A stretch of DNA of 64,000 nt from Hadesarchaea archaeon (GTDB taxonomy: Archaea > Hadarchaeota > Hadarchaeia > Hadarchaeales > WYZ-LMO6). Positions 1 through 64,000 of this stretch are shown here, in pieces (the first letter of the stretch is position 1; every line of letters begins with the position of its first letter). The notes below the pieces were generated by a model that was not told where the DNA came from, did not search any database, and saw only the letters and a list, made by a program, of their open reading frames with translations. The stretch covers positions 14,875 through 78,874 of the forward strand of contig JAPDJF010000003.1 of NCBI GenBank assembly GCA_029259185.1. Reading direction: 5' to 3'. The position numbers and the translations under genes were made by a program.

Positions 1-1006
1 TGTGTCTCTTAGCTATAGTAGCCCCAAAAGCGACAAGAGGAACGATCGCGACCATTGTAAGAACCCCAAATCTGAAAGAATACAAAGGATCTATCACCCA
101 AGGTTGGGCACACACCATCCCTGCAAGCAGGGCAACAGCCAGCAAATAGACTGATCTATCACGGTGCTTGAGCACCAAGAAAAATGCGATGAACCCAACG
201 AGAATGAACGGGAGAAAAGCTGTTCCGGGGATTCCTACCGCTGTAAGAGTGAAAGGGAAGAGGCTGTCCGGCATCGGTTGACTCTCAGCGATGGCGTTCG
301 TGACGCCGACGATTTTTTCTCTGAGAGGAGCCGAAGTCATTCCGGCCAAGATGAGCAAAACGAGGACTCCTAGGAACTTCAACTCCCGGAATGGGAGTAT
401 TCGATGGTATCCCAATTGAAACATCACATGAGCCACAATCGTTATGAATATGAAACCAGTGGTCAGGAAGTGGCTTACCGTCAAAAGGCCGAAGAGCACA
501 ATTGAGAGAATAAAGTTCTGGTTCAAACGCAAGACCTTGAAATCAACAATTTTTCCTTCTCCTCGGATGAACTTGATGAAGAAGAGGTAAAAGAGAGGCA
601 TCAAAGCCATCGCGGCCATGTTTTTGAGGATTCCTACTTTGACCGACAAAGCACAACTCATGAGAGCATATACGGCAGTCACTATAAGCGAAATCCGATC
701 ATTTTTTGTTAGATAGTGAATCAGGGTAAAAGCCGACAACACCATCAGTGGGAAAAATATAGCTTGGGCGATTTTTGTCCCGAGGGTGAGGTCGTTGGTT
801 AGAACCGAAAACGCGGTGGCCGTGTAAAAAGCTACTGGCTGGTAGGGTTCGGGAAGTGGCTTGCCTTGCAGAAACTCGCGAATCGCGTAGGGGTAATAGG
901 GAGCGTCAACTCCGGAGATCAGAGGATTTGAAAGTACTCCAATCACCGCTCCGAGAAAAGTTATGGAGAAAATGGTGAGCGCGATTAGGAGGGTTTTTCG
1001 TCTCAT
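1..1006 (-). CDS. Polytopic integral membrane protein. Partial: the start codon is at 1006 and the gene runs off the left window edge.
   Basis: Minus-strand frame is open from the ATG at 1004-1006 (MRRKTLLIALTIFSITFLGAVIG...) to position 1. It has many hydrophobic helices. It is absent from the ORF track because the stop lies outside the window. Confidence 0.5.
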   Translation of the reverse strand, partial: MRRKTLLIALTIFSITFLGAVIGVLSNPLISGVDAPYYPYAIREFLQGKPLPEPYQPVAFYTATAFSVLTNDLTLGTKIAQAIFFPLMVLSAFTLIHYLTKNDRISLIVTAVYALMSCALSVKVGILKNMAAMALMPLFYLFFIKFIRGEGKIVDFKVLRLNQNFILSIVLFGLLTVSHFLTTGFIFITIVAHVMFQLGYHRILPFRELKFLGVLVLLILAGMTSAPLREKIVGVTNAIAESQPMPDSLFPFTLTAVGIPGTAFLPFILVGFIAFFLVLKHRDRSVYLLAVALLAGMVCAQPWVIDPLYSFRFGVLTMVAIVPLVAFGATIAKRH

Positions 1007-1121
1007 TTGCCGTCTGAGGAGAAAAAATGCCACCAACCATACAACCACCAGCAAGAACAAAATCAAGAGGCCGCCGGAAACACTTAGTCCAGCATACTTT
1101 CCTTCCAGTCCTTCCACCCTC

Positions 1122-1910
1122 TCACCTCTTCAATTTCCCAGCTCTTTGTCGGCGAAGGGAGATGATAGAGGCCGGAAAGAAGGCCAGCGCGATCATAACG
1201 TCGGTAAGTGCTCCGAGGTTGAATGATCCTCCCCAGAGGAACTGGAACGCGTAGCGGAAACCCGTGTCCATCCCGGGGGGCTGTCCGACATAGAGGAGGA
1301 GGAAAAAGCCCATTATGATAGCCACCAAGATGTTAAGCCGTCGCGGTGGGTACAGCAGGAGGAGGAAGCCGTAAACCATACCCAGAATGGCCGTTTCGTT
1401 GAGACCCAGCGGACCCCACTCCCCGGGCAGGACCTGAAGACCATTCAAGAAGCCGAAAAGGATGCCGATGATGGCGAGCGGATAGAAAATCTTTTCTCTG
1501 TTCAGGTCGAGACCAGCAGTAGGTCGGATTGCTTCACTCGCAAATGTCAAGTAGAACAGCGTGAAAATTAGCCAGATTGGAAACGCCAACAGTGCTACCG
1601 GGACCAGAAACCACGGGAGGATCTCCGCTACATCCATTGTGCCCATTTCGTAGGGTTTGGTGCCAGGAATCACGGTTGAGAGAACGTAGCTGAACATCAG
1701 TACGGCCGCCCAAGCCATTAGAATGCGGTACCACTGAAGCCGGCGGTTTTCCGGCACGAGGAAGTAGGCAGAGCACACGAGGAGAGTGGCAAGCGTGCTG
1801 TCGACTTGGAGACCCGGCCTCCAGCGCGGGTTCTCAGATGAATAGATTAGCCCAGCTACTCCCGCGATCGCGAGAACAGCAATAATGGAGAGCGCCACTA
1901 AAATCTTCAT
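1122..1910 (-). CDS. Integral membrane protein (about 7-8 TM), function unknown.
   Basis: Minus ORF. The likely true start is MKILVALSIIAVLA at 1910. The upstream extension in the ORF track (MGIIMSEDAQ...) is read-through of the IS-derived repeat. Confidence 0.55.
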   Translation of the reverse strand: MKILVALSIIAVLAIAGVAGLIYSSENPRWRPGLQVDSTLATLLVCSAYFLVPENRRLQWYRILMAWAAVLMFSYVLSTVIPGTKPYEMGTMDVAEILPWFLVPVALLAFPIWLIFTLFYLTFASEAIRPTAGLDLNREKIFYPLAIIGILFGFLNGLQVLPGEWGPLGLNETAILGMVYGFLLLLYPPRRLNILVAIIMGFFLLLYVGQPPGMDTGFRYAFQFLWGGSFNLGALTDVMIALAFFPASIISLRRQRAGKLKR

Positions 1911-2132
1911 TTTGACCACCGCGGAAGGTTTAAGGCACTTCCGCGGGGAGAAACGGCTTGGATGTGGTCCGGATACCCGAAAACCCGAATAGTGCTCCGG
2001 ACCGAAGCGGGCGGAGGAGTCGAGCAGGCTCGCTCTAGACTGGCCGCCGTCAACCGGCCCCGTGCGGGTCTGAGCGTCTTCGGACATGATGATCCCCATG
2101 CAAGCCCCTTCCTTTAGGCAGGGGTAGTTGAC
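1911..2132 (+). mobile_element. MITE-like non-autonomous derivative of an IS200/605 (TnpB-type) element. Its left end is shared with the element at 44800. Its right end (...gtcttcggacatgatgatc...gggtagttgac) is shared with the element at 46852-47777.
   Basis: Direct sequence identity of the terminal blocks among the three copies. It is inserted immediately 3' of TTCAT (1906-1910), which is the complement of the ATG-AA start of the adjacent gene. A perfect 9-bp subterminal hairpin (ccgcggaag...cttccgcgg) is present. Confidence 0.55.
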
Positions 2133-2329
2133 TCAGCCACTCTACTCCGAGACGCGATTTAGTCTTTTGCGTGTGGACATCGTTCAAATAAAAGCCTCCT
2201 CCCAAGCTTTTAGCTCTCCTTCTTCGCCTGATCACGAACTTCGTCCGTCATGGCAGACGGGAGACGCCAGCGCACCAAGCATGGGTCTGGCCGGAGCTTG
2301 GATGAAATAGCTGGATGGATAATCGCGCT

Positions 2330-2425
2330 CGCGCGCGCTCGGTGAGTGTCTACGCTGTGGCTCCAAAACGCCATCCAGACCCGGTGATGGATATCTCTCT
2401 CTAGGGCGAAAAAAAGTAATTCGAA
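2330..2425 (+). repeat. Repeat E, copy 1 (about 95 bp; about 80% identical to the copy at 3408-3505).
   Basis: Shared string cgctcg(c)tcggtgagtgt.ca.gctgtg.ctccaaaacgcc...gtgat.g.tat...aaaaaaagt seen in both copies. Confidence 0.4.
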
Positions 2426-3033
2426 GCCCTAAGCCGGTTAGCGACGCGGAGGTGCACAGCTTTGTGGAGCTGGAGCAGACGCTTGATGCTTCCACGTTGA
2501 GTTCAGCAGGGAGTCACGAGTTTTCGAAGAAAACCAGAAATGTGAAAAATATGTAAGTGGGCGGGGTGGTTTTTGAGAGGGCCAGAACGGTTCGAATTTA
2601 CGCTTGTGGACATCGAGATGCTCGTGACCCGCTCCGGTGGGGATCGAGTCCGGTGGATGAACTCAATGCAGAGCGCAATCCCTTTCCGAAAGGGAGGTAG
2701 TGAGGCGAAAATATTTATGGAGAAACAACAAACCAATGGCCGGTTAGGTTCCGAAGGAGATCAACACGCCTCTTTCGTATGGGGCGTGGGCTTCGGAGAA
2801 CGCCACCCAGCAGGCGTCAAACGCGCTGGGCGGTCAACTCTCCGAAATAGAAGTGCATCGGGCGAAAGCCGCAAAGCTGGTCGGAACCTGACTGAGGCGG
2901 CTCGGTATATCCGAACCGCCGGGGGCGCTACCGTGAGCACCCACGGTGGAGTGACCGCGCCCGAAAGTCCCGCCGGCAATGGCGTGCAAAGGACAACCGG
3001 AAGCCCCGTCCGAAAGGGCGGTCACTTCCGTAT

Positions 3034-3130
3034 GGGCCCGTGGTCTAGTGGTCATGAGGGGAGAACGGATCCCCTGACAAACGTCGCCTTGACGAGGCGA
3101 AGATCCTGGGTTCGAATCCCAGCGGGCCCA
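3034..3130 (+). tRNA. tRNA-Val(GAC) with a 24-nt intron at a non-canonical position (D-stem 3' side, between tRNA nt 24 and 25; genomic 3058-3081).
   Basis: Acceptor GGGCCCG/CGGGCCC with discriminator A. D-loop AGTGGTCA. T-arm CTGGG-TTCGAAT-CCCAG. Anticodon arm TCGCC-TTGACGA-GGCGA gives anticodon GAC with U33 and purine 37. Removing 3058-3081 restores a canonical ...GUCAUGACG... D-stem/position 26. The intron folds as an hBHBh'-like motif: a 4-bp helix GUCA/UGAC flanked by 3-nt bulges UGA and AAA, with an internal hairpin GGGGA-GAACGGA-UCCCC. Confidence 0.7.
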
Positions 3131-3407
3131 CCTTCTTTTGGATCGACTGAAGAGATGGTCGAGCGGAAGCAGACCTACGCCGAGCGCCTGCTGGGGGATG
3201 CGGAGGACAGAGGGTGTGTCGGAAGCTACACCGAGTCGGCGCTCAAGACGATCAAATGTAATATTGAAACGAGAAAGCATTTTTGAAGACTTCAAATTTA
3301 TGCACATAAAAATCGACTACAAAGGTCCTCTTCGGGACTTTTGACCTCTACCGTTGAGTGATATCTGAAGGCTGGTCTCGAGGAGGGTTCGAAGTGGGGC
3401 CGAAGCG

Positions 3408-3505
3408 TCCACGCTCGCTCGGTGAGTGTTCATGCTGTGACTCCAAAACGCCCACCAGACCAAGTGATTGGTATTTTCCCCAGTCAAAAAAAAGTCGTGT
3501 CCGAG
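3408..3505 (+). repeat. Repeat E, copy 2 (direct repeat of 2330-2425).
   Basis: See copy 1. The two copies bracket tRNA-Val and a GC-rich segment without ORFs. Confidence 0.4.
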
Positions 3506-3670
3506 ATTTCAAACGGCTGATAACGTAAAGATCGCATTTCGCGGGGGTTGGTAGGAACACTCGATGCTTATGCATCAGGTCGTAAGAAAGAGAGGTCACA
3601 AATTCCGAACAAAACCCTCGGTAGAAAAGCTGAAAAACTTGGCCAGTTGAATTCTCCGGCCATTGTTTGT

Positions 3671-4414
3671 TCAAACACACATCTCTCTGTACTCGCAGCG
3701 CTCGCATCTACCTCTGTTAGTCGTCGGCTCTGCTTCTCTCTCCCCACGCCAATACTGGAGGGCCCAATCCAGCTCCGCTCTTGCACGTTCCCAATCTGGA
3801 TCCCAAAGAAAAACGTTTTCCTTGCTCGTTTCTCCAACAATTAGCTTTGATATCTTTCTGAAATCCGGAACCAAGTCCGGAGGGATGAGGACGATAGCGT
3901 ACCTCAAGGCAGAGGTATCTAACCCCAACTTTTTGAGGATGAGACAATAGACCCTAGCCTGAACGTGGTGGTAGTGTGTGGGAGTTTTTGTCCCTGTGAA
4001 CTTGTACTCTACTACCCTCAGAGGTTTTCCTTCTTCGAAGACCACAGCGTCGGGTTTTCCGGTTACGAACACGTTTCGGAACTTCGAAAGGAGAAAAACT
4101 TCAGATGCCCAGGTCGGTTTCCCGAGCAAGGCGGAGCGAAGAATTTTTTCCGGAGGTTCGTAAGCCGCCCTTTCCACCAAACCTACGTGTCTGGTCGCAC
4201 CGTCCATCATTTCTTTCGTCCTGATCCTCCCGATGGTGTACCGGAGTTCAACCTTTCGTTCGCAGTAGAATTGGGAAGCGATGTCTGAAACGGTTACCGA
4301 GGGCAACCCGAATCTCAATGTACCTCCCCTTCGACGGAGATCGGAGAGTTCGGTAAGCATTCGCAAATAACGGGTCACGGGATCTTGCTCTTCAGTTCCC
4401 TCGTGAGAAGACAT
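3671..4414 (-). CDS. Cas4-like PD-(D/E)xK nuclease (DUF83/RecB-family fold with Fe-S cysteines), stand-alone.
   Basis: Four Cys residues are arranged as in Cas4: an N-terminal C (QFYCERK) and a C-terminal CERCEYREMC. Motif II/III is D..VVFEEGK...VVEYKFTG (EYK). A Q-h-x-x-Y motif (HHVQARVYC) is present. No cas1/cas2 or CRISPR array lies nearby. Confidence 0.6.
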   Translation of the reverse strand: MSSHEGTEEQDPVTRYLRMLTELSDLRRRGGTLRFGLPSVTVSDIASQFYCERKVELRYTIGRIRTKEMMDGATRHVGLVERAAYEPPEKILRSALLGKPTWASEVFLLSKFRNVFVTGKPDAVVFEEGKPLRVVEYKFTGTKTPTHYHHVQARVYCLILKKLGLDTSALRYAIVLIPPDLVPDFRKISKLIVGETSKENVFLWDPDWERARAELDWALQYWRGEREAEPTTNRGRCERCEYREMCV

Positions 4415-4731
4415 GCACTCTATTAATCCTCTCTCTTAATGAAAAAAGAATTTCGTGGAGGAACGACGAACTGGGAGTTGCTGGTCGGTCGTCCACACCG
4501 AGCGACTTCCTTCGGTTGCGGGTCGGATTCCTAATCCGTAACTAGAAGGCATTTCTACGATTTCAGATAGATTGAAACAGAGCTTGGAGGAAATGATCTC
4601 GAGTAGAAGATGGGGGAATTGGAATCCCAGAAAAAGATAAAAGAAAAATCCTATGGAAGGAAAAAAATCTCAAGTGGTCAGAGTTCGGTCCAGTCTCTGG
4701 GTGGGTTTGGGGATGTTAATAAACAGTCTGG

Positions 4732-5301
4732 GTGGCGAGAACAATGTCAGAAGCTCGGGATCGTCCTGAAGTCGTCGTCCTCCGGATAGGACATCGCCCG
4801 TTTCGGGATAAGCGAGTGACGACCCATGTAGGATTGACGGCCAGAGCCTTTGGTGCCAGTGGTATCGTAATAGCGGATTTCAAAGATAAGGCGGTGGAGA
4901 GAAGCATCGAAAAAATTGTCAGAGTGTGGGGAGGAGACTTCTGGGTCAGGAGCGGAGATTCTTGGAGAGAGGTCGTGGAGGAGTGGAAAAAGAGGGGAAA
5001 AACGGTGGTTCACCTCACCATGTACGGAAAATCCTTACAGGGGGCTCTATCTGAGCTCAGGGGGAAGGATTTGATGGTGGTGGTGGGATCCGAGAAGGTA
5101 CCAAGAGAGGTTTATGAGGTTGCAGACTTCAACGTAGCGATTGGGAATCAACCTCACTCTGAAGTTGCGGCCCTTGCCGTATTTTTGGACAGACTCTTTG
5201 AGGGGAAGGAGCTTCATATGGAGTTCAAGGGGGGAAAAATGAGAGTCATACCAAGTGAGAGGGGGAAAAGAGTGGAGAAGATCAGGATTGGGGGAGCCTA
5301 G
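4732..5301 (+). CDS. tRNA (cytidine56-2'-O)-methyltransferase aTrm56 (SPOUT).
   Basis: About 180 aa with [28 protein letters not shown], which matches the archaeal Trm56 family signature. Confidence 0.65.
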
Positions 5302-6301
5302 TGAGCTCAGTTTTCAGTTCGCTTATCTCCTCCACAGGGGTAGGGTCGACCCCACGTAGGATCGCGAGGTAAAAGGACACGAAATCCCCGAAGTACACGA
5401 GCGACAGTATACGGGAAAGTCTTCCCTTCCCTTCTCCTCTAAGCTCTATCGCTTTCTTTTCACCCACCAACTTCCTAGTGAACTCTATCCTTACTTTCAT
5501 TTTCTCACTCTCCTCTACATCCCTGAAAAATACGAAGGAGACATTCTTAGGAGCAGCTCCCAACCCCACTATCTCGTTGTGGCACAACTCTGGAAAGAAC
5601 TCCACTTTGGCTTGTATCTTGCTGTTCTCGTTGAGCTGGGTTTTGAATCTTTTCGCAGCTCCGTAAAGAGGAGGGGGGGCGTAGATGAAAGGTATCGTGT
5701 CCTTTATTTTTTTCGCCACCACCACCGCTCGATTATTTTCGATCTCCGGGTCCATCTTCTCCCGCAATTCTCTCAGGGTTTTGATGCTCTCCCGTATCTC
5801 TTCATCCCTTCTCGAAACGATACCGCATTCCTTCATGATGACTACGGTCGAGAAAAATAGGTAAGGTAAAGCCACTCTGGGAGGAAGACCGGGAGGGATC
5901 TTTATGAGGGGTTTACCAAACTTGTTACATTCTTCCTCCAGCTTTCCCCCCGAGGTTATTCCTATCAAAGCAGCATCTCTCCTCATCGCATCCGAGAAGC
6001 AGCTCAGCGTTTCTTCCGTGTTGCCTGAATAACTGGTAGCGACCACGAGTGTCTCCCCATCGACCCAATTCGGTAGAAGGTATCCCTTGCACGTCTCCAT
6101 CGGTATCGATGGATCGAGCCAGTCCCGGATGAGATCTCCCGCTATTCCGGATCCGCCCATTCCCGCTAGTACAACCCGGGAGATCTTCTGCTTGGGGGGT
6201 TCCACCCTGAAAGAAAGTGCCTCCTCACACATCTCGGGAAATCGCATCAACTTTTCTATCATCCCCCACCTGTCGATTTCCTTGATGTGGCCCCTTTTCA
6301 T
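5282..6301 (-). CDS. Bifunctional phosphoglucose/phosphomannose isomerase (archaeal SIS-domain PGI/PMI).
   Basis: SIS-domain motifs ([24 protein letters not shown]) and a length of 339 aa. Confidence 0.65.
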
Positions 6302-6302
6302 C

Positions 6303-7271
6303 TCATCTCCATCCCCCTTTTACATTGAAAGCTCTGATGGTTCCATATAAACCGACATCTACGCCCAAGGGTGTGAGGATTATCGTTGGGGTCTTGTTGT
6401 AGGCGTGGGCTCTCACCCACTTCCGGATGAAGGGTAGGATCAACTTTGAATTTCTTAGCGCAATGCTCCCTCCTACGGTCATCAATGATGGGTCGAAGAT
6501 CTCTACCAGATCGGTAAACCCTATTCCGTTGAATTTCCCCAGCTCCCTTACCAGTTCGAGTGAGAGCCTATCCCCCCGTCTAGCACATTCGAAGAGAAGT
6601 TTGGCATCAAGTTTGGAGAGATTTTTGCCACCGAGCTCGAACAGCTTGCTTTTCGTTTCCCTACCCTCTCTGATCCTCCACTTCACGAACTTCGGTATCC
6701 CAGCTCCCGAACAGTACGCCTCCCAGTGTCCCTTTTTCCCACATCCACACCTCAGCGATCCGGTAGGGTCTACGGTGAGATGTCCTATCTCGACAGCGTT
6801 TCCATCTTTCCCTTCAAGTAGGTGCCCGTCGACATACGCTCCCCCACCTATCCCCGTTCCCATCCCCACATAAACTAGATCCTCTACTCTTCTTCCAGCC
6901 CCGAACTCCCGTTCTCCAATCGCAGCAACCGTGCAGTCGTTCATCAGTAAAACAGGGATCCCGAACTCTTCCTCCAAGGGTTTGACGATCGGAATCCGCT
7001 CGAATGGAAAATTAGGTGGATCCCTAAGCTCTCCTCTGTTGAGATCTAGGGGCCCCGCTGAAGCTACGCATATCCCATCCAACTTCTGATGTCTGATACC
7101 AGATCTTTCACATAAGCGAGCAATGATTGAAATTATCTGGTTCGATGGGTCCTTGGGACTGTTCTTTTGTGTTCTTTCGTCGATCCTTTCTAAAAATTTT
7201 TTTCCGTCCGAAAGGGCAGCTCTTAACCTCGTAGCTCCAAGATCTACCCCAACCACGAGCATCGCCACCAC
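6303..7271 (-). CDS. ROK-family sugar kinase (glucokinase-like).
   Basis: N-terminal VGVDLGATRLR. ROK zinc motif GHLTVDP...CGCGKKGHWEAY. Confidence 0.7.
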   Translation of the reverse strand: MVAMLVVGVDLGATRLRAALSDGKKFLERIDERTQKNSPKDPSNQIISIIARLCERSGIRHQKLDGICVASAGPLDLNRGELRDPPNFPFERIPIVKPLEEEFGIPVLLMNDCTVAAIGEREFGAGRRVEDLVYVGMGTGIGGGAYVDGHLLEGKDGNAVEIGHLTVDPTGSLRCGCGKKGHWEAYCSGAGIPKFVKWRIREGRETKSKLFELGGKNLSKLDAKLLFECARRGDRLSLELVRELGKFNGIGFTDLVEIFDPSLMTVGGSIALRNSKLILPFIRKWVRAHAYNKTPTIILTPLGVDVGLYGTIRAFNVKGGWR

Positions 7272-7432
7272 CCGCTGGCACCCTACCCTATGCTGGGTTT
7301 TCCCCTTTATAAACGATCCCGACCAAAGGGGGGAACGGATTCCATTCCGTTAGCGATGGTCAATGATAACATCATTTTGTGGTGTTTACTCTTGGGTGTC
7401 TCTGGAAAGTTTAGTCGTCTGATCGGGTTTGT

Positions 7433-8143
7433 CTACAAGAAGCTATCCAGCCCCTTGGGCCTCGGTATCCCAGTCACGTATATTCCCTTTCTCGCGGGAA
7501 GGGAGACATTTACTACAAGGGTTCTCCCCATCATCACCTCGAGTTCGGAGGCTCTGTGTGCGTGGGCGTGAATCCAGAGATCCGGTTGTCTTCGCATGAT
7601 GACCTCCTCCAGTTTTCTGTTCCCTATTTCTGGCCATGCCTTCGGATTCTCCCCTTTGATGGTCGTATAGGTTGGAGCGTAGTGGGTCAACACGAGTTTA
7701 ACATCCGAGTTCAGCTTCTTCAACGATTCATCAATGATTTTTACCCTTTTCCGATACAGCTCTCGGATTCCCCGAATGTGGGTCCTTTGCCAAAAAGTTG
7801 GGCGGGCAAGGGATCCTTGGGAGCCAACGATACCGATTCTGAGTCCTTCTACCTCCAAGGTGAGAGAATCATCATCGATCCAACAGATTTCCTTGAACTC
7901 CATGTACTTTTCTCGGTCTTGAAGATATTCCTCGTTTCCAAAACATGCGAGGATTTTTCCTCCGTAGACTTCCCTCACGGCACTGAAAACAGTCTGCAGT
8001 TGAGCACGGTCGTTTTTAAGAACAATGTCTCCCGCGAACAGGAAGAGATCCACCTCGCCTACTCCCTTTAGAGCCTCCACAAACATCTCAAGGTACTTAG
8101 GTGAGTGAACATCCCCCACGGCTGCTATTCTTATCGTCTTCAA
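7433..8143 (-). CDS. Metallophosphoesterase (calcineurin-like phosphoesterase).
   Basis: Motifs AVGDVHS, AGDIV, GNEE and THYAP are typical of the MPP superfamily. Confidence 0.65.
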   Translation of the reverse strand: MKTIRIAAVGDVHSPKYLEMFVEALKGVGEVDLFLFAGDIVLKNDRAQLQTVFSAVREVYGGKILACFGNEEYLQDREKYMEFKEICWIDDDSLTLEVEGLRIGIVGSQGSLARPTFWQRTHIRGIRELYRKRVKIIDESLKKLNSDVKLVLTHYAPTYTTIKGENPKAWPEIGNRKLEEVIMRRQPDLWIHAHAHRASELEVMMGRTLVVNVSLPARKGIYVTGIPRPKGLDSFL

Positions 8144-8224
8144 GTTTCTCCAGAGACGGTCTCATTTATCGTTTTAAAAAATTAAAGACTGCGCGGTCGA
8201 ACTCAAGCAGCTGGTTGGGATCCA

Positions 8225-8485
8225 TCACTCCAAGTGGGTATCAAAAGCCGTTAGGGTAACCGTCTTGCGAACGTGTGGGAGTTTCCTTATCTCGATAATT
8301 GCTTTGTCTATATCCCCATAATTCCCCTCAAGAACGCATACCACATCATACTCCCCGTGAACGAAGTCCGCCTGGCTCACGTTCGGCATCTTCTGGATCT
8401 TGGGTATCACTGCTACTTCGTGCCCGGGCTCAACTTCCATCAGCACATAGGCCCGCTTTTTGAATGCTGCTAGCCCTTCTGCCAC
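8225..8485 (-). CDS. Stand-alone Lrp/AsnC C-terminal (RAM) domain protein.
   Basis: 86 aa. Resembles the ligand-binding domain of Lrp (VLMEVEPGHEVAV...VVCVLEG). Confidence 0.45.
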   Translation of the reverse strand: MAEGLAAFKKRAYVLMEVEPGHEVAVIPKIQKMPNVSQADFVHGEYDVVCVLEGNYGDIDKAIIEIRKLPHVRKTVTLTAFDTHLE

Positions 8486-8597
8486 TTTGTCACCACCCTA
8501 ACTCACCCACGGGGTTTTTAAACCCTATCGGTTTGGTTTGGCGTGTAATTAGAACGGACCCTCAATGTTTTTTTAACTTCCCGACCTTCTTTTCTTA

Positions 8598-11306
8598 ATG
8601 TGTTGTGAGTTCGACAAAAGTTTGAAAGTGCCTAAAGAGTACGATCCACACACCGTTGAACCGAAGTGGCAGAAGAAATGGGAGGAAATGGGTATCTACC
8701 GGTTCAACCCCCAGGATCGGGAGAGGCCAACTTATGTTATAGACACACCCCCCCCATACCCGAGCGGTGAGTTTCACCTCGGAACAGCTTTGAATTGGAC
8801 GTACATGGACATAGTGGCCCGATACAAGCGAATGCGGGGATATAACGTTTTGTTTCCCCAGGGGTGGGATTGTCATGGGTTGCCCACTGAAGTCCAAGTG
8901 GAGAGGAAATACGGTATCCGCAAGGGAGATCTCCCCCCCCAACGATTTCGTGAGCTGTGCGTGAAGCTGACGGAAGAAAACATAAAGCGGATGAAAGAAG
9001 AAATGCTTTCCTTAGGATTTTCGATCGATTGGACGACCGAGTACAAGACCATGGATCCGGAATACTTCTCAAAGACTCAGCTTTCATTCATTCGCTTGTA
9101 TAGGGATGGACTGATCTATCGTGGAGAACATCCTGTGAACTGGTGCCCGAGGTGTGAGACTGCAATAGCGGATGCTGAGGTTGAGTACGAGGAGAGGGAG
9201 GGGAGATTGAACTACCTAAAGTTCAGGATCCAAGGGAAGGATGAACACCTCATAATCGCAACAACACGGCCAGAGTTCTTACCGGCATGTGTGGCCGTGG
9301 CCGTGCATCCAGCCGATCGAAGGTACGAGAGGTACGTGGGAGAAAGAGTGGAGGTCCCCGCCTCCGGGCATGTGGTCGAGATTATAGCCGACCCCGAAGT
9401 CGACCCAGAATTCGGGACGGGGATAGTGATGATATGCACCTACGGGGATAAAACGGATGTACGCTGGGTGGCCAAACACAAGCTTCCTGTGATCAAACTC
9501 TTGGACGAGCGTGGAAGGATGACCGAGGTTGCTGGAAAGTATAAGGGTCTTGATATCGAGGGATGCAGGAGGGCCATACTCACGGATCTCAAGAGAGCGG
9601 GTTTGCTCGAAAGGGAAGAAAAGATATCTCAAAGCGTGGGGGTCTGCTGGAGATGTAAGACACCAGTTGAGATCTTGACAAAAAAACAGTGGTTTATGAG
9701 GGTTCTGGATGTCAAAGAGAGGGTCATAGAGGGGGCGAATCGTGTGAGGTGGGTCCCTGCACACATGAAACAGCGAATGATAAACTGGATCGAGTCCATG
9801 GATTGGGACTGGGTGATATCCAGACAGAGGGTATTCGCCACACCGATTCCCGTGTGGTATTGCAAGAGGTGTGGTGAGACCGTGGTTGCCGAGGAAGATC
9901 AGCTTCCGGTGGATCCGACCAAAAGCAGACCTAAGGTGGAGAAATGTCCGAAGTGTGGGGGGGAGGAATTCGAGGGGGAGCACGACGTGTTGGATACATG
10001 GATGGACAGTTCGATAACTGTAGCCGTCCATGCGGGCTGGCCAAACTTAAATCCTCGCCTCTTTCCGGCCGATCTCCAGCCGAACGGAACCGATATCATA
10101 AGGACATGGGACTATTACCTTTTAGTTCGACACTTAGCGCTTCTTAATGAGATCCCGTATCGAACTGTACTCATAAACGGAATGGTGTTCGGTGAGGATG
10201 GGCGCAAAATGTCGAAGTCTTTGGGCAACTTCATCGAGACGGCATCCGTTTATAAGAAATATGGGGCTGACGCTCTCCGACAGTGGAGCGCCCTCGGAGC
10301 CTCTACGGGCTCGGACGTACCCTTCTCTTGGAAAGAAATAATCTTTGGAAGGAGGTTTCTCCAGAAATTCTGGAACGCTGCGAGATTCGCGGGGCCACAC
10401 ATATCCAAAGCTGTGGAGCTCAGCCCCCGAAGATTGAGATTCAAACTATCTGATCGATGGATCCTGAGTAGGCTCAACCGAGTGATCGAGCGAGTGACGT
10501 CTTTCCTCGAAGAATTTCAGTTTAATCGGGCACTCATCACTATCCAGTCCTTCGTATGGCATGAGTTCTGTGATCAGTACATCGAGGAAGTTAAGTACAG
10601 GATCTATGAGGGGGGAGAAGATTCGGACGCAGCGAGGTATGCCCTGCGCGAGGTTATCTCGAAAGTATCCAAGTTGCTGGCACCATTCACACCCCACCTT
10701 TCGGAGGAGGTTTATCATACCTATCTCCGAGATGAGGGGTATCCAAGTGTGCATCTCGCACCTTGGCCTGAGCCTGACTTCGACATGATAGATGAAGAGG
10801 CGGAAAAAGCGGGTGAGGTACTGAATGCAGTGCTGAGTTCAATTCGGCAGTTCAAATCATCTAAAGGGCTTCCCCTCAGTCACGAGCTTGGAGAACTCAG
10901 AATCTTCACACCTCACAAATGGGTAACTGAAGTGCTTGAAGAAGCGAGGGACGACTTAGTCAATACGGGGCACGTGAAGAAACTTGTTGTGTCTACCGGT
11001 AGGCCAGAGCTAGAGGAGAGAGTGATATCGGTAGAACCCAACCTTTCGAAACTTGGACCGAAGCTACGCTCGCACGCTAAGCGTGTTATTGACTTTTTGA
11101 GGAAAACAGACGTCGGGGAGATCGTCAGACGCATCGAGAGGGGTCCCTTAACACTGGACGTCGAGGGCGCAAGGGTCGAAATAAGCCCTGAGGAGCTCGT
11201 CGTGAAGAAAGAAGTGGTATCCAAGAACGGGGCCGCTGATGTCGTTCGGGTAACTGATCCTGAGATGACCCTTCTCGTTTGGGTAGGATCATCCTCTGAC
11301 ACTTGA
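8598..11306 (+). CDS. valS: Valyl-tRNA synthetase.
   Basis: About 900 aa class I aaRS. It has PYPSGEFHLG (a HIGH-like motif), KMSKS (MSKSLGNF), editing-domain Cys clusters and a C-terminal coiled coil, in the archaeal ValRS arrangement. Confidence 0.85.
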   Translation: MCCEFDKSLKVPKEYDPHTVEPKWQKKWEEMGIYRFNPQDRERPTYVIDTPPPYPSGEFHLGTALNWTYMDIVARYKRMRGYNVLFPQGWDCHGLPTEVQVERKYGIRKGDLPPQRFRELCVKLTEENIKRMKEEMLSLGFSIDWTTEYKTMDPEYFSKTQLSFIRLYRDGLIYRGEHPVNWCPRCETAIADAEVEYEEREGRLNYLKFRIQGKDEHLIIATTRPEFLPACVAVAVHPADRRYERYVGERVEVPASGHVVEIIADPEVDPEFGTGIVMICTYGDKTDVRWVAKHKLPVIKLLDERGRMTEVAGKYKGLDIEGCRRAILTDLKRAGLLEREEKISQSVGVCWRCKTPVEILTKKQWFMRVLDVKERVIEGANRVRWVPAHMKQRMINWIESMDWDWVISRQRVFATPIPVWYCKRCGETVVAEEDQLPVDPTKSRPKVEKCPKCGGEEFEGEHDVLDTWMDSSITVAVHAGWPNLNPRLFPADLQPNGTDIIRTWDYYLLVRHLALLNEIPYRTVLINGMVFGEDGRKMSKSLGNFIETASVYKKYGADALRQWSALGASTGSDVPFSWKEIIFGRRFLQKFWNAARFAGPHISKAVELSPRRLRFKLSDRWILSRLNRVIERVTSFLEEFQFNRALITIQSFVWHEFCDQYIEEVKYRIYEGGEDSDAARYALREVISKVSKLLAPFTPHLSEEVYHTYLRDEGYPSVHLAPWPEPDFDMIDEEAEKAGEVLNAVLSSIRQFKSSKGLPLSHELGELRIFTPHKWVTEVLEEARDDLVNTGHVKKLVVSTGRPELEERVISVEPNLSKLGPKLRSHAKRVIDFLRKTDVGEIVRRIERGPLTLDVEGARVEISPEELVVKKEVVSKNGAADVVRVTDPEMTLLVWVGSSSDT

Positions 11307-11480
11307 GAGGACGAATATCAACCCAAGGATTATTGTCATCAGGAAGAAAAATAGGATCCTAGCACGTCTAATCCTTCTTTGTTGGATCATGAACACTTCT
11401 TCGCAAGCCTCGGAGCAAAACAGTTTGTCCCTTTCTATAGCTTTTCCACACATCATACAGTGGCGGTGATCTTCGACCAC
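11289..11480 (-). CDS. Small zinc-ribbon protein with a C-terminal TM helix (DUF2116-like).
   Basis: 63 aa with CMMCGKAI...FCSEAC and a hydrophobic tail. Confidence 0.4.
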   Translation of the reverse strand: MVEDHRHCMMCGKAIERDKLFCSEACEEVFMIQQRRIRRARILFFFLMTIILGLIFVLSSVRG

Positions 11481-11484
11481 GCGT

Positions 11485-12186
11485 TCACCTCAGTATTTCG
11501 GTTCCCCTATGTTTTTTTCCACCCAGTATATCGGGAAATCTGGAGATTTCTTCCTTTCCCAACACCAATATCCGGATATTCAAACGCTCGAATAGCTTAA
11601 CCGCTACCGGATCCAGCACCGTGTTCATACCGGGAGTCACCTTGGGCCCCACGAGTTTGAGCAATTCTTGAGTGGTTATCCTGTCAAATTTTCTCGCACT
11701 CGGATCAGATTTGGGGTCTGCGCTGTAGATCCCATCTACATCCGTGAAGTAGACCAACAAGTCTGAGTTGCTCGCCCTCGCCGCCATGGCTGCGACCGCA
11801 TCGGTCGTATGTCCGGGGACGGTTCCTCCCATCACCGGAACTTTCCCCTGAAGGAGGATTTGAATAGCCTCCCTGAAATTCAGCGGGGGTTCAGGATCAG
11901 AGAGATCCCCCAAAGCTAGGCTTAGCAACCTGGCGTTCACACGGGTGATGTCAATACCGAGTTTATGAAGGGAATTCTCAGAGATCCCGAAATTCCTGCC
12001 GACCTCTATGTATCTCCTAGCCGGTTTTCCTCCACCCACCACCACAAAGACATCGTGCTTTCTCGCTTTCAGTTCGCGGATCATGTTCACTGCAGACCTC
12101 ACCCAGCTGAAGTCTGGCCAATCAGGTACCAGAACCGAACCACCGAAATTGATTGTAACTCTCACACATATCCCTATTAAGCCCAT
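11485..12186 (-). CDS. pyrH: Uridylate (UMP) kinase, archaeal type.
   Basis: Amino-acid kinase fold motifs FGGSVL, VVVGGG and TDVDGIYSADP. Confidence 0.8.
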   Translation of the reverse strand: MGLIGICVRVTINFGGSVLVPDWPDFSWVRSAVNMIRELKARKHDVFVVVGGGKPARRYIEVGRNFGISENSLHKLGIDITRVNARLLSLALGDLSDPEPPLNFREAIQILLQGKVPVMGGTVPGHTTDAVAAMAARASNSDLLVYFTDVDGIYSADPKSDPSARKFDRITTQELLKLVGPKVTPGMNTVLDPVAVKLFERLNIRILVLGKEEISRFPDILGGKKHRGTEILR

Positions 12187-12198
12187 GACTAAAAATCG

Positions 12199-13458
12199 TT
12201 GGGAGCCATGTCAACCAAAGCGATATATCAGTTCAAGCGGATGCTGGAGGAGCTTGAGCAGAAGAGGGGAAGGGGAACTGAACTCATCTCCGTGTACATC
12301 ACCCCCGGATTCGATCTCAATAAGGTTGTCGCTCAGCTTCGCGAAGAGCAGGGGACGGCGGCGAACATCAAATCGAAAACCACACGTAAGAACGTGATAT
12401 CAGCGCTGGAGCGGATAATCCAATTCTTGAGGGCATTCATAGAAGCGAGGCAGACGACTCCTCCGAACGGGATGGCGATCTTCTGTGGAAACGTAGCCGG
12501 GAGAGAGGACACGGCAGACATACAGCTGTATTGGGTAGAGCCACCTGAGCCCGTGCCGATCCGCCTCTATCGGTGCGACCAGCAATTCGTGACGGGGCCA
12601 CTTCGAGAAATGCTTGAACCGAAAGAGGTAGTGGGCCTGATAACGATGGATGGAAAGGAGGCCACTATAGCCGTTCTTAAAGGAAAACACACGGAAGTGG
12701 TCGAACACCTAACTTCGGGGGTTTGGGGGAAACACTCCCGGGGAGGGCAATCTGCGAGGAGGTTCGAGCGTATAAGGGAATACGCGATGCACGAATACAT
12801 GAAGCGGGTAGCGGAATCCGCCACGAGTGCTTTTAAACAAGTCCCCAATCTCTACTGCATAATAGTAGGGGGGCCCGGTCCCACCAAGGAGGAGTTTTTG
12901 AAGAAGGAACTCCTTCCCCCCGAACTCAAAAAGAAAGTAGCGGCGGTGGTGGATACCGGATATACGGACGAATACGGCGTGAAAGAACTCGTGAACAAAT
13001 CGAGAGAGGTCTTGGAAAAGCTAGAGATAATGAAGGAAAAAACGATCATGCAGCGCTTCATGACAGGACTCGTGTCACCTGAGGTGGCCGTAGCCTATGG
13101 TGAAGACGATGTAAGGAAAAAACTGGAGGCTGGGGCGGTGGATCTCCTCCTCATCTCGGAAGTGCTTCGCAAAACCAGAGTGAAACTGCGCTGTTTGAAT
13201 TGTGGGAAGATATTCCAGGAATCCACGAGGAATTTAGGATTTTACGAACAACAACTTCGGGATAAGTCATGCCCATTCTGTGGAGAGAACAAGCTTTCAA
13301 TCATCGAGAGCAAAGACGTTGTCCAGGAGCTTATAGAGCTTGGGGAGAAGTTCAACTCCAAGATAGAATTCATCTCAACCGAAACCGAAGAGGGGAAGCA
13401 GCTCGCCGAGAGCTTCGGAGGGGTCGGAGCGATCCTCCGGTTTGAGGTCCACTACTAG
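12199..13458 (+). CDS. prf1: Peptide chain release factor aRF1 (eRF1 homolog).
   Basis: GGQ motif (HSRGGQSARRFER), NIKS-like region (NIKSKTTR) and a C-terminal zinc ribbon. Confidence 0.85.
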   Translation: MGAMSTKAIYQFKRMLEELEQKRGRGTELISVYITPGFDLNKVVAQLREEQGTAANIKSKTTRKNVISALERIIQFLRAFIEARQTTPPNGMAIFCGNVAGREDTADIQLYWVEPPEPVPIRLYRCDQQFVTGPLREMLEPKEVVGLITMDGKEATIAVLKGKHTEVVEHLTSGVWGKHSRGGQSARRFERIREYAMHEYMKRVAESATSAFKQVPNLYCIIVGGPGPTKEEFLKKELLPPELKKKVAAVVDTGYTDEYGVKELVNKSREVLEKLEIMKEKTIMQRFMTGLVSPEVAVAYGEDDVRKKLEAGAVDLLLISEVLRKTRVKLRCLNCGKIFQESTRNLGFYEQQLRDKSCPFCGENKLSIIESKDVVQELIELGEKFNSKIEFISTETEEGKQLAESFGGVGAILRFEVHY

Positions 13459-13892
13459 CTCGTCTCCTTAAAAGTCTCTATTGCCACCAAAGTCTCGATT
13501 TCTCTCACAGAATCTGAGGAGTCCGTCAGATTTTCTAGGAACTTGTTGAGGCTGGCCATATCCCGGGCCCTTATTTTCAACATCAGTCCATGTTTGCCCG
13601 TTACCCTGTGAAGTTCATACACCCCCTTGTATCGGGATAGCATCCGAATGAAATCCTTCACGTACCTAGGGTCTACGTCCAGATTGGCAAAAGCCGTTAG
13701 CCCCAGCCCCAGTTTCTTGTGATCCACTACCACCGTATACTTCTTTATCACCCTCAAGTTCTCTAAGCGTTTGATTCTCTTCCTCACCGCGGAAACGCTG
13801 AGTCCCACTTCTCTTCCGAGTTCCCGGAGCGTCCGTTTGGAATTTTCACCCAACAACCTCAACAGTTTGAGATCGATACTGTCAACTAACAT
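13455..13892 (-). CDS. Lrp/AsnC-family transcriptional regulator (HTH plus RAM domain).
   Basis: N-terminal HTH (LDLKLLRLLGENSKRTLRELGREVGLSVSAVRKRIKRLE) and a C-terminal RAM domain. Confidence 0.75.
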   Translation of the reverse strand: MLVDSIDLKLLRLLGENSKRTLRELGREVGLSVSAVRKRIKRLENLRVIKKYTVVVDHKKLGLGLTAFANLDVDPRYVKDFIRMLSRYKGVYELHRVTGKHGLMLKIRARDMASLNKFLENLTDSSDSVREIETLVAIETFKETS

Positions 13893-13976
13893 GGGTTTAA
13901 TTCCTTTTCTGAAATTTCTTATTTATTTTTTGTTTCCAGTTTTTGCTTTATCACAATTTCTGGAATATTTTAGAGC

Positions 13977-14160
13977 GGAATCGAGCGAGAAACCCCGCGC
14001 GCTTTAGCCGTGGGGTGAATGCGTGCCGAGGGCCGATTCCGCAATAGCTAACGGCCCGAGCGAACGCCCGGAGACCAAGACCCCCGTAACCCCCCTTCCA
14101 AGGGGGATCGAGCCTGGTCGTCGAAGCATGAAGCCACCGCTTTAGCGGTGCGGTAGTTCA
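13977..14160 (+). repeat. Repeat F, copy 1 (about 185 nt; hairpin-rich; other copies at 35552-35730 and 48487-48675).
   Basis: Near-identical blocks (gaatcgagcgagaaaccccgcg(c)gctttagc(c)gtgggg...ggccgattccgcaatagctaacggccc...ccgtaacc...gggggatcgagcc...ccgctttagcggtgcggtag) in all three copies. Confidence 0.5.
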
Positions 14161-15681
14161 TCTCCTTGCAGGTCTCTCGAACTTTCGGAGTTCAATTACC
14201 TCCACCCTCACGTTTGCCTTCGAGCAAGTTTCTACAAGCGAACTACCCCATCTCTTGGGATCGTTAAAGAGTAAAACCCTGCGATACATCTTTCCGTACC
14301 TTAAGAGATATTCCGAAAGCGATTCACACACCGTGTTAATCTGTGCTTCATCCAGCTCTTTTGGAACCACCACTTGGCCTAAGGGATAAAAATCCTCTAG
14401 CTCCTCGGGGACTACCCCGAATGGTGGCACGAGTCTCACCACGTGAATAGATTCAAGGTTCTCCAACATTACCTTGCGTTTCTCAAAGGATGGCAACAAA
14501 ACCAGAGTTTCGGCCGATGGGGGCTTATATCTCCTCATCCTAGATCGGTGTCGGAGAACCTCCGGACGTCTCACAGCCTCAGAACCGAGATAATCGAACG
14601 CCGAGGGTTTTGTGACGGGATCGAATCGCTCTATGAATTCGGTGTAGTTCATGAGTCTCCTGAGTCCCTCGAGTAGCTTGGGGTGAGATCTGCACTTTAG
14701 CTCAACGTATTCCCACAACCTCCCCTCGACTATCGCCTGTCTTATCCTTCGGATCTCCCCAAAGAGAACATGCAGGTTGTGTCGAGCCAGAACTCTGATC
14801 CTCTCGTCGGTTGGGGCTTCCTTCAGTTCTCCCACCGAATATCCAGTGCAGACCGGACACTCACACGGGAGGAAGGCGAGGTCCTCAAGTTTCAGGGTTT
14901 TCTCGTGGGTAAGATACCGACCGTCTCTTGCGTACAGTATGTATGAGGCTGAATCGAAGAGGTCACAGCCCATGAGCACCAACATCGATAGAACCATTGG
15001 GTGTCCAGCTCCGAAGAGATGGACTGGTCGATCTAGGGGAAGGTGCATTTTGGCGGTCATCACCAAATCGACGATGTCAGTGTACGCATATCCCTCCAAG
15101 AATTCGACAGGGCTACCGATCGCGTGGATATGGTAGTCCATCGTACCCATCCTCCGGGCACACTCAGCGACCAAATCCAAATATTTCCCCCCTTGGACGG
15201 GAGCACACCAAATCGTTTCTGGATTCGATCTGAAACGTGTTGCTCGTTCAGCACGCTCCACTGTCGCCCTAACCGTTTCCAGCGCATGATTCCTCGAAGC
15301 CGCTGCTCCGGTCGGGACATCCAAAATGGTCGCGATGTCTGAACCTATCGAATCTTGGTACTTCACCACTTCGTCAGGATCAGCATCGATTTCTCCGTAT
15401 CGAAGGATTTGATACCCTCCGGAATCGGTAGCGATGGGGCCGTTGTAGTCCAGCATCTCGTGGACTTCTCCGTCTCCAAACTTCTTCATCAAAAAATAAG
15501 CATTAGTCATAATCAAACTCTCTTTGAATTCTCGCTTGATCTCAGATGGTTTGATGATGAGGTTGGATGGATCGACTACGGGCATTAGAGCGGGGGTGAG
15601 CACTCGTCCATGTCCGGTTCTCAGTTCGCCTGTTCTACCCATCCCATCCCGGTGGATTATTCGAAAAAATCCTCTTGACAT
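14158..15681 (-). CDS. tgtA: Archaeosine tRNA-guanine transglycosylase (ArcTGT, TIM barrel plus C-terminal PUA).
   Basis: 507 aa. TGT signature (DSGGYQ, zinc CxCxxC ... LFGAGHP) and C-terminal extension domains. Confidence 0.8.
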   Translation of the reverse strand: MSRGFFRIIHRDGMGRTGELRTGHGRVLTPALMPVVDPSNLIIKPSEIKREFKESLIMTNAYFLMKKFGDGEVHEMLDYNGPIATDSGGYQILRYGEIDADPDEVVKYQDSIGSDIATILDVPTGAAASRNHALETVRATVERAERATRFRSNPETIWCAPVQGGKYLDLVAECARRMGTMDYHIHAIGSPVEFLEGYAYTDIVDLVMTAKMHLPLDRPVHLFGAGHPMVLSMLVLMGCDLFDSASYILYARDGRYLTHEKTLKLEDLAFLPCECPVCTGYSVGELKEAPTDERIRVLARHNLHVLFGEIRRIRQAIVEGRLWEYVELKCRSHPKLLEGLRRLMNYTEFIERFDPVTKPSAFDYLGSEAVRRPEVLRHRSRMRRYKPPSAETLVLLPSFEKRKVMLENLESIHVVRLVPPFGVVPEELEDFYPLGQVVVPKELDEAQINTVCESLSEYLLRYGKMYRRVLLFNDPKRWGSSLVETCSKANVRVEVIELRKFERPARR

Positions 15682-15690
15682 CTCAAACGA

Positions 15691-16902
15691 TCAGCAAACT
15701 TCGATCTTTCCTTCAGCTAGTGCATCACAGAAATCGTCTATGTGTTCAAGGGCTAGATTCATCTTCTCCAATATTTCATTCCTGATCTCCCCGATCGATG
15801 TTCCGGGTTTCGTTATCACCCTCGTTATACCTATCGTGGGCTGATCAATCGGCTTGCCAATTTGACTCACGAGCCAAACATAGACCTCCACCACACCCGG
15901 AATCTCCTCATAGATTCGTTGGGCAATGGAATGGGTGAGCAAATTGTATATCTTCCCCACATGACTCACAGGGTTCTTCCCCGCCGCAGCTTCTGAACCC
16001 ATCGGCCTGTTTAGTGGAATGACTCCATTTGAGCGGTTCCCCCTTCCGACTTGTCCCGAATCCGCACCATCCGCACTCGTTCCGAGCACGGTGAGGTATA
16101 CCCCCTCCTCTCCGTGACCACTCGTGTCCAGGGTATTGAGGTCAATTCTGACTTTCTTGAAATCTCCTCTTTCCTTCACGTACCTCTCTATATCTGCGAG
16201 TACCTCCGATTTTTTCCGGAAGTAGTCTTCTTCGTTCATGACGAATCTATCGACGAAAGCTATCCCCACTGTAAGATGTACCTCATCGTTCTTCCTTACC
16301 CCCATCACTTTCACATCCTCGCCGGATTCGGGGAAAGTTTTCTTGAATCGCTTGGAATTGATGTATTTCTCAAGGTCGAGCACCAGTCTTTCCAGGCGTG
16401 AGAGTGGGGCATAACCCACGGCGGCCGAGGTGTCGTTGGCATTAAAGGTTTTGCCTTTCCGCCTGAATATACTGGTGAGGGAAGCTGAGCCTGCTTTGAA
16501 CTCCACTTGATAGTTGATGTGTTTGTCTGGATAAACAAACCTCATGTGCTCAGAGAACCAGTTCTTAGCGGCTTTGATCGCGAGGTCTCCCACAGGAATT
16601 TCAACGTCTTCGACCTTAGAGGTCGCTCGGTCCCCAAAGACGAGCAACATGGGTTTTTTTACCTCCCCTCCACCGAACTTGGTTTCAACTTCTCCTGCAA
16701 CTAGGAGGGATTTGTCAACGTTGTAGTGGAGTATTTGGCCGAATCTCCTCTTGTACTCCCTATCTAGCTCCACCGAGATCTTGTCGAATATCAGATCACA
16801 GATCGTGTCGGGGTGACCCAATCCCTTGCGTTCGACTATTTCGAGTTTCTGTTCTTCCATCGGCTCTTGGTTCAGTTCCTCCACTATCAAATTCCTTCCC
16901 AA
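15691..16902 (-). CDS. S-adenosylmethionine synthetase, archaeal type.
   Basis: About 400 aa. GLGHPDTICD and other blocks are characteristic of archaeal MAT. Confidence 0.8.
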   Translation of the reverse strand: MGRNLIVEELNQEPMEEQKLEIVERKGLGHPDTICDLIFDKISVELDREYKRRFGQILHYNVDKSLLVAGEVETKFGGGEVKKPMLLVFGDRATSKVEDVEIPVGDLAIKAAKNWFSEHMRFVYPDKHINYQVEFKAGSASLTSIFRRKGKTFNANDTSAAVGYAPLSRLERLVLDLEKYINSKRFKKTFPESGEDVKVMGVRKNDEVHLTVGIAFVDRFVMNEEDYFRKKSEVLADIERYVKERGDFKKVRIDLNTLDTSGHGEEGVYLTVLGTSADGADSGQVGRGNRSNGVIPLNRPMGSEAAAGKNPVSHVGKIYNLLTHSIAQRIYEEIPGVVEVYVWLVSQIGKPIDQPTIGITRVITKPGTSIGEIRNEILEKMNLALEHIDDFCDALAEGKIEVC

Positions 16903-16997
16903 TTCTTCACCTGCTGAAGTAGATTTTTTTCACCACTTAAAGCTTTACCCCCAGCTAGTGTACCGACAAAGTTAATGGCTCGTCTCACATAATCTTT

Positions 16998-17720
16998 GTG
17001 GAAGATGGTATGGATCCTGTGAAGGAGCGGGTGGCGAAGCTGATAGCAGGAGACATTACCCTTTCTGATAGACCGAACGAGGCCCTGAAGAGATGGAGGG
17101 AAATATTCAACCTCAGCCAGAAAACACTCGCCGAAGCCCTGAAGGTTTCTCCCTCGTTTATAAGTGACTATGAAAGCGGGAGGAGAAAATCGCCCGGTAC
17201 TACCACTATAAAACGTATCGTCGAAACGCTTATCCGAGCGGATGAGGAACGTGGTGGAAAGATGATTCTGGCTTTCAAGGGGATGTTTGGTGCACACTTT
17301 TCACCAGATATCATCTTGGGTATCACCGAATTCAAGAAGCCCATCAACGGTCAAAGCGTTTGCAGGGCGGTGAACGGGAGGGTCGTAGCGAATCGGCATT
17401 TGCTCAACCGAAAGCTCTTCGGTTATACCGTTATAGACAGCTACAAAGCCGTAATGAAGTTATCGGTTGATGAATTTAAACAGCTTTACGGGCTCAGTTC
17501 TGAACGTGCGCTTGTCTTCACCAGGGTCACCACTGGGAGGACGCCCATGGTGGCCGTGAAGGTGATCGGTATCACTCCGGGAATGGTCGTGTTGCACGGG
17601 CCCCTAAAGCGTGTGGATCCCCTGGGGATAAGGCTGGCGGAAAGCCTACACGTTCCTCTCGTTCACTCTCACGTGCCATCCGTCGACGAACTTTTAGAAA
17701 AGTTGAGACATCTGGAATGA
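16998..17720 (+). CDS. HTH (XRE-like) domain transcriptional regulator, archaeal conserved.
   Basis: N-terminal HTH ([25 protein letters not shown]). The start may be the ATG at 17010. Confidence 0.45.
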
Positions 17721-17799
17721 AGCACTCGTTGACAGCTCCATCAAAAGAGTGGCCTGGGAAATATTTAAAATCCCAGTTCAAAGGTTGCTTGAGGTCTGG

Positions 17800-18849
17800 A
17801 TGAAAGTCGGGATAGTAGGATATGGGGGATACATACCCCGTTATCGCTTGAAGGTAGAGGAAATCGCGAAGGTGTGGGGGGTAAACCCGAGGCAGATCAA
17901 GAGGGGGTTGGGGGTAGAAGAGAAATCCGTGCCCGGTCCGGATGAGGATACTGTAACGATCTCGGTGGAGGCCGCTAGGAACGCCTTGAGGAGGGCGGGG
18001 ATAGATCCGAGATCCATAGGGGCCGTATACGTGGGGTCCGAATCTCACCCTTACACGGTGAAACCCACCGCAACCATCGTGTCCGAGGCAATAGGAGCCA
18101 CCCCCGAATTGACGGCGGCTGATTTCGAATTTGCTTGTAAAGCGGGTACGGCGGGGATCCAAGCGTGTATGGGGATGGTAGAATCCGGAATGATCAAGTA
18201 CGGTTTGGCCGTGGGGGCCGATACCGCCCAGAGTAGCCCCGGCGATGCTTTGGAATATGCCGCGGCGGCAGGGGGGGCTGCTGTGATAGTGGGAAAAGCT
18301 GAGGATGATGCCTTGGCCATCATCGAGGGAACTTATTCGTACACCACGGATACCCCAGACTTCTGGCGCAGGGAGATGAAGCCGTATCCAAAGCATGGTG
18401 GGAGGTTCACGGGGAAGCCTGGGTACTTCAAGCATACGCTCTCCGCAGCATACGGTCTGCTCAGGCAGCTGAAGCTGACTCCAAAGGACTTCGACCACGC
18501 GGTGTTCCATCAACCCAACGGGAAATTTCCAGTAGAGGCGGCAAAGGAACTCGGATTTTCAATGGATCAGATTCGAGCAGGTCTCCTCGCGCCTAAGATA
18601 GGGAACACGTACTCTGGCTCTAGTTTGCTTGGACTCGCGTCCGTGCTTGATCAGTCGAAAGAGGGTGATAGGATCCTCTTGGTATCCTACGGTTCTGGAG
18701 CAGGGAGTGATGCTTTTAGCCTCATCGTGACCGAAAGCATAGAGTCCAAACGAGATCTCAGCCCCAAAATTTCAGATTTCATCGAGGACAAGGTTTACAT
18801 CGACTATGCGACCTATTGTAAACTAACACGGAAGTTGGTGAGGAAGTAA
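17800..18849 (+). CDS. Hydroxymethylglutaryl-CoA synthase (archaeal HMGCS).
   Basis: [16 protein letters not shown] start. Thiolase-fold catalytic Cys region ([11 protein letters not shown]). The upstream extension in the ORF track starts at GTG. Confidence 0.8.
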
Positions 18850-20012
18850 TGAGAAGGGTAGCCTTGGTCGGGGTCGGTCAGACCAAATTCGGAGAGCTGT
18901 GGGACACATCTTTTAGACAGATGATAATCGAGGCTGGGACGAGGGCCATCGAGGATGCGGGGATGGAGGGTGAGAAAATAGGAGCGATGTACGTGGGGAA
19001 CATGTCGGCTGGGCAGTTCATCCATCAGGAGCACATAGCCTCCCTCATAGCCGATCACTCAGGACTAGCACCCATCCCTTGCACGAGGATCGAGGCTGCG
19101 TGTGCTTCGGGGGGGCTGGCGTTACGGGAGGCGATGATTGCAGTTGGCTCTGGGATTCATGATATCGTGGTCGCCGCTGGAATAGAGAAGATGACCGATG
19201 TGATTGCGGAACAGAGTCTCGAAGCACTAGCCACGGTTTCTGATCAAGAGTGGGAAGCTTTCGTTGGTGCGACATTTCCGGCCCTTTTCGCCCTGATGGC
19301 CCGCAGGCACATGCACGAATTTGGGACCACGGAGGAACAGATGGCGTTGGTAGCAGTGAAGAATCACCATAACGCTCGTCTCAACGCATACGCTCAGCAT
19401 CACATCGAGATAACCGTTGACCAAGTTCTGCAGTCGCCGCCCATATGCTCACCATTGAAAATGCTCGAATGCGCATCGATCACCGATGGTGCCGCGTGCG
19501 TGATCCTTGCCCCGTTGGAGGAGGCGAGGAAGTACACGGATACTCCCATAGAGATAGTGGGAGCAGGACAGGCTAGCGATACCATAGCACTCCATGATCG
19601 TCAATCGCTCGTGAACCTTCGCTCAACCCGTGAGGCAGCTAAGGCAGCCTACCAAATGGCGGGCTTGCGCCCGGAGGACGTAGATCTGGCTGAGGTACAG
19701 GATAGTACCACCATCTCAGAGATAATAGCTATCGAAGACCTTGGTTTTTGCAAGAAGGGTGAAGGAGGGAAGGTCACCGAGGACGGCATGACAGCCATAG
19801 ATGGAGCACTTCCCATAAATCCAAGCGGAGGTTTGAAGGGGAAGGGCCATCCCATAGGGGCTACCGGCATATCCCAGGCGGTTGAAATAGCACTTCAGCT
19901 CCGGGGGGAAGCGGGAAAGAGGCAGGTGAAGAATGCTGAGATAGGGTTGACCCACAACATAGGTGGAAGTGGGGGGACGGCAGTAGTTCACATATTCAGG
20001 AGGCAAGATTAA
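18849..20012 (+). CDS. Acetyl-CoA C-acetyltransferase (thiolase).
   Basis: [21 protein letters not shown] and a C-terminal GHPIGATG motif. 1-nt overlap with HMGCS. Confidence 0.85.
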
Positions 20013-20428
20013 TGCACGTACCACGTTTCTGGAGGGAGATACCGAACCGGTACAATCTGATAGGGACCAAATGTAATCACTGTAACAAGGTGTTTTTCCC
20101 GCCTAGAGCCATATGTCCGAATTGTAGAAGGGTGGGGAATCTAGAACCGTGCAAGCTTGAGGGGAAGGGAAAGGTTCTCTCCTTTACGGTGGTACATGTT
20201 GCCCCTCAAGACTTCAAGGACCAAGTCCCCTACGTGTTAGCCATAATCGAGCTCAAGGAGGGGCCGAAGCTCATGGCTCAGGTCACCGATTGTGATCCCG
20301 ATGAGGTGGAAATCGGAGCCGAAGTCGAAATAACCTTCAGGAGGATAAAGGAGGATAGCGAGGAGGGAATAATCCACTACGGACCCAAAGCCAAACTCTT
20401 GAGGTCTAAACCCTCCGAGCAAACGTGA
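20012..20428 (+). CDS. DUF35 OB-fold/zinc-ribbon protein (scaffold of the thiolase/HMGCS complex).
   Basis: CNHCNKVFFPPRAICPNCRR zinc ribbon followed by an OB fold. Adjacent to the thiolase. Confidence 0.75.
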   Translation: MHVPRFWREIPNRYNLIGTKCNHCNKVFFPPRAICPNCRRVGNLEPCKLEGKGKVLSFTVVHVAPQDFKDQVPYVLAIIELKEGPKLMAQVTDCDPDEVEIGAEVEITFRRIKEDSEEGIIHYGPKAKLLRSKPSEQT

Positions 20429-21164
20429 GATACCCCGTGTGGGCTACCATTCTTGTCTTGGGTCTTGTAGCTCCCGGTTTTACTTCGAATTCTCTGACCA
20501 AGCATTCGATCGTTTTGAGGTTCGTGAATTTGTATGCGGGGAACTCGGAGTAAAGACGTTGAACGTGTTCGATGCAGGGGGTAAAGGCAGCTAGGTATCC
20601 ACCCGGCTTTAAGGCCACCTCAGCATGAGGTAGCACCTTTTCAGGAGTTGGGATGTCGAGGGTTACTAAGTCGAGGTCCTCCTCCTCTATACCCTCACAT
20701 ATGTCTTTAAGCTTGATCTCGATGATCTTCTCGAGCCCTGCCATACGTACATTCTCCATCGCGACACGGGCGAAGTCTTCCCTCACTTCGTAGCTCACCA
20801 CCCTACCCCCGGGTTTTACGAGGTTTCCCAGAAAAATAGCCAATGAGCCCGAACCCGTTCCCCCATCCACCACTCTGTCTCCCGGTCCAACTCCTGTGTA
20901 TGCCACTATCTGGGCAGCGTCTTTGGGGAGCACTATTTGGGGCAGCCTGCGTATCTTTTGCAAGATGTCACTCATCCTAGGCTGAAGGACCGTGAATTCT
21001 CTTCCCATATGGGACTTCAGCTTGTCACCGAACGGGATCCCTATCGCGCTACCTAGGTCCACGACTCCAAGATCCGTGTGGATGGGTTTCCTAGTTGCGC
21101 GCACCAAGTACTTTCTCCCCAGTTCATCGATCAAGAGAATGCGTTGACCTTCCGTAACCCGCAT
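20406..21164 (-). CDS. trmI: tRNA (adenine57/58-N1)-methyltransferase TrmI.
   Basis: Class I MTase motif VVDGGTGSGSLA, with N- and C-terminal TrmI-like domains. Confidence 0.7.
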   Translation of the reverse strand: MRVTEGQRILLIDELGRKYLVRATRKPIHTDLGVVDLGSAIGIPFGDKLKSHMGREFTVLQPRMSDILQKIRRLPQIVLPKDAAQIVAYTGVGPGDRVVDGGTGSGSLAIFLGNLVKPGGRVVSYEVREDFARVAMENVRMAGLEKIIEIKLKDICEGIEEEDLDLVTLDIPTPEKVLPHAEVALKPGGYLAAFTPCIEHVQRLYSEFPAYKFTNLKTIECLVREFEVKPGATRPKTRMVAHTGYLTFARRV

Positions 21165-21213
21165 AGTTCTTTCATTTATTAACTCCGTTTACATTTAAAA
21201 ATGGACAAAGGGG

Positions 21214-22098
21214 ATGGGGTTGGATCTTACCCGACATCTCAAAGAGTGGAGTCCGCGCAGGATGGCACTTATCCCGCTAGCGATAGCCCTCTTTTTCTCG
21301 TGTAGCCTTTTGGTTTTCAACATCCCGCTGGGGAGGGACTTCAGAGGAGGAACACTGATTCAAGTGAGGGGACTCGAGACCGCTCCGTCCGTTGAGAACA
21401 TCCAGTTATTGGCGAGCCACTTGCTCGGAGCGAGCGTTGAGGTTCAACTCACCGAGTACGGGGGGACATTCGGTGTTGATATCGAGGCAGACAATCGTGA
21501 TCTCTCCGATGGGGTGAGGGAAGAGCTTGAGAACGCTCTCGCGAATACATTGGGGATAAGTGCGGATAAGGTTGGTGTGTACAACATGGGATCCGTGTTG
21601 ACAGAAATCTCGAAGGGTCAAGCAAAGAACGCGATAATCGCGGCCTCTATCGCTATGGCGATTATCGTGTTCATTAACTTTAGGAGGGGCGTGCTTGTGA
21701 GTTCCATGCTCGTGTCCATAGGGTTGGACGCGTTGGATGCCCTCGGTTGTATGGCGATTTTTGGTGTACCGCTGAGCATAGCATCTGTTGCTGGATTCTT
21801 GATGCTCATAGGATACTCTGTGGACACGAACGTTCTGTTGGTAACTCAAGTCGAGCGGGGAATCTCCGGAACGCCGAGAGAGCAGGCGGCCTCAGCGATG
21901 AAAACAGGTCTAACGATGAGCATCACCACACTGACGGTTCTCATCGCACTGAACATTCTGACTACCTCCCCCACCATCGCGGAACTGACATACGTTTTGA
22001 TCTTCGGGGTGATATTCGATATCATCAACACTTGGTTCTTCAATGCGAGTGTTGTCATCTCAAGAAAGAAGAGGAGGGAAATACCTGTTGCTCTCTAA
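21214..22098 (+). CDS. secF: Protein-export membrane protein SecF.
   Basis: SecD/F-family TM topology. Followed by secD. Confidence 0.7.
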   Translation: MGLDLTRHLKEWSPRRMALIPLAIALFFSCSLLVFNIPLGRDFRGGTLIQVRGLETAPSVENIQLLASHLLGASVEVQLTEYGGTFGVDIEADNRDLSDGVREELENALANTLGISADKVGVYNMGSVLTEISKGQAKNAIIAASIAMAIIVFINFRRGVLVSSMLVSIGLDALDALGCMAIFGVPLSIASVAGFLMLIGYSVDTNVLLVTQVERGISGTPREQAASAMKTGLTMSITTLTVLIALNILTTSPTIAELTYVLIFGVIFDIINTWFFNASVVISRKKRREIPVAL

Positions 22099-23935
22099 AG
22101 ACAAATACGTGCTCCTCACCCTGTTTTTGGTAGTCCTCTCTACACTCTCGATCTGGAGACCATGGGTACCCGTGGACGAGAGAGCAGAAAACACGATGGG
22201 GGTGGTGAGTCACTTCACCCGGGGGCTGAATTTCGGTGTAGATATAGTTGGTGGCTCTAGGATAATCCTAGCTCTAGAGGCATCCCACCTCACCATACAT
22301 CTCCCCCCAGATGACCCTGAAAACAAGTATCGAAAGGTGTGTGAACTGCTTGAGGATCGCCTCTTCACCAGGGTTCTGCCCGTAGACGCAGAAGGAAAGC
22401 TAATTTCTTCTGGTCTCCCCTACGATCCCGTGACGAACATCGCTATCATTGAAATAGGTCTGCCAGCCACAGGAGGCGTGTTGAGTTCGATCGAGAACCT
22501 AATAGGTGATCTCGTTGAGATAGTGAAAATCGAAAACGCGGTGTGCGGTGATACCCGTGACGAGGTGATAGAAATCCTGAAGAACCGGGTGGATCCCACC
22601 GGCACGCGCGGGGCCGTGTTGAAGTCATTGGGTGCGAACCTCGTTCTCTACGAGATTCCGGAACTCACTCCTCAGGAGGCTGAAGTCCTGCTGGGTAGAC
22701 GGGGGGAACTCGAGATATTCTTTGAAAACCAACGAGTGCTCCAAGGTGGTGATATAATCAGAGTGGATCCCCCCCATCCGAGTCTGGAGAAGACCAACAC
22801 GGTGGAACTCCCGTTCAGACTAACCGATGATGGTGCTGAAAGGTTCAGGAATGCGGCGGCGGGAAAACCTAATTATCCCACCGTGGTGTACGTCGACCGC
22901 CCCAAGGATGGAGTGATTCTCTTCGACGAATCCATTCTAGATCACCTCCACCGCTTCACCTATGATTCTTCTGCTTACATGTTTAAGGCCACGGGGATGC
23001 CTTCGGAGGGTGGTGGATATTATCTCCAAGTTCCAGCGGTTGGAACTCCGAAGGATGCTCTCTCAACCGATGCATTACGATTTCTGGAAGCTCAATCGGG
23101 GATCAAACTCAGAATCCTCTTAATCGGAGAATTCTCCCAGCGGGTGATAGGAAGCATTCCAAAGGGGTACTCGGTAGAGAACGTGGCGAGACTTACGGAG
23201 GTCGAGGATTGGATAAAGCAAGCGTGCGGATGTGAGAGCGTGATTACCATCAGCCCGGCGCTTGCTCAAGAGTTTGCAGAGGGAAAGGTGGTCAGAGACC
23301 TTGAGATAACCATCACGAGAGCATCGGTTGAGGAAGCGATGCGAGAAGCCAAAAACTTGAGAACAATTCTGACTCAGACCCTTCCGGTAAGTATCTCTAT
23401 CGAAGGAGAAACAGCGATAGAACCGAGGTTGGGGTCCATGTTCTTTAAGGAGATCGTGTGGGCGGGGATCATATCCCTTGTCGGGGTGGGACTAGTTATT
23501 TATCTCCGGTACAGGTGGTTGAGGATAAGCTTGGCCATCATGGGGGCGATGATATGTGAGCTCATCATCACCTTGGGTATAGCCTCCGTTCTTCCTTATA
23601 ACATGGATCTCGCGGAGCTTGGAGGAGTAATATTGGTAATAGGTACGGGTGTCGATTCACAGATAATCATTACGGACGAGCTAATGCGTGAAATGATTCC
23701 GTTCGTGAGACGGCCGAGCATGACCGAGCGAATAAAGAGGGCGTTCAGGGTGATATGGGGTTCCGCTTTGACCACGCTCGTGGCGATGATAGCGTTAGCC
23801 ACCCTTGGTTTCGGAGCGATGCGTGGGTTCGCCATCATCACTTTGCTCGGTATACTCGTCTCGGTGCTTATCACGAGACCATTTTATGCTAGGGTCGCGA
23901 GCAATATTATACCCGGAAAATCAAGTATGGGGTGA
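22043..23935 (+). CDS. secD: Protein-export membrane protein SecD.
   Basis: Large periplasmic domain plus a C-terminal 6-TM SecD/F domain. The true start is probably an internal TTG/ATG near 22090-22200. Confidence 0.7.
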   Translation: MRVLSSQERRGGKYLLLSKDKYVLLTLFLVVLSTLSIWRPWVPVDERAENTMGVVSHFTRGLNFGVDIVGGSRIILALEASHLTIHLPPDDPENKYRKVCELLEDRLFTRVLPVDAEGKLISSGLPYDPVTNIAIIEIGLPATGGVLSSIENLIGDLVEIVKIENAVCGDTRDEVIEILKNRVDPTGTRGAVLKSLGANLVLYEIPELTPQEAEVLLGRRGELEIFFENQRVLQGGDIIRVDPPHPSLEKTNTVELPFRLTDDGAERFRNAAAGKPNYPTVVYVDRPKDGVILFDESILDHLHRFTYDSSAYMFKATGMPSEGGGYYLQVPAVGTPKDALSTDALRFLEAQSGIKLRILLIGEFSQRVIGSIPKGYSVENVARLTEVEDWIKQACGCESVITISPALAQEFAEGKVVRDLEITITRASVEEAMREAKNLRTILTQTLPVSISIEGETAIEPRLGSMFFKEIVWAGIISLVGVGLVIYLRYRWLRISLAIMGAMICELIITLGIASVLPYNMDLAELGGVILVIGTGVDSQIIITDELMREMIPFVRRPSMTERIKRAFRVIWGSALTTLVAMIALATLGFGAMRGFAIITLLGILVSVLITRPFYARVASNIIPGKSSMG

Positions 23936-23939
23936 GAGA

Positions 23940-24761
23940 ATGATCAGGGTGTCCCTGTGTGGGGCGTGTGGGCGGATGGGTAAAACCATAGTTCAAAAGA
24001 TATCGAAACAAGAGGACATGAAGCTCGTGGCAGCGATCGATGCACCCCACACACCGTTGAAGGGAAAGGATGTAGGTGAGGTCGCAGGGGTGGGTAGGCT
24101 CGGGGTTGAAGTGGTGGGGGCGGATGAACTTGAGAGAGTCTTGGCGGAGACGAAGCCCGATGTGCTCGTGGACTTTACGATGGCAGAAGCAGCCGTTAGC
24201 AACATCAAAACGGCAGCCAAACTCAAGGTTCCAATCGTCGTTGGGACTACCGGGTTCTCGACGGGACAGATGGAAGAGATCCGGAGTGTTGTTAGGAATG
24301 CCAACATCCCTGCTTTGCTCGCTCCGAACATGTCCGTAGGTGTTAATGTCTTCTTTAAAATCCTCAGCGAGATGGCAAGGATTTTGGGAAAGGATTACGA
24401 TGTGGAGGTGGTGGAGATCCATCACCGTGGTAAACTCGATTCTCCAAGCGGTACGGCACTCAAAGCGGCGAAGATCGTGGCGGAGGAGTTCGGACGCGGC
24501 GAAGGAGCCGTGAAGATTGGAAGGTCCGCTGGAAAATCGAAGAGGGGTGGGGAGGTGTGTATTCATTCGATTCGGGTAGGAGACGTGGTGGGTGAACACA
24601 CAGCGATATTTGCCGGACCAGGTGAGAGAATGGAGCTTACCCACCGGGCACACAGCAGGGAAGCCTTCGCGGAAGGGGTGATAAAAGCCATCCGGTTCTT
24701 AGTGAAGGAGGGGAAACCTGGGGCGATCCTTGGTATGGAAAACGTGTTGGGTCTGAAGTAG
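23940..24761 (+). CDS. dapB: 4-hydroxy-tetrahydrodipicolinate reductase.
   Basis: MIRVSLCGACGRMG Rossmann N-terminus. HHRGKLDSPSGTA motif. Confidence 0.8.
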   Translation: MIRVSLCGACGRMGKTIVQKISKQEDMKLVAAIDAPHTPLKGKDVGEVAGVGRLGVEVVGADELERVLAETKPDVLVDFTMAEAAVSNIKTAAKLKVPIVVGTTGFSTGQMEEIRSVVRNANIPALLAPNMSVGVNVFFKILSEMARILGKDYDVEVVEIHHRGKLDSPSGTALKAAKIVAEEFGRGEGAVKIGRSAGKSKRGGEVCIHSIRVGDVVGEHTAIFAGPGERMELTHRAHSREAFAEGVIKAIRFLVKEGKPGAILGMENVLGLK

Positions 24762-24769
24762 GTGATCGG

Positions 24770-24979
24770 ATGCCTAACTGTATCCTTTGCGAGCATCTCA
24801 TGATTGATGGTGATGAGTATCTCTGTAAGGTGAAAGGAAAGCTCGACCTCCCGACTTGGCTTCTCCATCGATTTTCACCTTGTTGCGGCTGGAGCAGGTG
24901 TTCATCCTTTGATTATCTCCTCTTTTTGGAGATGGGGAAGATAGGAAAGGGGTGCACGAGTTTCAAGCGGAAGCACTAA
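24770..24979 (+). CDS. Small Cys-rich hypothetical protein (69 aa).
   Basis: ORF directly after dapB with CILCEH...YLCK...SPCCGW. Coding status uncertain. Confidence 0.25.
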   Translation: MPNCILCEHLMIDGDEYLCKVKGKLDLPTWLLHRFSPCCGWSRCSSFDYLLFLEMGKIGKGCTSFKRKH

Positions 24980-25163
24980 GATGTGCCGGGTCTGTGGTAA
25001 GGACATTTTATCCCCCTCTTGCAAAATCTACATTTCTCTGGGGGCGGGGGGGAGGGGAGAGGTTTTACCATGCGTCCGTACTTCCTCCGGGGCATAGGGG
25101 CACGCAAATCAATTAATGCATCAACACATAAAAAGTTCCGCGACGAGTAGGAAAAGGAAACCG

Positions 25164-26294
25164 ATGAGGATTCCCGTCGGAATACTCGGTGCTACGGGCG
25201 AAGTGGGGCAGAAATTCGTGCTCAACCTGCAGGAGCATCCTTGGTTCGAGATAGTGGGTTTGTACGCCTCCAAGCGGTCTGCAGGAAGGACCTATGGGAA
25301 GGCTTTGAATTATGGGGAAGAGACCTCTAGGTGGTTCTGTGCAGGGGAGCCCAAGCGGGATATATTGGATATCCAGGTTGGCAATGTGGACGAACCGGAT
25401 GAGGGTATAGATCTATTCTTTTCTGCCCTGCCTTCGGAGGCTGCGTTGGACGTAGAAGGGAAAATCGCGAAAAAAAAACCCGTGATCAGTACGGCCTCTG
25501 CGTACAGATACTTTGACGATAGCTTCGTGTTCCTTCCCGGGGTTAACGAGTCCCATGCCGGGATGATAAAGATCCAACGAGAAAGGAGAGGGTGGAAAGG
25601 TTTCGTAGTGCCCCAGCCGAATTGTACTACGATAGGACTCGCTATGTCCCTCAAGCCCATATATGCAGACTTTGGGCTCCGGCGAGTTATCATGGTGTCC
25701 ATGCAGGCGGTTTCCGGAGCGGGATACGAGGCGGTGGGTAAGTGGGCGGAGCAAAGAAAGATTCAGGGAATCGAGCTTCCCCGGCCGCTAGAGGAGTTCA
25801 TCCCCAACACCTTCGAGGGGAATGTTATCCCTCATATACCAAAAGAGGAGGAGAAGGTAAAGCGTGAAACTCTGAAGCTCCTCGGGGAGTTCGATGGGGA
25901 GAGGATAAAGCAAGCGAGCTTTCAGATAGCTTGTAAATGCAATCGCGTCCCCGTGCTTGAGGGGCACACGGAATCCGTGTTCATCGAGACCGAGAGGAAG
26001 TGTGGTGTGAACGAGCTGAAGGAGAGCTGGAGAAAATACCGGGGTGAGGCTCAGAGACTGAACCTCCCTTCCGCTTCTCCTCATCCGATTGTGGTCAAAG
26101 ATGAAGTCGATAGGCCCCAACCGAGATTCGATGCCAACACAGAGGGTGGGATGTGTGTAGTCATCGGTGGGGTCGAAAGCAACGTTTTCGAAAATGGCTT
26201 CCAGTACACCGTGCTTTCACACAACACAGAACTTGGTGCGGCGAAGGGGGCTGTGCTGGCTGCGGAGTATTTGCTCAAAACAGGATGGATCTAA
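25164..26294 (+). CDS. asd: Aspartate-semialdehyde dehydrogenase.
   Basis: MRIPVGILGATGEVGQ. Catalytic Cys region (PNCTTIGLAM). Length about 377 aa. Confidence 0.85.
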   Translation: MRIPVGILGATGEVGQKFVLNLQEHPWFEIVGLYASKRSAGRTYGKALNYGEETSRWFCAGEPKRDILDIQVGNVDEPDEGIDLFFSALPSEAALDVEGKIAKKKPVISTASAYRYFDDSFVFLPGVNESHAGMIKIQRERRGWKGFVVPQPNCTTIGLAMSLKPIYADFGLRRVIMVSMQAVSGAGYEAVGKWAEQRKIQGIELPRPLEEFIPNTFEGNVIPHIPKEEEKVKRETLKLLGEFDGERIKQASFQIACKCNRVPVLEGHTESVFIETERKCGVNELKESWRKYRGEAQRLNLPSASPHPIVVKDEVDRPQPRFDANTEGGMCVVIGGVESNVFENGFQYTVLSHNTELGAAKGAVLAAEYLLKTGWI

Positions 26295-26366
26295 GACCAT
26301 ACTGGATTTAGAACATCTCAATAGCTTTTGAAAGCATCTCCTGGACTCAAGACCAGATGTCTAGGA

Positions 26367-26525
26367 TGGTAGCGGGGGCTGGACTTGAACCAGCGACTTC
26401 CGGCACCCACGTTTTGCGCGGGCGTCTCCGGGTCTCGCAGAGGTTTGGGTTCTCCTATGAGCCCGGCGGGCACTCCACGCTGCCTTGGGGGCAGAGTAGG
26501 TGCTCTACTTCTGCTCTACCCCGCT
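26367..26525 (-). tRNA. tRNA-like gene with encoded 3' CCA. Too long (about 159 nt) for an intron-less tRNA; probably intron-containing; identity unresolved (possibly a CCA anticodon, Trp).
   Basis: Minus-strand 3' end ...GCTGG-TTCAAGT-CCAGC-CCCCGCT-A-CCA forms a canonical T-arm plus the acceptor 3' strand. The matching 5' strand AGCGGGG lies 150 nt upstream. Two internal hairpins carry CCCAA loops. Confidence 0.4.
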
Positions 26526-26642
26526 ACAATAACTCCCCGCTACCGTAGGTTGGTTTTACTTCTCGGGATAAATGATTTACGTATCCACCTCAGGCTCCCT
26601 AAGGGCATCTCCACTTAAATAACTGGAAGAGAGACTGAGCTT

Positions 26643-27563
26643 GTGGAAACCGTAGTGTATCTTTGTATCCTCTTGGCTAGCATCGCGCTGATCTGGAGAG
26701 CTGGAGATATTTTTGTAGATTCTGCTTGTGAGATCGCGCGTGGGTTGGGGATCTCCCGTGCTGTTGTTGGCTTGACGCTCGTAAGCTTCGCCACGACCGC
26801 CCCCGAGTTCGCTACTTCGACGATAGCAACAGCAACGGGAAGCGTGGGGATGGCCTATGGGAATGCCGTGGGGTCGGTCATCACGAACATGGGGCTCATC
26901 CTCGCTTTGGCCACCATTCTGTCAACGATAAAGATTGAAAAGGGAAGCTCGAAATGGGGGGGAACGATGTTGGGGTTAGGAATCATGGCCGTTTTCATGA
27001 CGCTGGATTTCGAACTCGCCCGCATTGAAGCGTCCCTGTTGTTTTTGGTTACCCTGTTGTTCCTGCTCGTCGTGTCGGTGAAAAACAGTGGGGGTGGAGG
27101 TGGGAGAGAAAAGGTTTACCTTCCAAAGGTATTTTCACTATTCGTCTTAGGCGCCGCTGGAGTCGTGGTGGGGAGCAGGCTACTCGTCTTTTCGGGGGTC
27201 GAACTCGCATCCTCCTTGGGGGTATCAGAGGCCGTGATAGGGTTCACGCTCATCGCGTTCGGAACCTCCGTCCCAGAGTTGACTACAGCTTTGATCTCCG
27301 TCTCGAAGAAGGTTCCCGAGCTATCGCTCGGAAACATCTTGGGGGCGAATATAATGGATTTGGGATGGGTACTTGGGGTGGCAGGGATCATAAGTCCACT
27401 TACCGTTGAATCAAACACTTTAGCGTTTGGAAACTCAGTAATGCTTTTGGCCATGGTTATCCTGCTTGTCTCTCTCACACGAAACAAACGATTGGGACGT
27501 CTCACCGGGTGCATGCTATTGGGATTGTACGGGATTTATCTGCTCGGGATGATTATTCTGTAG
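26643..27563 (+). CDS. Ca2+/cation antiporter (CaCA family, YrbG-like), 10 TM.
   Basis: Two alpha-repeat motifs (GLT..SFATTAPE and FGTSVPELTT). Confidence 0.7.
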   Translation: METVVYLCILLASIALIWRAGDIFVDSACEIARGLGISRAVVGLTLVSFATTAPEFATSTIATATGSVGMAYGNAVGSVITNMGLILALATILSTIKIEKGSSKWGGTMLGLGIMAVFMTLDFELARIEASLLFLVTLLFLLVVSVKNSGGGGGREKVYLPKVFSLFVLGAAGVVVGSRLLVFSGVELASSLGVSEAVIGFTLIAFGTSVPELTTALISVSKKVPELSLGNILGANIMDLGWVLGVAGIISPLTVESNTLAFGNSVMLLAMVILLVSLTRNKRLGRLTGCMLLGLYGIYLLGMIIL

Positions 27564-27579
27564 TCTTTCTCCGAATCTG

Positions 27580-27625
27580 TAATGTACAAAAGTGTACTAC
27601 AAAGTATTAAAAAGTACAACAAAGA
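27580..27625 (+). promoter_or_regulatory. TRP-box-like motifs (TGTACA, TGTACT, AGTACA) upstream of trpE.
   Basis: ...aatgTGTACAaaagTGTACTacaaagtattaaaaAGTACAac... lies immediately 5' of the trp operon. TGTACA is the TrpY operator motif described in Methanothermobacter. Confidence 0.35.
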
Positions 27626-27646
27626 AAGAAAAGGAGATGAGGGGAC

Positions 27647-29115
27647 TGGGAGAGAGCACGACCGTAGACATGGTAAAAGCGATGGTGGATGAGCTTGAGA
27701 GACCTTGTATAGTTCCCATGATAGCACGCGTCCAAGGGTACAAGGATCCAGCTAAGGTATACTTTAGCGTCCGTAGGAGATCCTCTGTCTCCTATCTGCT
27801 TGAGTCAGCGGAGATAGCTGGAGGGACCGCCCGTTATTCCGTCATAGGATATGATCCTCTGTTACATCTCAAAGTCAAGGGGAAAAGATACTTACTCGAA
27901 GGGAGAAAGGAGCTGGCAGATATGGGGAGCAAGAGGGGGGTGGGGGGGGACGCGCTGGAGGTTCTGAAAAGGATGTTTCTTTTCGATGAACTCGAGGTGC
28001 CGAGACTGAAGCCGGGGTACTTGGTGTCCGCGGTCGGATACGTGGGATATGACTACGTGCGTTCTTTCTTGGACCTGGGGGGACGAGCTAAAGACGATTT
28101 GGGGCAACCCGAGCTAGAGTTTTCGCTCCCCGGCAAAGTGATCGTCTTCGATCACGCGCGTGGGGAGACCATCTACTGTGTGAACACACTCCTTTCGGAG
28201 AACTCCGATTTCCAAGAAGTCTGTCACAGGGGAAAGATCGTATTGAAGGAAATGATGAAGGTGGGTGAAATTGAACCTCAAGAGAAAAGGAGGAAGATCA
28301 GGGTGAGGTCTAACCTCACGGCGAGAGAGTTTGGGAGAGCAGTAGAAATAGCCAAGCAGTACATCCACGAGGGAGATGTCATCCAAGTTGTACTCTCCAG
28401 GAGGATTGAGCTAGATCCCGCACCCCCTCTCGAATCGTTTTACGTTAACCTGCGCAGGATAAATCCTTCTCCGTACATGTTTTTCCTCGATTTTCCTGAG
28501 CGAAGCGTGATAGGATCCAGTCCTGAGGTTCAGGTGAAGCTGGATGGAGAGAGGGTAACGGTTCGCCCTATAGCGGGGACGAGGAGAAGGGGGGCGAATC
28601 CAAGCGAGGATGGAAGGCTGGAGCGGGAACTCCTGATGGATGAAAAAGAGAGAGCGGAGCACGTGATGCTCGTCGATCTCGCGAGGAACGATGTGGGGAA
28701 GATATCAAGGTTTGGTTCCGTGAAGGTTACGGAGTTCATGAGGGTGGAGAAGTACAGCCATGTCCAGCACCTAGTTTCGAACGTTGTAGGAGAACTCTCG
28801 CCGGGGAGAGACGCTTTTGACGCTTTTAAAGCGACCTTTCCGGCCGGGACCGTTACGGGTGCCCCAAAGGTCAGGGCAATGGAAATAATCGAAGAGCTTG
28901 AGGGAACGCAGAGGGGAATCTATGCCGGTGCTGTGGGCTCCTTCAGTTATATAGGGGACATGGACTTCGCCATAGCTATCAGAACTTTGATCGCGGAGCG
29001 AGGGAGGGGATACGTACAAGTTGGTGCGGGTGTGGTCGCGGACTCAGTTGGGTGGAAAGAGCACTATGAAACGAAAAATAAGGCCAAAGCATTGCTCCGT
29101 GCGGCGGGGATCTAG
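27647..29115 (+). CDS. trpE: Anthranilate synthase component I.
   Basis: LLESAE...RYS N-terminal block and a C-terminal chorismate-binding domain (GAVGSFSYIGDMD). Start uncertain; the track calls 27592. Confidence 0.85.
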
Positions 29116-29691
29116 ATGCGGGTCGTCGTCATAGACAATATAGATTCCTTTGTTTACAACCTCGTCCAGTATATTGGTGAACTCGGGGCCAAACCGGTGG
29201 TGTTCACCAATCGAGTTCCCATTCGAGAGATCAAGAAGGCCAAACCCGATCGGATAGTGATCTCCCCGGGGCCTAGGACACCCAAGGACGCAGGGATTTC
29301 GGTAGGGGCCGTGCGCGAGTTGGGGGAGAAGATACCCATCTTGGGTGTGTGTTTGGGACACCAATCCATAGCCTACGCTTTCGGTGCGCGGGTGGTGAAA
29401 GCTAAGCGGATAATGCACGGGAAGACCTCACGAATAAGGCATGATGGTTGCCCTCTCTTCAAAGGCGTGCCCAACCCATTTGAGGCAACGCGTTATCATT
29501 CCCTCGTGGTGGATGGTGGGAGCCTGCCAGAGTGTCTGCGTGTTACGGCTCTGACCGATGATGAGTATGGGGAGATCATGGGAATAAGGCATGAGAAGTT
29601 TCCCGTGTTCGGGGTCCAGTTCCATCCGGAGTCCATTCTCACTCCAAACGGGAAGACCATCATCAAAAACTTCTTGGAGGTGGAGCCGTGA
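29116..29691 (+). CDS. trpG: Anthranilate synthase component II (glutamine amidotransferase).
   Basis: GATase-1 motifs GVCLGHQ and HPES. Confidence 0.85.
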   Translation: MRVVVIDNIDSFVYNLVQYIGELGAKPVVFTNRVPIREIKKAKPDRIVISPGPRTPKDAGISVGAVRELGEKIPILGVCLGHQSIAYAFGARVVKAKRIMHGKTSRIRHDGCPLFKGVPNPFEATRYHSLVVDGGSLPECLRVTALTDDEYGEIMGIRHEKFPVFGVQFHPESILTPNGKTIIKNFLEVEP

Positions 29692-30758
29692 ATCCAATCC
29701 AGCTTGCCATCCGAAAGCTCGTGGAAAGAGTTAACCTCACTGGAGGAGAGGCCAAAGAGGCGATGAAACAAATAATGTCGGGCGAAGCAACGCCAGCCCA
29801 GATAGGAGCATTTCTCACGGCACTGAGGATGAAAGGGGAGACCGTGGAGGAGATCGCAGCTTTTGCAAGCGTTATGAGAGAATTCGCTTACAGGATAAGT
29901 CCGAGGATCAGAGATGAACTCGTTGACACATGCGGAACGGGAGGGGATAAGATTAAAACTTTTAATGTGAGTACTGCTGCAGCCTTCGTAGCCGCAGGGG
30001 CTGAGGTGTTCATAGCGAAGCACGGAAACCGATCGGTGACGAGCAGAGCGGGTAGTGCTGATGTGGTTGAAGTCCTTGGAATCAAGCTCGACCTCCCGCC
30101 CGAGAGGGTTCAGAGGTGTATTGAGGAGGTAGGGATAGGGTTCCTCTTCGCCCCCCAGTTTCACAGAGCTATGGGTCACGCAATCGGTCCCCGGAAGGAA
30201 ATGGGCATACGTACGGTCTTCAATATCTTGGGTCCTTTAACGAACCCGGCACGCTGTAGTGCCCAACTCGTGGGTGTTTATGATCCTTCTCTTACCGAAA
30301 AGCTCGCAGAAGTCCTCGCGAGGCTCGGGTGTAAGCGCGCGATGGTGGTTTCGGGGGTTGATGGTATAGACGAACTCTCGACCTTGGGTGAGACGAGGGT
30401 CTCGGAGGTGAGGGATGGCAGAGTTTTCACCTATACGGTGAGCCCAGAGGATTTCGGAATCGAGAGGACTATCCCCGCGAATATCGCGGGAATGGATCCT
30501 GAGCGTAATGCGAGGATCTTACTCAAAATTCTACGTGGAGAAAGAGGGCCGAGGAGGGATATAGTGGTGCTCAATGCCGGTGCAGCCATAACCGTGAGTG
30601 GGAAAACGGAGGATCTGAGAGATGGGATAGAGATGGCGAATGAAGCCATAGATTCGGGTAAGGCCTATCGAAAACTCCTCCAATTGGTGGAAGCCACGGG
30701 CGGTGATCCTCAGACGATCAAAACACTGGAGGAGGGGTTAGATGAACGTGCTAGATGA
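29688..30758 (+). CDS. trpD: Anthranilate phosphoribosyltransferase.
   Basis: DTCGTGGD motif and KHGNRSVTS. Confidence 0.85.
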   Translation: MNPIQLAIRKLVERVNLTGGEAKEAMKQIMSGEATPAQIGAFLTALRMKGETVEEIAAFASVMREFAYRISPRIRDELVDTCGTGGDKIKTFNVSTAAAFVAAGAEVFIAKHGNRSVTSRAGSADVVEVLGIKLDLPPERVQRCIEEVGIGFLFAPQFHRAMGHAIGPRKEMGIRTVFNILGPLTNPARCSAQLVGVYDPSLTEKLAEVLARLGCKRAMVVSGVDGIDELSTLGETRVSEVRDGRVFTYTVSPEDFGIERTIPANIAGMDPERNARILLKILRGERGPRRDIVVLNAGAAITVSGKTEDLRDGIEMANEAIDSGKAYRKLLQLVEATGGDPQTIKTLEEGLDERAR

Positions 30759-31506
30759 GATAGTGAGAAAGGTTAGAGCGAGGACCAAGGAACTGGCCGA
30801 GGCAAGACCCATCTCTTCGATGAATATTCCGAAGTATAAGAGGCGTAGCTTGGTCTCGGCGATAGAGAAAGCTTGGAAGGTAGCCCTTATAGGGGAGATA
30901 AAGAGGGCCTCTCCTTCTGCTGGAGTTATACGTTCAGGAGTCGATGTGGTCGATGTGGGGCTCGCCATCGAGAGAGGTGGCGGAACTGCGATTTCGGTGC
31001 TTACCGAGCCGGAGTACTTCATGGGGGATTTGTCCTCGATCAAGCTCTTGAAGAATGTGGTGAGGGTTCCGATACTCCGTAAAGATTTCATCGTGGAGGA
31101 GTATCAGCTTTACGAATCCGCTGAAGCTCAAGCTGATGCCGTGCTCCTCATAGTTAAGATCTTGGGGAAAAGATTGCCTAGATTTCTTGAACTCACTCAC
31201 GAGCTAGGAATGGAAGGACTCGTAGAAGTCACCACCGAAGAGGAGTTGGATCTTGCTCTCTCGGCTGGAGCTGAACTCATTGGAATCAACAACAGGGACT
31301 TAAGCACTTTTGAGGTGAATGTGGAGCGAACTCTCGAACTTGCCCCATTAGTTCCTGAAGAAGTGGTCCTAGTAAGCGAGAGTGGCATCAGGTCTCGTGA
31401 AGATGTGGAAAGGGTCGTGAATGCGGGCGTCGATGCCGTGCTCGTGGGGACCTCTCTGATGCGGGCTAAAAACATTGAGAAAAAGGTGAGATCCCTACTA
31501 GGGTGA
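30742..31506 (+). CDS. trpC: Indole-3-glycerol phosphate synthase.
   Basis: IGEIKRASPS and the IGINNRDL motif. Confidence 0.85.
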   Translation: MNVLDEIVRKVRARTKELAEARPISSMNIPKYKRRSLVSAIEKAWKVALIGEIKRASPSAGVIRSGVDVVDVGLAIERGGGTAISVLTEPEYFMGDLSSIKLLKNVVRVPILRKDFIVEEYQLYESAEAQADAVLLIVKILGKRLPRFLELTHELGMEGLVEVTTEEELDLALSAGAELIGINNRDLSTFEVNVERTLELAPLVPEEVVLVSESGIRSREDVERVVNAGVDAVLVGTSLMRAKNIEKKVRSLLG

Positions 31507-31510
31507 AGAT

Positions 31511-32158
31511 GTGGTGAAAGTCAAAATATGTGGGTTCAAAAGGGAGAGAGACGTGAGGGCGGCATGTAATATGGGGGTTGATATGATAGGCATAAATCTC
31601 GTGCTTGGGTCCCCTAGACGTGTAACACTAGGAACGGCGAAGAAGCTTTTCGAGGTAGTCCCGAGGGAAGTAAAAAAGGTTGCCGTGCTTAGACCTAGAG
31701 AGCCCTGGGAAATAGAGAAAGTTTCTGTGAGACTCAAGCCGGATGTCCTTCAAATTAATCCGCAGTTCTCCCTCTCCAAGCTAATGGGGGTGAAGATGGG
31801 GGGTGGGGAAGAGCTGATTCTCACTATTTCGATTCCATCCAGCGGAGTGAATCGTGGGGAGGTGATTAGAAAAGCTCTCGAGGCTAGTAGGATAGCGGAC
31901 TACATACTGCTTGATACGAGAGGACCAATTGGAGGTGGCACCGGGTTGCCTCACGACTGGACACTGAGTGGAGAGATACGGAAGATGTTGAAGAAACCGG
32001 TTTTCTTGGCCGGGGGACTCACACATTCCAATGTACGGAAGGCGATCGAAATCGTCCGACCTTACGGAGTGGATGTGGCGAGCGGGGTCGAATCCAAGCC
32101 CGGAATAAAAGATCCAGAACTCATGTATAAATTCGTGAAGGCCGTGAGGAGTCCATGA
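31511..32158 (+). CDS. trpF: Phosphoribosylanthranilate isomerase.
   Basis: VKICG...IGINLV N-terminal motif. Operon position. Confidence 0.8.
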   Translation: MVKVKICGFKRERDVRAACNMGVDMIGINLVLGSPRRVTLGTAKKLFEVVPREVKKVAVLRPREPWEIEKVSVRLKPDVLQINPQFSLSKLMGVKMGGGEELILTISIPSSGVNRGEVIRKALEASRIADYILLDTRGPIGGGTGLPHDWTLSGEIRKMLKKPVFLAGGLTHSNVRKAIEIVRPYGVDVASGVESKPGIKDPELMYKFVKAVRSP

Positions 32159-32260
32159 TGTTAATATCCTCTGTCCCTCCGAAGTTCAGCGGTACCAGCT
32201 TCGAGATCAGAAGATCGCGAGCGAGTACTAGCTCTCCTCCGAGGCTCGACTTAGAATTGG

Positions 32261-33496
32261 GTGAGGAGGGATGATGTGTCCTCGCGAACGATAAACTGGG
32301 CGCGACTTACGAGGAGATATCCGGATCATCGTGGATACTTTGGGCCCTATGGTGGAAAATTCGTACCGGAGACCTTAATGTCAGCTCTTGAGGAACTCGA
32401 GAGATACTACTTGAAGATCAAAAAAAGCAAAAGGTTTCAGCGAGAACTTCAAGCGTTGCTGAGGGAGTATGGGGGCAGGCCTACTCCTCTCTACCATGCT
32501 AAGAGGTTAAGCGAACTGATCGGTTCCAAACTGTACTTGAAAAGGGAAGACCTGTTGTTCGGCGGTGCACATAAACTCAACAACACGCTAGGGCAAGCGC
32601 TTCTGGCCAAATATATGGGGAAGAAGCGCATAGTCGCGGAGACCGGGGCGGGACAACACGGGGTCGCCACCGCCACGGCCGCTGCCATGCTCGGTTTGGA
32701 GTGTGATATCTATATGGGTGTCACGGACATGGAGCGACAGAAACTTAACGTGTTCCGGATGCGGTTGCTGGGGGCCAGGGTGATCCCGGTCAAGAGCGGT
32801 TCCCGCACCCTGAAGGATGCCATAAATGAAGCTCTTCGGGATTGGACGACGAACGTCGAGACCACCCACTATTTGCTCGGCTCCGTGGTCGGACCTCACC
32901 CTTATCCGATGATCGTGAGAGATTTTCAGCGGGTAATCGGTCGGGAGACCAAGAAACAGATTCTAAAGCATGAAGGGCGACTACCAGATGCAATCGTAGC
33001 CTGTGTTGGTGGGGGGAGCAACGCCATCGGGATATTCTATGATTTTCTAGATGACCCTGTTCAACTCTTCGGTATCGAGGCTGGAGGAGAGGGGCTTGAA
33101 ACAAACATGCATGCCGCTCCTCTCTGTGCCGGTTCTGAAGGTGTTCTTCATGGGTCACGGAGCTACGTTATGCAGGATCGATTCGGACAGATTCTCCAGA
33201 CCCACAGCATCGCTGCTGGGTTAGACTATCCAGGTGTAGGACCGGAGCACGCTTTTCTGAAGCTTCGGGGGAGGGTGAAGTATGACTACGTTACGGATGG
33301 GGAGGCCTTAGAAGCGTTTAGGATCGTATCGAAAACCGAAGGGATCATCCCTGCCCTTGAGTCGGCCCACGCGATAGCCTACCTGAGGAAGAGAGCCTCC
33401 AAATTCAGGGGCAAGCTTGTGGTAGTTAACCTCTCGGGGAGGGGGGATAAGGATGTGGAACTTGTGGCGAAAACTTTGGGGGGATCTAAGGATTGA
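32261..33496 (+). CDS. trpB: Tryptophan synthase beta chain.
   Basis: [13 protein letters not shown] and PLP-binding HKLNN. The in-frame start is apparently GTG. Confidence 0.85.
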
Positions 33497-34308
33497 GTCG
33501 AATAGCGGAAAAATTTGAGGAACTCCGGAGAAGAGGAGAGGGTGCGCTCATAGCATTCATCACCGCGGGGGATCCGGCACCAGAAATAACCCCTTCGATC
33601 GTTCAGGTGTTAGCTAAACATGCTGATGTTGTGGAGTTGGGGTTGCCTTTTTCCGATCCCATAGCGGATGGACCAACTATCCAAGAAGCCACGGATAGAG
33701 CCCTGAGAGCCGGGACAGACACCGATACGGTGCTCGAGATCGTTAAGGAAATCCGAGAAGGGAGCGATGTGCCACTTGTGATTCTCACGTATTTCAACCC
33801 AGTACTACAATTCGGTATCCGGGAATTCTTAAGCAGGTTAGCTCACATGGGGGGCGATGGGATAATCGTGCCCGACCTCCCCATAGACGAGTCCGGAGAG
33901 TTTAGGAAGATCGCGAGGGAGGTGGGAATCGATACCATTCAACTCGTGGCACCCACCACTCCACCTTCGCGCGTGAAGACTATATGTGAAAGATCGAGTG
34001 GCTTCGTGTACGTGGTGTCCTTGTTGGGTGTCACGGGGCCGAGAGAAAGGCTCTCTGAACTCGTGAGGCCGACGATCAAGAAGGTAAAGAGGCTTTCGAA
34101 AATACCAATAGCTGTGGGGTTCGGTATCTCAAAACCTGAGCACGTGAGGGCCGTGCTGGACGCTGGAGCGGATGGAGCTATAGTGGGCAGCGCGTTCGTT
34201 AAACTCATCAAGGAGAATCTCAGCGATGTCGGAAAAATGTTGGAGGAGCTGGAAACCTTTAGTGCGGACCTGAAGAGGGCAACGAAGAAGTTGGCAAAGT
34301 TTAAATGA
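33493..34308 (+). CDS. trpA: Tryptophan synthase alpha chain.
   Basis: [11 protein letters not shown] and TIM-barrel TrpA blocks. 4-nt overlap with trpB. Confidence 0.85.
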
Positions 34309-34352
34309 ATAAATATAAGTGTAGAGAGGACATATCACGGATGACTGAATAG

Positions 34353-34913
34353 GTGGTTTTCACGAAGGAGGGAGTACTCAAACTGTCTTTGACCGCACTT
34401 TCGATAATCCTTTGGATTGCACCTCTTATCGCCGCCTTCGGGGCGAGTGGATGGGACCTGCAGACCACGCTCGCACCCCGAGAAGACATCGAATCCCTAA
34501 CGAGCAGGACTGAGAGCATCGTCACCAGCCTCGAGGATGTGAGGAATTCCATCGAGAACGCTTGGGTTGGGTGGACGGATGAGCTAACCTTAGAGGTCAA
34601 GATCTCCCTAAGCGTACCGGAGGGAAATGTGAGGATAGATAACTTCTCGGCTAATGCGTATTGTGCTACACACGATGTATTCCTGGGGACGATCAAACTT
34701 CAAGCCCCCGTTGAACTTTCTCCTGAGACGAGCGGGGAGGTGGCCATAGTTTTAACACTGACACGAGAGGGCAAGGCCCACATCGACTCCGCACACGGTG
34801 GAGAAAACTCGTTGGAGATCAGAATTGAAAACTTGCAAGTAGCGATCTACGGTATTAAGGTCTCTATCGGAGAGTCATTAGTGGTTACAATTCCACTGGG
34901 GGAGACGGTATGA
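34353..34913 (+). CDS. Signal-anchored beta-rich extracellular protein, hypothetical.
   Basis: N-terminal TM/signal (LSLTALSIILWIAPLIAAFGASG) followed by a soluble domain. Confidence 0.45.
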   Translation: MVFTKEGVLKLSLTALSIILWIAPLIAAFGASGWDLQTTLAPREDIESLTSRTESIVTSLEDVRNSIENAWVGWTDELTLEVKISLSVPEGNVRIDNFSANAYCATHDVFLGTIKLQAPVELSPETSGEVAIVLTLTREGKAHIDSAHGGENSLEIRIENLQVAIYGIKVSIGESLVVTIPLGETV

Positions 34914-35515
34914 ACATGGATCTTGTCAAAGGGATAAACTGGTTCGGGGTCGCAGGAGGGGTTCTAATGCTTATCCTCCCCTTTTCAGGACCGTGGTGGC
35001 AAGCTCACGCGGGGGATGGAATGATGGATTTATCCTTCTCACCTTTCGATCTCCATTTGTCTATCCTCGACCAATCCATGGAGTCTCCTCTCGTGAACTA
35101 CGCCCTTCTGGCTGCGAAGCTTACGGTTCTGGTGGGGGGGCTCCTGCTGGTACTCGGGTCTATTTTCACCGGTCGGTGGTGGTCTAAGCATTTAATGAAG
35201 TTTGGTGCTACCAAGGTATTTTGGATGGTGGTGGGGATGGTGTTGCTTCTCGTGATGGGAGCGTTCTTAGCGAATAGATTCCTTCCGACCTTGGTTTCCT
35301 CCATAGTCAAAGAGGGAAACATCGACATCGATGTGGAAATCCCTTACCTCAGCGGCGAGAGCAGCGGCATAACCGTGCAGGCGGGTTCCACCGCAGTAAA
35401 CGTTCCCATCACAACCTTTTTGACCTCTAGGTTCTGGATCGCCACCGTCGTGGGATTTCTCGGAATAGCCGCCCGCGTTTATCATCGGAAGTTCACCCAC
35501 CAAAGTATGGGGTGA
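34910..35515 (+). CDS. Polytopic membrane protein (4-5 TM), hypothetical.
   Basis: ATGA overlap with the upstream gene suggests translational coupling. Hydrophobic segments present. Confidence 0.45.
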   Translation: MNMDLVKGINWFGVAGGVLMLILPFSGPWWQAHAGDGMMDLSFSPFDLHLSILDQSMESPLVNYALLAAKLTVLVGGLLLVLGSIFTGRWWSKHLMKFGATKVFWMVVGMVLLLVMGAFLANRFLPTLVSSIVKEGNIDIDVEIPYLSGESSGITVQAGSTAVNVPITTFLTSRFWIATVVGFLGIAARVYHRKFTHQSMG

Positions 35516-35551
35516 ATTCGACCTGGGAAAATTGATGATGAAGCTTTAGAA

Positions 35552-35730
35552 CGGAATCGAGCGAGAAACCCCGCACTTTAGCGTGGGGTGAATGCGTGCC
35601 GAGGTCCGATTCCGCAATAGCTAACGGCCCGAGCGAACACCTGGAGATCAATACCTCCGTAACCCCCTTCCATGGGTGATCGAGCCTAGTCGTCGAGGAG
35701 GAAGCCCCGCTTCAGCGGTGCGGTAGTCCA
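35552..35730 (+). repeat. Repeat F, copy 2.
   Basis: See F copy 1. The first hairpin has compensatory changes (ccccgcactttagcgtgggg). Confidence 0.5.
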
Positions 35731-35850
35731 CTGTCTTAGTAACCTCAAACCCGTACCTCGAACGAGTGGGCCCCCCGGATTTTGGGTATACCGGAAAATG
35801 GGCCTTAGATTTGACCACAAGTATTTAAAAGGTCTTGAGGAAGAGGGAAG

Positions 35851-36216
35851 ATGGAAGAGCTATCGAGGAACTTAGAAGCCGAACTTAAAGAGGAGCTGTC
35901 CAGGGTCATCAAGACCGAACTCCAGCAGAGTTTGGCCGAGGAACTCAAGCGCATGATGGAATCCAACTTGAAACAAGTTATCGCAGAAAGCCTCGATAAA
36001 TTGAAAATGAACGAACTTAAGGTTTCGATCGTCCAGAAGATCAAGAAAAAAATAGAGGGGAGGCTGGATCAGCTCATCGAGGAGGTGCTAGATCGGACTA
36101 CCCCCCAAGACATAAGCCGAGCGCTCCTCTCAGCGCTGAGCATGAGCATCGAGGAGGTCAAAAAGGTGCTTGAGGGAGTGGGAGCCGAAAAAACTGGAGA
36201 AAACTCCAATCCGTAG
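35851..36216 (+). CDS. Charged coiled-coil protein, hypothetical (121 aa).
   Basis: Heptad-like E/K/L-rich sequence (ELKEELSRVIKTELQQSLAEELKRMMESNLKQ). Confidence 0.4.
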   Translation: MEELSRNLEAELKEELSRVIKTELQQSLAEELKRMMESNLKQVIAESLDKLKMNELKVSIVQKIKKKIEGRLDQLIEEVLDRTTPQDISRALLSALSMSIEEVKKVLEGVGAEKTGENSNP

Positions 36217-36218
36217 AG

Positions 36219-37232
36219 GTGGAAGCGATGGGGATACTCGAATCGATTGAACTACTTAAATCCAAGTTCGGTGGTGAGTTCGATAAGGGAAAGATTTCGG
36301 TCGTTCTCCGGCCCTTAGAAGAGAAGCCTTCTGAGGTGGGTGGAGCGGAGATCACCCGGGAGATCTCAGCAGGTGAAGCCAAGCCCACGGGAGACCTATC
36401 TCAAGTTGGGGGGAAAACCCGTCACATGTTTCCTAAGTGGGATAACTTGGTTGAGAAATGGAACTCCGTAGCCCTTGCGATAGGGTTGGGGTTTTTGAAT
36501 CTCTGGAACAAAAAACACTGGGTGTTTCCGATTCTCTTGTTCGGATGTGGTATAGCACTGTGGTATCAGAGCGTTTCATCCTCTCTCCTCTCATTCACCC
36601 TTTGTATAACGGTGCTTCTCACGACCCTTGTCTTGGCTTTCGTTGGGCTTGTGGTAATGGATCAGATCCAGCGGGATATCGCCTCCACCGGAAGGATAGT
36701 AACCCAAACGCTGGTCGGCATCGTGATGATAGTTGGGTTCCTCCTCTACTTGGACCTCTCCATAGGAGGTTTCCTCCCGGCACCCCCTCTGGTGCTGTTG
36801 ATAGGGGTGATGTGGGCTATTCCACTCGTTCCCTATGTCACGCTAGCAATACTCCTTCCCCCCTTGCTTGGGAGTATCCCTAGGTTCAAACCTAAATGGA
36901 ACGCGTTGAGGGGAAAGTATCCATTTTGGGGGATATATTGTGCAGTACTTGGGGGATTGCTCATCCTGTACGTTCCACTAAAATTCTTTCCACTTTACAT
37001 GTACTCCTCTCTAGTCTTCTGGGGGATGTTTTTGGGGAGTTCCACTTTAGCTTTGGCGGCTATCCTAGCTATGTTTCCACGAAAGGATTCCACTAAGGTG
37101 ACTGGTCTGTTCTTGGTCATCTTGGCTGCGCTTTCATGGGTAGGGACGCTAGGAGGTGTTATACTGGGATCCATCCTCTGCGTGGTGGGGGGAGCCCATG
37201 CGTATGCATGGACTCCAACTTCAAGGTCATAG
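36219..37232 (+). CDS. Membrane protein: N-terminal soluble domain of about 80 aa followed by 7-8 TM helices. Hypothetical.
   Basis: Hydropathy visible by eye. The start is 3 nt after the preceding stop. Confidence 0.45.
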   Translation: MEAMGILESIELLKSKFGGEFDKGKISVVLRPLEEKPSEVGGAEITREISAGEAKPTGDLSQVGGKTRHMFPKWDNLVEKWNSVALAIGLGFLNLWNKKHWVFPILLFGCGIALWYQSVSSSLLSFTLCITVLLTTLVLAFVGLVVMDQIQRDIASTGRIVTQTLVGIVMIVGFLLYLDLSIGGFLPAPPLVLLIGVMWAIPLVPYVTLAILLPPLLGSIPRFKPKWNALRGKYPFWGIYCAVLGGLLILYVPLKFFPLYMYSSLVFWGMFLGSSTLALAAILAMFPRKDSTKVTGLFLVILAALSWVGTLGGVILGSILCVVGGAHAYAWTPTSRS

Positions 37233-37269
37233 GAGGGCCTATGACAAAAAACGAAGGAGGGAGTAAAGA

Positions 37270-37773
37270 ATGGAAGGATTTGGAAAAATAGCAGGTGTGG
37301 GGCTGGCGTCTATCTTCGGTATAGTGGTGATGACTTCGATGGCGGGAGTGAGCCTAGGAATGCCAGTGAGTGACTTCCAATTCAGTGCCGATGGGATCCA
37401 GGGACGAGGATTAAACCTCTATGCTGGGACTATATCTGAAAATTCTGGAGAGCTGGGAAAGATTTTCATAGAGCTGGATGGTGCCGATATAGCGGAGATG
37501 TGTATATCCAAGGAGATGTCTATTGGAGGACTCACCGTGAGAGCTATTGTTAAGGGATCTAGCGCTGAAGCGATGAGTGTGCTGATGAAGTGCGAAAACT
37601 TCATGGCGACCACGATGGCGGCGGAGAACTTGGGAATGGGTCCCTCCGGGGACAAAGAGTTCGCTACTACTGCCGACGTTCTCAACGTTAAAAATGTCAG
37701 GGCTTGGGTGAGTCATATGAACGTGGGCTCCATCGACTTAAACGATCTCGTGATAAAGCTCGAAATAGTGTAG
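37270..37773 (+). CDS. Secreted/anchored protein, hypothetical (167 aa).
   Basis: N-terminal hydrophobic segment (IAGVGLASIFGIVVMTSMAGVSLG). Confidence 0.4.
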   Translation: MEGFGKIAGVGLASIFGIVVMTSMAGVSLGMPVSDFQFSADGIQGRGLNLYAGTISENSGELGKIFIELDGADIAEMCISKEMSIGGLTVRAIVKGSSAEAMSVLMKCENFMATTMAAENLGMGPSGDKEFATTADVLNVKNVRAWVSHMNVGSIDLNDLVIKLEIV

Positions 37774-37813
37774 CCGTAAGACGCCAGCCTCTTTTAATTT
37801 TTGGGGGACCTGC

Positions 37814-38338
37814 ATGCGATTTCATCAAGGTTTCAAGTTAGCCTTCCTCGTTTTCCTGAGTTTATTTGCTCTCATCATCTTTCCCGTTCCCTTGCTTGGG
37901 GGAAGCGAGCCCACTTTCCAAATCTGGGCAAACTCTTCTTCCACCGATCAAATAAATATCGTGGGGGATGTCAACGAAAACATCACTTTGGTCACCACCC
38001 TATCGATACATCTTGAAGGGGTGACGATACTAATCGATAACGTGTGCTTGTGCTTGGACGACGTGGATCTCGAAAATTTTTACATGTGTGTGGAGTATCT
38101 GGAAACCGATATCGAGATCTTCGGTGTGATCCCGCTCGCCCATCTCGTCATAAACGGGTCCCATGTTGATGAGGGGATACCACTCCTCGGGGCGATATTG
38201 GGTCTTCAAACGTGCCATACGGCCGATGCCCATCTTGGTCCACCCTTGACTTCCCTCATCCGGATGAATAACATGTATGTCGTGGCCAGAGAGCTGAGTT
38301 GTAAGCTGGAGGCCGAAAACGTGGTCATACGGGTGTGA
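37814..38338 (+). CDS. Secreted protein, hypothetical (174 aa).
   Basis: N-terminal signal-like segment (FKLAFLVFLSLFALIIFPVPLLGG). Confidence 0.4.
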   Translation: MRFHQGFKLAFLVFLSLFALIIFPVPLLGGSEPTFQIWANSSSTDQINIVGDVNENITLVTTLSIHLEGVTILIDNVCLCLDDVDLENFYMCVEYLETDIEIFGVIPLAHLVINGSHVDEGIPLLGAILGLQTCHTADAHLGPPLTSLIRMNNMYVVARELSCKLEAENVVIRV

Positions 38339-38412
38339 AACGTACTCTCAAGTGCTCGACCTAGGTCCGGAAGGGATATCTACCCCTTGCACCTAGTTTT
38401 TTTTGGATAAGG

Positions 38413-38787
38413 GTGTACAGGTGGAGACACTTCAGACACGGGCCCGGGAGGCCCATGAAACCCAGATTCATAGGGTTAAAACCATGTCTCTTCACGTTTA
38501 TTCCTTCCTCATGTGAAGAATTTCCCCCTGGAACTCCGGATCCAATTTATATGGCATACGATGAGTATGAGGCATTTCGGCTAGTGTACCATGAGGGGTT
38601 GAATCAAGAGGAGGCTGCCAAGCGGATGAGAATTTCGCGGGGGACGCTGTGGCGCTGTCTTGAGAGTGCGAGGAACAAAATAGCGCGTATGCTAGTGGAA
38701 CACCGCCCCCTTGTGGTCACCCCCGCACCCCATCCGACTCCGGGAGCCACCTCGACTGGGAGTTCCCCTCCGCTCATCCATCGTTAG
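38413..38787 (+). CDS. Sigma-70 region-4-like HTH protein (archaeal DUF134/UPF0251-type).
   Basis: LNQEEAAKRMRISRGTLWRCLESARNKIA resembles a sigma-70 r4/LuxR-type HTH. Confidence 0.45.
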   Translation: MYRWRHFRHGPGRPMKPRFIGLKPCLFTFIPSSCEEFPPGTPDPIYMAYDEYEAFRLVYHEGLNQEEAAKRMRISRGTLWRCLESARNKIARMLVEHRPLVVTPAPHPTPGATSTGSSPPLIHR

Positions 38788-39845
38788 AAATACTTGTCTA
38801 TATTCTCTAACGCTTTTGTGACCAAGGAGCTTGCTGAAGTCATGTCATGCATGTCCAGCATCTCTACTGAGGAGTGGATGTATCTGGTGGGAATACCTAC
38901 TACTCCTGTGGGAATGCCGGCCCGTGTTAGGGATATGGCGGTCGCATCAGTAGTTCCACCCTTAGCCACGTCCAACTGGTATGGGATTTTGTGCGCTTCC
39001 GCTGTTTCGGTCAGCCACTTCAGTACGTTTCTGGAGACGATGATCCCCCTTCCACTCGCATCCACCACCGTTATGGATGGTCCCTTCCCTAGCTCCAGAG
39101 ACGAGTCTTTCTTCTCTATTCCTAAGTGATCACCAGGTATTGAGACATCCAAGGCTATAGCCACGGATGGCTGAAGCCCAAAAGCGGAGGTTTTAGCTCC
39201 TTTCAGTCCAACCTCCTCCTGCACAGTCCCTACCGCATACACGGTGGCACTCGTTTTTGTCTTCTTCACAGCGTCTATCATTATAGCTAGTCCCGCCCTA
39301 TTGTCGAACCCTTTTCCCGTCACCCTATTGTTTATGAGGAATCTGACCGTTCTATCCAAAGTCGCCACGCTACCGATCGTTACCCCAGCTTTTTTTACCT
39401 CTTCCTCGCTTCGAGCTCCCACATCTATGAACATGTCGTCTGCTTTGATGGGTTTCTTCTTCTCCTCTTCCTCTAACAAGTGGGGCGGCTTTGACCCTAT
39501 CACTCCGTACACCTCTCCTCTCTCGGTTTTGAACACAACTCTTTCGTTCAGGAGAGTTTGTTCGAACCATCCCCCTATGGGAACGAAACGTATGAACCCC
39601 CGTTCGTCTATGTATTTGACCATCAACCCGATTTCATCCATGTGAGCCGCAAGCATGCAAGAGGTAGACGAACCATTTTTGATTGCTATCAAGTTTCCCA
39701 TCGTGTCGATCTTTATCTCATCCACATGACCTTCCAACTCCTCCTTGAGGATCTCTCTTATCTCATCCTCACGACCCGAAACACCGTGGGCATTGGACAG
39801 CTTCTCCAGAAGTTCTTTCATCTCGGACACCCAAACCTCTCTCAC
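38784..39845 (-). CDS. M42-family aminopeptidase (TET/FrvX-like).
   Basis: 353 aa with M42 blocks (AHMDEIGLMV, GKGFDNRAG, DVAKGGTTDA). Confidence 0.75.
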   Translation of the reverse strand: MREVWVSEMKELLEKLSNAHGVSGREDEIREILKEELEGHVDEIKIDTMGNLIAIKNGSSTSCMLAAHMDEIGLMVKYIDERGFIRFVPIGGWFEQTLLNERVVFKTERGEVYGVIGSKPPHLLEEEEKKKPIKADDMFIDVGARSEEEVKKAGVTIGSVATLDRTVRFLINNRVTGKGFDNRAGLAIMIDAVKKTKTSATVYAVGTVQEEVGLKGAKTSAFGLQPSVAIALDVSIPGDHLGIEKKDSSLELGKGPSITVVDASGRGIIVSRNVLKWLTETAEAHKIPYQLDVAKGGTTDATAISLTRAGIPTGVVGIPTRYIHSSVEMLDMHDMTSASSLVTKALENIDKYF

Positions 39846-40045
39846 TTTAATTCAAAAAACTTTTCCCATGTCGAAACGAGGACTCGGCAGAAAATTTCAT
39901 CCCGTGAGCACAGTTGCAGGAGGTTCGGTCCCTCGTGTGTGCCACCCCGGCCGTTTTATCGGTACCTCAGTACTGGTCGGTGAACTACCCCGCCCTAAAG
40001 GACGGGGCTTCTGCGCTCGCTGGCCAACGGGTAACTTCAGGGTCT

Positions 40046-40210
40046 TCATCGCTTGGGCCATTTGACTTCACCTTTTCGATCCTTTTCCACAAGCTTGAGC
40101 ATGTACTCGCTCGTGTCCTTAAACTTCAGAACCTTCGCCCGGTACTGTGCCCAAGCCCACAGCTCCTCGTCACTCTCGTCATGGAGCACCAAGGATGTGT
40201 GTTTTGCCAT
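40046..40210 (-). CDS. Small ribbon-helix-helix-like protein (54 aa). Below the ORF-track length cutoff.
   Basis: Manual translation gives MAKHTSLVLHDESDEELWAWAQYRAKVLKFKDTSEYMLKLVEKDRKGEVKWPKR. The beta-strand/helix/helix pattern is typical of CopG/Arc-type RHH proteins. Confidence 0.35.
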   Translation of the reverse strand: MAKHTSLVLHDESDEELWAWAQYRAKVLKFKDTSEYMLKLVEKDRKGEVKWPKR

Positions 40211-40430
40211 ACTTGCCAAACGTATATACGTGGCTAGGTTTTATATCTTTTTGGGGTAATCGGCCCCATCCCCTCCCTTGCGGAGGGGTCTTCTCGCGGA
40301 GGCAGATAAATTCTCGTCTTTGATCTTCGAGCTGACTTTCGTCATCCGTTATCTTGGACTCGGTGAGAGACTTGGTTTTTTTTCAAAAAATGTCTAGCGG
40401 TAGAATTAAACGGTAATTTGTCCGAGTCAG

Positions 40431-41129
40431 GTGATGGGGGCGGATTTCGATCGAATAGCATCTAGTTACGACAAGTGGTATGACACCCCTCTTGGCAAAT
40501 ATGCTCATGAGCTGGAGAAGGAATTGATCCTCCAGTTCGCCGCTCCGAAGAAAGGTGAAAGGATACTTGATGTGGGGTGTGGAACCGGGATATATGCCAT
40601 AGAACTAGCGAAAATGGGATTAGATGTAACGTGTTATGACCGTTCCAGAAACATGCTTCGAGTTTCTTGGAACAAAGCACAGGAGAGGAGAATCCATATG
40701 AATTTCGTGTTGGGGACAGCCGAAAAGCTTCCTTTTAGAGACAGGAGCTTTGATCTCATCATCTCGATAACAACTTTAGAGTTCATAGAACACCCAGCAC
40801 TCGTAGTAAATGAGATGAAACGGGTTCTCCGGAGGAGCGGGAGAATAGTCCTTGGAGTCCTTAACAGCTGGAGTTCTTGGGCTATCGAGAGGAAACTCAA
40901 ATCCTTGGTGCGAGAGTCCGTCTTCAAGTATGCCAGATTCTATAACCCTTTGGAGCTGACAACGATGTTACGACCTATGAAGGTAGAGTGGGATTCGACT
41001 CTCCTCCTCCCACCCGAGACTCCAGAGTTCGTTTTGAATGGGGGTAAAAAGATAGAAAAGTTCTTGGTGAAGATACTCAAACCCTTTGGGGCGTTCATAT
41101 GTTTAAAAGCGACATGGAGGGGGAGATGA
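40431..41129 (+). CDS. Class I SAM-dependent methyltransferase.
   Basis: Motif I ILDVGCGTGIYA, an acidic residue after beta2 (CYDRS) and motif post I. Confidence 0.75.
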   Translation: MMGADFDRIASSYDKWYDTPLGKYAHELEKELILQFAAPKKGERILDVGCGTGIYAIELAKMGLDVTCYDRSRNMLRVSWNKAQERRIHMNFVLGTAEKLPFRDRSFDLIISITTLEFIEHPALVVNEMKRVLRRSGRIVLGVLNSWSSWAIERKLKSLVRESVFKYARFYNPLELTTMLRPMKVEWDSTLLLPPETPEFVLNGGKKIEKFLVKILKPFGAFICLKATWRGR

Positions 41130-41917
41130 TGGAGATAATCTATGGTCCGGTTTCCTCTTGGAGACTTGGTAGGTCACTTGGGATTGACCTGATATGCAAA
41201 GAGGAAGGGAAAGTATGCAGCTTCGATTGTATATATTGCTCGCTCGGAAGAACCACCGAGAAAACCCTTGAGAGAAAGCTCTACGTTCCCACCGATCTAA
41301 TGGAGGAGGATTTACGAAAAACGTTGAAGGAAGTTGATGCTGATATCATCACTTTTTCGGGAACGGGTGAGCCGACCCTAGCTCTCAATTTGGGGGAAGC
41401 CATAATGGCCGTGCGGAAGATAACCGATCTCCCGGTTGCGGTGTTAACCAATTCTACGCTGATGGTTAGAGAGGATGTGAGGAGGGAGTTGGCCAAAGCG
41501 GACGTGATTAAGGGAAAGCTAGATGCTCCGAATGGAGAAGTGCTCGAAGCGGTGAACCGCCCCCACCAAGGTGTTGGGTTCGAGGAGCTCGTGAAGGGGA
41601 TGAAGCTTTTTCGGAAAGGTTACAGAGGAAAGTTCTCTATCGAAGTGATGTTCGTGCCTCAGAACGTAAGGTATGCTGGGAGGATAGCGGAAGTGATTAA
41701 GGAAATCGGACCAGACGAAGTGCAGATCAATACACCTACCCGACCGAGCCCCGTTGGTCCCCTCACACCAAAACAGATCGAGGAAATCGAAGAGAACTTC
41801 AAGACAATGAATTTCATATCGGTTTATAGGGCTGAGAGGGTGAGAATCGAGAAGATCGTTGGGGGGAAAAAAGTGGGGAGGTTAAAGCGTCGAGAGGGTG
41901 GAGGCTCCCGAAGTTAA
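41099..41917 (+). CDS. Radical SAM protein (archaeal COG0731-like).
   Basis: CxxxCxxC (CSFDCIYCSLG) preceded by GPVSSWRLGRSLGIDL. The start probably lies within 41099-41130. Confidence 0.65.
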   Translation: MFKSDMEGEMMEIIYGPVSSWRLGRSLGIDLICKEEGKVCSFDCIYCSLGRTTEKTLERKLYVPTDLMEEDLRKTLKEVDADIITFSGTGEPTLALNLGEAIMAVRKITDLPVAVLTNSTLMVREDVRRELAKADVIKGKLDAPNGEVLEAVNRPHQGVGFEELVKGMKLFRKGYRGKFSIEVMFVPQNVRYAGRIAEVIKEIGPDEVQINTPTRPSPVGPLTPKQIEEIEENFKTMNFISVYRAERVRIEKIVGGKKVGRLKRREGGGSRS

Positions 41918-41950
41918 ATTTTTCAATGGAATCTCCAGAGTTATACAGAA

Positions 41951-42703
41951 ATGAAAATCGTTTACGGTGAGAAATATCGTACCGTCTACTCTTCTGATCC
42001 AGCGGCTGCGCCTGGCAGGATGGAATCAATCTTGGACGAACTCGGCGGGGCCTTTGATTTCGTGGAACCAGAACCCGCAAGCGAGGAAGACATTTGCTTG
42101 GTCCATACCCGTTCCCACTTGGATCGGATCAAGAAGAAACCCGTGATTTACGAGGTAGCGCTGTTATCGGCGGGAGGTGCGATAAAGGCATCCGAGATAG
42201 CTATGGAAGAGGGCCCCGCGTTTGGACTTATAAGACCTCCAGGACATCACGCGAACCCTGATAACTGTTGGGGATTTTGTTATTTCAACAACATCGCTGT
42301 TTCGGTTGAGAAGCTGAGAAAAAGTGGAAAAATAAAGAGCGCGGTGATCGTGGATTTTGATCTCCACTATGGTGATGGTACCGCGAATATTTTCGCACAC
42401 GTGGATGAGGTCGTCTACCACCACCTAGGGGGGAGAGACAGAATCGCCATCTTGGAAGATCTGGAGTCATTCCTTTCCAGCCTCCGTACGTGCGATGTTA
42501 TATGCGTTTCTGCAGGATTCGACAACCATGAGGAGGACTGGGGTGGCGCGCTGAAGACCCAAGATTACAACGAAATCGGAAAGATCATTAAAGAGCGAGC
42601 CGATGCCTTGTGTGGTGGAAAGAGATACGGAGTTCTAGAGGGGGGGTATAATCATGTGGTGCTCGGTAAGAATGTTCGGGCATTTCTTGCTGGATTTGGA
42701 TGA
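41951..42703 (+). CDS. Histone deacetylase-family (HDAC/AcuC-like) amidohydrolase.
   Basis: RPPGHHA and DFDLHYGDGT zinc-site motifs. Confidence 0.7.
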   Translation: MKIVYGEKYRTVYSSDPAAAPGRMESILDELGGAFDFVEPEPASEEDICLVHTRSHLDRIKKKPVIYEVALLSAGGAIKASEIAMEEGPAFGLIRPPGHHANPDNCWGFCYFNNIAVSVEKLRKSGKIKSAVIVDFDLHYGDGTANIFAHVDEVVYHHLGGRDRIAILEDLESFLSSLRTCDVICVSAGFDNHEEDWGGALKTQDYNEIGKIIKERADALCGGKRYGVLEGGYNHVVLGKNVRAFLAGFG

Positions 42704-43834
42704 ATGTGGGGGGAAGGGATGCTTGAGTTGGAAATGCTTAAAAAAATCTCGTATGAAATCGGGCCTATAAGACCACCCTCGGAAGGGAGGCACTCGTTAC
42801 TCTTGAGGCTCACGAGGAACTGTCCTTGGGGTCTCTGTAAGTTCTGCTACGGTAAGCCCTACAACCGAGAGAGGTTCAAGATCCGAGGGATACAGGAGAT
42901 CGAGAGGGAGATCGAGAATGTGAAAACCTTGAAGGATGGGATAGAGACCATCTCCAAGAAGCTAGGTGGTATGGAGTGGACAGCGTTGGCTCTAAGCAGT
43001 TACTCCCTTTATGGGAAAGAAGTTTCTGAGCTGAATCTAGGCGAGTTCTTGAATTTTCAGTGCATAATGAATGTATTTAGTTGGATCAGGGATGGCGCTA
43101 GGACCGTGTTCCTCCAAGATGCGGATAACTTGATGATGCGAACAGACGACTTGGTAGAGATTTTGAGGTTTTTCAAGAGAACTCTTGGAGCTCCGGAGCG
43201 AGTGACTTCGTACGCTAGGGGTAGAACTGTTTTCAAGAAACCTATGAGTGAATTGAAAGAGATCAAAAAGGCTGGGCTCTCAAGACTTCACGTGGGGTTA
43301 GAAAGTGGGGATGAGCTAGTCCTGAAGTATATGAACAAAGGGATGACGCCCCAAGAACTCATCGTGGGTGGGAAGAAAGCTATAGAGGCTGGGTTCGAGC
43401 TCTCCCTTTACGTCATTTTGGGACTGGGTGGGAAATCGATGTGGAGGCGACACGCGGAAAACACGGCGAAAGTGTTGAACGAGATAAACCCTGATTTCGT
43501 AAGGGTTCGCCGACTGGTTCCACTGAAAGACACTCCTCTTTTCGAAGAATGGAAGAGGGGAGAATTCATCCTGCTGTCACCTCACGAGGAGCTGAAAGAA
43601 ATAGCAACTCTTATCAAAGGGTTGGAATTTGAGGGAAAGGTATGCTTTGATCACTTTGCTAACCCATTTTATCACACGGGAGCGGGTTTTAGGTGGGTCT
43701 TCAAACAAGACAGTGAGGGGTACCAATTTCCTCAAGAAAAAGAAGAAGTTCTAAGGAGGATAGAGAAAGCGCTGGAGATAGATGAATCTAACTTCATCGC
43801 GGCGGGGGATCTTTCCACGCTGGAAACTTTGTGA
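42704..43834 (+). CDS. Radical SAM protein (376 aa), unknown specificity.
   Basis: CPWGLCKFCYG (CxxxCxxC). Its start is adjacent to the stop of the HDAC-like gene. Confidence 0.6.
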   Translation: MWGEGMLELEMLKKISYEIGPIRPPSEGRHSLLLRLTRNCPWGLCKFCYGKPYNRERFKIRGIQEIEREIENVKTLKDGIETISKKLGGMEWTALALSSYSLYGKEVSELNLGEFLNFQCIMNVFSWIRDGARTVFLQDADNLMMRTDDLVEILRFFKRTLGAPERVTSYARGRTVFKKPMSELKEIKKAGLSRLHVGLESGDELVLKYMNKGMTPQELIVGGKKAIEAGFELSLYVILGLGGKSMWRRHAENTAKVLNEINPDFVRVRRLVPLKDTPLFEEWKRGEFILLSPHEELKEIATLIKGLEFEGKVCFDHFANPFYHTGAGFRWVFKQDSEGYQFPQEKEEVLRRIEKALEIDESNFIAAGDLSTLETL

Positions 43835-43840
43835 TTTGGA

Positions 43841-44020
43841 TCATTCCGGAAAACTTATGGCACCCGCAGTACATACTGCTTCACATGCTCTGCAGTCTAC
43901 ACACTCGTCGGGCTTAACGACCTCACATTTTTCATCCTTGACTTCTAGCACTTCGACAGGACAGGCGTTTACACACTCCCCGCAACCGGTGCACTTCTCT
44001 CTATCTATTACGGGTGGCAT
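43841..44020 (-). CDS. 2x[4Fe-4S] ferredoxin (59 aa). Below the ORF-track cutoff.
   Basis: Manual translation gives MPPVIDREKCTGCGECVNACPVEVLEVKDEKCEVVKPDECVDCRACEAVCTAGAI, which has two CxxCxxCxxxCP motifs. Confidence 0.55.
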   Translation of the reverse strand: MPPVIDREKCTGCGECVNACPVEVLEVKDEKCEVVKPDECVDCRACEAVCTAGAISFPE

Positions 44021-44154
44021 TTTATTTGATGGATTCTAGTTATATTTAAATTTTTAGTTATGGGGCGATTCGTTGGAGGTTCGAGCGAAGTGCAGTGCGA
44101 GATCGCGGAAGGGATTAGACCACCGTTTCGGCTTGGATCGTTTGGGGGAGGGTT

Positions 44155-44799
44155 CTACAAAAAGTACTCCTTTATGAATTCAAAATTTCTTTTAGTCTTT
44201 TCCGCCCCTTTGACCACGCCACCGTGGCCTGGGAGCAGGTAGTGAATATCCAACTCGGAAACCCTTCTTATGGAGTCCTTCAATTTCTCCAGATCACCGC
44301 CTGGAAAGTCTGTGCGACCCACACCACCCTCGAACAGGAGATCCCCGCACATCAGTAACTTCAGTTCCTCACAGTAAAAGCTCACACTCCCGGGTGTGTG
44401 ACCGGGAGTGTGAATCACCACGAATTTCATTTTTCCCCCCAGTTTGTCCTCCAAAAAAATATCAACATCGAACTTCGGCATCTCCATTCCGAAGTACCCA
44501 GCGAACTCCATACTGAATGAGAGGTGTTCTAATTCCTCACGGTGCATCGCTATCTTAGCCCCTGAGAGGGTCTGAAGTGCACGGTTGGCCCCGCAGTGAT
44601 CGGGGTGGCTGTGGGTGTTCGCTATTAGGTCTATTTCTCTGATATCGAAACCATCGTTTTCCATCTCCGATAAGCGCTGACTCAAATATCTTGGATTTCC
44701 GGGATCGATGAGCACGCAAGGATTGTTGTCTATCAAGTAGGTGTTGCAGTCACCGATAGCTTTCTCGGGATACCAATAGACATTTTTGACCAGTTTCAT
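44155..44799 (-). CDS. MBL-fold metallo-hydrolase (glyoxalase II-like).
   Basis: THSHPDHCG (HxHxDH) motif. The probable start is MKLVKNV at 44799. Confidence 0.7.
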   Translation of the reverse strand: MKLVKNVYWYPEKAIGDCNTYLIDNNPCVLIDPGNPRYLSQRLSEMENDGFDIREIDLIANTHSHPDHCGANRALQTLSGAKIAMHREELEHLSFSMEFAGYFGMEMPKFDVDIFLEDKLGGKMKFVVIHTPGHTPGSVSFYCEELKLLMCGDLLFEGGVGRTDFPGGDLEKLKDSIRRVSELDIHYLLPGHGGVVKGAEKTKRNFEFIKEYFL

Positions 44800-45627
44800 C
44801 TCGACCACCGCGAGGAGACCCCGTCCGAAAGGGCTGGGAGATTTTTAGGTGAAAATGCGCGTGCGATCTTTGAAGACAGTCCAGCAGGGAGAAACGGCTT
44901 GGATGTGGGCCGGATACCCGAAAACCCGAATAAGCTTGTACAGAAATTCTTTCTGGCTCCGCGGATAGCTTTGCAGGAGCCATGAGTTCCTCCGCTACCT
45001 GACACTCTCTACCACCATTCTCGCTTTGTTTGAACACATACCGTAGAGCCTGCTAGAGAAGCTGGCGACGACGGAGGGGAGATCTCCGACTAACTCCTCG
45101 TGGGGAGTTCGTTCTTCTCGTTCATTTACCACTTCTATTCGAGCGCCGAGATCCTCAGCGTGATTTTTCAAATACTCAAAGCCAAAGCGGGTGAGGCGAT
45201 CTTTCCACGCAACGATCACGGTATCGGCCTCGCCAGCCCTAAGCATCTCGAACACTTTTTTCAACCCCCGTCGGTTCTCGAAAGTCGCAACCACTCGTAT
45301 CGCTTGCCCCTCGCGTATTCCTGAAGCATTCGTTTTTGACGTTTCAAATCTTCTTTCTGATCTACTGAGGAAACCCGTGCGTAGGCGATAGCCCGATTTT
45401 TTGGGACTCGTTGACCGAGCAACCGTTTGATTCCGCTCTCTGGGATACGATACCTTTTGGCCGCAGCCTGATGGCCTTGACCCTGCCCGCGTAAATCCAG
45501 CGCTTTATGGTGATGAACGAAATCTCCAAGAGCTTGGCCGCTTGCCCCGGTGGGCAGAGTTTTTCCCCTCGCATGTTCACCTGGGATATAAAAGGATATT
45601 TTAGGTAGCAGTTACATCACCTTCGAC
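44800..45627 (+). mobile_element. Chimeric/degenerate IS: an IS200/605-type left end (shared with the 1911 and 46852 copies) followed by an inverted, frameshifted IS607-type tnpA. The right boundary is approximate.
   Basis: Left-end identity (ctcgaccaccgcgaggagaccccg...gtgaaaatgc) and the block gagaaacggcttggatgtgg.ccggatacccgaaaacccgaata shared with copy A. Inserted 3' of TTCAT (44795-44799). Confidence 0.45.
44995..45580 (-). pseudogene. tnpA: IS607-family tnpA (MerR-like HTH plus serine-recombinase catalytic domain), disrupted by at least two frameshifts.
   Basis: Three minus-strand frames carry consecutive TnpA blocks: HTH (AAKLLEISFITIKRWIYAGRVKAIRL), the active-site region (AIAYARVSSVDQKEDLKRQ) and RGLKKVFEMLRAGEADTVIVAWKDRLTRFGFEYL. 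Confidence 0.6.
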
Positions 45628-45634
45628 AAAGCTT

Positions 45635-46054
45635 TTAGGGGGACGTTATGATTTTAGCTTTTCTTAGTACTTGGGAGGTCGTTTCTGTAATAATTTTTTC
45701 ATTCAACTCACTCGGTGAGAACCACCTGACGTCTGAAACATCTTTCCCTCTTCTGAGCTCACCACCCATGGGTTCTCCCTCAAAGCACACTACGACGTAG
45801 TGATATCTGAGATCCCCCTTCCCATCTCTCCCAATCACGTCATACACACCAAACAAATCAAGCAATTTTATCTTCAGTCCCGTTTCCTCCTCCACTTCTC
45901 GGATTGCTGTGTCTCTAATACCCTCTCCTGGCTCCACTAATCCTCCAGGGAGTGCCCACAACCCTTTTCCCGGATCAGATACTCTCTTAATGAGCACTAC
46001 CCTGTTTTTCCCGTCACGGATCAATGCGGAGGCTCCCACGAGTGGGCCGATCAT
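45635..46054 (-). CDS. Nudix hydrolase.
   Basis: Nudix box GGLVEPGEGIRDTAIREVEEETGL. Confidence 0.75.
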   Translation of the reverse strand: MIGPLVGASALIRDGKNRVVLIKRVSDPGKGLWALPGGLVEPGEGIRDTAIREVEEETGLKIKLLDLFGVYDVIGRDGKGDLRYHYVVVCFEGEPMGGELRRGKDVSDVRWFSPSELNEKIITETTSQVLRKAKIITSP

Positions 46055-46056
46055 CT

Positions 46057-46851
46057 CTATCCACTTGAAGCCGCTCTCTCCACCACTTCACTTAGCTCTG
46101 TCATTTTCTCTAGAATTCTCTCACCCCCCTCCGCATCGAATACAGAGACTCCCTTGAGTTCAGCTCTAGCCACACTTTCTTCGTATGGGATAGAGTATAT
46201 GGGAGGAACCCCAATTTTTTGGAGCTTCGTTGAAATGAATTCATTTTCTCTATCACGATATTTGTTTATTACCCCGAATATCTTGGTTATCCCTAGATCC
46301 TCTCCAAGCTTTTTTATCCGTCCAGCTGTTTCGATGGACCTCAGGCTCGGTTCCACCACTGTCAGGAGGATCTCCACTTTTCTCGTCGTTCCCCTTCCAA
46401 GATGTTCCACTCCAGCTTCCATGTCTAGGAGTAAAACATCAGCGACGCCTGAGAGGTGATCCACGAGTCTCCTCGCCAAGGCATTAGCTGGACAGAAACA
46501 ACCCTGTCCCCCCCTTCTGATTCTTCCAACGATAAGGAGTTTAACGCCATCCTTGCATTGGACTCCGAACTTATCTAATAAATCATCGACTTTCGGATTT
46601 AATTTGAAGATCAGTCCATATCCTTCAGGTGGTGCTCCGGTTCTCTCTTCGATGAGGGAGTCTCTCTCCATCAAAGGGATCAGTTTTCTTTCCGGAACTT
46701 CCCCACCAACTCCTAAGGCCGTGATGAGATTCGGGGAAGGATCGACATCCAGTGCAATGACTTTTTTCCCCCTTCTAGCGTAGGCTCTGGATAGTCCTGC
46801 GGCGATCGTTGTCTTTCCAACACCACCTTTTCCCGTTATGGCGATCTTCAT
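46057..46851 (-). CDS. cooC: CooC/AcsF-type Ni-insertion ATPase (MinD/ParA fold) for CO dehydrogenase/ACDS maturation.
   Basis: Walker A GKGGVGKTT plus the CooC-specific CxC motif (GQGCFCPANA). The probable start is MKIAITG at 46851. Confidence 0.7.
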   Translation of the reverse strand: MKIAITGKGGVGKTTIAAGLSRAYARRGKKVIALDVDPSPNLITALGVGGEVPERKLIPLMERDSLIEERTGAPPEGYGLIFKLNPKVDDLLDKFGVQCKDGVKLLIVGRIRRGGQGCFCPANALARRLVDHLSGVADVLLLDMEAGVEHLGRGTTRKVEILLTVVEPSLRSIETAGRIKKLGEDLGITKIFGVINKYRDRENEFISTKLQKIGVPPIYSIPYEESVARAELKGVSVFDAEGGERILEKMTELSEVVERAASSG

Positions 46852-47777
46852 CTCGACCACCGCGAGGAGACCCCGACCTTTTGAGGCGGGGAGGAACTGC
46901 GGGGGGGTTTTAAGTGAAAATGCATATACGCTGTTCTGATGAGGCTCGCCAAGACCGTCGCGTGCAGGCTTGAGCTCAGCGACGAGGAACGGCATAAGCT
47001 CCTCGCACGCTCCAGGCTTTTCGGGATGCCTGCAACCACATCTCCAAGATCGCCTTCGAGCGCAGGGTGTTCAACCCCGTCGCCCTGCACCACATGGTTT
47101 ACAGAGATACCAGGGCCAAATTCGGCCTGCCTGCGAACCTCGCAATCCGCGCCAGGGATCGGGTGGCCAAAGCATACAAGCAAAGGCGGAACAGGCTCCT
47201 CCGGTTCGACAAGCTCTCGCTCGACCTCGACGCTAGGCTCTTCCGTGTGTTCGAGAAGCCCGACGGGTGGCACGCCTCCATCGCAACGGTTCAGAAGCGG
47301 ATCAAGCCCCCGCTCAAAATAGGCGAATACCAGCGGAAACTGCTCGAGGGTGTCAAGCCGACCCACGCCGTGCTCACCTACAAGAACAAGCGGTTCTTCC
47401 TGCACGTCACCGTCGAGCGAGAAGTCCCGGAGCCAAAAGGAGATAACCCAGCCGCTGTTGATGCGGGAATGAACAATTTGCTCGTCGCTTCCAACGGCTT
47501 CAAGGTCAGGGGCAAAGGTATCCTCAAACGAAGACAGCACTTTCGAGCCTTGCGCTCCTCCCTCCAAGCCAAAGGCAAGCCGTCTGCCAAGCGCGGGCTG
47601 AAACGGCTCGGCTCGAAGGAGGGGAGATGGGTTGCTCGCGTGAACTTGGAGCGGAGAGCCGGCTCTCCCTCCATGGGCCGCCCCGTCAACCGGCCCTATG
47701 CGGGTTTGAGTGTCTTCGGACATGATGATCACCCTGCAAGCCCATCCTTTAGGGAAGGGTAGTTGACCTTCTTAACC
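46852..47777 (+). mobile_element. Degenerate IS200/605-family (TnpB-only type) element. It consists of a left end, a tnpB pseudogene with an internal deletion, and a right end.
   Basis: The left end is shared with 44800 and the right end with 2040-2132. Inserted 3' of TTCAT (46847-46851), which overlaps the cooC start. Confidence 0.6.
46939..47762 (+). pseudogene. tnpB: tnpB (IS605 OrfB family) remnant. N-terminal part only, with one frameshift near 47010 and a deletion of the RuvC/zinc-finger C-terminal region.
   Basis: MRLAKTVACRLELSDEERHKLLAR, then after a frame change TLQAFRDACNHISKIAFERRVFNPVALHHMVYRDTRAKFGLPANLAIRARDRVAKAYK...AAVDAGMNNLLVASNG...KRLGSKEGRWVARVN. The remnant then runs directly into the right end. 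Confidence 0.6.
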
Positions 47778-47804
47778 AAATACTTTAAGAACTCAAAACT
47801 GTTA

Positions 47805-48050
47805 CGTTCACTTTCCCTCGCGCTTCGCGGAAGCTTTCCCCGCTTTAGCGGTGCTCTAGCCCCTGCTTCATCCACCGACCCGATCCCATCCCCCTTCGGG
47901 CGGTTACGGAGATCCAATGTCCATCCTACCCGCGTCGTGGAGGTTTACAGGCGTTGGGTTCGGGGTGGCCCTCTCCACCTCCCGGAAGATTTTCGGCTCT
48001 CATCCCCAGCTCTCGCAGGGAACTTTCCGCTGACAGAATTAAAATAGGAG
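47805..48050 (+). repeat. Repeat D, copy 1 (about 245 nt; candidate structured RNA/MITE; the inverted copy is at 56912-57185).
   Basis: Four long conserved blocks match the inverted copy. They are separated by two variable insertions (19 vs 28 nt and 1 vs 24 nt). Confidence 0.5.
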
Positions 48051-48074
48051 ACATCACAACATTGCTTTGGAAGC

Positions 48075-48485
48075 ATGGGAGAGAAAATAGCGAGAATAAG
48101 CATCACTTTGCCCCAAGAGCTCCTTAAGGAACTCGATAAATCATTGAGGGCTCAACGATATGCAAGCCGGTCTGAGGCGATAAGAGATGCGGTCAGAGAC
48201 TTCTTGGCGGCATACAAGTGGCGAACGGAGTTAAGGGGAGAACAGTTGGGAGTTATCGTCCTCCTTTATGATCACCATACCCGCGGGCTTACGGATGTGA
48301 TCACCGAGATCCAGCACGAAAAAAGTGAGGTGATAAGAGCCTCCCAGCATATGCACATCGATCAGGAAAACTGTATGGAAACCTTGATGGTAAAGGGACC
48401 ATCGGAAGAGATAAAACGACTGGTAGATAGGCTAGGGGCACTACGTGGAGTCAAGCAAGCTAAGCTCATAGTGGTATCGTCTTAG
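48075..48485 (+). CDS. nikR: Nickel-responsive regulator NikR (RHH plus C-terminal metal-binding domain).
   Basis: N-terminal RHH (KIARISITLPQELLKELD...RSEAIRDAVRDFL) and a C-terminal domain with His/Cys ligands (HH...H...C). Confidence 0.7.
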   Translation: MGEKIARISITLPQELLKELDKSLRAQRYASRSEAIRDAVRDFLAAYKWRTELRGEQLGVIVLLYDHHTRGLTDVITEIQHEKSEVIRASQHMHIDQENCMETLMVKGPSEEIKRLVDRLGALRGVKQAKLIVVSS

Positions 48486-48486
48486 G

Positions 48487-48675
48487 TGAACTACCGCACC
48501 GCTAAGGCGGTGGGCCTCTTGCTTCAACGATGAGGCTCGATCCCCCTTGGAAGGACGGGTTACGGAGGTCTTGACCTCACGGGCGTTCGTTCGGGCCGTT
48601 AGCTATTGCGGAATCGGCCCTCGGCACGCATTCGCCCCACGGCTAAAGCGCGCGGGGTTTCGATCCCGTTCTAAA
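48487..48675 (-). repeat. Repeat F, copy 3 (reverse orientation).
   Basis: The reverse complement aligns along its full length to F copies 1 and 2. Confidence 0.5.
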
Positions 48676-48859
48676 TTTTCGATCCGGAGTCCTTTAGCCT
48701 TTTTTTGGAAATCTTTCTAACCTCTTCCCACTCTTTCATTGATTCTAATTTTTTCTTCTTTCGAAAAGCCTCCATTATTTTGTTTTCTTCCATGGCTACT
48801 TCAATATCCCCACTTTCACATCCCAACTACATCACCATCCTCCTTTTTCCTAGACTCTT

Positions 48860-48900
48860 AACCGTAATATATTTATGTGCATTTGCACATAAAGGGGAAG
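48860..48900 (+). promoter_or_regulatory. TATA-like box (aatatattta) followed by a perfect palindrome TATGTGCA-TT-TGCACATA. Candidate promoter/operator.
   Basis: Seen in the sequence (taaccgtaatatatttatgtgcatttgcacataaagggg), 10-50 nt upstream of the 48909 ORF and about 400 nt downstream of nikR. Confidence 0.4.
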
Positions 48901-48908
48901 GTGAAAAA

Positions 48909-49103
48909 ATGTGGTGGTCTGGTTTCGGAAGAGGTCGGGGCTGGTATGGGCCTTGGCCGGGAAGGGGACCGTTCAGCTACCTCCCACCTTGGCAGAGGCC
49001 GGGGTGGATTTTCGGTAGAGGAGCCTGCTGGTGGCTTCTCGGGCCGTGGGCTGGGTGGTACTACTACACACCCTATTACGGATTGCCTCTCTACCCCCTC
49101 TGA
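48909..49103 (+). CDS. Candidate 64-aa W/G/Y/P-rich small protein (MWWSGFGRGRGWYGPWPGRGPFSYLPPWQRPGWIFGRGACWWLLGPWAGWYYYTPYYGLPLYPL).
   Basis: ATG preceded by GGTGA 5 nt upstream. It sits behind the TATA box plus palindrome. Composition is extremely biased. Overlapping ORFs in the other frames make the coding status uncertain. Confidence 0.3.
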   Translation: MWWSGFGRGRGWYGPWPGRGPFSYLPPWQRPGWIFGRGACWWLLGPWAGWYYYTPYYGLPLYPL

Positions 49104-49166
49104 TCTGGGGGGTTGGAGCTTGAGAGGTAGCACCAGCAGCTTACTAGGTGAGAGGAGAGTAGGTGT

Positions 49167-49820
49167 TTGAAAGCTCGGAGCGGATCGGAATCATACAAAT
49201 ACCATGAGCCTATATTACTTTTGATGGGGCTAGAAGTCCTGATCTTGCTACGGGGGGAATACACCCAAGAAAACCTAGCTCTTCCAGCTACTATGGCTTG
49301 TAACATCACTGAGGAGGGAGAGACCCTCTTAGTCCCCTTTCCGTTGGATTCTCCCCGATACTTCCGGTGTGACTCTCCCCCCACCAAGTATACGGTCCCT
49401 CCCGCGATCAGAGATCTCGATTTCGAGGTAATCCTCAGTGATTGGGAGAGTGGATGTCTGGACGTGGGCAAGGCAGTCGTGATATGCGGATTGAGGGGGG
49501 AGAAACTGAAGCCAAGATATGTAAGGGAGAGGGGAATCCCATGTCAAGAGAACATTCTATTCTACACGAGGGGATACACGAGGATCACGGCCCAACCCCA
49601 TGGAGATATAACCATCGAGAGGTTTACCCCAAGATTGACTAAGGAAAAGGAAGTAATAGAGATAAATCATGAGGCATTATGGAGTGGAAATCGAAAAGAT
49701 CTCCCAGAGGAACTTTCATGTTATAAACCCGCAGTAGAGGCGGCGGTAGAAAAAGCTAACTGTCCCAGTTGTAGAGAACCCCATTACGCGTTGAGCAATT
49801 CAAGGTTGGGTAAATCTTAA
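49167..49820 (+). CDS. Hypothetical protein (217 aa; the start may be the internal Met near 49290).
   Basis: ORF only. No recognisable motifs apart from a terminal CPSC. Confidence 0.35.
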   Translation: MKARSGSESYKYHEPILLLMGLEVLILLRGEYTQENLALPATMACNITEEGETLLVPFPLDSPRYFRCDSPPTKYTVPPAIRDLDFEVILSDWESGCLDVGKAVVICGLRGEKLKPRYVRERGIPCQENILFYTRGYTRITAQPHGDITIERFTPRLTKEKEVIEINHEALWSGNRKDLPEELSCYKPAVEAAVEKANCPSCREPHYALSNSRLGKS

Positions 49821-49824
49821 TACT

Positions 49825-50502
49825 ATGTTCAAAATACCCATTCTAATGTCGGAGCTGAAGCTTGTCCTTGAGGCTCTGCTCGATTTCAAAGGGGAAAAAA
49901 TAAGAGACTTTTGTGAGCGGAAACTTGGGGAAGGAACGAGCGCATACGAGATACTCCAAGAACTCAATCGGGGTTTGGATGAGATAGGGAAAGGATATGA
50001 AAATAAAGAGTTCAGAAGATACTTCGAATCAGACCTGATCGTTTCTGGAGCTAACATGAGGAGGGCCATAGAAATCTTAAAACCCGAACTTGAGAAGGAG
50101 GCGAGGAAAGAAACGAAGAGAAGGGGAAAAGTGCTCATCGGCACCGTGAAGGGGGACGTACACGATATCGGTAAAACAATTGCAGGTATCGTTTTACAAT
50201 CGAACGGATTCGAGATCATAGATCTCGGTACGGATGTGGATAAAGCGACATTCGTAAATAAGGTAAGAGAACTCAAGCCTGACATCGTGGGCATGTCGGC
50301 ACTCCTCTCATCCACCGTGCCTTACATGGGGGAAGTGATCAAGGCCTTGGAAGCTGAAGGGTTGAGGAACAGAGTTAAGGTGATAGTGGGTGGCAGAGCC
50401 GTGAGCAAGGAGTTCGCCGAGCGGATAGGAGCTGATGCGTATGCAGAAGATGCGATAGACGGGCTAAAAAAGTGTATTTCTCTCATGGAGGGGAAAGAGT
50501 GA
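49825..50502 (+). CDS. Corrinoid (cobalamin-binding) protein, MtaC/MtbC/MttC-like.
   Basis: N-terminal helical cap plus a B12-binding Rossmann domain with DVHDIGK (DxHxxG), SALL and GG motifs. Confidence 0.75.
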   Translation: MFKIPILMSELKLVLEALLDFKGEKIRDFCERKLGEGTSAYEILQELNRGLDEIGKGYENKEFRRYFESDLIVSGANMRRAIEILKPELEKEARKETKRRGKVLIGTVKGDVHDIGKTIAGIVLQSNGFEIIDLGTDVDKATFVNKVRELKPDIVGMSALLSSTVPYMGEVIKALEAEGLRNRVKVIVGGRAVSKEFAERIGADAYAEDAIDGLKKCISLMEGKE

Positions 50503-51407
50503 GAATTTACATCATCTATAGGGGACCTTTCGGCGAGCAGATCACGAACAATCTCGCGCTTAAGGGATTCGCTGAAATGATCTCTGGAATTTACGAGCTG
50601 AAGCCCGAAACGATAGAGGAAGAGTATCAAGAGGAGGATCTTTGGAACAAGGTGTGGGAGGAACCAGCCAAGTACGTCCCCAAGAGTTTACCTATCAAAA
50701 GGTGTGATCTCCTGCTGGTTTTGGGCATCCATTCTAAACTTGGTGACTTTATTCCCCCTATAGCGGAGAAACTGGGGGCCAAAGCCGTACTTTACCCAAT
50801 AGATGATAAGCAACACGCTCCCGAAGCTAGGAAAACGGTGGAAGAGGATCTGAGAGCGAAGGGAATACACGTGGAATTTCCAGAGCCATTTTGTGTTCTG
50901 GAGGGGAGTGAGGATCCCATGATAAACGAGTTTGCACAACACTTTGGGAGACCGAAATTCAAGATAATCTCAGAAGGGAGCACTATTCACTCCGTAGAGG
51001 TGTTGAGGGACACCCCCTGTGGCTCGGCGACTTCTGTAGCAAAAAAAATGGTGGGGTTCAGTTGTGCGAATCTGAAGGCCTTAAAAGAAAAGCTGTTTAG
51101 TGAACACCACAACGAAGAGAACGAAAATTACTGTCTAGCGGAAATGGATCCCCTCCATCCCTACATGCAGGAAGCTGGTGACATACTAGTGGATGCTTTC
51201 TTCGAGGCCTGTGGCGTTCCCACCCTCCAAGAACTTATCTTGAAAGAAATAGAATCGACCGGGAAGCTGGATCTTTCAATCCTCAAGAGTAAATTCGTCG
51301 ATGAGGAGAAACGATGTGAAACGGGTATGACTATCGAGCGAGTTGTTGATGAGCTAGTTCGGAAAGGAAAGATACCGAGGGACTTGCTTCACTCCCATAC
51401 CGAGTGA
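50472..51407 (+). CDS. Conserved archaeal hypothetical protein (DUF166-like).
   Basis: ORF of about 300 aa. The probable start is the GTG at 50499 (MRIYIIYRGPFGE). Function unknown. Confidence 0.45.
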   Translation: MYFSHGGERVRIYIIYRGPFGEQITNNLALKGFAEMISGIYELKPETIEEEYQEEDLWNKVWEEPAKYVPKSLPIKRCDLLLVLGIHSKLGDFIPPIAEKLGAKAVLYPIDDKQHAPEARKTVEEDLRAKGIHVEFPEPFCVLEGSEDPMINEFAQHFGRPKFKIISEGSTIHSVEVLRDTPCGSATSVAKKMVGFSCANLKALKEKLFSEHHNEENENYCLAEMDPLHPYMQEAGDILVDAFFEACGVPTLQELILKEIESTGKLDLSILKSKFVDEEKRCETGMTIERVVDELVRKGKIPRDLLHSHTE

Positions 51408-51424
51408 ACTCGGTTAGAAACTAG

Positions 51425-53122
51425 TCAGGGGGAGGTGCACTGGTCGAACACTAGTTCACCCATGAGTCTGTAGAGGAAGTTGCTCTCCGATTCGAGGTTC
51501 AAATGCTCGATCCGGCTTACCATTTCTTCCACTTCTTTTCGTTTCTTCCTCGAGACCAACACCTGTCGGGCCCCCTCTAGTGCCGCATTCCCCACCCGTT
51601 CGACCCTACTGAGGGAAACTTCAGGGAGTAGACCTATCCGGTAAGAGTTTTCTACGTTTATGTAGTTTCCGAATGCCCCGGCGAGGTAAATCTTTTTTAC
51701 CTCACCTAGGCTGGTCCCATATTTCTCCAGAAGCACCTTATTTCCCACACAAACCGCCGCTTTCGCGAGCTTCAGCTTGTCTATATCCTCCCCATCTATT
51801 TTTATGGGTCTCTCTCCGGCGACTACCACGAATTCCCGCCCGCCCTTTTTGAATTTTCCTGTTTTGTCTATTATCCCACGATCCAGCATCTGGGCCAGGA
51901 TATCGATCAGGCCAGATCCACATATCCCCACGGGTGGGAGGTCACCTATGGTCTCGTATCGAACCCGCATGCTTTCGTCTATTTCTACCTTGTGTATTGC
52001 CCCCTCTACTGCCCCACTCCCACATTTTATCCCGCTTCCCTCGAAGGCGGGTCCGGAGGCGCATGAGGTGGCGATCATCCTATCTTTATTTCCTATCACT
52101 ATCTCGGTGTTGGTTCCTATGTCTATCATCATGCTCACCTCTCGCCTCTTGTGCATCCCTGTAGCTAAAATGGCAGCAGAGGTGTCGGCCCCCACGAAAC
52201 CCCCGATGAGGGGAAGAGCATAGACGTTTCCCTTGGGATTCATCTTTATTCCTAGCTCTCCTCCACTTCTGTTCACGGGATCTTTGGTGAACGGCTCAAA
52301 CGGGGCCACCCCTAGAGAATCCACCGGGTGGCCTAGGAAGAGATCCCTCATCGTTGAGTTTCCTACCACGACCATCTCGTATACGTGCTGCGGATCGACT
52401 TTCAGCCCCTCGATCATCTCGTTCACCCCACTTCTCACAACGGTCTCCAGTTTGTGCTGCTTTTTCTCCCGAGCACGGGTTATCCTGGCGATGACATCGC
52501 TTCCATACACTTCTTGAGGGTTCTTCATAGCAGTAGTCCCCACGATGAGTCCTTTTTCTAAATCCACGCAGTACATCGCTAGTGTGGTTGTTCCAATATC
52601 CAGAGCTAGCCCGAGCATCTCCCCCTCATAATCCCCGATCTCCCTCACAATTCCATTCCACTCCCAGCGCACCCTCCGTGTTTCTCCTTCACCACCAACT
52701 ACACCTATCACCGGTTCGAGGGGTACTGGAACGACCTTGCCTCTCTCCAGCACCTTGTACCTCCGCTTTGGGACTTCCACGTATATGTTTGCATCTTCTT
52801 TCTCCACTCTGGCTTGGCAGGCGAGTCTGTATCCGGTTTCTTTGATGAACTTCTTTTCGATGTCTCCGGGTTCGTTCAGCCCTTCTCCTTCTACTTTTAC
52901 CACACACTGGCCACACGCTCCGATGCCTCCGCAGAGGGAGCTTATGTCTATCCCGAGTTCTTGGCAATAAGAGAGGATCGTCTTGCCCTTGGTCAGTTTC
53001 GCTTCCTTTCCGTAGTTCCGAAAAAAAATCTTCCCCAATCTCTCCCCTCTAACAAACACTTTTCTTGGATTTAATCTCACCGGCAAGAGGCTTTGTGGTG
53101 GATGAGCGGAGATTCGTTCCAA
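51425..53122 (-). CDS. Reductive activator of corrinoid Fe-S protein (RACo-like; COG3894, ASKHA ATPase with an N-terminal [2Fe-2S] ferredoxin domain).
   Basis: Plant-type 2Fe-2S motif (CGGIGACGQCVV...C) followed by an actin-like ATPase fold (DIGTTT, VDIGTNTE). Confidence 0.7.
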   Translation of the reverse strand: MERISAHPPQSLLPVRLNPRKVFVRGERLGKIFFRNYGKEAKLTKGKTILSYCQELGIDISSLCGGIGACGQCVVKVEGEGLNEPGDIEKKFIKETGYRLACQARVEKEDANIYVEVPKRRYKVLERGKVVPVPLEPVIGVVGGEGETRRVRWEWNGIVREIGDYEGEMLGLALDIGTTTLAMYCVDLEKGLIVGTTAMKNPQEVYGSDVIARITRAREKKQHKLETVVRSGVNEMIEGLKVDPQHVYEMVVVGNSTMRDLFLGHPVDSLGVAPFEPFTKDPVNRSGGELGIKMNPKGNVYALPLIGGFVGADTSAAILATGMHKRREVSMMIDIGTNTEIVIGNKDRMIATSCASGPAFEGSGIKCGSGAVEGAIHKVEIDESMRVRYETIGDLPPVGICGSGLIDILAQMLDRGIIDKTGKFKKGGREFVVVAGERPIKIDGEDIDKLKLAKAAVCVGNKVLLEKYGTSLGEVKKIYLAGAFGNYINVENSYRIGLLPEVSLSRVERVGNAALEGARQVLVSRKKRKEVEEMVSRIEHLNLESESNFLYRLMGELVFDQCTSP

Positions 53123-53219
53123 GTATTCGGATTTCAGCGATCACCATACCAAAAGTTTTTATGTGCAATAGCTAAAAAACATAAGCTTAAAGATGGATGA
53201 GTAAAAGGGGGGAAGGGCC

Positions 53220-53639
53220 GTGAATGGACATGAACCGAGGATTATAGCTTTCTTCTGCAACTTCTGCTCCTATTTAGCAGCAGATATGGCTGGAGTGAGC
53301 AGGATCCAGTATCCGCCGAACGTGCGGATTATCCGACTGATGTGTACAGGAAGATTGAGTCCTCTTTATATTCTAGAAGCGTTCGCGCGAGGTGCTGACG
53401 GGGTGTTGGTGGCGGGATGCCATCCCGGTGATTGTCACTTCATAAAAGGAAACCTGTATGCGAGGAGGAGAGTTTCCATGTTGAAGAAACTGCTTGAGAT
53501 GATGGGGATAGACCCGAGGAGACTCCGACTCGAGTGGGTTTCAGCCTCCGAAGGAAACAAACTCGCGAACGTGATCAAGGAATTCGTTGAAGAAGTTAGA
53601 TCGCTCGGAGCCAACCCGCTGAAGGAGGTTAACGCGTGA
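53220..53639 (+). CDS. mvhD: MvhD-type [2Fe-2S] protein (methyl-viologen-reducing hydrogenase delta subunit family).
   Basis: IIAFFCNFCSY...MCTGR...GADGVLVAGCHPGDCH shows the typical MvhD cysteine pattern. Confidence 0.7.
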   Translation: MNGHEPRIIAFFCNFCSYLAADMAGVSRIQYPPNVRIIRLMCTGRLSPLYILEAFARGADGVLVAGCHPGDCHFIKGNLYARRRVSMLKKLLEMMGIDPRRLRLEWVSASEGNKLANVIKEFVEEVRSLGANPLKEVNA

Positions 53640-55663
53640 TCGACTACGTGCCCACCATCTGTCCGTACTGCGGGTGCGGGTGTGGTATGTACTTGGTGGT
53701 GAAAGAGGGGAGGATAGTGGGTGTGGAGCCATGGAAGGAACATCCAGTGAGTGAAGGAAAGCTGTGTCCAAAAGGGAGGAATTCTTACGAGTTCCTGTAC
53801 AGCCATGATAGATTGAAAAAACCATTGGTACGTCGGGGAGATAGACTTGTGGAAGGATCTTGGGAGGATGCGCTTCGCCGAGTGGTCAACGAGTTCAGAG
53901 ATACCTCTCCAGAGGATTTTGGAATTCTCGCATCGGGAAAGACAACAAATGAGGAGAGCTATGTGTTGCAGAAGTTCGGGAGGGTAGTTATAGGAACCAA
54001 CAACATAGACTACTGTGCTAGGTTCTGTCACGCAACCACGGTTGGTGGGTTGGGGCCCACCTTAGGTTCTGGAGTGATGGCATCTTCCGTGCTAGACTAC
54101 GAGCTTCCCGATTGTTTTTTGATAGCCGGGGTGAATGTTCAGGAGACATTCCCTGCTATCGCGAGACGCATCAAAAGGGCAAAAGAACGTGGGGCAAAGA
54201 TAATAGTTATCGACCCCCGGAAGACGCTTACGGCTAAGCTTTATGCAGATATACATCTCCAACTCTTTCCGGGAACCGATGTTGCACTCATAAATGGGAT
54301 GATGCGCGTGATACTGGATGAGGGACTTGAAAACGGAGAGTTCATCGAGAAGAGAACCAAAGGTTTTGAGGAGCTCAAAGAATACTTGCTCAGCATCGAT
54401 CTCAAAGAAGTGGAAGAAACCACGAACGTCTCGCTAGATGAAATCAAAAAGGCGGCTGAAACATATGCCGGGGCAAAAACCGGTAGCATCCTTTACGATG
54501 AGGGGATCACGGAGTACACGACGGGAGCGGAGAAAATAACCGCGTTGGCCGACTTAGCTTTGCTTACCGGACACGTGGGTAAGCCGGGTGCGGGCGTGAA
54601 TCCGATGAGGGGGCAAATAAATGGAGAAGGCACAGGAGACATGGGGTGTTTCCCGGTGTTCTATCCCGGGTTCAAGCCTCTAACCGAGCAGACATTCGAA
54701 TTTTTCAGGGACGTCTGGAATGTTGAGTCAATTCCCGAGAAAGCAGGCAAGACCGTTATGGAGATGCTCGAGGACTGCAAAAAACTCTACATCGTGGGTT
54801 TTAATCCCATGGTCTCTGCGCCCCACGTCACTCGGGTAAAGGAATTGTTGGAGCAGAAAGAGTTCGTGGTTGTTCAGGACATTTTTCTAACGGAGACCGC
54901 AGCTTTGGCAGATGTTGTCTTACCGAGCGCAGCGTGGGGGGAGAAAATGGGTACACACACATGGACCGATCGAAGGGTTCAACTCGTTAGGAAAGCCGTG
55001 GATCCACCTGGAGAAGCCATTCCCGATTGGCAGATAATCTGCAGGTTAGCTGAGATGATGGGATACGGCGATCACTTCGAATACAAATCTCCACGTGATA
55101 TTTTCGAGGAGATAAGGAGGTGTGTTCCCCAATATAGAGGGATCAGCTATGAAAGATTGGAGAAGAGTTCAGGAGGGATTCAGTGGCCCTGTCCTTCGGA
55201 AGATCATCCAGGGACCTCCACGATGTTCGTGGAGAGATTTAACACCCCTGATGGATTCGGACACTTTGGAGTAGTTCAGTACAGGCCCCCGGCGGAACTT
55301 CCGGATAACGAATATCCGTTCATGCTTACCACGGGGAGGGTGATATTCCATTACCACACCGGCACGATGACGAGGAGAACCGAGAGACTCAGCAACGAAG
55401 TCCCCACGGGTTTTGCCGTGATCCATCCCGAAAATGCTGAGGAGCTCGGGATAATGGATGGGGATGAGATCCTACTTGTCTCAAGACGTGGGAGAGTTAA
55501 AACTTTTGCGAGAGTCTCAAACGAGGTTGCGAGGGGGCTCATATTCATGCCGTTTCATTTCGCCGAACGTGCGGCGAATATCCTGACGAACCCCGTGTTG
55601 GCACCCACTAAGATGCCCGAGTTCAAACTCTGTGCTGTCAGGATCGAGAGGGAGGGCAGTTGA
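53636..55663 (+). CDS. fdhA: Formate dehydrogenase alpha subunit (molybdo/tungstopterin; Cys type).
   Basis: N-terminal 4Fe-4S (CPYCGCGCG...C), the MopB domain and a C-terminal MoCo-binding domain. No in-frame TGA. Confidence 0.85.
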   Translation: MIDYVPTICPYCGCGCGMYLVVKEGRIVGVEPWKEHPVSEGKLCPKGRNSYEFLYSHDRLKKPLVRRGDRLVEGSWEDALRRVVNEFRDTSPEDFGILASGKTTNEESYVLQKFGRVVIGTNNIDYCARFCHATTVGGLGPTLGSGVMASSVLDYELPDCFLIAGVNVQETFPAIARRIKRAKERGAKIIVIDPRKTLTAKLYADIHLQLFPGTDVALINGMMRVILDEGLENGEFIEKRTKGFEELKEYLLSIDLKEVEETTNVSLDEIKKAAETYAGAKTGSILYDEGITEYTTGAEKITALADLALLTGHVGKPGAGVNPMRGQINGEGTGDMGCFPVFYPGFKPLTEQTFEFFRDVWNVESIPEKAGKTVMEMLEDCKKLYIVGFNPMVSAPHVTRVKELLEQKEFVVVQDIFLTETAALADVVLPSAAWGEKMGTHTWTDRRVQLVRKAVDPPGEAIPDWQIICRLAEMMGYGDHFEYKSPRDIFEEIRRCVPQYRGISYERLEKSSGGIQWPCPSEDHPGTSTMFVERFNTPDGFGHFGVVQYRPPAELPDNEYPFMLTTGRVIFHYHTGTMTRRTERLSNEVPTGFAVIHPENAEELGIMDGDEILLVSRRGRVKTFARVSNEVARGLIFMPFHFAERAANILTNPVLAPTKMPEFKLCAVRIEREGS

Positions 55664-56904
55664 TGGAAGGAAGGATGTATCTGGCGATCGCTTCTGACGT
55701 CGAAATGCGAAGGAGGGGGGAATGCGGAGGGGTGGTCACTGCACTGCTCAAGTTCTTGTTAGAGAGCAAAACCGTAAACGCCGTCCTGGCCGTGAAGAAA
55801 AGGGGAAATCGATACGATGGAGTTTCCCAGCTGATCACGGATCCTGAAGAGGTGCTAGAATGTGCTGGATCCCTCCACTGTGTTTCTCCTAACATAGCCA
55901 AGAATTTGAAGAATTATCTCGATGGGGCTCAAAACATGAAGATAGCCGTGGTGTGTAAACCATGTGATGCTCGTGCGATCGTGGAGCTGACCAAGCGAGA
56001 ACAAGTGAACTTCGAGAACCTCATCCTAATAGGTGTTAACTGCACGGGTATCTTCCCTCCCAATATCGCGAAAAGAATGTTGGTGGAGGAATATGGTGTA
56101 GATCCTTCTGAAGTGGTCAGGGAGGACATAGATGGGAAAAATCTGATCATCACGCTTAGGGATGGATCCAGGAGGATGAGGGATCTGGAGGAGTTGGAGA
56201 GGAAGGGATATGGGAGAAGAGCGAATTGCAAGAGATGTGATGTGAAGATCCCGCGGATGGCCGATTTGGCATGCGGGAAGTGGGGAGCGGAGAAGGAAGA
56301 TCAGACATTCGTAGAAGTCTGTAGCGAAAGGGGAGCGGAAATACTGGAGAACGCCGTGAAATCAGGATACGTGATCGTGGAGCCTCCCAGCAGAGAGGCC
56401 ATCGAAGAAAGAAAAAGAAAAGAAACTGAGGCTATCGAGTTTGCCAGAAAGGAAAGAAGGGAGGAGTTTGCCGAGATAGAGAAGATGAATCTTGAAGAGA
56501 GATTCAAGTATTGGAACGGGTATTTGGAGAGATGTGTAAAGTGTTTTGGGTGTAGGGACGTTTGTCCGATATGCTATTGCAGGGAATGTTATCTGGAAGC
56601 AGATCGTGGGCTTGTGAAACCCGGGCGGATTCCCCCCGAGCGAATGTTTCCACTCGTTCGGATAGCTCACGTAGCAGACTCATGTGTTAACTGCGGTCAG
56701 TGTGAGGACGCATGCCCGATGGAGATTCCGATATCTAAGTTATGTTCCATGTTAAACCAATATCTCAGTTCGATGTTTAGGTACATCCCCGGAATGGATC
56801 CTAGGGAGAAACCACCCCTTACCATGGTAACGGATGGGGAGTTCTCTGTTGAGGACATCGATCTCTTCTTTAATCTTAAGTTCGTGTCTGGTAAACCGAG
56901 TTGA
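55660..56904 (+). CDS. fdhB: Formate dehydrogenase beta subunit (F420-reducing FdhB/FrhB family).
   Basis: FrhB-like N-terminal domain plus C-terminal 2x[4Fe-4S] (CVKCFGCRDVCPIC ... CVNCGQCEDACP). 4-nt overlap with fdhA. Confidence 0.8.
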   Translation: MMEGRMYLAIASDVEMRRRGECGGVVTALLKFLLESKTVNAVLAVKKRGNRYDGVSQLITDPEEVLECAGSLHCVSPNIAKNLKNYLDGAQNMKIAVVCKPCDARAIVELTKREQVNFENLILIGVNCTGIFPPNIAKRMLVEEYGVDPSEVVREDIDGKNLIITLRDGSRRMRDLEELERKGYGRRANCKRCDVKIPRMADLACGKWGAEKEDQTFVEVCSERGAEILENAVKSGYVIVEPPSREAIEERKRKETEAIEFARKERREEFAEIEKMNLEERFKYWNGYLERCVKCFGCRDVCPICYCRECYLEADRGLVKPGRIPPERMFPLVRIAHVADSCVNCGQCEDACPMEIPISKLCSMLNQYLSSMFRYIPGMDPREKPPLTMVTDGEFSVEDIDLFFNLKFVSGKPS

Positions 56905-56911
56905 ATCCGGG

Positions 56912-57185
56912 TTTTAACTCTGTCGGCGGGAAGTTCCCTGCGAGAGCTGGGGATGAGAGCCGAAAACCATGTTATTTCCCCTCCAATTTCTTCCGGGAGG
57001 TGGAGAGGGCCACCCCGAACCCAACGCCTTGGAAAACCGATGACCTGCACAGCGCAGGTAGGATGGACATTGGATCTCCGTAACCGCCCGAAGGGGGATG
57101 GGATCGGGTCGGTGGATGAAGCAGGGGCTAGAGCACGCTAAAGCGGGGAAAGCTTCCGCGAAGCGCGAGGGAAAAGCGGAAGCCC
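56912..57185 (-). repeat. Repeat D, copy 2 (inverted relative to copy 1), in the convergent fdhB/cdhE intergenic region.
   Basis: Its reverse complement aligns to 47805-48050. Confidence 0.5.
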
Positions 57186-57214
57186 CCTGCAAAAGCGAGG
57201 GGAGGAGGTCACGC

Positions 57215-58621
57215 TTATTTCCACTTTTCGGCAAGAAACTTTGGGATCCCGGAGGAATCTCTGGGGCCTATGAGAACCTCCCACTCGAAGTTAAGCAGTT
57301 CCTCCAGTTCGCCTTTGTAGCGAGCGGCCATACCGGGTAGGATGACTTTTCGATGCTTTACTTTTTCTTTAACCCCAGATTCCTTGATGGCTTCCGCTAT
57401 TTTCTCGGCCGTCAGTTTTCTTCCCGCTATCGCCGATTCCACACTTATCCCTTCAGTATCGACAACGATCAGATAGGAAGGTACCTTGGAGGATTCTATA
57501 TCACTCACCACCGTGAAGTAGGTCAGGGCGAAATTAGATGTTACCATGATGGGAGAGTTCTCGCCCACGTCTCCAATAGTTCTCATCCCAGGATCCACGC
57601 TTACAGGCTTTCTCGGATCCGTGTATATGTTTTCCCTCAGGATCACTTGGGGCAGAAGAACCCACATCTCGTCGGATTTCAGTATGAGCAGGTCGGCGTA
57701 TCTCACCATCAATATAGTTGCGAGTGAGGTTTCCATCCACATGTTTGCTTCCGACGTTTTTCCCCCGTCTTCCCAGACTCTCAGAGGAGTTCCGACTAGT
57801 GGAAATCCGACTAGTTCATCCCCGCCTTTTATGGCCGTGTTTCTCAATGCCGTGAAGTTATTTATGGTTTCCTTTATTTTTTCCCCGAAGCTAGCTCCCG
57901 GATCCAGCAGGATGTCTTCGATCCCATAAGCTAGTATCGTTTTGGTTAAGGACTTGAGCATTTTCAGGTTCCCGGGGGAATAAATCGTGAGAGGACACCC
58001 ATACTTCGAGGCGAGTTCTGCCATCCCTTTCCAGTTATCCTCGGTAGCGGCATACAACAACGGCTTTCTTTCGGAAACCGTGCTCAGTGCACGCTCCATT
58101 GTTTTTGGATCCATACACCAGAGGATCAAGGGGAGCTTAGTCATCGATGCTTTCTTCACAGCTCTCTCGAATTTTTCAGGATCATTCGTTACACACCGAA
58201 CAGCTATCATGTCGAGCTTGAGGGTCTTCCCTATGTATGTATATCCAAATTCCTCCACTCTTTTGATTCTTTTCAGGATGTCGATTTCGGACATGTCGTC
58301 ATCGACCGTGATCGCTATCGGCACGGGATTGAAATATCGATACTCATGTCTTCTAACCACGAGTTGACCACCCACCTTCACTTGACTTTCTCCAGTACCT
58401 ATGGTGACCTCCTTAACGGGAGGCTTGAGCATCTCTTGCAGCTTTTGGAGGCTCGCCTTGTACTTATCTTCAAAGAGCTCAGGGCACTCCTCGATCGAAA
58501 TTGTTCGCTCAGCCAGCCTAGCCGCGAAGGCCATACAAACACCGGGTTCACATTTGCCACAGTTGGTCTTCGGCAAAAGCGCGTATATGTCCAAAGGTCC
58601 TATCTTCTTCTTGGCGGCCAA
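57215..58621 (-). CDS. cdhE: Acetyl-CoA decarbonylase/synthase gamma subunit (corrinoid Fe-S protein large subunit).
   Basis: N-terminal CGKCEPGVC 4Fe-4S motif, a TIM-barrel/pterin-binding-like domain and a length of 468 aa. Confidence 0.85.
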   Translation of the reverse strand: MAAKKKIGPLDIYALLPKTNCGKCEPGVCMAFAARLAERTISIEECPELFEDKYKASLQKLQEMLKPPVKEVTIGTGESQVKVGGQLVVRRHEYRYFNPVPIAITVDDDMSEIDILKRIKRVEEFGYTYIGKTLKLDMIAVRCVTNDPEKFERAVKKASMTKLPLILWCMDPKTMERALSTVSERKPLLYAATEDNWKGMAELASKYGCPLTIYSPGNLKMLKSLTKTILAYGIEDILLDPGASFGEKIKETINNFTALRNTAIKGGDELVGFPLVGTPLRVWEDGGKTSEANMWMETSLATILMVRYADLLILKSDEMWVLLPQVILRENIYTDPRKPVSVDPGMRTIGDVGENSPIMVTSNFALTYFTVVSDIESSKVPSYLIVVDTEGISVESAIAGRKLTAEKIAEAIKESGVKEKVKHRKVILPGMAARYKGELEELLNFEWEVLIGPRDSSGIPKFLAEKWK

Positions 58622-58625
58622 GACT

Positions 58626-59804
58626 TCACTCCCCTATCCCTATCCAATCTTGGAAGGTAGGTTCCCCTTTTTCACCCATTAGCCATTTGATGACATCTTT
58701 CATCGTTCGGATGGCAGCTGGATGAAGCGTGATGTACAAATCATTTCCCGCCATGAGCATCGTGAGAGCCATGGCCGCCTCCCACATGGGCCCTCTGTAC
58801 CGCCTCGGCCCGAGTTCGGGCTCCGGTTTCCAAGCCTCTCGAGCACCCCATGCGTTCGCGGTTGCGGATCCCATTGGGCACTGAAGCTCTTCATCCCCCA
58901 TCAAGCCTGCCAAACGTATCCGTTCCATGATCGAGAATGCGTATTCGATCCCGTACCCCAAGGGGGCGGAGGTTGGATCTATTATTACTCTCTCCTTCGG
59001 CACATAATCGAAGAGCTTTCGATTCAGCTCCTTAGCTTGGGCCATGTCGATGGAGGTCCAAGCGAGTACTACATGCCCATGTTTTTTGGCAGCCTCGGCA
59101 ACAGGCTCCCACATGTCTAAGGTAGCCGAGCTCAGCAGGACGCGCTCTCCTTCGCAAGTTTCTGCTACCTTCGGTAGGAGCTTGGCATCTTTCTCCGGGT
59201 TGCCCGAGCCCCCCACGACGAGGGGGACGTCAACCGCCTGAAGGATATTTTCAACTAGCTTGCATGATTCTTCGATGGGCGTATTCTTCGTGTAAGGGTC
59301 ACTACTCACTAGCTCTATGTCTACCATATCAGCTCCAAATTTTTCAACGGCTATCCTAGCCCACTCCACAGGATCCTCTAGTGCATCTCCCAAGACCGTC
59401 TTCACCGGGCCTGGAAGCCTGATAGGCATGTCGAACACATCGCCAGCTATCACGGGGGGGTTTGGGAACTTTCCTTCGAAGAAATGCCAGGGGGGAGCGG
59501 TAGCCCCACCTATTTTTATGACTTTTCCTCTAGTGCCCCCATCGGCCCTCGTGGCTCCGAGTGTTACTTCTGCTATCGATCCAGGGTACTCCTGCACGAA
59601 TGGCGAGAATTCGGTCTCCAAAATCGAACTCGGTTTGGGTAGGGAGGGTGGTGAGGGCAAAACGGTTGGAGCGACTTGAGCCAGCGATCTGAACACAAGT
59701 TTGAGATCCTCAGCGTTGAGTTCTACGTTTTGAAGTTCAAACTCATTGTATTGCTTGAGAAGCTCCAATAAACCATCTATTGGGGTTCTCTCCCCTGCCT
59801 TCAT
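58626..59804 (-). CDS. cdhD: Acetyl-CoA decarbonylase/synthase delta subunit (corrinoid Fe-S protein small subunit).
   Basis: 392 aa CdhD/AcsD-like TIM barrel. Position in the operon. Confidence 0.8.
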   Translation of the reverse strand: MKAGERTPIDGLLELLKQYNEFELQNVELNAEDLKLVFRSLAQVAPTVLPSPPSLPKPSSILETEFSPFVQEYPGSIAEVTLGATRADGGTRGKVIKIGGATAPPWHFFEGKFPNPPVIAGDVFDMPIRLPGPVKTVLGDALEDPVEWARIAVEKFGADMVDIELVSSDPYTKNTPIEESCKLVENILQAVDVPLVVGGSGNPEKDAKLLPKVAETCEGERVLLSSATLDMWEPVAEAAKKHGHVVLAWTSIDMAQAKELNRKLFDYVPKERVIIDPTSAPLGYGIEYAFSIMERIRLAGLMGDEELQCPMGSATANAWGAREAWKPEPELGPRRYRGPMWEAAMALTMLMAGNDLYITLHPAAIRTMKDVIKWLMGEKGEPTFQDWIGIGE

Positions 59805-61252
59805 TCTTTGCCACCCTTTCTCTTCTCAATCCTTCGCACTATGAGCTTCTCAGCGAAAATCTTTGCGTTCTTGAGGATTATCTCGAATTCCATTCCTCCG
59901 GGAACCCCCGAGACGGGCATGGTGATGGTGGGTGCAGTCACTACTTCCGTGGGGGGTGCCGCTTCCTCAGCGGTAGCGGCAACCTCGGCCTCGACACCTT
60001 TTAGCCCCTTCACACCGAGCTTCTTTAGGTGTTCACTCGGTTCGACTATGGGGTGACCATGGGCTTTCAGAAATTCTTTCAGCTCCTCAACGCTTTTCAC
60101 GTCCTCCTCGGTGGGGATCTTATCCACCACATCTGGAGGAATGAAATCTTTGACTCTTTCCTTGGCTTCTTTTGGAATCCAAACTATCCTATACCACCCC
60201 CCATCTGCTTGGAGGAATTTCGGAGATCTCATGTATTCAAACGACAGACCATGGAATCCGTCCACCTGCCTCCCACCTGCGGTCGAGTCGGCCATGGTTG
60301 AGAAAGGCACACCATTTATAGCTGGTCCCTTGAAGTCTCGGTGAACGATTCCGAGTCCATCGACCTCAGGTATGTAGAACGCTATGGCCTCGAAACATCC
60401 ACAGGAAGTGTGGGGGTATCCGAACGCCGTGTATAACCACACCTTCTTGACCTCCCCGAGCGATTTTTCCTTAACGGATTCGTTAGCACCAGTCCATTCT
60501 CCCTTCAACGGATCTATGCACTCCCCTATTTTGACCTCGTATATAGGCCCCTTCGGGTCCACCTTTGCAGCGGCTCTTCCATCGAACCATCCGATGGCAC
60601 CACAATTTGCATACCTCTGAGGCGTTATCACGCACACATGGGTGGGGGCAAAAGACTGGCACAGCGTACACCCATAGAACACGTCTACATCTTCATCCTT
60701 GAGCCCCCTCGCGCGGGCGTCACGGGCATCATAAATTTTTAGAGCTTCTGAATACAGTTTTTCCACTTCAGCGGGATCCGTGTAGAACGTCACCTGAACT
60801 TTCTCTATTATGGGACACTCGCTGTGGTACAACCTGGCGATAACCTTTCCCAAGTGCTCTAAGGTCAGCCCTCTTTGTACAGATTTTTTACTCACCCTAC
60901 ACCATATCGTGTTTCTCTGGTTAAGGTGCATGAACCCCTCAACCCAGTTGGTGAAGTAGTGAAGACGTCTCTCAAAGACTCCCTCCATCTCCTCCTCAAG
61001 ATCTTTTCCGCTAGCTTCGACAATGATGGCGAACGGCAGCTTACTTCCTTCCTGCATGTCCTTGAACTCTGGGCCGACCACCTTTATCTTGCCGTCTTCA
61101 ACTTTGTCGGGAGATTTCACTCGAAAGAGTTCAAACTTATGCTTGATGTCTGGACCGCCCAACTCAGCATGCATCTCCCCCTTTCTTATCCGCTCACCTT
61201 CGTACACAACCCCCACGTCAACGGGGATATCCCCAAACATTCCTGATTTCAT
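59801..61252 (-). CDS. cdhC: Acetyl-CoA decarbonylase/synthase beta subunit (A-cluster, acetyl-CoA synthase).
   Basis: MFGDIPVDVGVVYEGERIRK N-terminus and the C..C..GC A-cluster region (HTSCGCFEAI). Confidence 0.85.
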   Translation of the reverse strand: MKSGMFGDIPVDVGVVYEGERIRKGEMHAELGGPDIKHKFELFRVKSPDKVEDGKIKVVGPEFKDMQEGSKLPFAIIVEASGKDLEEEMEGVFERRLHYFTNWVEGFMHLNQRNTIWCRVSKKSVQRGLTLEHLGKVIARLYHSECPIIEKVQVTFYTDPAEVEKLYSEALKIYDARDARARGLKDEDVDVFYGCTLCQSFAPTHVCVITPQRYANCGAIGWFDGRAAAKVDPKGPIYEVKIGECIDPLKGEWTGANESVKEKSLGEVKKVWLYTAFGYPHTSCGCFEAIAFYIPEVDGLGIVHRDFKGPAINGVPFSTMADSTAGGRQVDGFHGLSFEYMRSPKFLQADGGWYRIVWIPKEAKERVKDFIPPDVVDKIPTEEDVKSVEELKEFLKAHGHPIVEPSEHLKKLGVKGLKGVEAEVAATAEEAAPPTEVVTAPTITMPVSGVPGGMEFEIILKNAKIFAEKLIVRRIEKRKGGKE

Positions 61253-61791
61253 TTTTTCTCCATCCCCTGAGCGATTTTTTCGAGGTTCTTATACCACTCC
61301 TCCACGGGGAGATTGGGAAATGACCAACTACAATGTGGCTGATAAAATCTATTTAAAGATATCGTCTTGAGGTGGGGGGCAAAAGATTTGAGTCCAGAGC
61401 CTACCAACCATTCCATGTAATATGGACCAAGGCCTAGCATCAAGACGAGATCGTGGGGGGCTCCGTTATCCGAAACACTCCACTCCGGATCCGTGAGTCT
61501 CCCCCCTATCTCCATCAGGGACATTCTGGCGGTGGGAGTGAAACCCCTCCTCTTGAACTCTACTACGGTCTGAGCCGTGGCTACCACAGGAATGTTGCCA
61601 CCCTTAGCTATGCGGATCGCATAGTCTATGGGAAATTTACCATTGAATTCGTCTCTCAGTGCTCCCGTCCCTACTATGAATAATGGCTTTTTAGCTTTCT
61701 TCACCAAAGCTGGGACCATCTCGGGTTTGTTTATCACCACAGCTTTAATCGGTCCTGGGATTTCCCCCCTCTGCCATGGTTCGAATGCCAA
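61249..61791 (-). CDS. cdhB: Acetyl-CoA decarbonylase/synthase epsilon subunit.
   Basis: 180 aa CdhB-like protein between cdhA and cdhC. Confidence 0.8.
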   Translation of the reverse strand: MAFEPWQRGEIPGPIKAVVINKPEMVPALVKKAKKPLFIVGTGALRDEFNGKFPIDYAIRIAKGGNIPVVATAQTVVEFKRRGFTPTARMSLMEIGGRLTDPEWSVSDNGAPHDLVLMLGLGPYYMEWLVGSGLKSFAPHLKTISLNRFYQPHCSWSFPNLPVEEWYKNLEKIAQGMEKK

Positions 61792-61794
61792 ATT

Positions 61795-64000
61795 TTATCC
61801 CTCCGACTTGGCTCTCACCAGCCTAGGCAATAATGTGGGATCTGGATTGGGATTTTCGTTTTCTTCCCAGCCCTTTTCCTTCAGGAGGGCCATCACCTCG
61901 TCCTTCATCGTCACCGGAATGTCTGCGATCGTTCGAACAAAAAGGTGAACATCGTCAGGAAGCTCTCCGAAGAATCGCCTATGGAGGTCTATGTAGTGGT
62001 TAAGCTTTATCGCTCTGCCTTTAGTGGTATCACTGGCCCTCATGCAGAGTTTGGGGATCAATACCATAGCTTCCTCCATCGTTTCGGCCGCGATGAACAG
62101 GTGTTCGGGGACTGGGCCGGCGTACGCGCTTTTCCCTGTTCTGGCATCTATGACGTACCAAGCTTCTTTGTCATCCTTTCTGCCAAGGAGCATGCGCCTG
62201 TATTTGGAGCCATGGGGACCAACGATGACCGGAATCCCCAGCCTCCAGAATCCGCTCGCTATGGAGGAGGCTTTTTGGGAATATGCACCCCAAGCCACGC
62301 CAACTGCTCCAACCCTGTTGTGGATGTAATCAGCGATCTCCTCATAGTTTGACCTGAGCTTACGCTTTGCGAATATACTAGCGATCTTTATCGCGGCTCC
62401 AGAGATGTGCGGGTTGGAAACGCACGACCCGCAGTTGATCAGACCACCCGCTTCGAACGCGCCTGGGTATGCCTCATACGGGCTTTGTCCGTTTTCGTCT
62501 TTATACATCCCTATTGACATCGCTGCACACCCGGTCGTGCACACGATGTATCTCCGTTTTGTGAACTCGGATGCCATGATAGGGACTTCCTTCCAGGTTC
62601 CGGGATAGTTCGCACAGCCCACGAATGCCACTACTCCCGGGATCTCCCCCATCACGATCGGCTGACCAACTCTCCTTATCTCGACATCTTGAATCGCACC
62701 CCTACCTGCCCGCATCTTGTGCTTTTCCTCCGCTATCCTACGCTTGGAGGCCCCCACTATCAAGGTGTGGGGATGGATTTGAGCTGGGCATATTCCTTCC
62801 TGTTCACACCGACCACACCCGACGCATGACTCGTACAGCTCGGAAAGCGGCTGCAAGTTCCCTTTGCTGGCCTCCTCTAGGGCTTCGGGGATTGGGAGGG
62901 TATTGGGGCAAACCCTGACACAGGCATAGCACTTTCTGCACTTTTTGGCCTCTTCTATGACCGCAGATTCCTCCGGTACTATTTTGAATTTCTTCCGCTT
63001 GGGCGCGATCGCTGTAGCTACCCTAACGGCCACTTCTCCAGCTTTTTCGGAATCTAGGATAGCCACTCCTGGGACTCTTCCCTCTACCAGATCTCGCACT
63101 ATATCGTCAACGGAATCCCCAGTTCGATCTTGGAGACCTTGGAAGTTTTTGTAATGGGTTGAAATCAGCGGGGCGTGCACTTTCTGGGCTTCGACCACGA
63201 TGTCTGTTCTGATGCACTGCTCATCAACTACTATGACATCCGCAAAACCTGATCGGACGAATCTCAATTGGAAGGAAATCGGCCCCACGATCTTTGCCTT
63301 TTGAGAATACCTCGTGAGATCGATAGCTGTGCAACATATCCCACAAACTTCTATACTGTCTTCCAATCCATGATTTCTCATGTAATCAGCTATCTCTACG
63401 GCCGGCGGCACGTTGTGGCCTATTACGAGAATAACGGGTTTGGATTTATCTATGCACCCCATCCCCACTTCGATGAGCGGTGCATCGGGGTCGGCCTTTG
63501 GGAAACCATAAGTAGAGATCTGTGCGATATCAGCGACTTCCATGGAGACGTGATCGATCATTCCCGCGTGGAACACCTTTGATTCGAAATCTATATTGTC
63601 GCCCTCTTGACCCGTATGACATGAGGAGAGCAAATGTACTATTTCAGTCTCACAGTAGTCGAGCACATCCTCCAAGTCCGCCAGCGTTCTAGGCTTTATA
63701 CCCGTAACCAGCCTAATGTTTGGCGCTTCTAAATACACATTTTCCCCCCCCACATCCAGTGGATGATCTCTGCCGAACTTCGCTATTAGCTCTTCCACCA
63801 TGTGTCGGGCGTGACCACAGTGGGTGGCTGCACCTATGGAGCATGAGAGCAGTACGAATCTAGAGAGTTGGGCTTTCATGTCGAGTCCGCATGCACCTCG
63901 CTTACCCTTGCTCAGATCGCACTTACCAAAAGTACACAAACAGCAGAGATCACACCAGGGGAGGTAAAAGGGTTTATACTTGGTGAGGAGCTTGTGATCC
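61795..64000 (-). CDS. cdhA: Acetyl-CoA decarbonylase/synthase alpha subunit (CODH catalytic subunit). Partial: the frame remains open to the window end.
   Basis: CODH C-cluster and Fe-S motifs, including two ferredoxin-like CxxCxxCxxxCP inserts. The minus-strand frame continues past 63939 (...KYKPFYLPWCDLCCLCTFGKCDLSKGKRGACGLD...) to 64000. Confidence 0.85.
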   Translation of the reverse strand, partial: DHKLLTKYKPFYLPWCDLCCLCTFGKCDLSKGKRGACGLDMKAQLSRFVLLSCSIGAATHCGHARHMVEELIAKFGRDHPLDVGGENVYLEAPNIRLVTGIKPRTLADLEDVLDYCETEIVHLLSSCHTGQEGDNIDFESKVFHAGMIDHVSMEVADIAQISTYGFPKADPDAPLIEVGMGCIDKSKPVILVIGHNVPPAVEIADYMRNHGLEDSIEVCGICCTAIDLTRYSQKAKIVGPISFQLRFVRSGFADVIVVDEQCIRTDIVVEAQKVHAPLISTHYKNFQGLQDRTGDSVDDIVRDLVEGRVPGVAILDSEKAGEVAVRVATAIAPKRKKFKIVPEESAVIEEAKKCRKCYACVRVCPNTLPIPEALEEASKGNLQPLSELYESCVGCGRCEQEGICPAQIHPHTLIVGASKRRIAEEKHKMRAGRGAIQDVEIRRVGQPIVMGEIPGVVAFVGCANYPGTWKEVPIMASEFTKRRYIVCTTGCAAMSIGMYKDENGQSPYEAYPGAFEAGGLINCGSCVSNPHISGAAIKIASIFAKRKLRSNYEEIADYIHNRVGAVGVAWGAYSQKASSIASGFWRLGIPVIVGPHGSKYRRMLLGRKDDKEAWYVIDARTGKSAYAGPVPEHLFIAAETMEEAMVLIPKLCMRASDTTKGRAIKLNHYIDLHRRFFGELPDDVHLFVRTIADIPVTMKDEVMALLKEKGWEENENPNPDPTLLPRLVRAKSEG

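Follow-up and report, generated by a model that had tools for sequence, protein, structure and literature searches.

TnpB elements are usually treated as selfish systems that home by means of a short TAM of arbitrary sequence. Among the systems described so far, those closest to the insertions reported here are the IS1341-type elements (ISDra2-type; solo tnpB of Sulfolobus islandicus; PMC8612924; 10.1101/2023.03.06.531077), which encode a TnpB with RuvC and zinc-finger domains, have sub-terminal hairpins at both ends but neither inverted repeats nor target duplications, insert 3' of a pentamer that is conserved and at the same time serves as TAM, and possess a structured 3' region that overlaps the end of tnpB. 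The model in which an omega-RNA provides the guide and the pentamer acts as TAM for TnpB is taken from the same literature (PMC8612924). Two further groups are of importance for what follows, namely the palindrome-associated transposable elements (PATEs) of haloarchaea, which arose from IS605-type elements by deletion of the core (PMC3119063), and ISGst5, an IS605-family element of Geobacillus stearothermophilus whose IscB has TTCAT both as flanking target and as TAM (10.1101/2023.03.14.532601).

The elements discussed here belong to this well-known type, i.e., they are IS200/IS605 elements of the IS1341 type, together with one PATE-like derivative and one fragment of IS607 type. They share all of the IS1341-type features listed above, the TAM role being predicted in this case, and differ from the known members in their target, which is NTCAT here and TTGAT or TTTAA there, in that about 60% of the insertions of the family lie exactly on the start codon of an oppositely oriented gene, and in that the copies studied here are dead. 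With ISGst5 the family has the TTCAT flanking target in common, along with a predicted nuclease-TAM role for it, whereas ISGst5 is bacterial, encodes IscB instead of TnpB, carries its tnpA in cis, and is described in a paper that makes no start-codon association.

The window, as the whole stretch of DNA that was analyzed will be called, is 64 kb long and contains three copies, designated A, B, and C. A pattern search of the whole window with TTCATYTYGACCACCGCG, in which TTCAT is followed by the left end YTYGACCACCGCG, gave exact matches at 1906, 44795, and 46847, all on the plus strand, versus 0.14 expected, and none of 100 shuffles gave three. The sequence-only reading had placed the beginning of the three insertions directly 3' of TTCAT and had taken this pentamer for the ATGAA start on the opposite strand; the exact matches bear out the former, and the latter holds as well, since all three CATs correspond to the start codon ATG of an intact ORF on the minus strand. 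The three genes code for a membrane protein of 262 aa (1122-1910, opening at the ATG of TTCAT), an MBL-fold hydrolase (44155-44799, PF00753), and CooC, a CooC-type CbiA/ParA ATPase (46057-46851). A repeat finder recovered a left-end repeat common to B and C (44784-44826 and 46836-46878), a block common to A and B (1929-1991 and 44870-44932, 89% over 63 nt) with a core of 46 nt that is 97.8% identical (1946-1991 and 44887-44932), and a right-end repeat common to A and C (2047-2123 and 47683-47759, 84%). In summary, the left terminus is common to all three copies, while the right end of the family occurs in A and C. The G+C content of the elements is 0.56-0.63 versus about 0.45-0.50 in the flanking genes; no terminal inverted repeats are present in A, B, or C, and neither A nor C has duplicated flanks. 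As for the boundaries proposed earlier, those of A (1911-2132) stand, whereas C ends at 47767 and not at 47777, and the right edge of B falls at about 45612-45617 and not at 45627.

Copy C (46852-47767, plus strand) retains a tnpB pseudogene. It follows the pentamer TTCAT at 46847-46851, whose complement is the ATG-AA start of cooC, and its left end (46852-46938) comprises 13 nt, the motif GGAGAC, a hairpin (z = -2.1), the partner of an outer stem, a TATA-like TTTTAAGT, and GCATATACGC just before the ATG of tnpB, a layout that is the same as in the relatives described below. The pseudogene (46939-47762, plus strand) covers residues 1-21, shifts frame near 47003, resumes with residues 23-231, and then jumps to residues 340-378. 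Lost with residues 232-339 are three of the four invariant zinc-finger cysteines as well as Asn337, which belongs to the invariant triplet N337-A338-D339, with D339 located at the deletion junction. The TnpB profile recognizes copy C with E = 1e-121, and the fragment is 74-79% identical to full-length TnpBs with PF01385 and PF07282 from Asgard archaea, Methanomethylicia, Bathyarchaeota, and Archaeoglobales; the score of PF01385 on C itself, 24.5 bits, is below the gathering score because the sequence is a fragment. It is through C that a TnpB of the kind expected of IS200/IS605 elements (OrfB_IS605, or RuvC plus zinc ribbon) is encoded in the window. The right end (47640-47767, plus strand) is a structured region of omega-RNA type, made of a GTCAAC hairpin, ...CCCTGCAAGCC, a terminal hairpin, and TAGTTGAC, the last one at 47760-47767. 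It is followed by the right flank (47768-47811), which formerly stood directly upstream of the cooC ATG and occupies the predicted guide position, then by an unrelated repeat of 233 nt, and then by nikR.

Copy A (1911-2132, plus strand), located 3' of the TTCAT at 1906-1910 that is the complement of the ATG-AA start of the membrane-protein gene, is a non-coding element of 222 bp which preserves both ends. Its left end is shortened, with a hairpin (1916-1948) that has a perfect 9-bp stem (z = -2.95), and is followed by the 46-nt block (1946-1991), which only B shares. The remainder consists of the last ~120 nt of the family right end, with the remnant of the TnpB C-terminus, the terminal hairpin, and TAGTTGAC (2125-2132), and aligns with the right ends of 23 relatives. 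TnpB profile positions 349-380 are matched in this copy, leaving only the last ~30 codons of the gene, and the 46-nt block is unmatched. The description of A as MITE-like in the sequence-only reading agrees with its 222 bp, both element ends, and lack of a gene, as in a non-autonomous derivative with ends but without coding capacity. The resemblance to PATEs is in its shortness, the lack of a gene, and the retention of the near-terminal palindromes and terminal oligonucleotides of an IS1341-type element; it differs from them in having a block common to B only and in being known here as a single copy. The right flank of A (2133-2148, plus strand) was once the 5' UTR belonging to the membrane-protein gene, its reverse complement reading GGAGTAGAGTGGCTGA|ATG, and it takes the position that would be occupied by the omega-RNA guide if the known TnpB model (PMC8612924) applies. 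Regarding the 46-nt block, the possibility that it is an internal piece of tnpB (the 'ERGIPVVYV.P.NTS' region) was rejected, since nothing in the related loci matches it at the nucleotide level and the TnpB profile recognizes it in no frame; a viral scan of IMG/VR did not contain it either.

Copy B has a more complex organization. IS607-family elements combine a serine-recombinase TnpA with TnpB, and their tnpA and tnpB are co-oriented. The IS605-type part of B (44800-44932, plus strand) follows TTCAT at 44795-44799, the complement of the ATG-AA start of the MBL-fold hydrolase gene, and contains the left end, with its first 24 nt identical to those of C and a hairpin that is not significant, a TATA-like region, tnpB codons ~5-7 (AAGACAGTC), i.e., a remainder of about three codons, and the 46-nt block (44887-44932). 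Beyond it lies, on the minus strand, a pseudogene of an IS607-family serine-recombinase transposase (44995-45580) with a MerR-like HTH and a resolvase domain, which carries two frameshifts and is antisense to the tnpB remnant. With the frame repaired, the product scores 143.8 bits against NCBIfam NF033518 (IS607 family transposase; cut-off 110) over profile positions 2-186 of 187, and PF00239 matches two of its fragments. The right part of B accordingly encodes a serine-recombinase TnpA with an N-terminal HTH, as IS607 elements do, but a downstream and co-oriented tnpB is not found, the remnant being on the opposite strand and facing tnpA, and the junction of TTCAT with the left end is of IS605 type. 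No serine recombinase is next to tnpB in any of the other related loci, and B is therefore a composite; for the same reason, and given the wrong orientation, the identity that B suggests, IS607 type, was rejected for the family as a whole. The right edge of B (45581-45617) is uncertain by ~5 nt, with the boundary at ~45612-45617 placed from the native-looking SD (GAAGGTGAT) that follows, next to the NUDIX stop codon, and no right end of the family is recognizable in it. The copies had been called mosaic, which is right in part: A is a gene-less derivative with both ends and the 46-nt block, and B is a composite with an IS607-family gene. This recombinase pseudogene had been missed by the sequence-only reading.

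The repaired TnpB fragment of C has about 120 homologues, and its full-length relatives, of ~385 aa and 54-77% identity, are found in Asgard archaea, Freyarchaeota, Methanomethylicia, Bathyarchaeota, Archaeoglobales, and others, the homologue P0070 of the cultured Archaeoglobus sulfaticallidus PM70-1 being 54% identical; the family protein P0007 passes the NCBIfam guided_TnpB model with 180 bits against a cut-off of 100. About 85 related loci were collected, 4 by exact protein look-up and 80 from JGI metagenomes with a profile of 27 sequences. They have a common layout on the left side, namely the NTCAT flank, 13-15 nt, GGARAC, and an inner hairpin within a co-varying outer stem (co-variation of outer and inner stems among relatives was judged by eye), followed by a TATA box (CTTAAATA), the palindrome GCATATATGC, and tnpB, and end on the right with ...TCACCTGCAAGCC-hairpin-TAGTTGAC. 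In the relatives the distance between the left boundary and the start of tnpB is 77-116 nt, too short to accommodate tnpA, and no Y1 tnpA was detected near A, B, or C, nor among the Pfam-labelled genes of the loci checked, which include the four relatives fetched by exact protein look-up. Sub-terminal hairpins are present at both ends of the family elements, with neither terminal inverted repeats nor target duplications. Alignment of 25 right ends, those of A and C included, revealed three helices with compensatory changes in 12 of 19 pairs, the terminal hairpin among them; a search of Rfam with this right-end RNA, a candidate omega-RNA with a conserved and co-varying structure, matched no family. 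An origin of the copies from IS200/605 elements, as proposed from the letters of the window, is supported by the tnpB pseudogene of C and by archaeal full-length relatives with the same ends and left flank. An exact-word scan of GTDB genomes with a 19-mer of the left end returned 94 matches, all by chance and in high-GC bacteria, so that neither the source species nor its element is represented by that exact 19-mer in the genomes scanned.

With the relatives available, the target could be defined more precisely. TCAT occurs at a fixed position before 53 of the 57 readable distinct left ends (P ~1e-97 versus chance), and position -5 of the 53 NTCAT flanks is T in 37 cases, C in 9, G in 4, and A in 3. 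The existence of copies outside TTCAT had been named as what would contradict the proposed target; in the relatives 53 of 57 left ends are preceded by NTCAT, mostly TTCAT, and the proposal is upheld with the amendment that the core is TCAT and that T is merely preferred at -5. The four exceptions, i.e., one mutated TTTAT, one left end that abuts the right end of another copy in a head-to-tail pair (locus L177), and two aberrant left ends, are informative and not contradictory. The insertions therefore lie 3' of a target of 4-5 nt that abuts the left end and is not duplicated, as in IS200/IS605 elements, and no conserved base extends beyond NTCAT in the logos of the left or the right flank.

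What sets this family apart is the position of its target with respect to the neighboring genes. Among the 53 distinct NTCAT insertions, CAT opens a minus-strand ORF in 34, or in 31 of 50 if the three copies of the window are left out; a case was counted when the ORF had at least 60 codons, or was open for at least 41 codons to the end of the contig, and the loci are metagenomic and phylogenetically non-independent, with duplicates removed by flank sequence only. Those of the encoded proteins that Pfam recognizes start where their families do, with matches at the N-terminus of the family model, namely SIS_2 (8-143/1-138), RNase_HII (5-202/1-199), Ribosomal_L10 (7-101/2-98), Fe_dep_repress (8-66/2-60), and HTH_5, and several others have a typical signal peptide or membrane helix at their N-terminus. 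If the right flank is read on the gene strand, 12 of 32 cases at start codons show a match of at least 5 nt to GGAGGTGATC at a distance of 3-13 nt from the junction, versus a background of ~5%, and these elements therefore lie precisely between the SD-spacer and the ATG.

Measured against the total of TCAT sites, an excess at start codons is trivial. To obtain the frequency expected if only ORF-sparing insertions survive, sites were counted in the flanks of the related loci plus the window (274 kb). Genes starting with ATGAN are ~25% of the total (11 of 43 called genes; 91 of 360 in an SD-guided model), and intergenic ATGAN sites number 200-294, or ~0.6-0.85 per gene. The intergenic totals obtained from ORF-based gene models varied widely (50-93 kb of the 274 kb), for which reason the expectation is stated as an interval, with the called genes of five loci as its anchor: 24-33% of the insertions should be at start codons, while the observed 31 of 50 corresponds to P = 3e-8 to 2e-5. 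An over-generous 'start-like' definition brings the expectation to 46%, and what is left of the excess is then marginal (P = 0.02-0.06). Start codons are thus probably hit 2-4 times too often, as judged from a null that rests on approximate gene models, and gene sparing by selection, in the form modelled, falls short of accounting for the whole bias (24-33% versus ~60%). Full-text literature searches turned up neither start-codon-directed insertion nor an SD-like left terminus in TnpB/IS605-type elements, and this habit, a statistical pattern in sequence data, may be new.

The consequences for the genes of the window can be appreciated by comparison with a Hadarchaeales genome, GCA_038851755.1 (locus L181). 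CooC serves for the insertion of Ni into CO dehydrogenase/ACDS; its orthologues begin M/L-KIAVTGKGGVGKT, which matches the start position in the window. In the relative, whose CooC is 69% identical to that of the window, the orthologues of CooC and of the MBL hydrolase have the same start codons as in the window, which read TTG-AAG and GTG-AGG there and ATG-AAG and ATG-AAA here. The order of this locus is nikR on the minus strand, 60 nt, cooC, a NUDIX gene overlapping cooC, 4 nt, and the MBL gene, without insertions. In the window, the nikR-cooC gap measures 1,223 nt and is filled by copy C, the unrelated 233-nt repeat, and short flanks, and the NUDIX-MBL gap measures 835 nt and holds copy B. 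Since the locus of the relative is uninterrupted, the insertions of the window have split, at the ATGs, the divergent control region of nikR, probably the regulator of the adjacent cooC, and cooC, as well as the cooC-NUDIX-MBL operon. The earlier claim that genes were separated from their native 5' regions is consequently supported by synteny, with gaps of only 60 nt (nikR-cooC) and 4 nt (NUDIX-MBL) in the relative. An empty site was not found at the nucleotide level, the nearest CooC orthologue being only 69% identical, and it is this relative, together with the pattern of the family, that points to precise insertion. If this is correct, the empty cooC site would read GGCGATCTTCAT+CTTCTTAACCAAATAC, left flank plus right flank.

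Considering all of the above, our preferred reading, to which we assign a rough probability of 0.85, is that the three copies are decayed and non-autonomous remains of an archaeal tnpB-only (IS1341-type) IS200/IS605 element that inserted at NTCAT beside ATGs; the data above show which element this is, where it ends, what its target motif is, that it sits at start codons, how the loci compare in gene order, and how far the copies have decayed. The element would move as single-stranded DNA by means of a Y1 transposase supplied in trans, and would insert immediately 3' of a short target that remains at its left flank. The same pentamer would be the TAM for the TnpB-omega-RNA nuclease, the guide being the DNA just past the right end. 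As the complement of NTCAT is ATGAN, any gene on the opposite strand that begins ATGA(A) would offer a landing site, and an element arriving there would slip in between 5' UTR and ATG and leave the ORF untouched, with selection retaining such gene-sparing insertions. Three events of this kind would have taken place in the window, before the membrane-protein gene, before cooC, and before the MBL gene, and the copies would stand directly before ATGs because TTCAT is the mirror image of ATGAA.

The identity of the shared blocks and the cause of the start-codon excess need to be weighed separately. Ordinary host sequence, i.e., a 5' leader or regulatory region with a common SD/leader motif, was considered as a source for the blocks, as on the gene strand they read GCGGTGGTCGAG-ATG, like a normal SD plus spacer. 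Yet the block leads into the tnpB pseudogene and has a conserved right end as its counterpart, intact tnpB genes of other phyla are bordered by the same ends although their loci are unrelated, and the cooC and MBL genes of the relative lack it. The ends of the relatives, and the block-free cooC and MBL genes, refute this origin, to which we give practically no credence; the check for host intergenic sequence, which had been put forward as a possible refutation, led to the same result, as none of the 57 readable left ends of the relatives supports it. Regarding the excess itself, the simplest proposal is a pure filter, in which insertion is random among NTCAT sites, those that disrupt ORFs are lost, and neither element nor mechanism has any preference for start codons. 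We place this somewhat below even odds, and rank it above the two proposals that follow. That the complement of the target is ATGAN, with which about a quarter of the flanking genes begin, that no base is conserved beyond NTCAT in either flank, and that the most generous count brings the expectation up to 46%, all agree with it, and it would work if most intergenic insertions were harmful. The realistic expectation of 24-33% against 31 of 50 speaks against it, and so does the consideration that an insertion at an ATG should be less tolerated than the average intergenic one, because both promoter and SD are removed.

A second possibility, ranked next and unlikely in our opinion, is that insertions persist because the left end has outward signals that would limit the harm by keeping the gene expressed, namely something like an SD at 3-7 nt from the junction, and perhaps a TATA region working in both directions. 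When its first 18 nt are taken as reverse complement, the left end matches GGAGGTGATC at SD spacing over at least 5 nt in 31 of 49 distinct cases (background 5%), and over at least 6 nt in 22 of 49 (background 1.2%); this signal is stronger than that of the native flanks replaced (12 of 32 for at least 5 nt), the host genes use SDs, and the three genes of the window are still intact ORFs despite old, decayed elements. However, the motif TCACCT..CAAG recurs 5' of the right-end hairpin, where a role as SD is impossible, and its presence at both ends means that it may simply be a transposase-recognition module. Moreover, SD-like left ends are divided equally between starts and other places (17 and 17), while those not SD-like are 17 and 2, a difference (Fisher P = 0.006) in the wrong direction, so that, with the motif also at the right end and no correlation with start-codon location, the SD-like left terminus is not supported as the cause of the bias. 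Ranked last, and improbable, is targeting by the machinery itself, which would look past the pentamer and favor the surroundings of start codons, for instance because single strands are accessible where promoters and translation starts lie, or because of an extended structural context. It would explain why the excess surpasses the gene-sparing null and persists in sub-families with very different left-end termini, but the flank logos show no extended sequence signal, the insertions away from starts mostly have right flanks that are not SD-like, meaning that the SD is not part of the target, and TTCAT would lie on the template strand of the host gene and not on the strand displaced in transcription. 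A bolder reading of the whole, doubtful but worth stating, is that the family is a start-codon specialist beyond gene sparing, with a left end that evolved, or was co-opted, to give the gene that it cuts off a new ribosome-binding site and perhaps a promoter as well; if so, the host gene would depend on the element and possibly be regulated by it.

Under the preferred reading of A, B, and C as relics of an IS1341-type element, three genes are now severed by transposon remains from their original upstream sequence, at a distance of 0.2-0.9 kb. Their transcription and translation signals must come from inside the elements or from read-through, which would be what drives their expression at present. 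More generally, a TAM that is the complement of ATGA, combined with about 60% of the insertions on start codons, suggests that the choice of target may be tunable to a position that spares genes and is relevant for expression.

The family also poses a pitfall for annotation, as gene callers stretch the flanking ORFs into the left end; the MBL gene, for example, is then given the start MVEMKLVKN, and a second overextended call of this kind concerns a DtxR-like gene in one of the related loci (L098).

Besides the decayed, tnpB-only IS200/IS605-type elements inserted directly 3' of TTCAT (copies A, B and C), the window carries a second family of repeats, each about 195 nt long, with three copies that are 88–98% alike, at 13969–14161 (+), 35545–35731 (+) and 48484–48661 (-), the last of which is directly adjoined by the nikR stop codon. 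The 3' terminus of this repeat, ...CACCGCTTTAGCGGTGCGGTAGTTCA[T/C], resembles an IS605-type right end, and the repeat is probably either a palindrome-associated transposable element (PATE), i.e., a gene-less IS605-type derivative, or a solo relic resembling the omega-RNA, the TnpB guide RNA, from a related family whose right end is TAGTTCAC, not TAGTTGAC. An isolated right-end-like relic at 39983–40045 (-), reading ...AAGCCCCGTCCTTTAGGGCGGGGTAGTTCAC, has a terminal hairpin of the type found in the family of A, B, C and their archaeal relatives, but its terminus is TAGTTCAC, and no tnpB lies near it. A third repeat, of 233–263 nt, occurs in inverted orientation at 47812–48044 (+) and 56912–57174 (-), with 95–100% identity; one copy lies between copy C, the tnpB pseudogene element, and nikR, and further widens the nikR-cooC intergenic region. 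Within this repeat, GCTTCAT directly followed by CCACCGACC recalls the junction of target and left end.

Nearly all members of the element family share a perfect palindrome, GCATATATGC, which is located downstream of the TATA box in the left end and 6–12 nt upstream of the tnpB ATG, as exemplified by copy C (46922–46931, variant GCATATACGC) and by the related locus L101 (~2480–2490). This palindrome could be an initiator region or a regulator site.

In the related locus L177 (~2380–2440), the right end of one copy runs straight into a full-length element's left end, ...GGGAGTAGCTGAC/CTTATCACC, a head-to-tail junction of the kind expected from tandem insertion or from an excised circle. The full-length relative P0002 (L096, 1–2888) resides within a virus- or provirus-like region encoding HK97-gp10-like and tail-tube proteins, and the insertion site of its element is a CTCAT within the 5' UTR, 26 nt ahead of the tube-protein ATG and not on the ATG itself. 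L166 and L167 have identical left flanks and left ends and different right flanks, a pattern that suggests either recombination between copies or a chimeric assembly across the repeat.

A tRNA gene adjoins the element right end in two related loci: in L139 (2746–2832), a tRNA-Leu starts 2 nt beyond the right end, and in L123 (3701–3778) a tRNA-Met on the minus strand lies ~45 nt away. Within the window, Rfam gives a 97-nt tRNA (57 bits) at 3034–3130 (+), where ARAGORN made no tRNA call; the gene probably encodes an archaeal tRNA with an intron. Flanking it are the two copies of a 70-nt direct repeat of 80% identity, one ~640 nt upstream (2325–2394) and the other ~275 nt downstream (3405–3474).

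Follow-up and report, generated by a model that had tools for sequence, protein, structure and literature searches.

A tRNA-Val(GAC) gene of a Hadarchaeota-related archaeon whose D-stem is very probably interrupted by a 24-nt bulge-helix-bulge intron

The stretch of DNA analysed here, which we call the window, is 64,000 nucleotides long, and positions 3034-3130 of its forward strand read as a tRNA-Val(GAC) gene in which an insert of 24 nt splits the 3' strand of the D-stem. The Rfam tRNA model RF00005 matches this interval over the full length of the model (positions 1-71) with 57.3 bits against a gathering score of 29 (E=1e-9), and this is the sole Rfam match across the 64-kb window. That alignment skips over a 26-nt insertion in the D region, and the D-stem pairs that are forced upon the unspliced gene are flagged as non-standard. 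ARAGORN called no tRNA when given the unspliced 64-kb window and called tRNA-Val(gac) when given the spliced sequence. An earlier note on this DNA had named the gene as tRNA-Val(GAC) and had listed rejection by a covariance model as an outcome that would speak against it; the Rfam score and the ARAGORN call on the spliced product both support that identity, and the positions that it assigned to the parts of the tRNA agree with the sequence throughout. These parts are as follows, read from the sequence except where other evidence is named.

3034-3056, forward strand: 5' exon, comprising the acceptor 5' strand, U8 and G9, GUCU, the D-loop, and U22 and G23 (Rfam, sequence, ARAGORN on the product)
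3034-3040 and 3123-3129, forward strand: acceptor stem, 7 bp, GGGCCCG and CGGGCCC
3043-3046, forward strand: D-stem 5' strand, GUCU
3047-3054, forward strand: D-loop, AGUGGUCA
3081-3130, forward strand: 3' exon, comprising A24, C25 and G26, the anticodon arm, the variable loop AGAUC, the T-arm, the acceptor 3' strand and A3130 (sequence, Rfam, ARAGORN)
3082 and 3083, forward strand: C25 and G26
3084-3100, forward strand: anticodon arm, UCGCC, UUGACGA and GGCGA, with the anticodon GAC at 3091-3093
3106-3122, forward strand: T-arm, CUGGG, UUCGAAU and CCCAG
3130, forward strand: discriminator A, followed by CCTTCTTTT
3131-3139, forward strand: 3' trailer CCUUCUUUU, with no encoded CCA

The hallmarks of tRNA-Val are present, namely a 7-nt anticodon loop with U33 and GAC, a T-loop of sequence GTTCGAATC, a 7-bp acceptor stem and A73. 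The D-stem is intact solely after removal of the 24 nt, when G10-C25, U11-A24 and C12-G23 can pair, together with U13.U22, and the body that results is 73 nt long, the product that the earlier note had predicted and that ARAGORN recognizes. Since A3057 and A3081 are the same letter, excision of 3057-3080 and of 3058-3081 yields identical products. The placement of the insert between tRNA positions 24 and 25 (3058-3081) in the earlier note is thus equivalent to the alternative that it also listed, between 23 and 24 (3057-3080). Its statement that CCA is not encoded agrees with the sequence as well: ACCT is encoded after the acceptor stem (3131-3133 being CCT), while most of the Hadarchaeota-type relatives (L125-L149), among the matches listed, encode ACCA at the same point. 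Judging from its letters, the oligo-T run in the trailer is likely an archaeal transcription stop. The locus is identical, or differs by at most one base in 6 kb, across independent assemblies (the same contig in ENA, NCBI and Logan). Long ORFs cross both the tRNA and a structured element that lies upstream of it (2573-3286 on the forward strand and 2834-3307 on the reverse strand), and one such ORF is called as a 222-aa gene in public assemblies (L001 2021-2689). That gene call over the tRNA is a spurious protein, caused by RNA genes that went undetected. A 14-nt complementarity between 2221-2234 and the anticodon arm was judged to be due to chance.

The window has about 51% G+C and encodes archaeal Trm56, archaeosine TGT, aRF1, a trp operon and CODH/ACS. 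Its ValRS finds its best named matches in Hadarchaeales, Hadarchaeum and Hadarchaeota, at 62-66% identity, with other relatives reaching 73%. From these sequence comparisons, the organism is related to Hadarchaeota and is not close to any named genome. Relatives' loci anchored on ValRS (L122-L124, 67-73% ValRS identity) contained no tRNA-Val. The gene for Trm56, the tRNA C56 2'-O-methyltransferase, lies at 4732-5301 on the forward strand, about 0.5-2 kb from the intron-bearing tRNA-Val. The same neighborhood occurs on a Hadarchaeota-type metagenome contig (L141 3188-3700), and Trm56 lies at a similar distance from the intron-bearing tRNA-Val in Baldr- and Hermodarchaeota loci (L051, L071, L078, L080, L094, L103, L114). 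This proximity could be a coincidence or a conserved linkage.

Folding and parsing of the gene place the following elements of a bulge-helix-bulge (BHB) motif around the insert.

3048-3050, forward strand: outer helix h, 5' strand GUG (G15, U16, G18; BHB parse, h = 3)
3051-3054, forward strand: central helix H, exon strand GUCA (tRNA positions 19, 20, 20a and 21), pairing with 3075-3078 (MFE fold)
3055-3057, forward strand: 5' splice-site bulge UGA, made of U22, G23 and the first intron nucleotide (MFE fold, BHB parse)
3057-3080, forward strand: 24-nt intron AGGGGAGAACGGAUCCCCUGACAA, with cleavage placed after the second nucleotide of each bulge (BHB parse, ARAGORN on the product)
3058-3074, forward strand: inner helix h' and its loop, GGGGA at 3058-3062, GAACGGA at 3063-3069 and UCCCC at 3070-3074 (folds)
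3075-3078, forward strand: central helix H, intron strand UGAC (MFE fold, covariation)
3079-3081, forward strand: 3' splice-site bulge AAA, made of the last two intron nucleotides and A24 (BHB parse)
3082-3084, forward strand: outer helix h, 3' strand CGU (C25, G26, U27; BHB parse, covariation)

In the MFE fold of the 97-nt gene (z=-2.9), GUCA at 3051-3054 pairs with UGAC at 3075-3078, UGA is bulged and GGGGA/UCCCC closes a hairpin. We also applied a strict BHB parser that demands four of four central-helix pairs, bulges of 3 nt and flanking helices of 2 bp or more, with the spliced product passed to ARAGORN. The parse gave an outer helix h of 3 bp (GUG/CGU), a central helix H of 4 bp and an inner helix h' of 5 bp, and ARAGORN called the product tRNA-Val(gac). 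The central helix, the two bulges and the inner hairpin had all been drawn in the earlier note, and they reappear in both the MFE fold and the parse. With two 3-nt bulges on opposite strands around a 4-bp helix, the motif is formally a strict 3-4-3 hBHBh'. Its weakest part is the outer helix, whose pairs are G-C, U.G and G.U, and in its place the MFE fold favors a shifted 2-bp alternative. The usual rule for BHB cleavage is a cut after the second nucleotide of each bulge. By this rule, which we take to apply here, the junction is 3056/3081, that is tRNA position 23/24, with the same product as 24/25; the rule is consistent with the canonical 37/38 geometry, which we checked, and the product does not depend on exactly where the cuts are placed.

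How improbable this motif is depends on what is asked of it. Motifs of equal quality number about 55 in the 64-kb window when both strands and any register are allowed, so the motif by itself is not rare, and the improbable part is its register. When the 24 nt were shuffled and the motif was required in the register that restores the tRNA, one as good appeared once in 200,000 shuffles (5e-6), and a minimal strict motif in that register appeared in 3.3e-4 of shuffles. The energy of the local 48-nt fold is no better than that of shuffled sequences (z=-0.26). Given that folding energy is not persuasive, we built the case on register and covariation.

For covariation we used a junction alignment of fixed length, in which 23 genes gave 20 distinct rows. 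The register of this alignment was set from the exons alone, with the 5' exon ending in ..GNNA-UG and the 3' exon starting 8 nt before the anticodon loop. Over the 20 rows, 86% of cells were paired, compared with 23-32% when the partners were slid by 1-3 columns, and none of 500 shuffles reached either the observed pairing percentage or the observed covariation score. Helix H was paired in 97.5% of cells over the 20 rows; one of its pairs occurs as UA:10/CG:5/UG:4, another as UA:12/CG:8. The first three pairs of helix h' were 86.7% paired in the same rows, and all three covary. The outer helix h was 70% paired overall; G18:C25 alone is invariant, and the second and third pairs form in 65% and 45% of the 20 rows. 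Among the 23 aligned homologues the 5' bulge is UGA in 22 and UGU in one, and the 3' bulge is AAA, AGA or AUA in every case. Helix H reads GUCA/UGAC in the window and GUUA/UAAC in every Hadarchaeota-type relative listed, a compensated double change that involves one exon and one intron nucleotide, and it implies continued selection on helix H in the lineage of the window. The in-register shuffles and this covariation together uphold the central claim of the earlier note, a BHB intron of 24 nt that interrupts the D-stem in its 3' strand.

The site is far from private to this genome. We scanned species-representative genomes with a pattern that allowed 28-58 nt between the start of the D-loop and the Val anticodon loop, and we recovered at least 118 loci with an insert between the D-loop and the anticodon in tRNA-Val-like genes. 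Among the matches listed, most are archaeal tRNA-Val genes with a D-region insert. Bacterial matches were rejected as intron genes, each being an intact bacterial tRNA-Val with a chance match upstream. Scanning metagenomes yielded a further 25 Hadarchaeota-type contigs. Among the matches listed (L004-L121), D-region inserts fall at three recurrent sites, with 3-4-3 BHB geometry and an A-rich 3' bulge throughout.

Site about 17/18: Thor- and Hermodarchaeota
Site about 20a/21: many DPANN, and Thermoplasmatota or Methanobacteriota MAGs
Site 23/24, that of the window: Hadarchaeota, Methanomassiliicoccales, Woese-, Nano- and Aenigmatarchaeota, and one MAG labelled Hodarchaeaceae

The exact site of the window is occupied in at least 38 distinct tRNA-Val genes from genomes and metagenomes (37 besides that of the window). 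Among the matches listed, the introns at this site are 13-32 nt long and occur in GAC, UAC and CAC isoacceptors, they are frequent in the euryarchaeal order Methanomassiliicoccales, and a length of 24 nt is found in the window alone. ARAGORN also misses the unspliced intron-bearing tRNA-Val genes of relatives.

Three of the matching loci deserve separate mention. A Hadarchaeota-type tRNA-Val(GAC) on the reverse strand of Ga0315268_10000510 (L138), starting about 345 nt from the locus end, has two introns, the same D-stem intron and an insert of about 15 nt after the anticodon at the canonical site. JASEGJ010000021.1 (L108) belongs to a MAG labelled Candidatus Hodarchaeaceae, a name that NCBI taxonomy gives to an Asgard family; its tRNA-Val exons are nearly identical to those of the window, and the ValRS of the MAG (P0027) falls among Hadarchaeales matches. 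Confusion of the names Had and Hod, or faulty binning, may lie behind the label. JBDRMP010000009.1 (L086, 4989 bp), from a MAG labelled Planctomycetota bacterium, has a tRNA-Val(GAC) of archaeal type whose D-stem holds the same BHB intron, and it is probably a mis-binned archaeal contig.

The region upstream of the gene differs from that of its relatives. In the latter (L046, L082, L108, L115, L125-L149) an AT-rich leader precedes the tRNA-Val and holds a TATA box of the GATTTATA type at a distance of about 25-32 nt from the gene, whereas the 70 nt upstream of the tRNA in the window (2964-3033) hold no TATA-like box and consist instead of GC-rich structured sequence. The nearest AT-rich promoter candidates are at 2904-2912, 2708-2718 and 2544-2557. 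As far as these letters indicate, transcription of the tRNA probably starts further upstream, possibly inside or before a 325-nt element; alternatively, this copy of the gene is poorly expressed. The tRNA-Val may be co-transcribed with the upstream RNA.

The element in question, at 2658-2982 on the forward strand, is non-coding and structured, with hairpins capped by GNRA loops (several of them GAAA) and an MFE z of about -3.7, and it ends 51 nt upstream of the tRNA-Val. A second copy, 97% identical, sits on another contig of the same ENA sample (L150 5993-6320), where its neighbors are a DNA ligase gene on one side and a DHH gene on the other, and a third copy is implied by a protein match to the spurious ORF (P0127). 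Rfam returned no match for it at E<=10, phage and plasmid records held none, and a scan of viral contigs with a single exact 29-mer gave no match. Identification as RNase P RNA, SRP RNA or HEARO/omega-RNA was unsupported, apart from a weak partial HEARO match that lies outside the element. That match, at 2049-2132 on the reverse strand, covers the 5' part of HEARO RNA with 26.5 bits against a gathering score of 83 and overlaps the start of a membrane-protein ORF. Its hairpin CCCCUGCCUAAAGGAAGGGG resembles hairpins at 2674-2698 and 2998-3022, and the stretch is probably not a true HEARO. Possibly the 325-nt element is an ncRNA that is mobile or present in multiple copies. Both the element and the tRNA are bracketed by a direct repeat of some 70-86 nt (2325-2394 and 3405-3474, 80% identity, 1080 nt spacing); an A-run follows either copy, and the window contains no further copies.

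On the strength of the gene and the BHB motif, of the exact register of that motif and of its covarying conservation, we conclude with high confidence that 3034-3130 is a functional tRNA-Val(GAC) gene of a Hadarchaeota-related archaeon, its D-stem interrupted by a 24-nt BHB intron that proteins splice. For the enzymes, and for the chemistry of cleavage and ligation, we draw on established knowledge of archaeal tRNA splicing. In the folded precursor, G19-U20-C20a-A21 of the D-loop would pair with the UGAC near the 3' end of the intron to make the 4-bp central helix, flanked by the bulges UGA and AAA and continued by the inner 5-bp hairpin and the short outer helix. EndA would cut once in each bulge, after G3056 and after A3080, and an RtcB-type ligase would then join the exons into the 73-nt tRNA, at which point alone the D-stem could form. 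CCA would be added enzymatically, given that the window encodes ACCU where most relatives encode ACCA. Several considerations weigh against this explanation. The 3' site, with its weak outer helix, could behave like a relaxed HBh' substrate, of a kind that strict enzymes are reported to cut poorly (PMC5829648). The local 48-nt fold is no more stable than shuffled sequences, the TATA-like box and the encoded CCA of relatives are missing, and the window has no EndA or RtcB gene. A second, independently expressed tRNA-Val(GAC) possibly lies elsewhere in the genome.

Some observations argue for a pseudogene, in which insertion of a hairpin broke the D-stem and left a disabled or silent copy that is neither expressed nor processed. 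The box found in relatives is lacking, the multicopy element 51 nt upstream may have displaced the promoter, CCA is not encoded where most relatives encode it, and ARAGORN leaves the gene uncalled. Transcription could nonetheless start further upstream, and it is textbook knowledge that many archaeal tRNA genes lack an encoded CCA. Moreover, the exon helices are all intact, the spliced product is a standard tRNA-Val, and the site of the insert is common to at least 37 other distinct genes, with the BHB kept and a compensated change specific to this lineage. We therefore regard a pseudogene as quite improbable. That the mature tRNA keeps the 24 nt in an enlarged D-arm, with no intron at all, is barely credible: the D-stem cannot form unless they are removed, covariation maintains a 4-bp helix with a 3-nt bulge on each side and not an extended arm, and the length varies over 13-32 nt while the geometry of the junction stays fixed. 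A self-splicing group I intron was rejected as well, since the insert is 24 nt long and sits in the D-stem, whereas a group I core takes some 200 nt or more and usually lies in the anticodon loop; the Rfam scan of the window had no group I match.

A separate matter is which kind of endonuclease the intron calls for. Alpha4 and alpha2 enzymes are reported to need the strict 3-4-3 hBHBh' motif, and (alpha-beta)2 enzymes to accept relaxed forms (PMC3239211). It is conceivable, though on balance unlikely, that only a broad-specificity EndA splices this intron, so that the 3' site is effectively a relaxed HBh' and the intron is diagnostic of the enzyme type. The outer helix is indeed weak, with G18:C25 alone invariant and the other pairs formed in 65% and 45% of rows; strict enzymes are reported to cut the D-loop HBh' intron of Methanopyrus kandleri poorly, and the alpha4 EndAs of Hadesarchaea and DPANN with an L3 insert have been linked to more disrupted tRNA genes (PMC5829648). 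Set against this, the window has in formal terms a 3-4-3 motif whose outer helix h spans 3 bp and inner helix h' 5 bp, and introns at the same site are common, among the matches listed, in Methanomassiliicoccales, an order whose Euryarchaeota cluster is described, as an assignment for the wider group, with strict alpha'2 enzymes (PMC5829648, PMC3239211). Neither EndA nor RtcB is encoded in the 64-kb window. A tblastn search with the EndA of M. jannaschii (sequence matched to PDB 1A79) found nothing in the window or in the loci of relatives, and of the 105 proteins that this query retrieved from a protein database, none bore a Hadarchaeota label.

These results bear on the earlier note's reading of the intron as a pointer to a lineage of the Thermoproteales or Korarchaeota type with a relaxed-specificity endonuclease. 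The same site is occupied in the tRNA-Val of Hadarchaeota, Methanomassiliicoccales and DPANN, so the intron does not point to a lineage of either type, and the taxonomic and enzymatic reading finds partial support. A strict 3-4-3 motif does not itself demand a relaxed-specificity enzyme and, given also the same-site introns of Methanomassiliicoccales, position alone identifies neither a relaxed enzyme nor a Thermoproteales-like lineage. In view of the weak outer helix, splicing may still depend on a broader enzyme. The broader suggestion, that the intron is informative about both the organism and its splicing machinery, survives in part: disrupted tRNA genes have been reported in Hadesarchaea. 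The strict motif says little about the type of endonuclease.

The common view of non-canonical introns is that they are recent, lineage-specific additions tied to relaxed endonucleases. A single old 23/24 intron in tRNA-Val, inherited or moved as a unit across Hadarchaeota, Methanomassiliicoccales and DPANN and not gained repeatedly in recent times, would run against this view. Among the matches listed, the intron is kept in all three Val isoacceptors at the same site, with a UG|A 5' bulge and an A-rich 3' bulge. When the intron hairpins of different phyla were compared, no clear sequence homology was seen. Convergence on a BHB-prone site is at least as likely, and we consider a single old intron doubtful.

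Our results do not change the current understanding of archaeal tRNA splicing. In practical terms, a standard tRNA finder misses the gene here and in relatives, so a genome bin of this lineage would seem to have no tRNA-Val(GAC); tRNAscan-SE 2.0 by default searches for non-canonical introns, of which 673 were found in 217 archaeal genomes (PMC8450103). The comparative results are of modest use for the study of tRNA-intron evolution, in that one site in the D-stem of tRNA-Val is occupied across several archaeal phyla, euryarchaeal orders included, and at least two other D-loop sites of tRNA-Val are occupied in other clades.

EndA is known to recognize BHB motifs independently of their position (PMC4090602, PMC3239211, PMC5829648), and non-canonical D-arm BHB introns have been described at 20/21, 22/23 and 25/26, mainly in Crenarchaeota and Nanoarchaeota (PMC4090602). 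The intron of the window resembles these in being short, spliced by proteins and outside 37/38, with a BHB formed partly from the exon and an interrupted D-arm. It differs in that 23/24 (equivalent to 24/25) is not among the examples of that review, its host is Hadarchaeota-related, and its motif is a strict 3-4-3 and not hBH or HBh'. A closer parallel is Hadesarchaea archaeon YNP_N21: Kaneta et al. (2018) reported that Hadesarchaea have disrupted tRNA genes as well as an alpha4 EndA bearing an L3 insert (PMC5829648). By its ValRS our organism shares the phylum-level lineage with YNP_N21, and both have tRNA genes interrupted outside 37/38, although the ValRS of the window is just 62-66% identical to that of named Hadarchaeales. 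The D-loop intron of M. kandleri pre-tRNA-Glu(UUC) is likewise a non-canonical D-region intron in an organism of euryarchaeal grade (PMC5829648). It is a relaxed HBh' and accompanies a canonical intron, whereas that of the window is single, with both bulges present; the two-intron relative L138, unlike the window, adds a canonical intron as M. kandleri does. The intron of the window is thus a known sort of feature, in a lineage from which such features have already been reported.

Follow-up and report, generated by a model that had tools for sequence, protein, structure and literature searches.

A protein-less repeat family of a Hadarchaeota archaeon as a probable PATE derived from an IS200/IS605-family TnpB insertion sequence

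Family F, a short repeat with three copies in the 64,000-nucleotide stretch of DNA analysed here (the window) from an uncultured Hadarchaeota archaeon, is in all likelihood a PATE (palindrome-associated transposable element), a non-autonomous, protein-less derivative of an archaeal IS200/IS605-family TnpB insertion sequence (probability of about 0.85), and is an ordinary kind of selfish DNA. PATEs have been defined as elements that encode no protein, have neither terminal inverted repeats nor target duplications, and carry near-terminal palindromes and a 5' targeting oligonucleotide (PMC3119063). F is too short to encode a transposase, is flanked by the pentanucleotide TTTAG and carries subterminal palindromes at both ends, the right one being statistically supported and the left one marginal. 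As in the IS200/IS605 family, its putative cleavage sites lie at fixed distances from subterminal hairpins on the same strand. The original prediction had suggested MITEs, and a miniature repeat derived from a mobile element is indeed what we found; however, comparison of the 5' end with the reverse-complemented 3' end gave only 3-5 matches out of 20, arguing against terminal inverted repeats, and no target-site duplication was found at F, the flanks being unrelated. CRISPR, tRNA-derived SINE and chance repeat were also considered as identities of F and were ruled out by its anatomy. The correct label matters, as F in Hadarchaeota genomes could otherwise be annotated as small-RNA genes, terminators or riboswitch-like elements.

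Copies of family F and their insertion sites

The copies lie at 13974-14161 on the plus strand (c1, 188 nt, complete from left to right end), 35550-35731 on the plus strand (c2, 182 nt) and 48486-48670 on the minus strand (c3, 185 nt, its left spacer shortened by a 6-nt deletion). Three copies of about 185 nt had been predicted and were found at essentially the expected coordinates, the predicted edges falling mostly 1-5 nt inside the refined limits; the left limit of c3 had been placed at 48675, which is close to the refined 48670 but takes in the adjacent TTTAG. Pairwise identity among the three is high, as expected, although the measured range was 82-89% and not 85-90%. The limits of F are sharp, homology in the alignments ceasing abruptly at both the left and the right edge, and the right terminus reads GGTAGTTCA[C/T] in the F copies, with GGTAGTCCAC in c2. 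A fourth F locus of the same species, L003, was located outside the window, in a sample which also yielded a contig with an identical nikR, while no further copy was present in the 6.3 kb to the left of the window. Reading frames within F are disrupted differently in each copy and no ORF is conserved; a HMMER search of 1.8 billion representative proteins with a 45-aa peptide of c1 returned nothing relevant, and no TnpB. The sequence 'RADSAIAN' of c1 was considered as a RuvC-III-like motif and rejected, as it is merely a nucleotide-level echo of 'DRDYIAAC' in the type-2 TnpB elements described below.

The predicted gene neighbourhoods were confirmed. The stop codon of tgtA (TGA, 14158-14160, minus strand) falls within the final bases of c1 (TCA), and about 80 nt separate the opposite end of this copy from the start of lrp. 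The right end of c3 adjoins the nikR stop codon at 48483-48485, and on its other side the flanking TTTAG provides the stop codon of the micro-ORF. The neighbours of c2 are a 201-aa membrane-protein gene (stop at 35515) and a 121-aa gene (start at 35851).

TTTAG stands directly to the left of F at all four independent insertions, the sequence farther left being unrelated. At c1 it occupies 13969-13973 (+), where it represents the target or transposon-adjacent motif (TAM), the counterpart of the left cleavage site C_L; it lies at 35545-35549 (+) at c2 and at 48671-48675 (-) at c3, where its TAG is the stop codon of a 51-aa micro-ORF, 48671-48826 (-). Since the motif occurs in the window at a rate of only 5.6e-4 per position, its presence at 4/4 left junctions is not due to chance. 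A stop codon is present in TTTAG (TAG) as well as in its complement CTAAA (TAA), so that the location of F beside stop codons follows from the target motif. The left motifs found among these archaeal elements are TTCAT, TTCAG and TTTAG; TTCAT is the complement of ATGAA, and sister elements are located exactly at start codons, where they provide the 5' leader of host genes. F and its relatives thus show a target motif steering insertions to gene ends.

This setting bears on whether F could instead belong to the host, as a family of small RNAs or cis-regulatory sites (terminators, attenuators or protein-binding sites) with no more than a resemblance to transposon ends. F is intergenic and GC-rich inside AT-rich spacers, two of its copies adjoin the 3' ends of convergent genes, and either strand folds better than its shuffled counterparts (z = -2.2 and -2.7). 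However, the suggestion that F might supply terminators or regulatory sites was not borne out, as the hairpins lack a following T-tract in both orientations and the target motif accounts for the positions at stop codons. Furthermore, the neighbouring genes are functionally unrelated (tgtA/lrp, membrane protein, nikR) and the orientation of F relative to them is inconsistent, while the homology to tnpB 3' ends and the full IS200/IS605 end anatomy described below explain the sequence without a host function. A host regulatory family is thus very improbable, and a PATE remains the preferred reading of F.

Copies c1-c3 were present in all strains sampled, and neither an empty site nor a strain-specific insertion was found among the strains checked, the nearest other lineage having 66% TgtA identity; in an orthologue comparison the TgtA C-termini were not conserved in this next relative. 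Their divergence of 11-18% and their occurrence in all strains sampled make it probable that these copies are old and fixed. Between assemblies, unique DNA was ~100% identical whereas the repeat at the nikR locus was only ~87% identical and looked mosaic. These mosaic variants could be due to either gene conversion or assembly chimerism, and they were left out of the evolutionary evidence. Short-read contigs end or turn chimeric inside F, and in one contig (L007) the left flank of c1 is fused to the right flank of c3. The PATE nature of F explains such assembly breaks and chimeras at these loci in short-read data.

Right end, left end and central core

Two groups of archaeal TnpB-only (IS1341-type) elements were used for comparison. 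The TTGAC-type elements comprise L012, L014, L020-L030 and an internally deleted remnant in the window (46852-47767), while the TTCAC-type, or type-2, elements comprise L003 top and L015-L019 and include fragments bearing the TnpB TNB domain. Also present in the window are a ~220-nt derivative related to F (1911-2132) and the right end of a related element (39981-40017, minus strand). L015 came from assembly ERZ25515360, which also gave a nikR contig of this organism, and, like the window remnant, is internally deleted, as are thus both tnpB remnants in the assemblies of this organism; type-2 relatives in other samples are truncated or frameshifted. A search for a full-length type-2 parent gave only fragments of 63-113 aa or frameshifted genes, with no readable left end. 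Neither the window nor the loci fetched from this organism yielded an intact TnpB, and a tblastn search of the 64-kb window and the fetched loci with an IS608 TnpA query, a weak test, revealed no Y1 TnpA.

A significant link to these elements was provided by the right part of F. A profile of F searched with nhmmer matched type-2 tnpB 3' ends with E = 4.9e-8 (L019), 9e-8 (L018), 3.3e-7 (L015), 1.2e-6 (L016) and 2.1e-5 (L003 top). Together with the alignments, this placed a block homologous to the type-2 tnpB 3' end and right end at 14051-14161 (+) in c1, corresponding to the 3' ~110 nt of F from element position ~78 to the end. An exact 18-mer, ACGGCCCGAGCGAACGCC, is common to c1 and L015. Relative to type-2, F is devoid of 13 nt of an internal stem and of everything upstream of the ~110 nt. 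In characterised TnpB systems the reRNA covers the 3' end of tnpB together with the right end, and extends through about 16 nt of flank (PMC8612924); judged by position and homology, the retained 3' part of F is the homologue of the omega/reRNA scaffold-encoding region of those systems.

At the right end of c1 a putative guide tetranucleotide G_R, GAAG, is followed by the right subterminal palindrome IP_R (together 14130-14153, plus strand; CCACCGC TTTA GCGGTGCGG, with one bulged C) and by a tail at 14154-14161 (+) consisting of a TAGT linker and TCA[T], TCAC in other copies, the putative C_R or transposon-encoded motif. The equivalent IP_R and tail lie at 35705-35723 and 35724-35731 in c2 (TAGTCCAC) and at 48494-48513 and 48486-48493 in c3 (TAGTTCAC). 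The tail past the right hairpin measures 8-9 nt in F and its relatives, and the string GGTAGTTSA occurs six times in the window against 0.79 expected. The stem sequence of the right hairpin is wholly different among F, type-2 and TTGAC-type elements, yet the pairing is always kept. This terminal hairpin, with its pairing kept between families, is also the putative TnpA binding site.

At the left end of c1 a 19-nt spacer (13974-13992, plus strand) runs from the cleavage site to the hairpin foot and ends in GAAA (13989-13992), the putative G_L. It is followed by the left subterminal imperfect palindrome IP_L (13993-14015, plus strand; CCCCGCG / CGCTTTAGC / CGTGGGG), in which a G.T wobble occurs on this strand only; IP_L lies at 35569-35588 in c2 and 48635-48657 in c3. 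The distance from junction to left hairpin is 19 nt in c1 and c2, 17 in L003 and 13 in c3, the shorter spacers being due to 2-nt and 6-nt deletions in L003 and c3, respectively. As read in L012, L014 and ten loci of the genome_contigs set, full-length TnpB left ends consist of YTCAT, a stretch of 18-19 nt with GA[AG]A at its end, a hairpin CCCACGG...CCGTGGG and then AGGAAT, and the IP_L of F resembles theirs, GAAACCCACGGCTT[C/A]AG[C/T]CGTGGGAGG. A profile of these left ends gave a marginal match to the left end of F (E = 0.04-0.08). The shared layout points to an anatomical link between F and full-length archaeal TnpB elements which at the sequence level is statistically marginal. The two palindromes of F have the same orientation and related sequence (CGCTTTAGCCGTGGGGTGAAT and CGCTTTAGCGGTGCGGTAGTT), IP_L at 13993-14015 and IP_R at 14134-14153 having CGCTTTAGC..GTG.GGT in common. 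Both hairpins with a repeated loop motif that had been predicted are present, with CTTTAGC-type loops. A compensatory change between copies in the first hairpin had also been claimed, but c2 instead carries a 3-nt loop deletion and a G>A change which creates an A.C mismatch, and RNAalifold identified no pair with both sides changed among either three or six sequences.

Between the two ends lies the least variable core of F (14030-14057, plus strand, in c1; 35603-35630 in c2; 48593-48620 in c3), a hairpin GGGCCG...CGGCCC with a 16-nt loop. The stretch 14034-14042 (CGATTCCGC) of the core loop is complementary to 13975-13983 (GCGGAATCG), and their pairing could form an outer helix round IP_L. In the central segment, which spans element positions 46-110 (14019-14082 in the window) and includes this hairpin, the rate of variable columns was 0.15, against 0.24-0.42 elsewhere, and the longest invariant run comprised 27 columns (permutation p = 0.017). 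The family-specific core, GCCGATTCCGCAATAGCTAACGG, searched as an exact pattern, had no match in 185,579 reference genomes or in viral contigs and a single match in JGI metagenomes. The proposed likeness to family D (47810-48044, minus strand; 56912-57170, plus strand) proved real but is short, about 75 nt, and marginal (F profile E = 0.03); the block concerned, AACGCC..CCGTAACC-hairpin-GGGGAT..GAAGCA, is common to F and family D and partly also to type-2 ends.

The presence of a scaffold-related block raises the question of whether F copies could be still-functional stand-alone omega RNA modules, loaded on a TnpB supplied from elsewhere and acting in homing or, if domesticated, in host targeting or regulation, the guides of c1 and c3 for example being antisense to the 3' ends of tgtA and nikR. 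The homology of the 3' ~110 nt to the omega/reRNA scaffold region (PMC8612924), the lower variability of the core with its invariant run, and the ~75-nt block shared with family D and in part with type-2 ends are all consistent with such a module, and PATEs 'often encode omega RNAs' (PMC10055086). In addition, a same-strand ORF ends shortly upstream of three of the four copies, so that read-through could give transcripts. Against this, the tnpB remnants of this organism are internally deleted and the type-2 relatives elsewhere truncated or frameshifted, and F is without the 13 nt of internal stem and the upstream sequence present in type-2. An internal archaeal promoter motif was not found in F, Rfam searches of the whole window at gathering thresholds and of c1 at E <= 10 gave only a tRNA and noise, and covariation within F was absent, while the core is only modestly less variable, which could also be due to gene conversion or assembly smoothing. 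Functional omega RNA modules thus seem unlikely, though not negligibly so. Of the small-RNA family originally proposed, the homology of the 3' part to the omega/reRNA scaffold-encoding region stands, but an Rfam match is lacking. Should the right part of F still be a working omega RNA scaffold, it would offer a compact (~110-nt) archaeal TnpB guide together with its TAM, which would be relevant to genome editing.

TnpB-derived repressors are known in bacteria. An extension of the same idea, that F copies are kept as trans-acting guide-RNA genes with guides fixed beside host gene ends (tgtA for c1, nikR for c3), and that a TnpB or a nuclease-dead derivative encoded elsewhere uses them for element maintenance or host regulation, is highly speculative and we give it very little credence; if true, F would be an archaeal counterpart of the bacterial repressors.

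Guide tetranucleotides and a proposed route of mobilisation

The recognition code of IS608 pairs C[1] with G[2], C[2] with G[1] and C[4] with G[4] (PMC5934647). At the right end, GAAG as G_R with TCAC as C_R in F, in type-2 and in the element at 39981 is an exact fit to this code, and in 15/15 TTGAC-type elements G_R is CAA[G/A] with TGAC as C_R, so that G_R[1] and C_R[2] switch together across families (G:C vs C:G). The GAAG/CAAG assignment was read directly off the sequences, as automated extraction gave inconsistent registers. The left ends of the TnpB relatives, with GA[A/G]A as G_L and TCAT as C_L, also fit the code. In F, however, the G_L GAAA predicts TCAT whereas the observed left site is TTAG, which fits only with a G.T wobble and a mismatch at position 4, or with a register shift of 1 nt to AAAC. 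F and its relatives can thus serve as a small natural data set on the IS608-type pairing rule, GAAG/TCAC vs CAAG/TGAC.

These features also bear on the transposase involved. A frameshifted gene with HTH and Resolvase domains, an IS607-type serine recombinase pseudogene, lies in the window at 44995-45580 (-), and IS607-family elements carry tnpB too, so that F might have been mobilised by such an enzyme rather than by a Y1 TnpA. However, same-strand hairpins, a 19-nt left spacing and guide/cleavage-site covariation (PMC3201880, PMC5934647), as well as a short right tail, 8-9 nt compared with 10 nt in IS608 (PMC3201880), are typical of Y1 TnpA substrates, and the full-length TnpB relatives fetched have no adjacent serine recombinase gene. 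Mobilisation by a serine recombinase is accordingly hard to credit, and the PATE reading, with a Y1 TnpA acting in trans, is the one developed here.

The origin of archaeal PATEs by core deletion of IS605-type elements is documented, and some retain C-terminal tnpB sequence (PMC3119063). In the case of F, the parent would have lost its promoter and almost the whole of tnpB through an internal deletion. The ~75 nt kept on the left would comprise the 19-nt spacer ending in the guide tetranucleotide, the left hairpin and the outer helix, and the ~110 nt kept on the right the final type-2 tnpB codons, now out of frame, the right hairpin and TAGT+TCAC. By analogy with IS608 and ISDra2, a Y1 (HUH) TnpA supplied in trans would bind both top-strand hairpins and cut the left end 3' of TTTAG and the right end 3' of TCAC, each site being recognised by its base pairing with the tetranucleotide on the 5' side of the corresponding hairpin. 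It would then excise a single-stranded circle, whose RE-LE junction is predicted to read ...GGTAGTTCAC|AACGGAATCG..., and insert it on the 3' side of a TTTAG elsewhere, with no target duplication. If transcribed together with ~16-20 nt of right flank, the right part of F might guide a TnpB made elsewhere, which could cut the vacated TTTAG+flank site and so restore F. Mobilisation of F by TnpA is an inference by analogy; the one indirect indication of mobility is that F sits at several unrelated loci.

Comparison with known systems

The closest parallels are the haloarchaeal PATEs, such as HqIRS of Haloquadratum walsbyi (Dyall-Smith et al. 2011, PMC3119063). Like F, these have no protein, terminal inverted repeats or target duplications, carry near-terminal palindromes which are similar both to one another and to the palindromes of IS605-type (IS1341/TnpB) elements, have a targeting sequence of 4-6 nt on the 5' side and arose by core deletion; HqIRS71, like F, keeps non-coding remnants of the tnpB C-terminal region. 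F differs in belonging to another phylum (Hadarchaeota, with a thermophile-like composition) and in having no sequence relationship to them, and while mobility in Haloquadratum was proven by strain-specific insertions (PMC3119063), none were found for F in the strains checked.

In IS608 of Helicobacter pylori the left site lies 19 nt 5' of the hairpin foot, as in F, and in both IS608 and ISDra2 of Deinococcus radiodurans the right end is cleaved a few nt past its hairpin, on the 3' side, where the putative site of F also lies (PMC3201880). Under the IS608 pairing rule (PMC5934647), GAAG/TCAC in F corresponds to GAAT/TCAA in IS608. The guide scaffold of these two elements is formed by the tnpB 3' end and the right end (PMC8612924), and F keeps the homologous part. 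In contrast to both, F has neither tnpA nor tnpB, a right tail of 8-9 rather than 10 nt, a TTTAG target and an imperfect left guide match.

The PATE-like elements of Geobacillus stearothermophilus (Meers et al. 2023, PMC10055086) are likewise protein-less, and their IS200/IS605 ends are the same as those of the TnpB-bearing elements of that genome; they are presumed to be moved by TnpA, and to make use of TnpB, in trans. The work on Geobacillus demonstrated an intact tnpA, intact TnpBs and omega RNA expression, while none of these has been seen for F. Among the TnpB-only elements analysed here, F differs in having no promoter or ORF and in its flank, TTTAG compared with YTCAT (TTCAG in two Hadarchaeota loci), but it has the same left-end layout as the TTGAC-type elements, and with type-2 it shares the homologous right ~110 nt and the same GAAG...TAGTTCAC right end.

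Copies of family F and their surroundings

The three copies of repeat family F in the window (c1 to c3) aligned pairwise at 82-89% identity across ~185-190 nt, confirming the three ~185-nt copies of the original prediction (there put at 85-90%). Homology broke off abruptly at both edges, and the exact limits were refined to 13974-14161 (+) for c1, 35550-35731 (+) for c2 and 48486-48670 (-) for c3. TTTAG was found directly before each copy, and the right terminus was GGTAGTTCA[C/T], with the variant GGTAGTCCAC in c2. A fourth copy was located at an unrelated locus, downstream of an alpha/beta-hydrolase gene (L003:427-613, minus strand), on a contig from a JGI sample that also gives a contig with an identical nikR. 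Contigs near-identical to that of the window were present in other samples. As the best named relatives of TgtA, from Hadesarchaea/Hadarchaeales MAGs, were at most 66% identical, the host is an uncultured Hadarchaeota lineage without a close sequenced relative. Four short-read contigs (L002, L008, L010, L011) terminated inside the repeat and one (L007) joined the left flank of c1 to the right flank of c3, as is to be expected with a dispersed repeat. Core 18-21-mers of F occurred in none of 185,579 reference genomes and in no viral contigs, and the family thus seems confined to the present lineage. Its copies, 11-18% diverged and common to all strains sampled, look old and fixed. Between same-species assemblies, unique DNA was ~100% identical and the F repeat at the nikR locus ~87% identical and mosaic. 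Two contigs of this locus (L004 and L005, window ~47900-48700) were 100% identical in unique DNA, with the repeats flanking nikR differing by 8-24% per 100-nt window and the F copy mosaic; the cause is gene conversion between the copies or else chimeric or faulty assembly.

Insertions beside stop codons are expected of F, since TTTAG contains TAG and its complement TAA. As predicted, c1 overlapped the tgtA stop, the TGA at 14158-14160 (minus strand) being made by its last bases, and lay upstream of lrp, which starts ~80 nt past its other end. Removal of c1 in silico left ...GCA AGG AGC TAA (minus strand) at the tgtA end, and the insertion appears to have exchanged the last codon and stop of tgtA (...ARS* to ...ARR*), with TGA coming from the right end. 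The predicted position of c3, between nikR and a 51-aa micro-ORF, also held: the nikR stop codon (48483-48485) adjoins the element just outside it, and the TAG stop of the micro-ORF comes from the TTTAG of c3. The suggestion that F supplies terminators was not borne out, as no T-tracts fit for archaeal termination were seen at the hairpins of c1-c3.

The proposed likeness to family D was upheld in part. This family is probably the pair at 47810-48044 (-) and 56912-57170 (+), ~95% identical in inverted orientation, which has a ~75-nt block in common with F (AACGCC..CCGTAACC-hairpin-GGGGAT..GGTCG..GAAGCA..CCGCTAAAGCGG; F profile E = 0.03 and 0.38), but its ends are not GGTAGTTCAC. A distant relative of the right part of F at 2573-2705 (+) (cgtgacc-hairpin-ggggatcgag...ccctttccgaaagggaGGTAGTGAGG; F profile E = 0.004) lies ~330 nt upstream of an intron-containing tRNA gene (3034-3130, +), in which a 26-nt insertion in the D-arm region marks a non-canonical intron position. 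On both sides of this tRNA region is a 70-nt direct repeat pair of 80% identity (2325-2394 and 3405-3474, +; GCG..CGCTCGGTGAGTGT..GCTGTG.CTCCAAAACGCC..CCAGACC).

Relationship of F to tnpB elements

The window contained six occurrences of the motif GGTAGTTSA, where 0.79 would be expected, and those at 2123 and 47758 closed sequences that come after a tnpB remnant. An ORF at 47067-47762 gave a weak OrfB_IS605 match, and its N-terminal ~190 residues were 72-79% identical to full-length ~385-aa archaeal TnpBs. Relatives of this TnpB (TTGAC-type) were fetched from contigs L012 and L014 and from 30 reference-genome loci, spanning Hadesarchaea, Archaeoglobi, Methanomethylicia, Thermoproteota, Aenigmatarchaeota and Thermococci, with both ends read in about a dozen of them. 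Their left ends consist of YTCAT, 18-19 nt ending GA[AG]A, a hairpin (typically CCCACGGCTTCAGYCGTGGG) and AGGAATTG, followed by a short spacer-complementary segment, a TATA-like TTTAAATA and tnpB, while their right ends read CAA[G/A], hairpin, TAGT, TGAC. In the left end of F the parts come in this order too, and the hairpin is similar (GAAACCCCGCG...CGTGGGGTGAAT); a profile from the TnpB left ends matched F marginally (E = 0.04-0.08). The closest full-length relative (79% identical), on the ENA hydrocarbon metagenome contig L012, sits among phage-like genes (HK97 gp10-like, Phage_tube_2), a hint that this TnpB family may travel with viruses.

Three TTGAC-type elements lie in the window, all on the plus strand: an internally deleted tnpB element at 46847-47767 (transposon-adjacent motif TTCAT at 46847-51; right end ...GGGTAGTTGAC at 47767), a ~220-nt protein-less derivative at 1906-2132 (TTCAT at 1906-10; right end at 2132) and a left-end-only remnant at 44795-44932 (TTCAT at 44795-99). 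Read on the opposite strand, each of these TTCAT motifs is the ATG(AA) with which a host gene starts (MinD/ParA-like, membrane-protein and metallo-beta-lactamase genes), and the left ends are therefore now the 5' leaders of these genes, including a GGTGGTC Shine-Dalgarno-like motif. The right end of the fourth F copy is followed, after 30 nt, by a further TTGAC-type left end (L003 330-425, minus strand; TTTTTCAT|CCTGACCACAGCAAGGAGG|TCCCATCCGCTGGGTGGGA), so that the two kinds of element cluster. A frameshifted IS607-type serine recombinase (TnpA) pseudogene was also found at 44995-45580 (-), its HTH_17 and Resolvase N-terminal domains spread across three ORFs.

A closer, probable parent was provided by L003, which also contains the 3' end of a different, TTCAC-type (type-2) tnpB (...DRDYIAACRILRVGLGRSEVTPVEMGPLL...ESWG*), followed by a hairpin and GGTAGTTCAC. 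A search with this tail returned only fragments of 63-113 aa, two of them with the TnpB TNB domain, and their loci are decayed elements: those in L016 and L017 are near full-length yet frameshifted, and that in L015, whose source assembly ERZ25515360 also gives a nikR contig of the host organism, has its first 22 codons joined to its last 40 by an internal deletion. The F profile matched type-2 ends at E = 4.9e-8, 9e-8, 3.3e-7, 1.2e-6 and 2.1e-5. As these matches cover the 3' two-thirds of F, and the alignments run from ACGGCCCGAGCGAACGCC (an exact 18-mer in common with L015) to the right end, F is, judged from sequence, a ~75-nt left end joined directly to the 3'-terminal ~110 nt of a type-2 element. 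The reading frames of F are broken differently copy by copy, and a search with the c1 peptide gave no relevant match. In front of another right end, at 39981-40017 (-) (GAAG|CCCCGTCC TTTA GGGCGGGG|TAGTTCAC), there is no tnpB but, within 39981-40215 (-), a 54-aa ORF that has a TATA-like box to itself; a similar 44-aa ORF (L015 1374-1508) precedes the deleted tnpB. Neither ORF had a Pfam match; by eye both look like ribbon-helix-helix proteins, and that element family may carry them as passengers or regulators.

Palindromes, putative cleavage sites and class of F

On the top strand of F, TTTAG is followed by 19 nt ending GAAA and then by a left imperfect palindrome (CCCCGCG-CGCTTTAGC-CGTGGGG), in which a G.T wobble can pair on this strand only. 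The right side consists of GAAG, a palindrome of related sequence (CCACCGC-TTTA-GCGGTGCGG), TAGT and TCAC. The compensatory change claimed for the first hairpin is instead a 3-nt loop deletion in c2 with a G>A change that gives an A.C mismatch, and RNAalifold, run on 3 or 6 sequences, found no covariation, with zero pairs changed on both sides. It predicted an invariant long-range helix between GAAU..UGCCG, just 3' of the left hairpin, and CGGUAGUUC in the right tail. The proposal that F is a MITE was rejected, as terminal inverted repeats (3-5/20 matches) and target duplication in the flanks were both absent.

In IS608, the tetranucleotides 5' of each hairpin recognise the cleavage sites, which lie 19 nt 5' of the left hairpin foot and 10 nt 3' of the right hairpin (PMC3201880, PMC5934647). 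The site/guide sequences are TTAC/AAAG and TCAA/GAAT, with pairs C[1]:G[2], C[2]:G[1] and C[4]:G[4] and a non-canonical A.A at position 3 (PMC5934647). At right ends, putative guide GAAG accompanied putative cleavage site TCAC in F, the type-2 elements and the element at 39981 (-), and guide CAA[G/A] accompanied TGAC in 15 TTGAC-type elements; guide base 1 and site base 2 thus change together, G:C against C:G. At left ends, the TnpB relatives combine GA[A/G]A with TCAT. The fit is looser in F, where GAAA matches TTAG only if a G.T wobble is allowed and position 4 left mismatched, or if the register moves by 1 nt to AAAC. TTCAG is present close to where the motif should be in two loci of Hadarchaeota (L015, L020), and the left motif thus appears to be variable, of the form T[T/C]A[T/G].

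If F moves in the manner of IS608 and ISDra2, its two top-strand hairpins would be bound by a Y1 TnpA acting in trans, which would cut out this strand in circular form and place it 3' of another TTTAG. The window and the fetched host loci showed neither an intact TnpB nor an intact TnpA, the latter sought by tblastn with an IS608 TnpA sequence. In characterised TnpB systems, the region corresponding to the retained right part of F encodes a ~150-nt reRNA/omega RNA, of which the last ~16 nt are flank (PMC8612924), and PATE-like elements "often encode omega RNAs" for TnpB acting in trans (PMC10055086); homing by TnpB may thus maintain F, or may have done so in the past. There is little evidence that F acts as an RNA today. 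In favour, its central segment (element positions 46-110) had 0.15 variable columns against 0.24-0.42 elsewhere (invariant run, p = 0.017), and the ~75-nt block recurs in another repeat family. Against it stand the lack of covariation, of an Rfam match, of an internal promoter and of any intact TnpB or TnpA among the sequences examined.

Compared with IS608, F has a matching layout of hairpins, putative guides and putative cleavage sites, and it has all the structural features in the haloarchaeal definition of palindrome-associated transposable elements (PATEs), protein-less IS200/IS605 derivatives, with demonstrated mobility the exception (PMC3119063). F is very probably a PATE, a kind already known, and the family itself is new.

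Follow-up and report, generated by a model that had tools for sequence, protein, structure and literature searches.

Multi-intron tRNA genes in archaea have been described for the Thermoproteales, for which the literature taken as our basis comprises the studies of Marck & Grosjean (2003) and Sugahara et al. (2007, 2008). In these genes, introns of about 20-35 nt, at most three per gene, occupy both canonical and non-canonical sites and are bounded by BHB or relaxed BHB motifs (PMC4033280; PMC8450103), and in multi-intron tRNAs some introns must leave before the motif of a neighbouring one can form (PMC4033280). Within the Hadesarchaea, the main text of Kaneta et al. (2018, PMC5829648) reports a marked disruption of tRNA genes in YNP_N21, whose EndA is there given as alpha4 with an L3 insert. 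For the Atabeyarchaeia and Freyarchaeia, the part of the paper by Valentin-Alvarado et al. (2024, PMC11291895) that was available to us states that 92-95% of the tRNA genes bear introns, many of them several, and that the set includes a three-intron iMet gene as well as four-intron genes. In Nanoarchaeum equitans the tRNAs are split, and complementary leaders hold the pieces together and build a relaxed BHB (Randau et al. 2005, in PMC4033280).

The locus considered here lies on the minus strand of a stretch of DNA of 64,000 nucleotides (hereafter the window, to which all coordinates refer unless another locus is named). Judged from its own sequence and from that of its relatives, the segment 26525-26370 is very probably the initiator tRNA-Met(CAU) gene of a member of the Hadarchaeota (Hadesarchaea), with three predicted introns at tRNA positions 10/11, 37/38 and 45/46. 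A preliminary description of the window had recognised at this place a T arm (GCTGG-TTCAAGT-CCAGC, 26394-26378), a 3' acceptor strand (CCCCGCT, 26377-26371) followed by A (26370) and CCA (26369-26367), two tandem copies of AGCGGGG (26525-26519 and 26541-26535, 16 nt from start to start) and about 80 nt of extra sequence in the body of the tRNA. All of these are present, the extra sequence amounting to 81 nt (31+22+28), and the idea put forward there of a tRNA with several unusually placed introns agrees with the three positions just named. From 26544 to 26367 the minus strand reads GGTAGCGGGG-AGTTATTGT-AGCGGGGTAG... and ends ...GCTGGTTCAAGTCCAGC-CCCCGCT-A-CCA, and the fold of this 178-nt precursor reaches -86.1 kcal/mol (z = -4.69), a stability that none of 200 shuffles equalled.

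Followed in the direction of reading, the locus begins with a TATA-box-like TTTATC (26567..26572), a putative promoter that starts 28 nt upstream of a leader copy, which duplicates the 5' acceptor strand. Of the 14 tabulated orthologues, 13 have TTTATC, TTTATG or TTAAAG at 27-30 nt, and the remaining row, that of L123 (35), is mis-anchored. The distance usual in archaea between TATA box and start is known, and since the TATA-like box keeps it, we infer that transcription starts at or close to the nucleotide with which the leader copy begins. This copy, GGTAGCGGGG (26535..26544), consists of the duplicated strand together with GGT and is separated from the 5' end of the tRNA by the spacer AGTTATTGT (26526..26534). 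Both the sequence and the length (9-11 nt) of the spacer vary among orthologues; its final two nucleotides, G-Y, are conserved and can lengthen the outer helix of the motif of intron 1. Exon 1 (AGCGGGGTAG, 26516..26525, tRNA positions 1-10) is contiguous with exon 2 in the orthologues L145 and L149, which are without the 10/11 intron. The predicted intron 1 (26485..26515, 31 nt) interrupts the D stem at 10/11, its junction being fixed by alignment to intron-less genes, and exon 2 (26456..26484, positions 11-37) supplies the rest of the D arm, the 5' anticodon stem and the anticodon CAU (26459-26457). At the canonical position 37/38 follows the predicted intron 2 (26434..26455, 22 nt) with a BHB-like motif, then exon 3 (ACCCGGAG, 26426..26433, positions 38-45 of the spliced parse), and in the variable loop, at 45/46, the predicted intron 3 (26398..26425, 28 nt) with a strict BHB of the HBh' type. 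Exon 4 (26370..26397, positions 46-73) contains the T arm, the 3' acceptor strand and the discriminator A73, and is followed by CCA (26367..26369), of which C74 and C75 can also pair with the GG of the leader copy.

When these three segments were removed by hand from the 159-nt precursor 26525-26367, the in-silico product AGCGGGGUAGGGCAGCGUGGAGUGCCCGCCGGGCUCAUAACCCGGAGGUCGCUGGUUCAAGUCCAGCCCCCGCUACCA proved to be a perfect cloverleaf of 75 nt plus CCA, and ARAGORN called the spliced 78-mer tRNA-Met(cat), the anticodon CAU lying within the 7-nt loop CUCAUAA. Archaeal initiator tRNAs carry as their signature a terminal A1:U72 pair and three successive G:C pairs (29-31:39-41) in the anticodon stem. 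The spliced product has A1:U72 as well as G29-31:C39-41, reading AGCGGGG...CCGGG-CUCAUAA-CCCGG...CCCCGCU-A, and none of these signature columns varies among the 11 aligned sequences. As references we used at least four intron-less archaeal initiator genes, found in a scan of contigs whose pattern covered the last two-thirds of the tRNA, towards its 3' end, with optional gaps, and whose matches were mostly bacterial initiator tRNAs. Against independent uninterrupted archaeal initiator tRNA genes the spliced product matches at 66-70 of 75 positions; it is identical at 69/75 to the intron-less Iainarchaeum gene (L005) and at 70/75 to the uninterrupted gene L149 of a related Hadarchaeales contig. 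Four of the five differences from L149 make two compensated T-stem pairs, and every difference in the T stem is compensatory. In the set used for scoring the cloverleaf, which joins seven distinct spliced sequences with four intron-less archaeal initiator genes (11 in all), 99.6% of the cells pair and eight pairs are changed on both sides, a result that 0 of 500 shuffles reached.

The gene in its unspliced form escapes the standard tools. ARAGORN called no tRNA anywhere within the window and returned nothing for the precursor in its intron mode either, and Rfam gave no match at the locus 26525-26367, at the gathering threshold or at E<=10. Rejection by tRNA finders, which the preliminary description had named as part of a refutation, is thus what the unspliced gene meets in both programs; the spliced product is accepted by ARAGORN. 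Such a rejection reflects the limits of the tools, since none of the intron-containing orthologues tested is recognised by Rfam, not even one whose only intron lies in the T loop, and yet it scores the intron-less orthologue L149 as a tRNA with 61.8 bits; ARAGORN too misses every unspliced intron-containing orthologue tested. Taken at face value, the failure of the finders and the large amount of extra sequence in the precursor would fit a decaying tRNA pseudogene or a tRNA-derived repeat in place of a functional gene, and a tRNA-derived element had indeed been named as an alternative at the outset. We consider this very improbable, because the exons are perfectly competent to form a cloverleaf and are conserved and covarying among orthologues, with compensatory T-stem changes over seven distinct mature sequences, while a promoter-like box stands at conserved spacing, the gene is found beside asd in several relatives, and Rfam finds no second initiator tRNA within the 64-kb window.

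The identity originally suggested, tRNA-Trp with the anticodon CCA, was derived from two hairpin loops that contain CCCAA. The loops do exist, but neither of them is the anticodon loop: the first is formed where the 3' end of intron 1 abuts exon 2 (CUGCC-CCCAA-GGCAG), and the second caps the 37/38 intron as its apical loop, so that the hairpin loops containing CCA are intronic. An intron-containing tRNA-Trp, for which the occurrence of CCCAA in both loops speaks, is hardly conceivable given that any cloverleaf requires the removal of the segments in which the two loops lie, that the sole cloverleaf carries CAU in the loop CUCAUAA, and that GGGCTCATAACCC is uninterrupted in the orthologues without the 37/38 intron; the spliced cloverleaf, the parses of the orthologues and the alignment to intron-less genes refute it. 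A split or permuted tRNA gene was considered as well and is ruled out by the four exons, which are colinear within 159 nt.

The junctions of the predicted introns were derived from the alignment, and a composite BHB score was then ranked among the 3846 possible junction pairs. The alignment-derived junctions coincide with BHB geometry, those at 10/11, 37/38 and 45/46 ranking 1st, 2nd and 5th of 3846, respectively. The 10/11 motif has the central helix G4-G7/CCCC (4/4 pairs), the bulges UAG|A (4 nt, 5') and AA|G (3'), an outer helix of 2 bp and an inner helix with five uninterrupted pairs, or 9 bp if a bulge is included; the latter is the 9-bp bulged hairpin GCAGAAGTAG/CTACTCTGC that had been noticed beforehand, now placed as the inner helix of the first intron. 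In the 37/38 motif the central helix CUCA/UGCG forms 3/4 pairs with one U.C mismatch, the bulges are UA|G and AG|A, the inner helix has 3 bp and the outer helix, of 5 bp, is the anticodon stem; for this region RNAfold favours a slightly different local pairing. The 45/46 motif combines the central helix CCGG/CCGG (4/4 pairs) and the bulges AG|A and AA|G with an inner helix of 8 bp and with no outer helix. If a strict BHB is taken to mean a 4-bp central helix between 3-nt bulges on opposite strands, each cut after its second nucleotide, the 45/46 motif alone is strict, and those at 37/38 and 10/11 are relaxed; relaxed forms like these have been described for endonucleases of broad specificity. 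Since BHB-like motifs of the strict kind are common by chance, with about 1.8 in each shuffled precursor, the weight of the argument lies in the coincidence of motif and junction and not in the motifs by themselves.

Splicing at 45/46 leaves the variable loop AGGUC, the same that is read without interruption in the orthologues lacking this intron. An alternative placement of the third intron at 46/47, with the variable loop AGAUC, was rejected, as 45/46 and AGGUC follow alike from the CCGG/CCGG BHB and from the orthologues without interruption. BHB geometry is also present at the other introns of the relatives, with CGCC/GGCG at 30/31 and UUCA/UGAA at 59/60, and at 20a/21 the central helix covaries between relatives (CAGG/CCUG against AUGG/CCAU).

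The motifs compete for the same nucleotides: that at 45/46 takes C40-G43, which the 37/38 motif requires as anticodon stem, and that at 10/11 takes G4-G7 of the acceptor stem. Because the motifs are jointly incompatible with the final cloverleaf, the introns must be removed stepwise, with refolding. In the archaeal pathway the splicing endonuclease excises introns, the exons are ligated and the ends are trimmed. For the present gene, a precursor probably transcribed from the TATA-like box at 26572-26567 would be cut by this endonuclease at the BHB-type motif of each intron, the exons would then be ligated, and trimming of the ends would yield a standard tRNA of 75 nt.

Orthologues were obtained from loci anchored on asd and from a metagenome scan with an exon 1/intron 1 pattern, which added 18 more loci. 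They were parsed by alignment to the intron-free sequence, with long gaps free and structure ignored, which gave 14 distinct genes, and 15 after the later addition of L146. All of the 14 distinct orthologues parsed splice to a tRNA that ARAGORN calls tRNA-Met. The 10/11 intron is carried by 15 distinct genes, each with two to five introns, and all of them splice to the same tRNA; over the whole set the introns take six positions, namely 10/11, 20a/21, 30/31, 37/38, 45/46 and 59/60. Several orthologues lack one or another of the introns and read through the site: L125, L129 and L141 have GGGCTCATAACCCGGAGGTC, in which the predicted junction is uninterrupted, and L145 and L149 have AGCGGGGT(A/G)GGGCAGC, in which the predicted 10/11 junction is uninterrupted. 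Such uninterrupted junctions, taken from sequence comparison, give indirect support to the predicted excision.

At one end of this diversity stands L149 (5912-5986, minus strand), which has no intron, and close to it L145 (minus strand, just downstream of asd), which has the 59/60 intron only; both are without an upstream copy of the 5' strand. At the other end, the gene of L123 (6108-6320, minus strand) has five BHB introns, at 10/11, 30/31, 37/38, 45/46 and 59/60, and is identical in L124, L138 and L144 (JGI 3300005573, 3300005860). Four introns are found in the L122/L128-type genes and in L136. The locus L125 (5208-5375, minus strand) belongs to Hadesarchaea archaeon YNP_N21 (LQMP01000012) and has its introns at 10/11, 20a/21 and 59/60; an oligo-T run lies immediately 3' of this gene.

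With respect to the surroundings, the Asd protein of the window finds its best named matches, at 66-72% identity, entirely among MAGs of Candidatus Hadarchaeum, Hadarchaeales and Hadesarchaea. The neighbourhood itself is ordinary, with dapB and asd of the lysine pathway upstream, then a Na/Ca exchanger and then a complete trp operon (trpE, G, D, C, F, B, A); neighbouring genes occupy 23886-24761, 25164-26294 and the region from 27592 onward in the window, and 9587-16303 in L121. The initiator tRNA gene adjoins asd in several relatives, where it is located downstream of that gene and encoded on the other strand, and four further asd-anchored loci (L126, L147, L148, L150) contain no initiator tRNA gene. 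The sole tRNA that Rfam finds in the window is a tRNA-Val with the anticodon GAC (3034-3130, plus strand, 57.3 bits), which has an insert of 26 nt in the D-loop region and is missed by ARAGORN; it ends GGGCCCA-CCT, with no encoded CCA, and there is no copy of its own 5' strand upstream of it.

The feature that sets the initiator gene apart is the leader copy. As given above, it precedes the tRNA at 26544-26535, and over its full length it is exactly complementary, in antiparallel orientation, to the 3' end CCCCGCTACC (26377-26368). It is present in 15/15 distinct genes with the 10/11 intron and in 0/2 without this intron (L145, L149; Fisher p = 0.007, phylogeny not corrected), in a gene set that is biased for this association because a DNA pattern that demanded the 10/11 intron had supplied every gene bearing it except one. 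Together with positions 73-75, the helix of the leader copy with the 3' strand has 10-12 bp in 13 of 14 tabulated genes, and the helix of L123, counted by hand, has 9 bp and one terminal mismatch. In the minimum-free-energy fold of every precursor, the leader copy closes with the 3' strand and G4-G7 with the C run of the intron. By the partition function, the leader copy pairs with the 3' strand with P of 0.89-1.0 when the leader is included (1.00 for the window), and the central helix of intron 1 can form; when the leader is omitted, the acceptor stem has P of 0.93-0.98 and the central helix of intron 1 has P of 0.00.

These models suggest, as a tentative reading, that the leader copy may pair with the 3' acceptor strand and the following ACC for as long as the 10/11 motif occupies the true 5' strand. 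Pairing of this kind would leave G4-G7 available to the central helix of that motif and would tether the 5' exon of 10 nt to the body of the tRNA between cleavage and ligation, and the copy would afterwards be removed with the leader. Slightly more speculative is the wider proposal that the leader acts as a surrogate acceptor strand, that an intron of the 10/11 type, which borrows from the acceptor stem, could be maintained only with such a helper, and that the copy might thus be an undescribed cis-acting RNA chaperone element. On the whole, we grade our confidence in this role of the leader as moderate to low.

As for the origin of the copy, the tRNA of L145 starts where the leader copy starts in other genes, with the same flank (GTGGT|AGCGGGG) and the same spacing to the TATA box, and the L128-type genes retain a perfect repeat of 10 nt, with AGCGGGGTAG occurring twice. 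On these two grounds the probable origin of the leader copy is a tandem duplication connected with the acquisition of the 10/11 intron. The same observations, which place the copy at the ancestral 5' end, would also suit a functionless relic, that is, a tandem duplication of about 20 nt that accompanied the gain of the intron and is still undecayed. Some of the folding data lean the same way, as the leader would hinder the final acceptor stem: with all introns removed, it still keeps the 3' strand in the model (P ~0.95). Nor does covariation in the leader helix argue strongly for a function, since 98/500 shuffles do equally well and 7/10 pairs are trivial, the leader copy being a duplicate of the 5' strand; the sole compensated change is that of YNP_N21 (L125), with GAT in the leader and ATC at the 3' end (73-75), which turns G:C into A:U, and in three further cases a C facing G has become U. 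Against a relic, however, stands the uneven pattern of decay. Free divergence is seen in the neighbouring spacer, which has at least five forms, and at positions 8-10 of the upstream copy, whereas positions -3 to 7 of the leader copy show only isolated changes, and these keep the pairing except for two at the inner end of the helix (L123, L146), one of the changes being compensated on the partner strand. Moreover, the copy has been kept among lineages whose Asd is only 65-73% identical to that of the window. A functionless relic therefore seems rather unlikely to us, and the pairing of the leader copy with the 3' strand during splicing somewhat likelier.

There is another way of reading the two copies, by which the upstream one would be the true 5' acceptor strand, a fourth intron made up of the spacer and the second AGCGGGG would lie at about 7/8, and 26541 would be the first nucleotide of the mature tRNA. 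The mature sequence in the window is the same under both readings, the putative transcription start lies at the leader copy, in the orthologues without the 10/11 intron the tRNA begins just as far from the TATA box, and the pairing of the leader copy with the 3' strand is thermodynamically the preferred closing helix before as well as after splicing. Nevertheless, the boundaries of such an intron would lie in a direct repeat, none of whose 4-mers is self-complementary, so that no BHB is possible; U8-A9-G10 follows the downstream copy in every gene and the upstream copy only in the L122/L128-type genes; and the upstream copy of L123 and L146 ends in T or A, a mismatch with C66. The lack of a BHB between direct repeats, and the occurrence of U8-A9-G10 after the downstream copy only in most lineages, make a fourth intron quite improbable, and the upstream copy is hence treated here as part of the leader.

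Concerning the maturation of the ends, the junction between leader and A1 has no BHB through which the endonuclease could generate the 5' end, and the base of the helix between the leader and the 3' end has no bulges and so no processing-stem BHB of the rRNA kind. In the spacer of most orthologues we observed GCTACC(A), which repeats the 3' end of the tRNA and can fold with the leader copy into a hairpin; the spacer is AAGCTACCAGC or a variant of it in L127, L129, L131-L133, L136, L140 and L141, and TAGCTACCTGC in L122, L128, L130 and L134. A role of this motif (GCUACC(A) in the RNA) in flipping the leader off the 3' strand after splicing was considered and does not hold in general, for the window and L125 are without it, and in the folding model only L132 and L141 show such a release of the 3' strand. 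CCA follows the discriminator in the window, L123, L131/L133 and L136, and CCT, TCA, CTC or TCC in the other orthologues. At positions 74-75 no base other than C or U occurs, and both positions are always paired with the leader (G:C or G.U, and A:U in L125), and for this reason the apparent CCA tail may owe as much to the leader helix as to an encoded CCA end.

Compared with the known systems, the present gene shares with those of the Thermoproteales its short predicted introns, their borders of BHB or relaxed BHB type and the stepwise removal deduced for them. It differs in its host, which is a member of the Hadarchaeota and not of the TACK group, and for the multi-intron genes of the Thermoproteales the literature that we searched describes no conserved leader element that copies the 5' acceptor strand. 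YNP_N21 is of the same phylum, and its orthologue (L125) likewise has three introns, although at 10/11, 20a/21 and 59/60 as against 10/11, 37/38 and 45/46 in the window; the main text of Kaneta et al. (2018, PMC5829648) describes no individual tRNA genes of this genome. The Asgard lineages belong to another phylum, and the part of the corresponding paper available to us makes no mention of a duplicated 5' strand and lists four introns in its table, as against five in the L123 group (PMC11291895). Five introns in one tRNA gene would thus exceed the three to four reported so far, as far as the sources at hand extend. To the split tRNAs of N. equitans there is a conceptual likeness in the tethering role proposed for the leader copy, which would stand by analogy beside that of the split leaders; unlike those, the gene here is contiguous and colinear, and the additional pairing joins a duplicated exon strand to the 3' end of the same tRNA, where in N. 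equitans leader pairs with leader. In the literature searched we found described neither a leader copy tied to a 10/11 intron nor a tRNA gene with five introns.

What follows for annotation is that an essential initiator tRNA is invisible to the standard procedure here, and since both ARAGORN and Rfam miss the intron-containing genes, genomes of the Hadarchaeota will seem to lack an initiator tRNA. Beyond this, the gene family forms a natural series of one tRNA in related genomes, with zero to five introns at six positions, which is useful for the study of the gain and loss of BHB introns and of the ordered resolution of competing splicing motifs. If the proposal of a surrogate leader is true, it would explain how an intron can be placed where its splicing motif conflicts with the acceptor stem of its own tRNA, and the leader copy would be a directly testable cis element. 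In the end, multi-intron tRNA in archaea is already known from the systems described above, and the conserved leader copy is possibly new.
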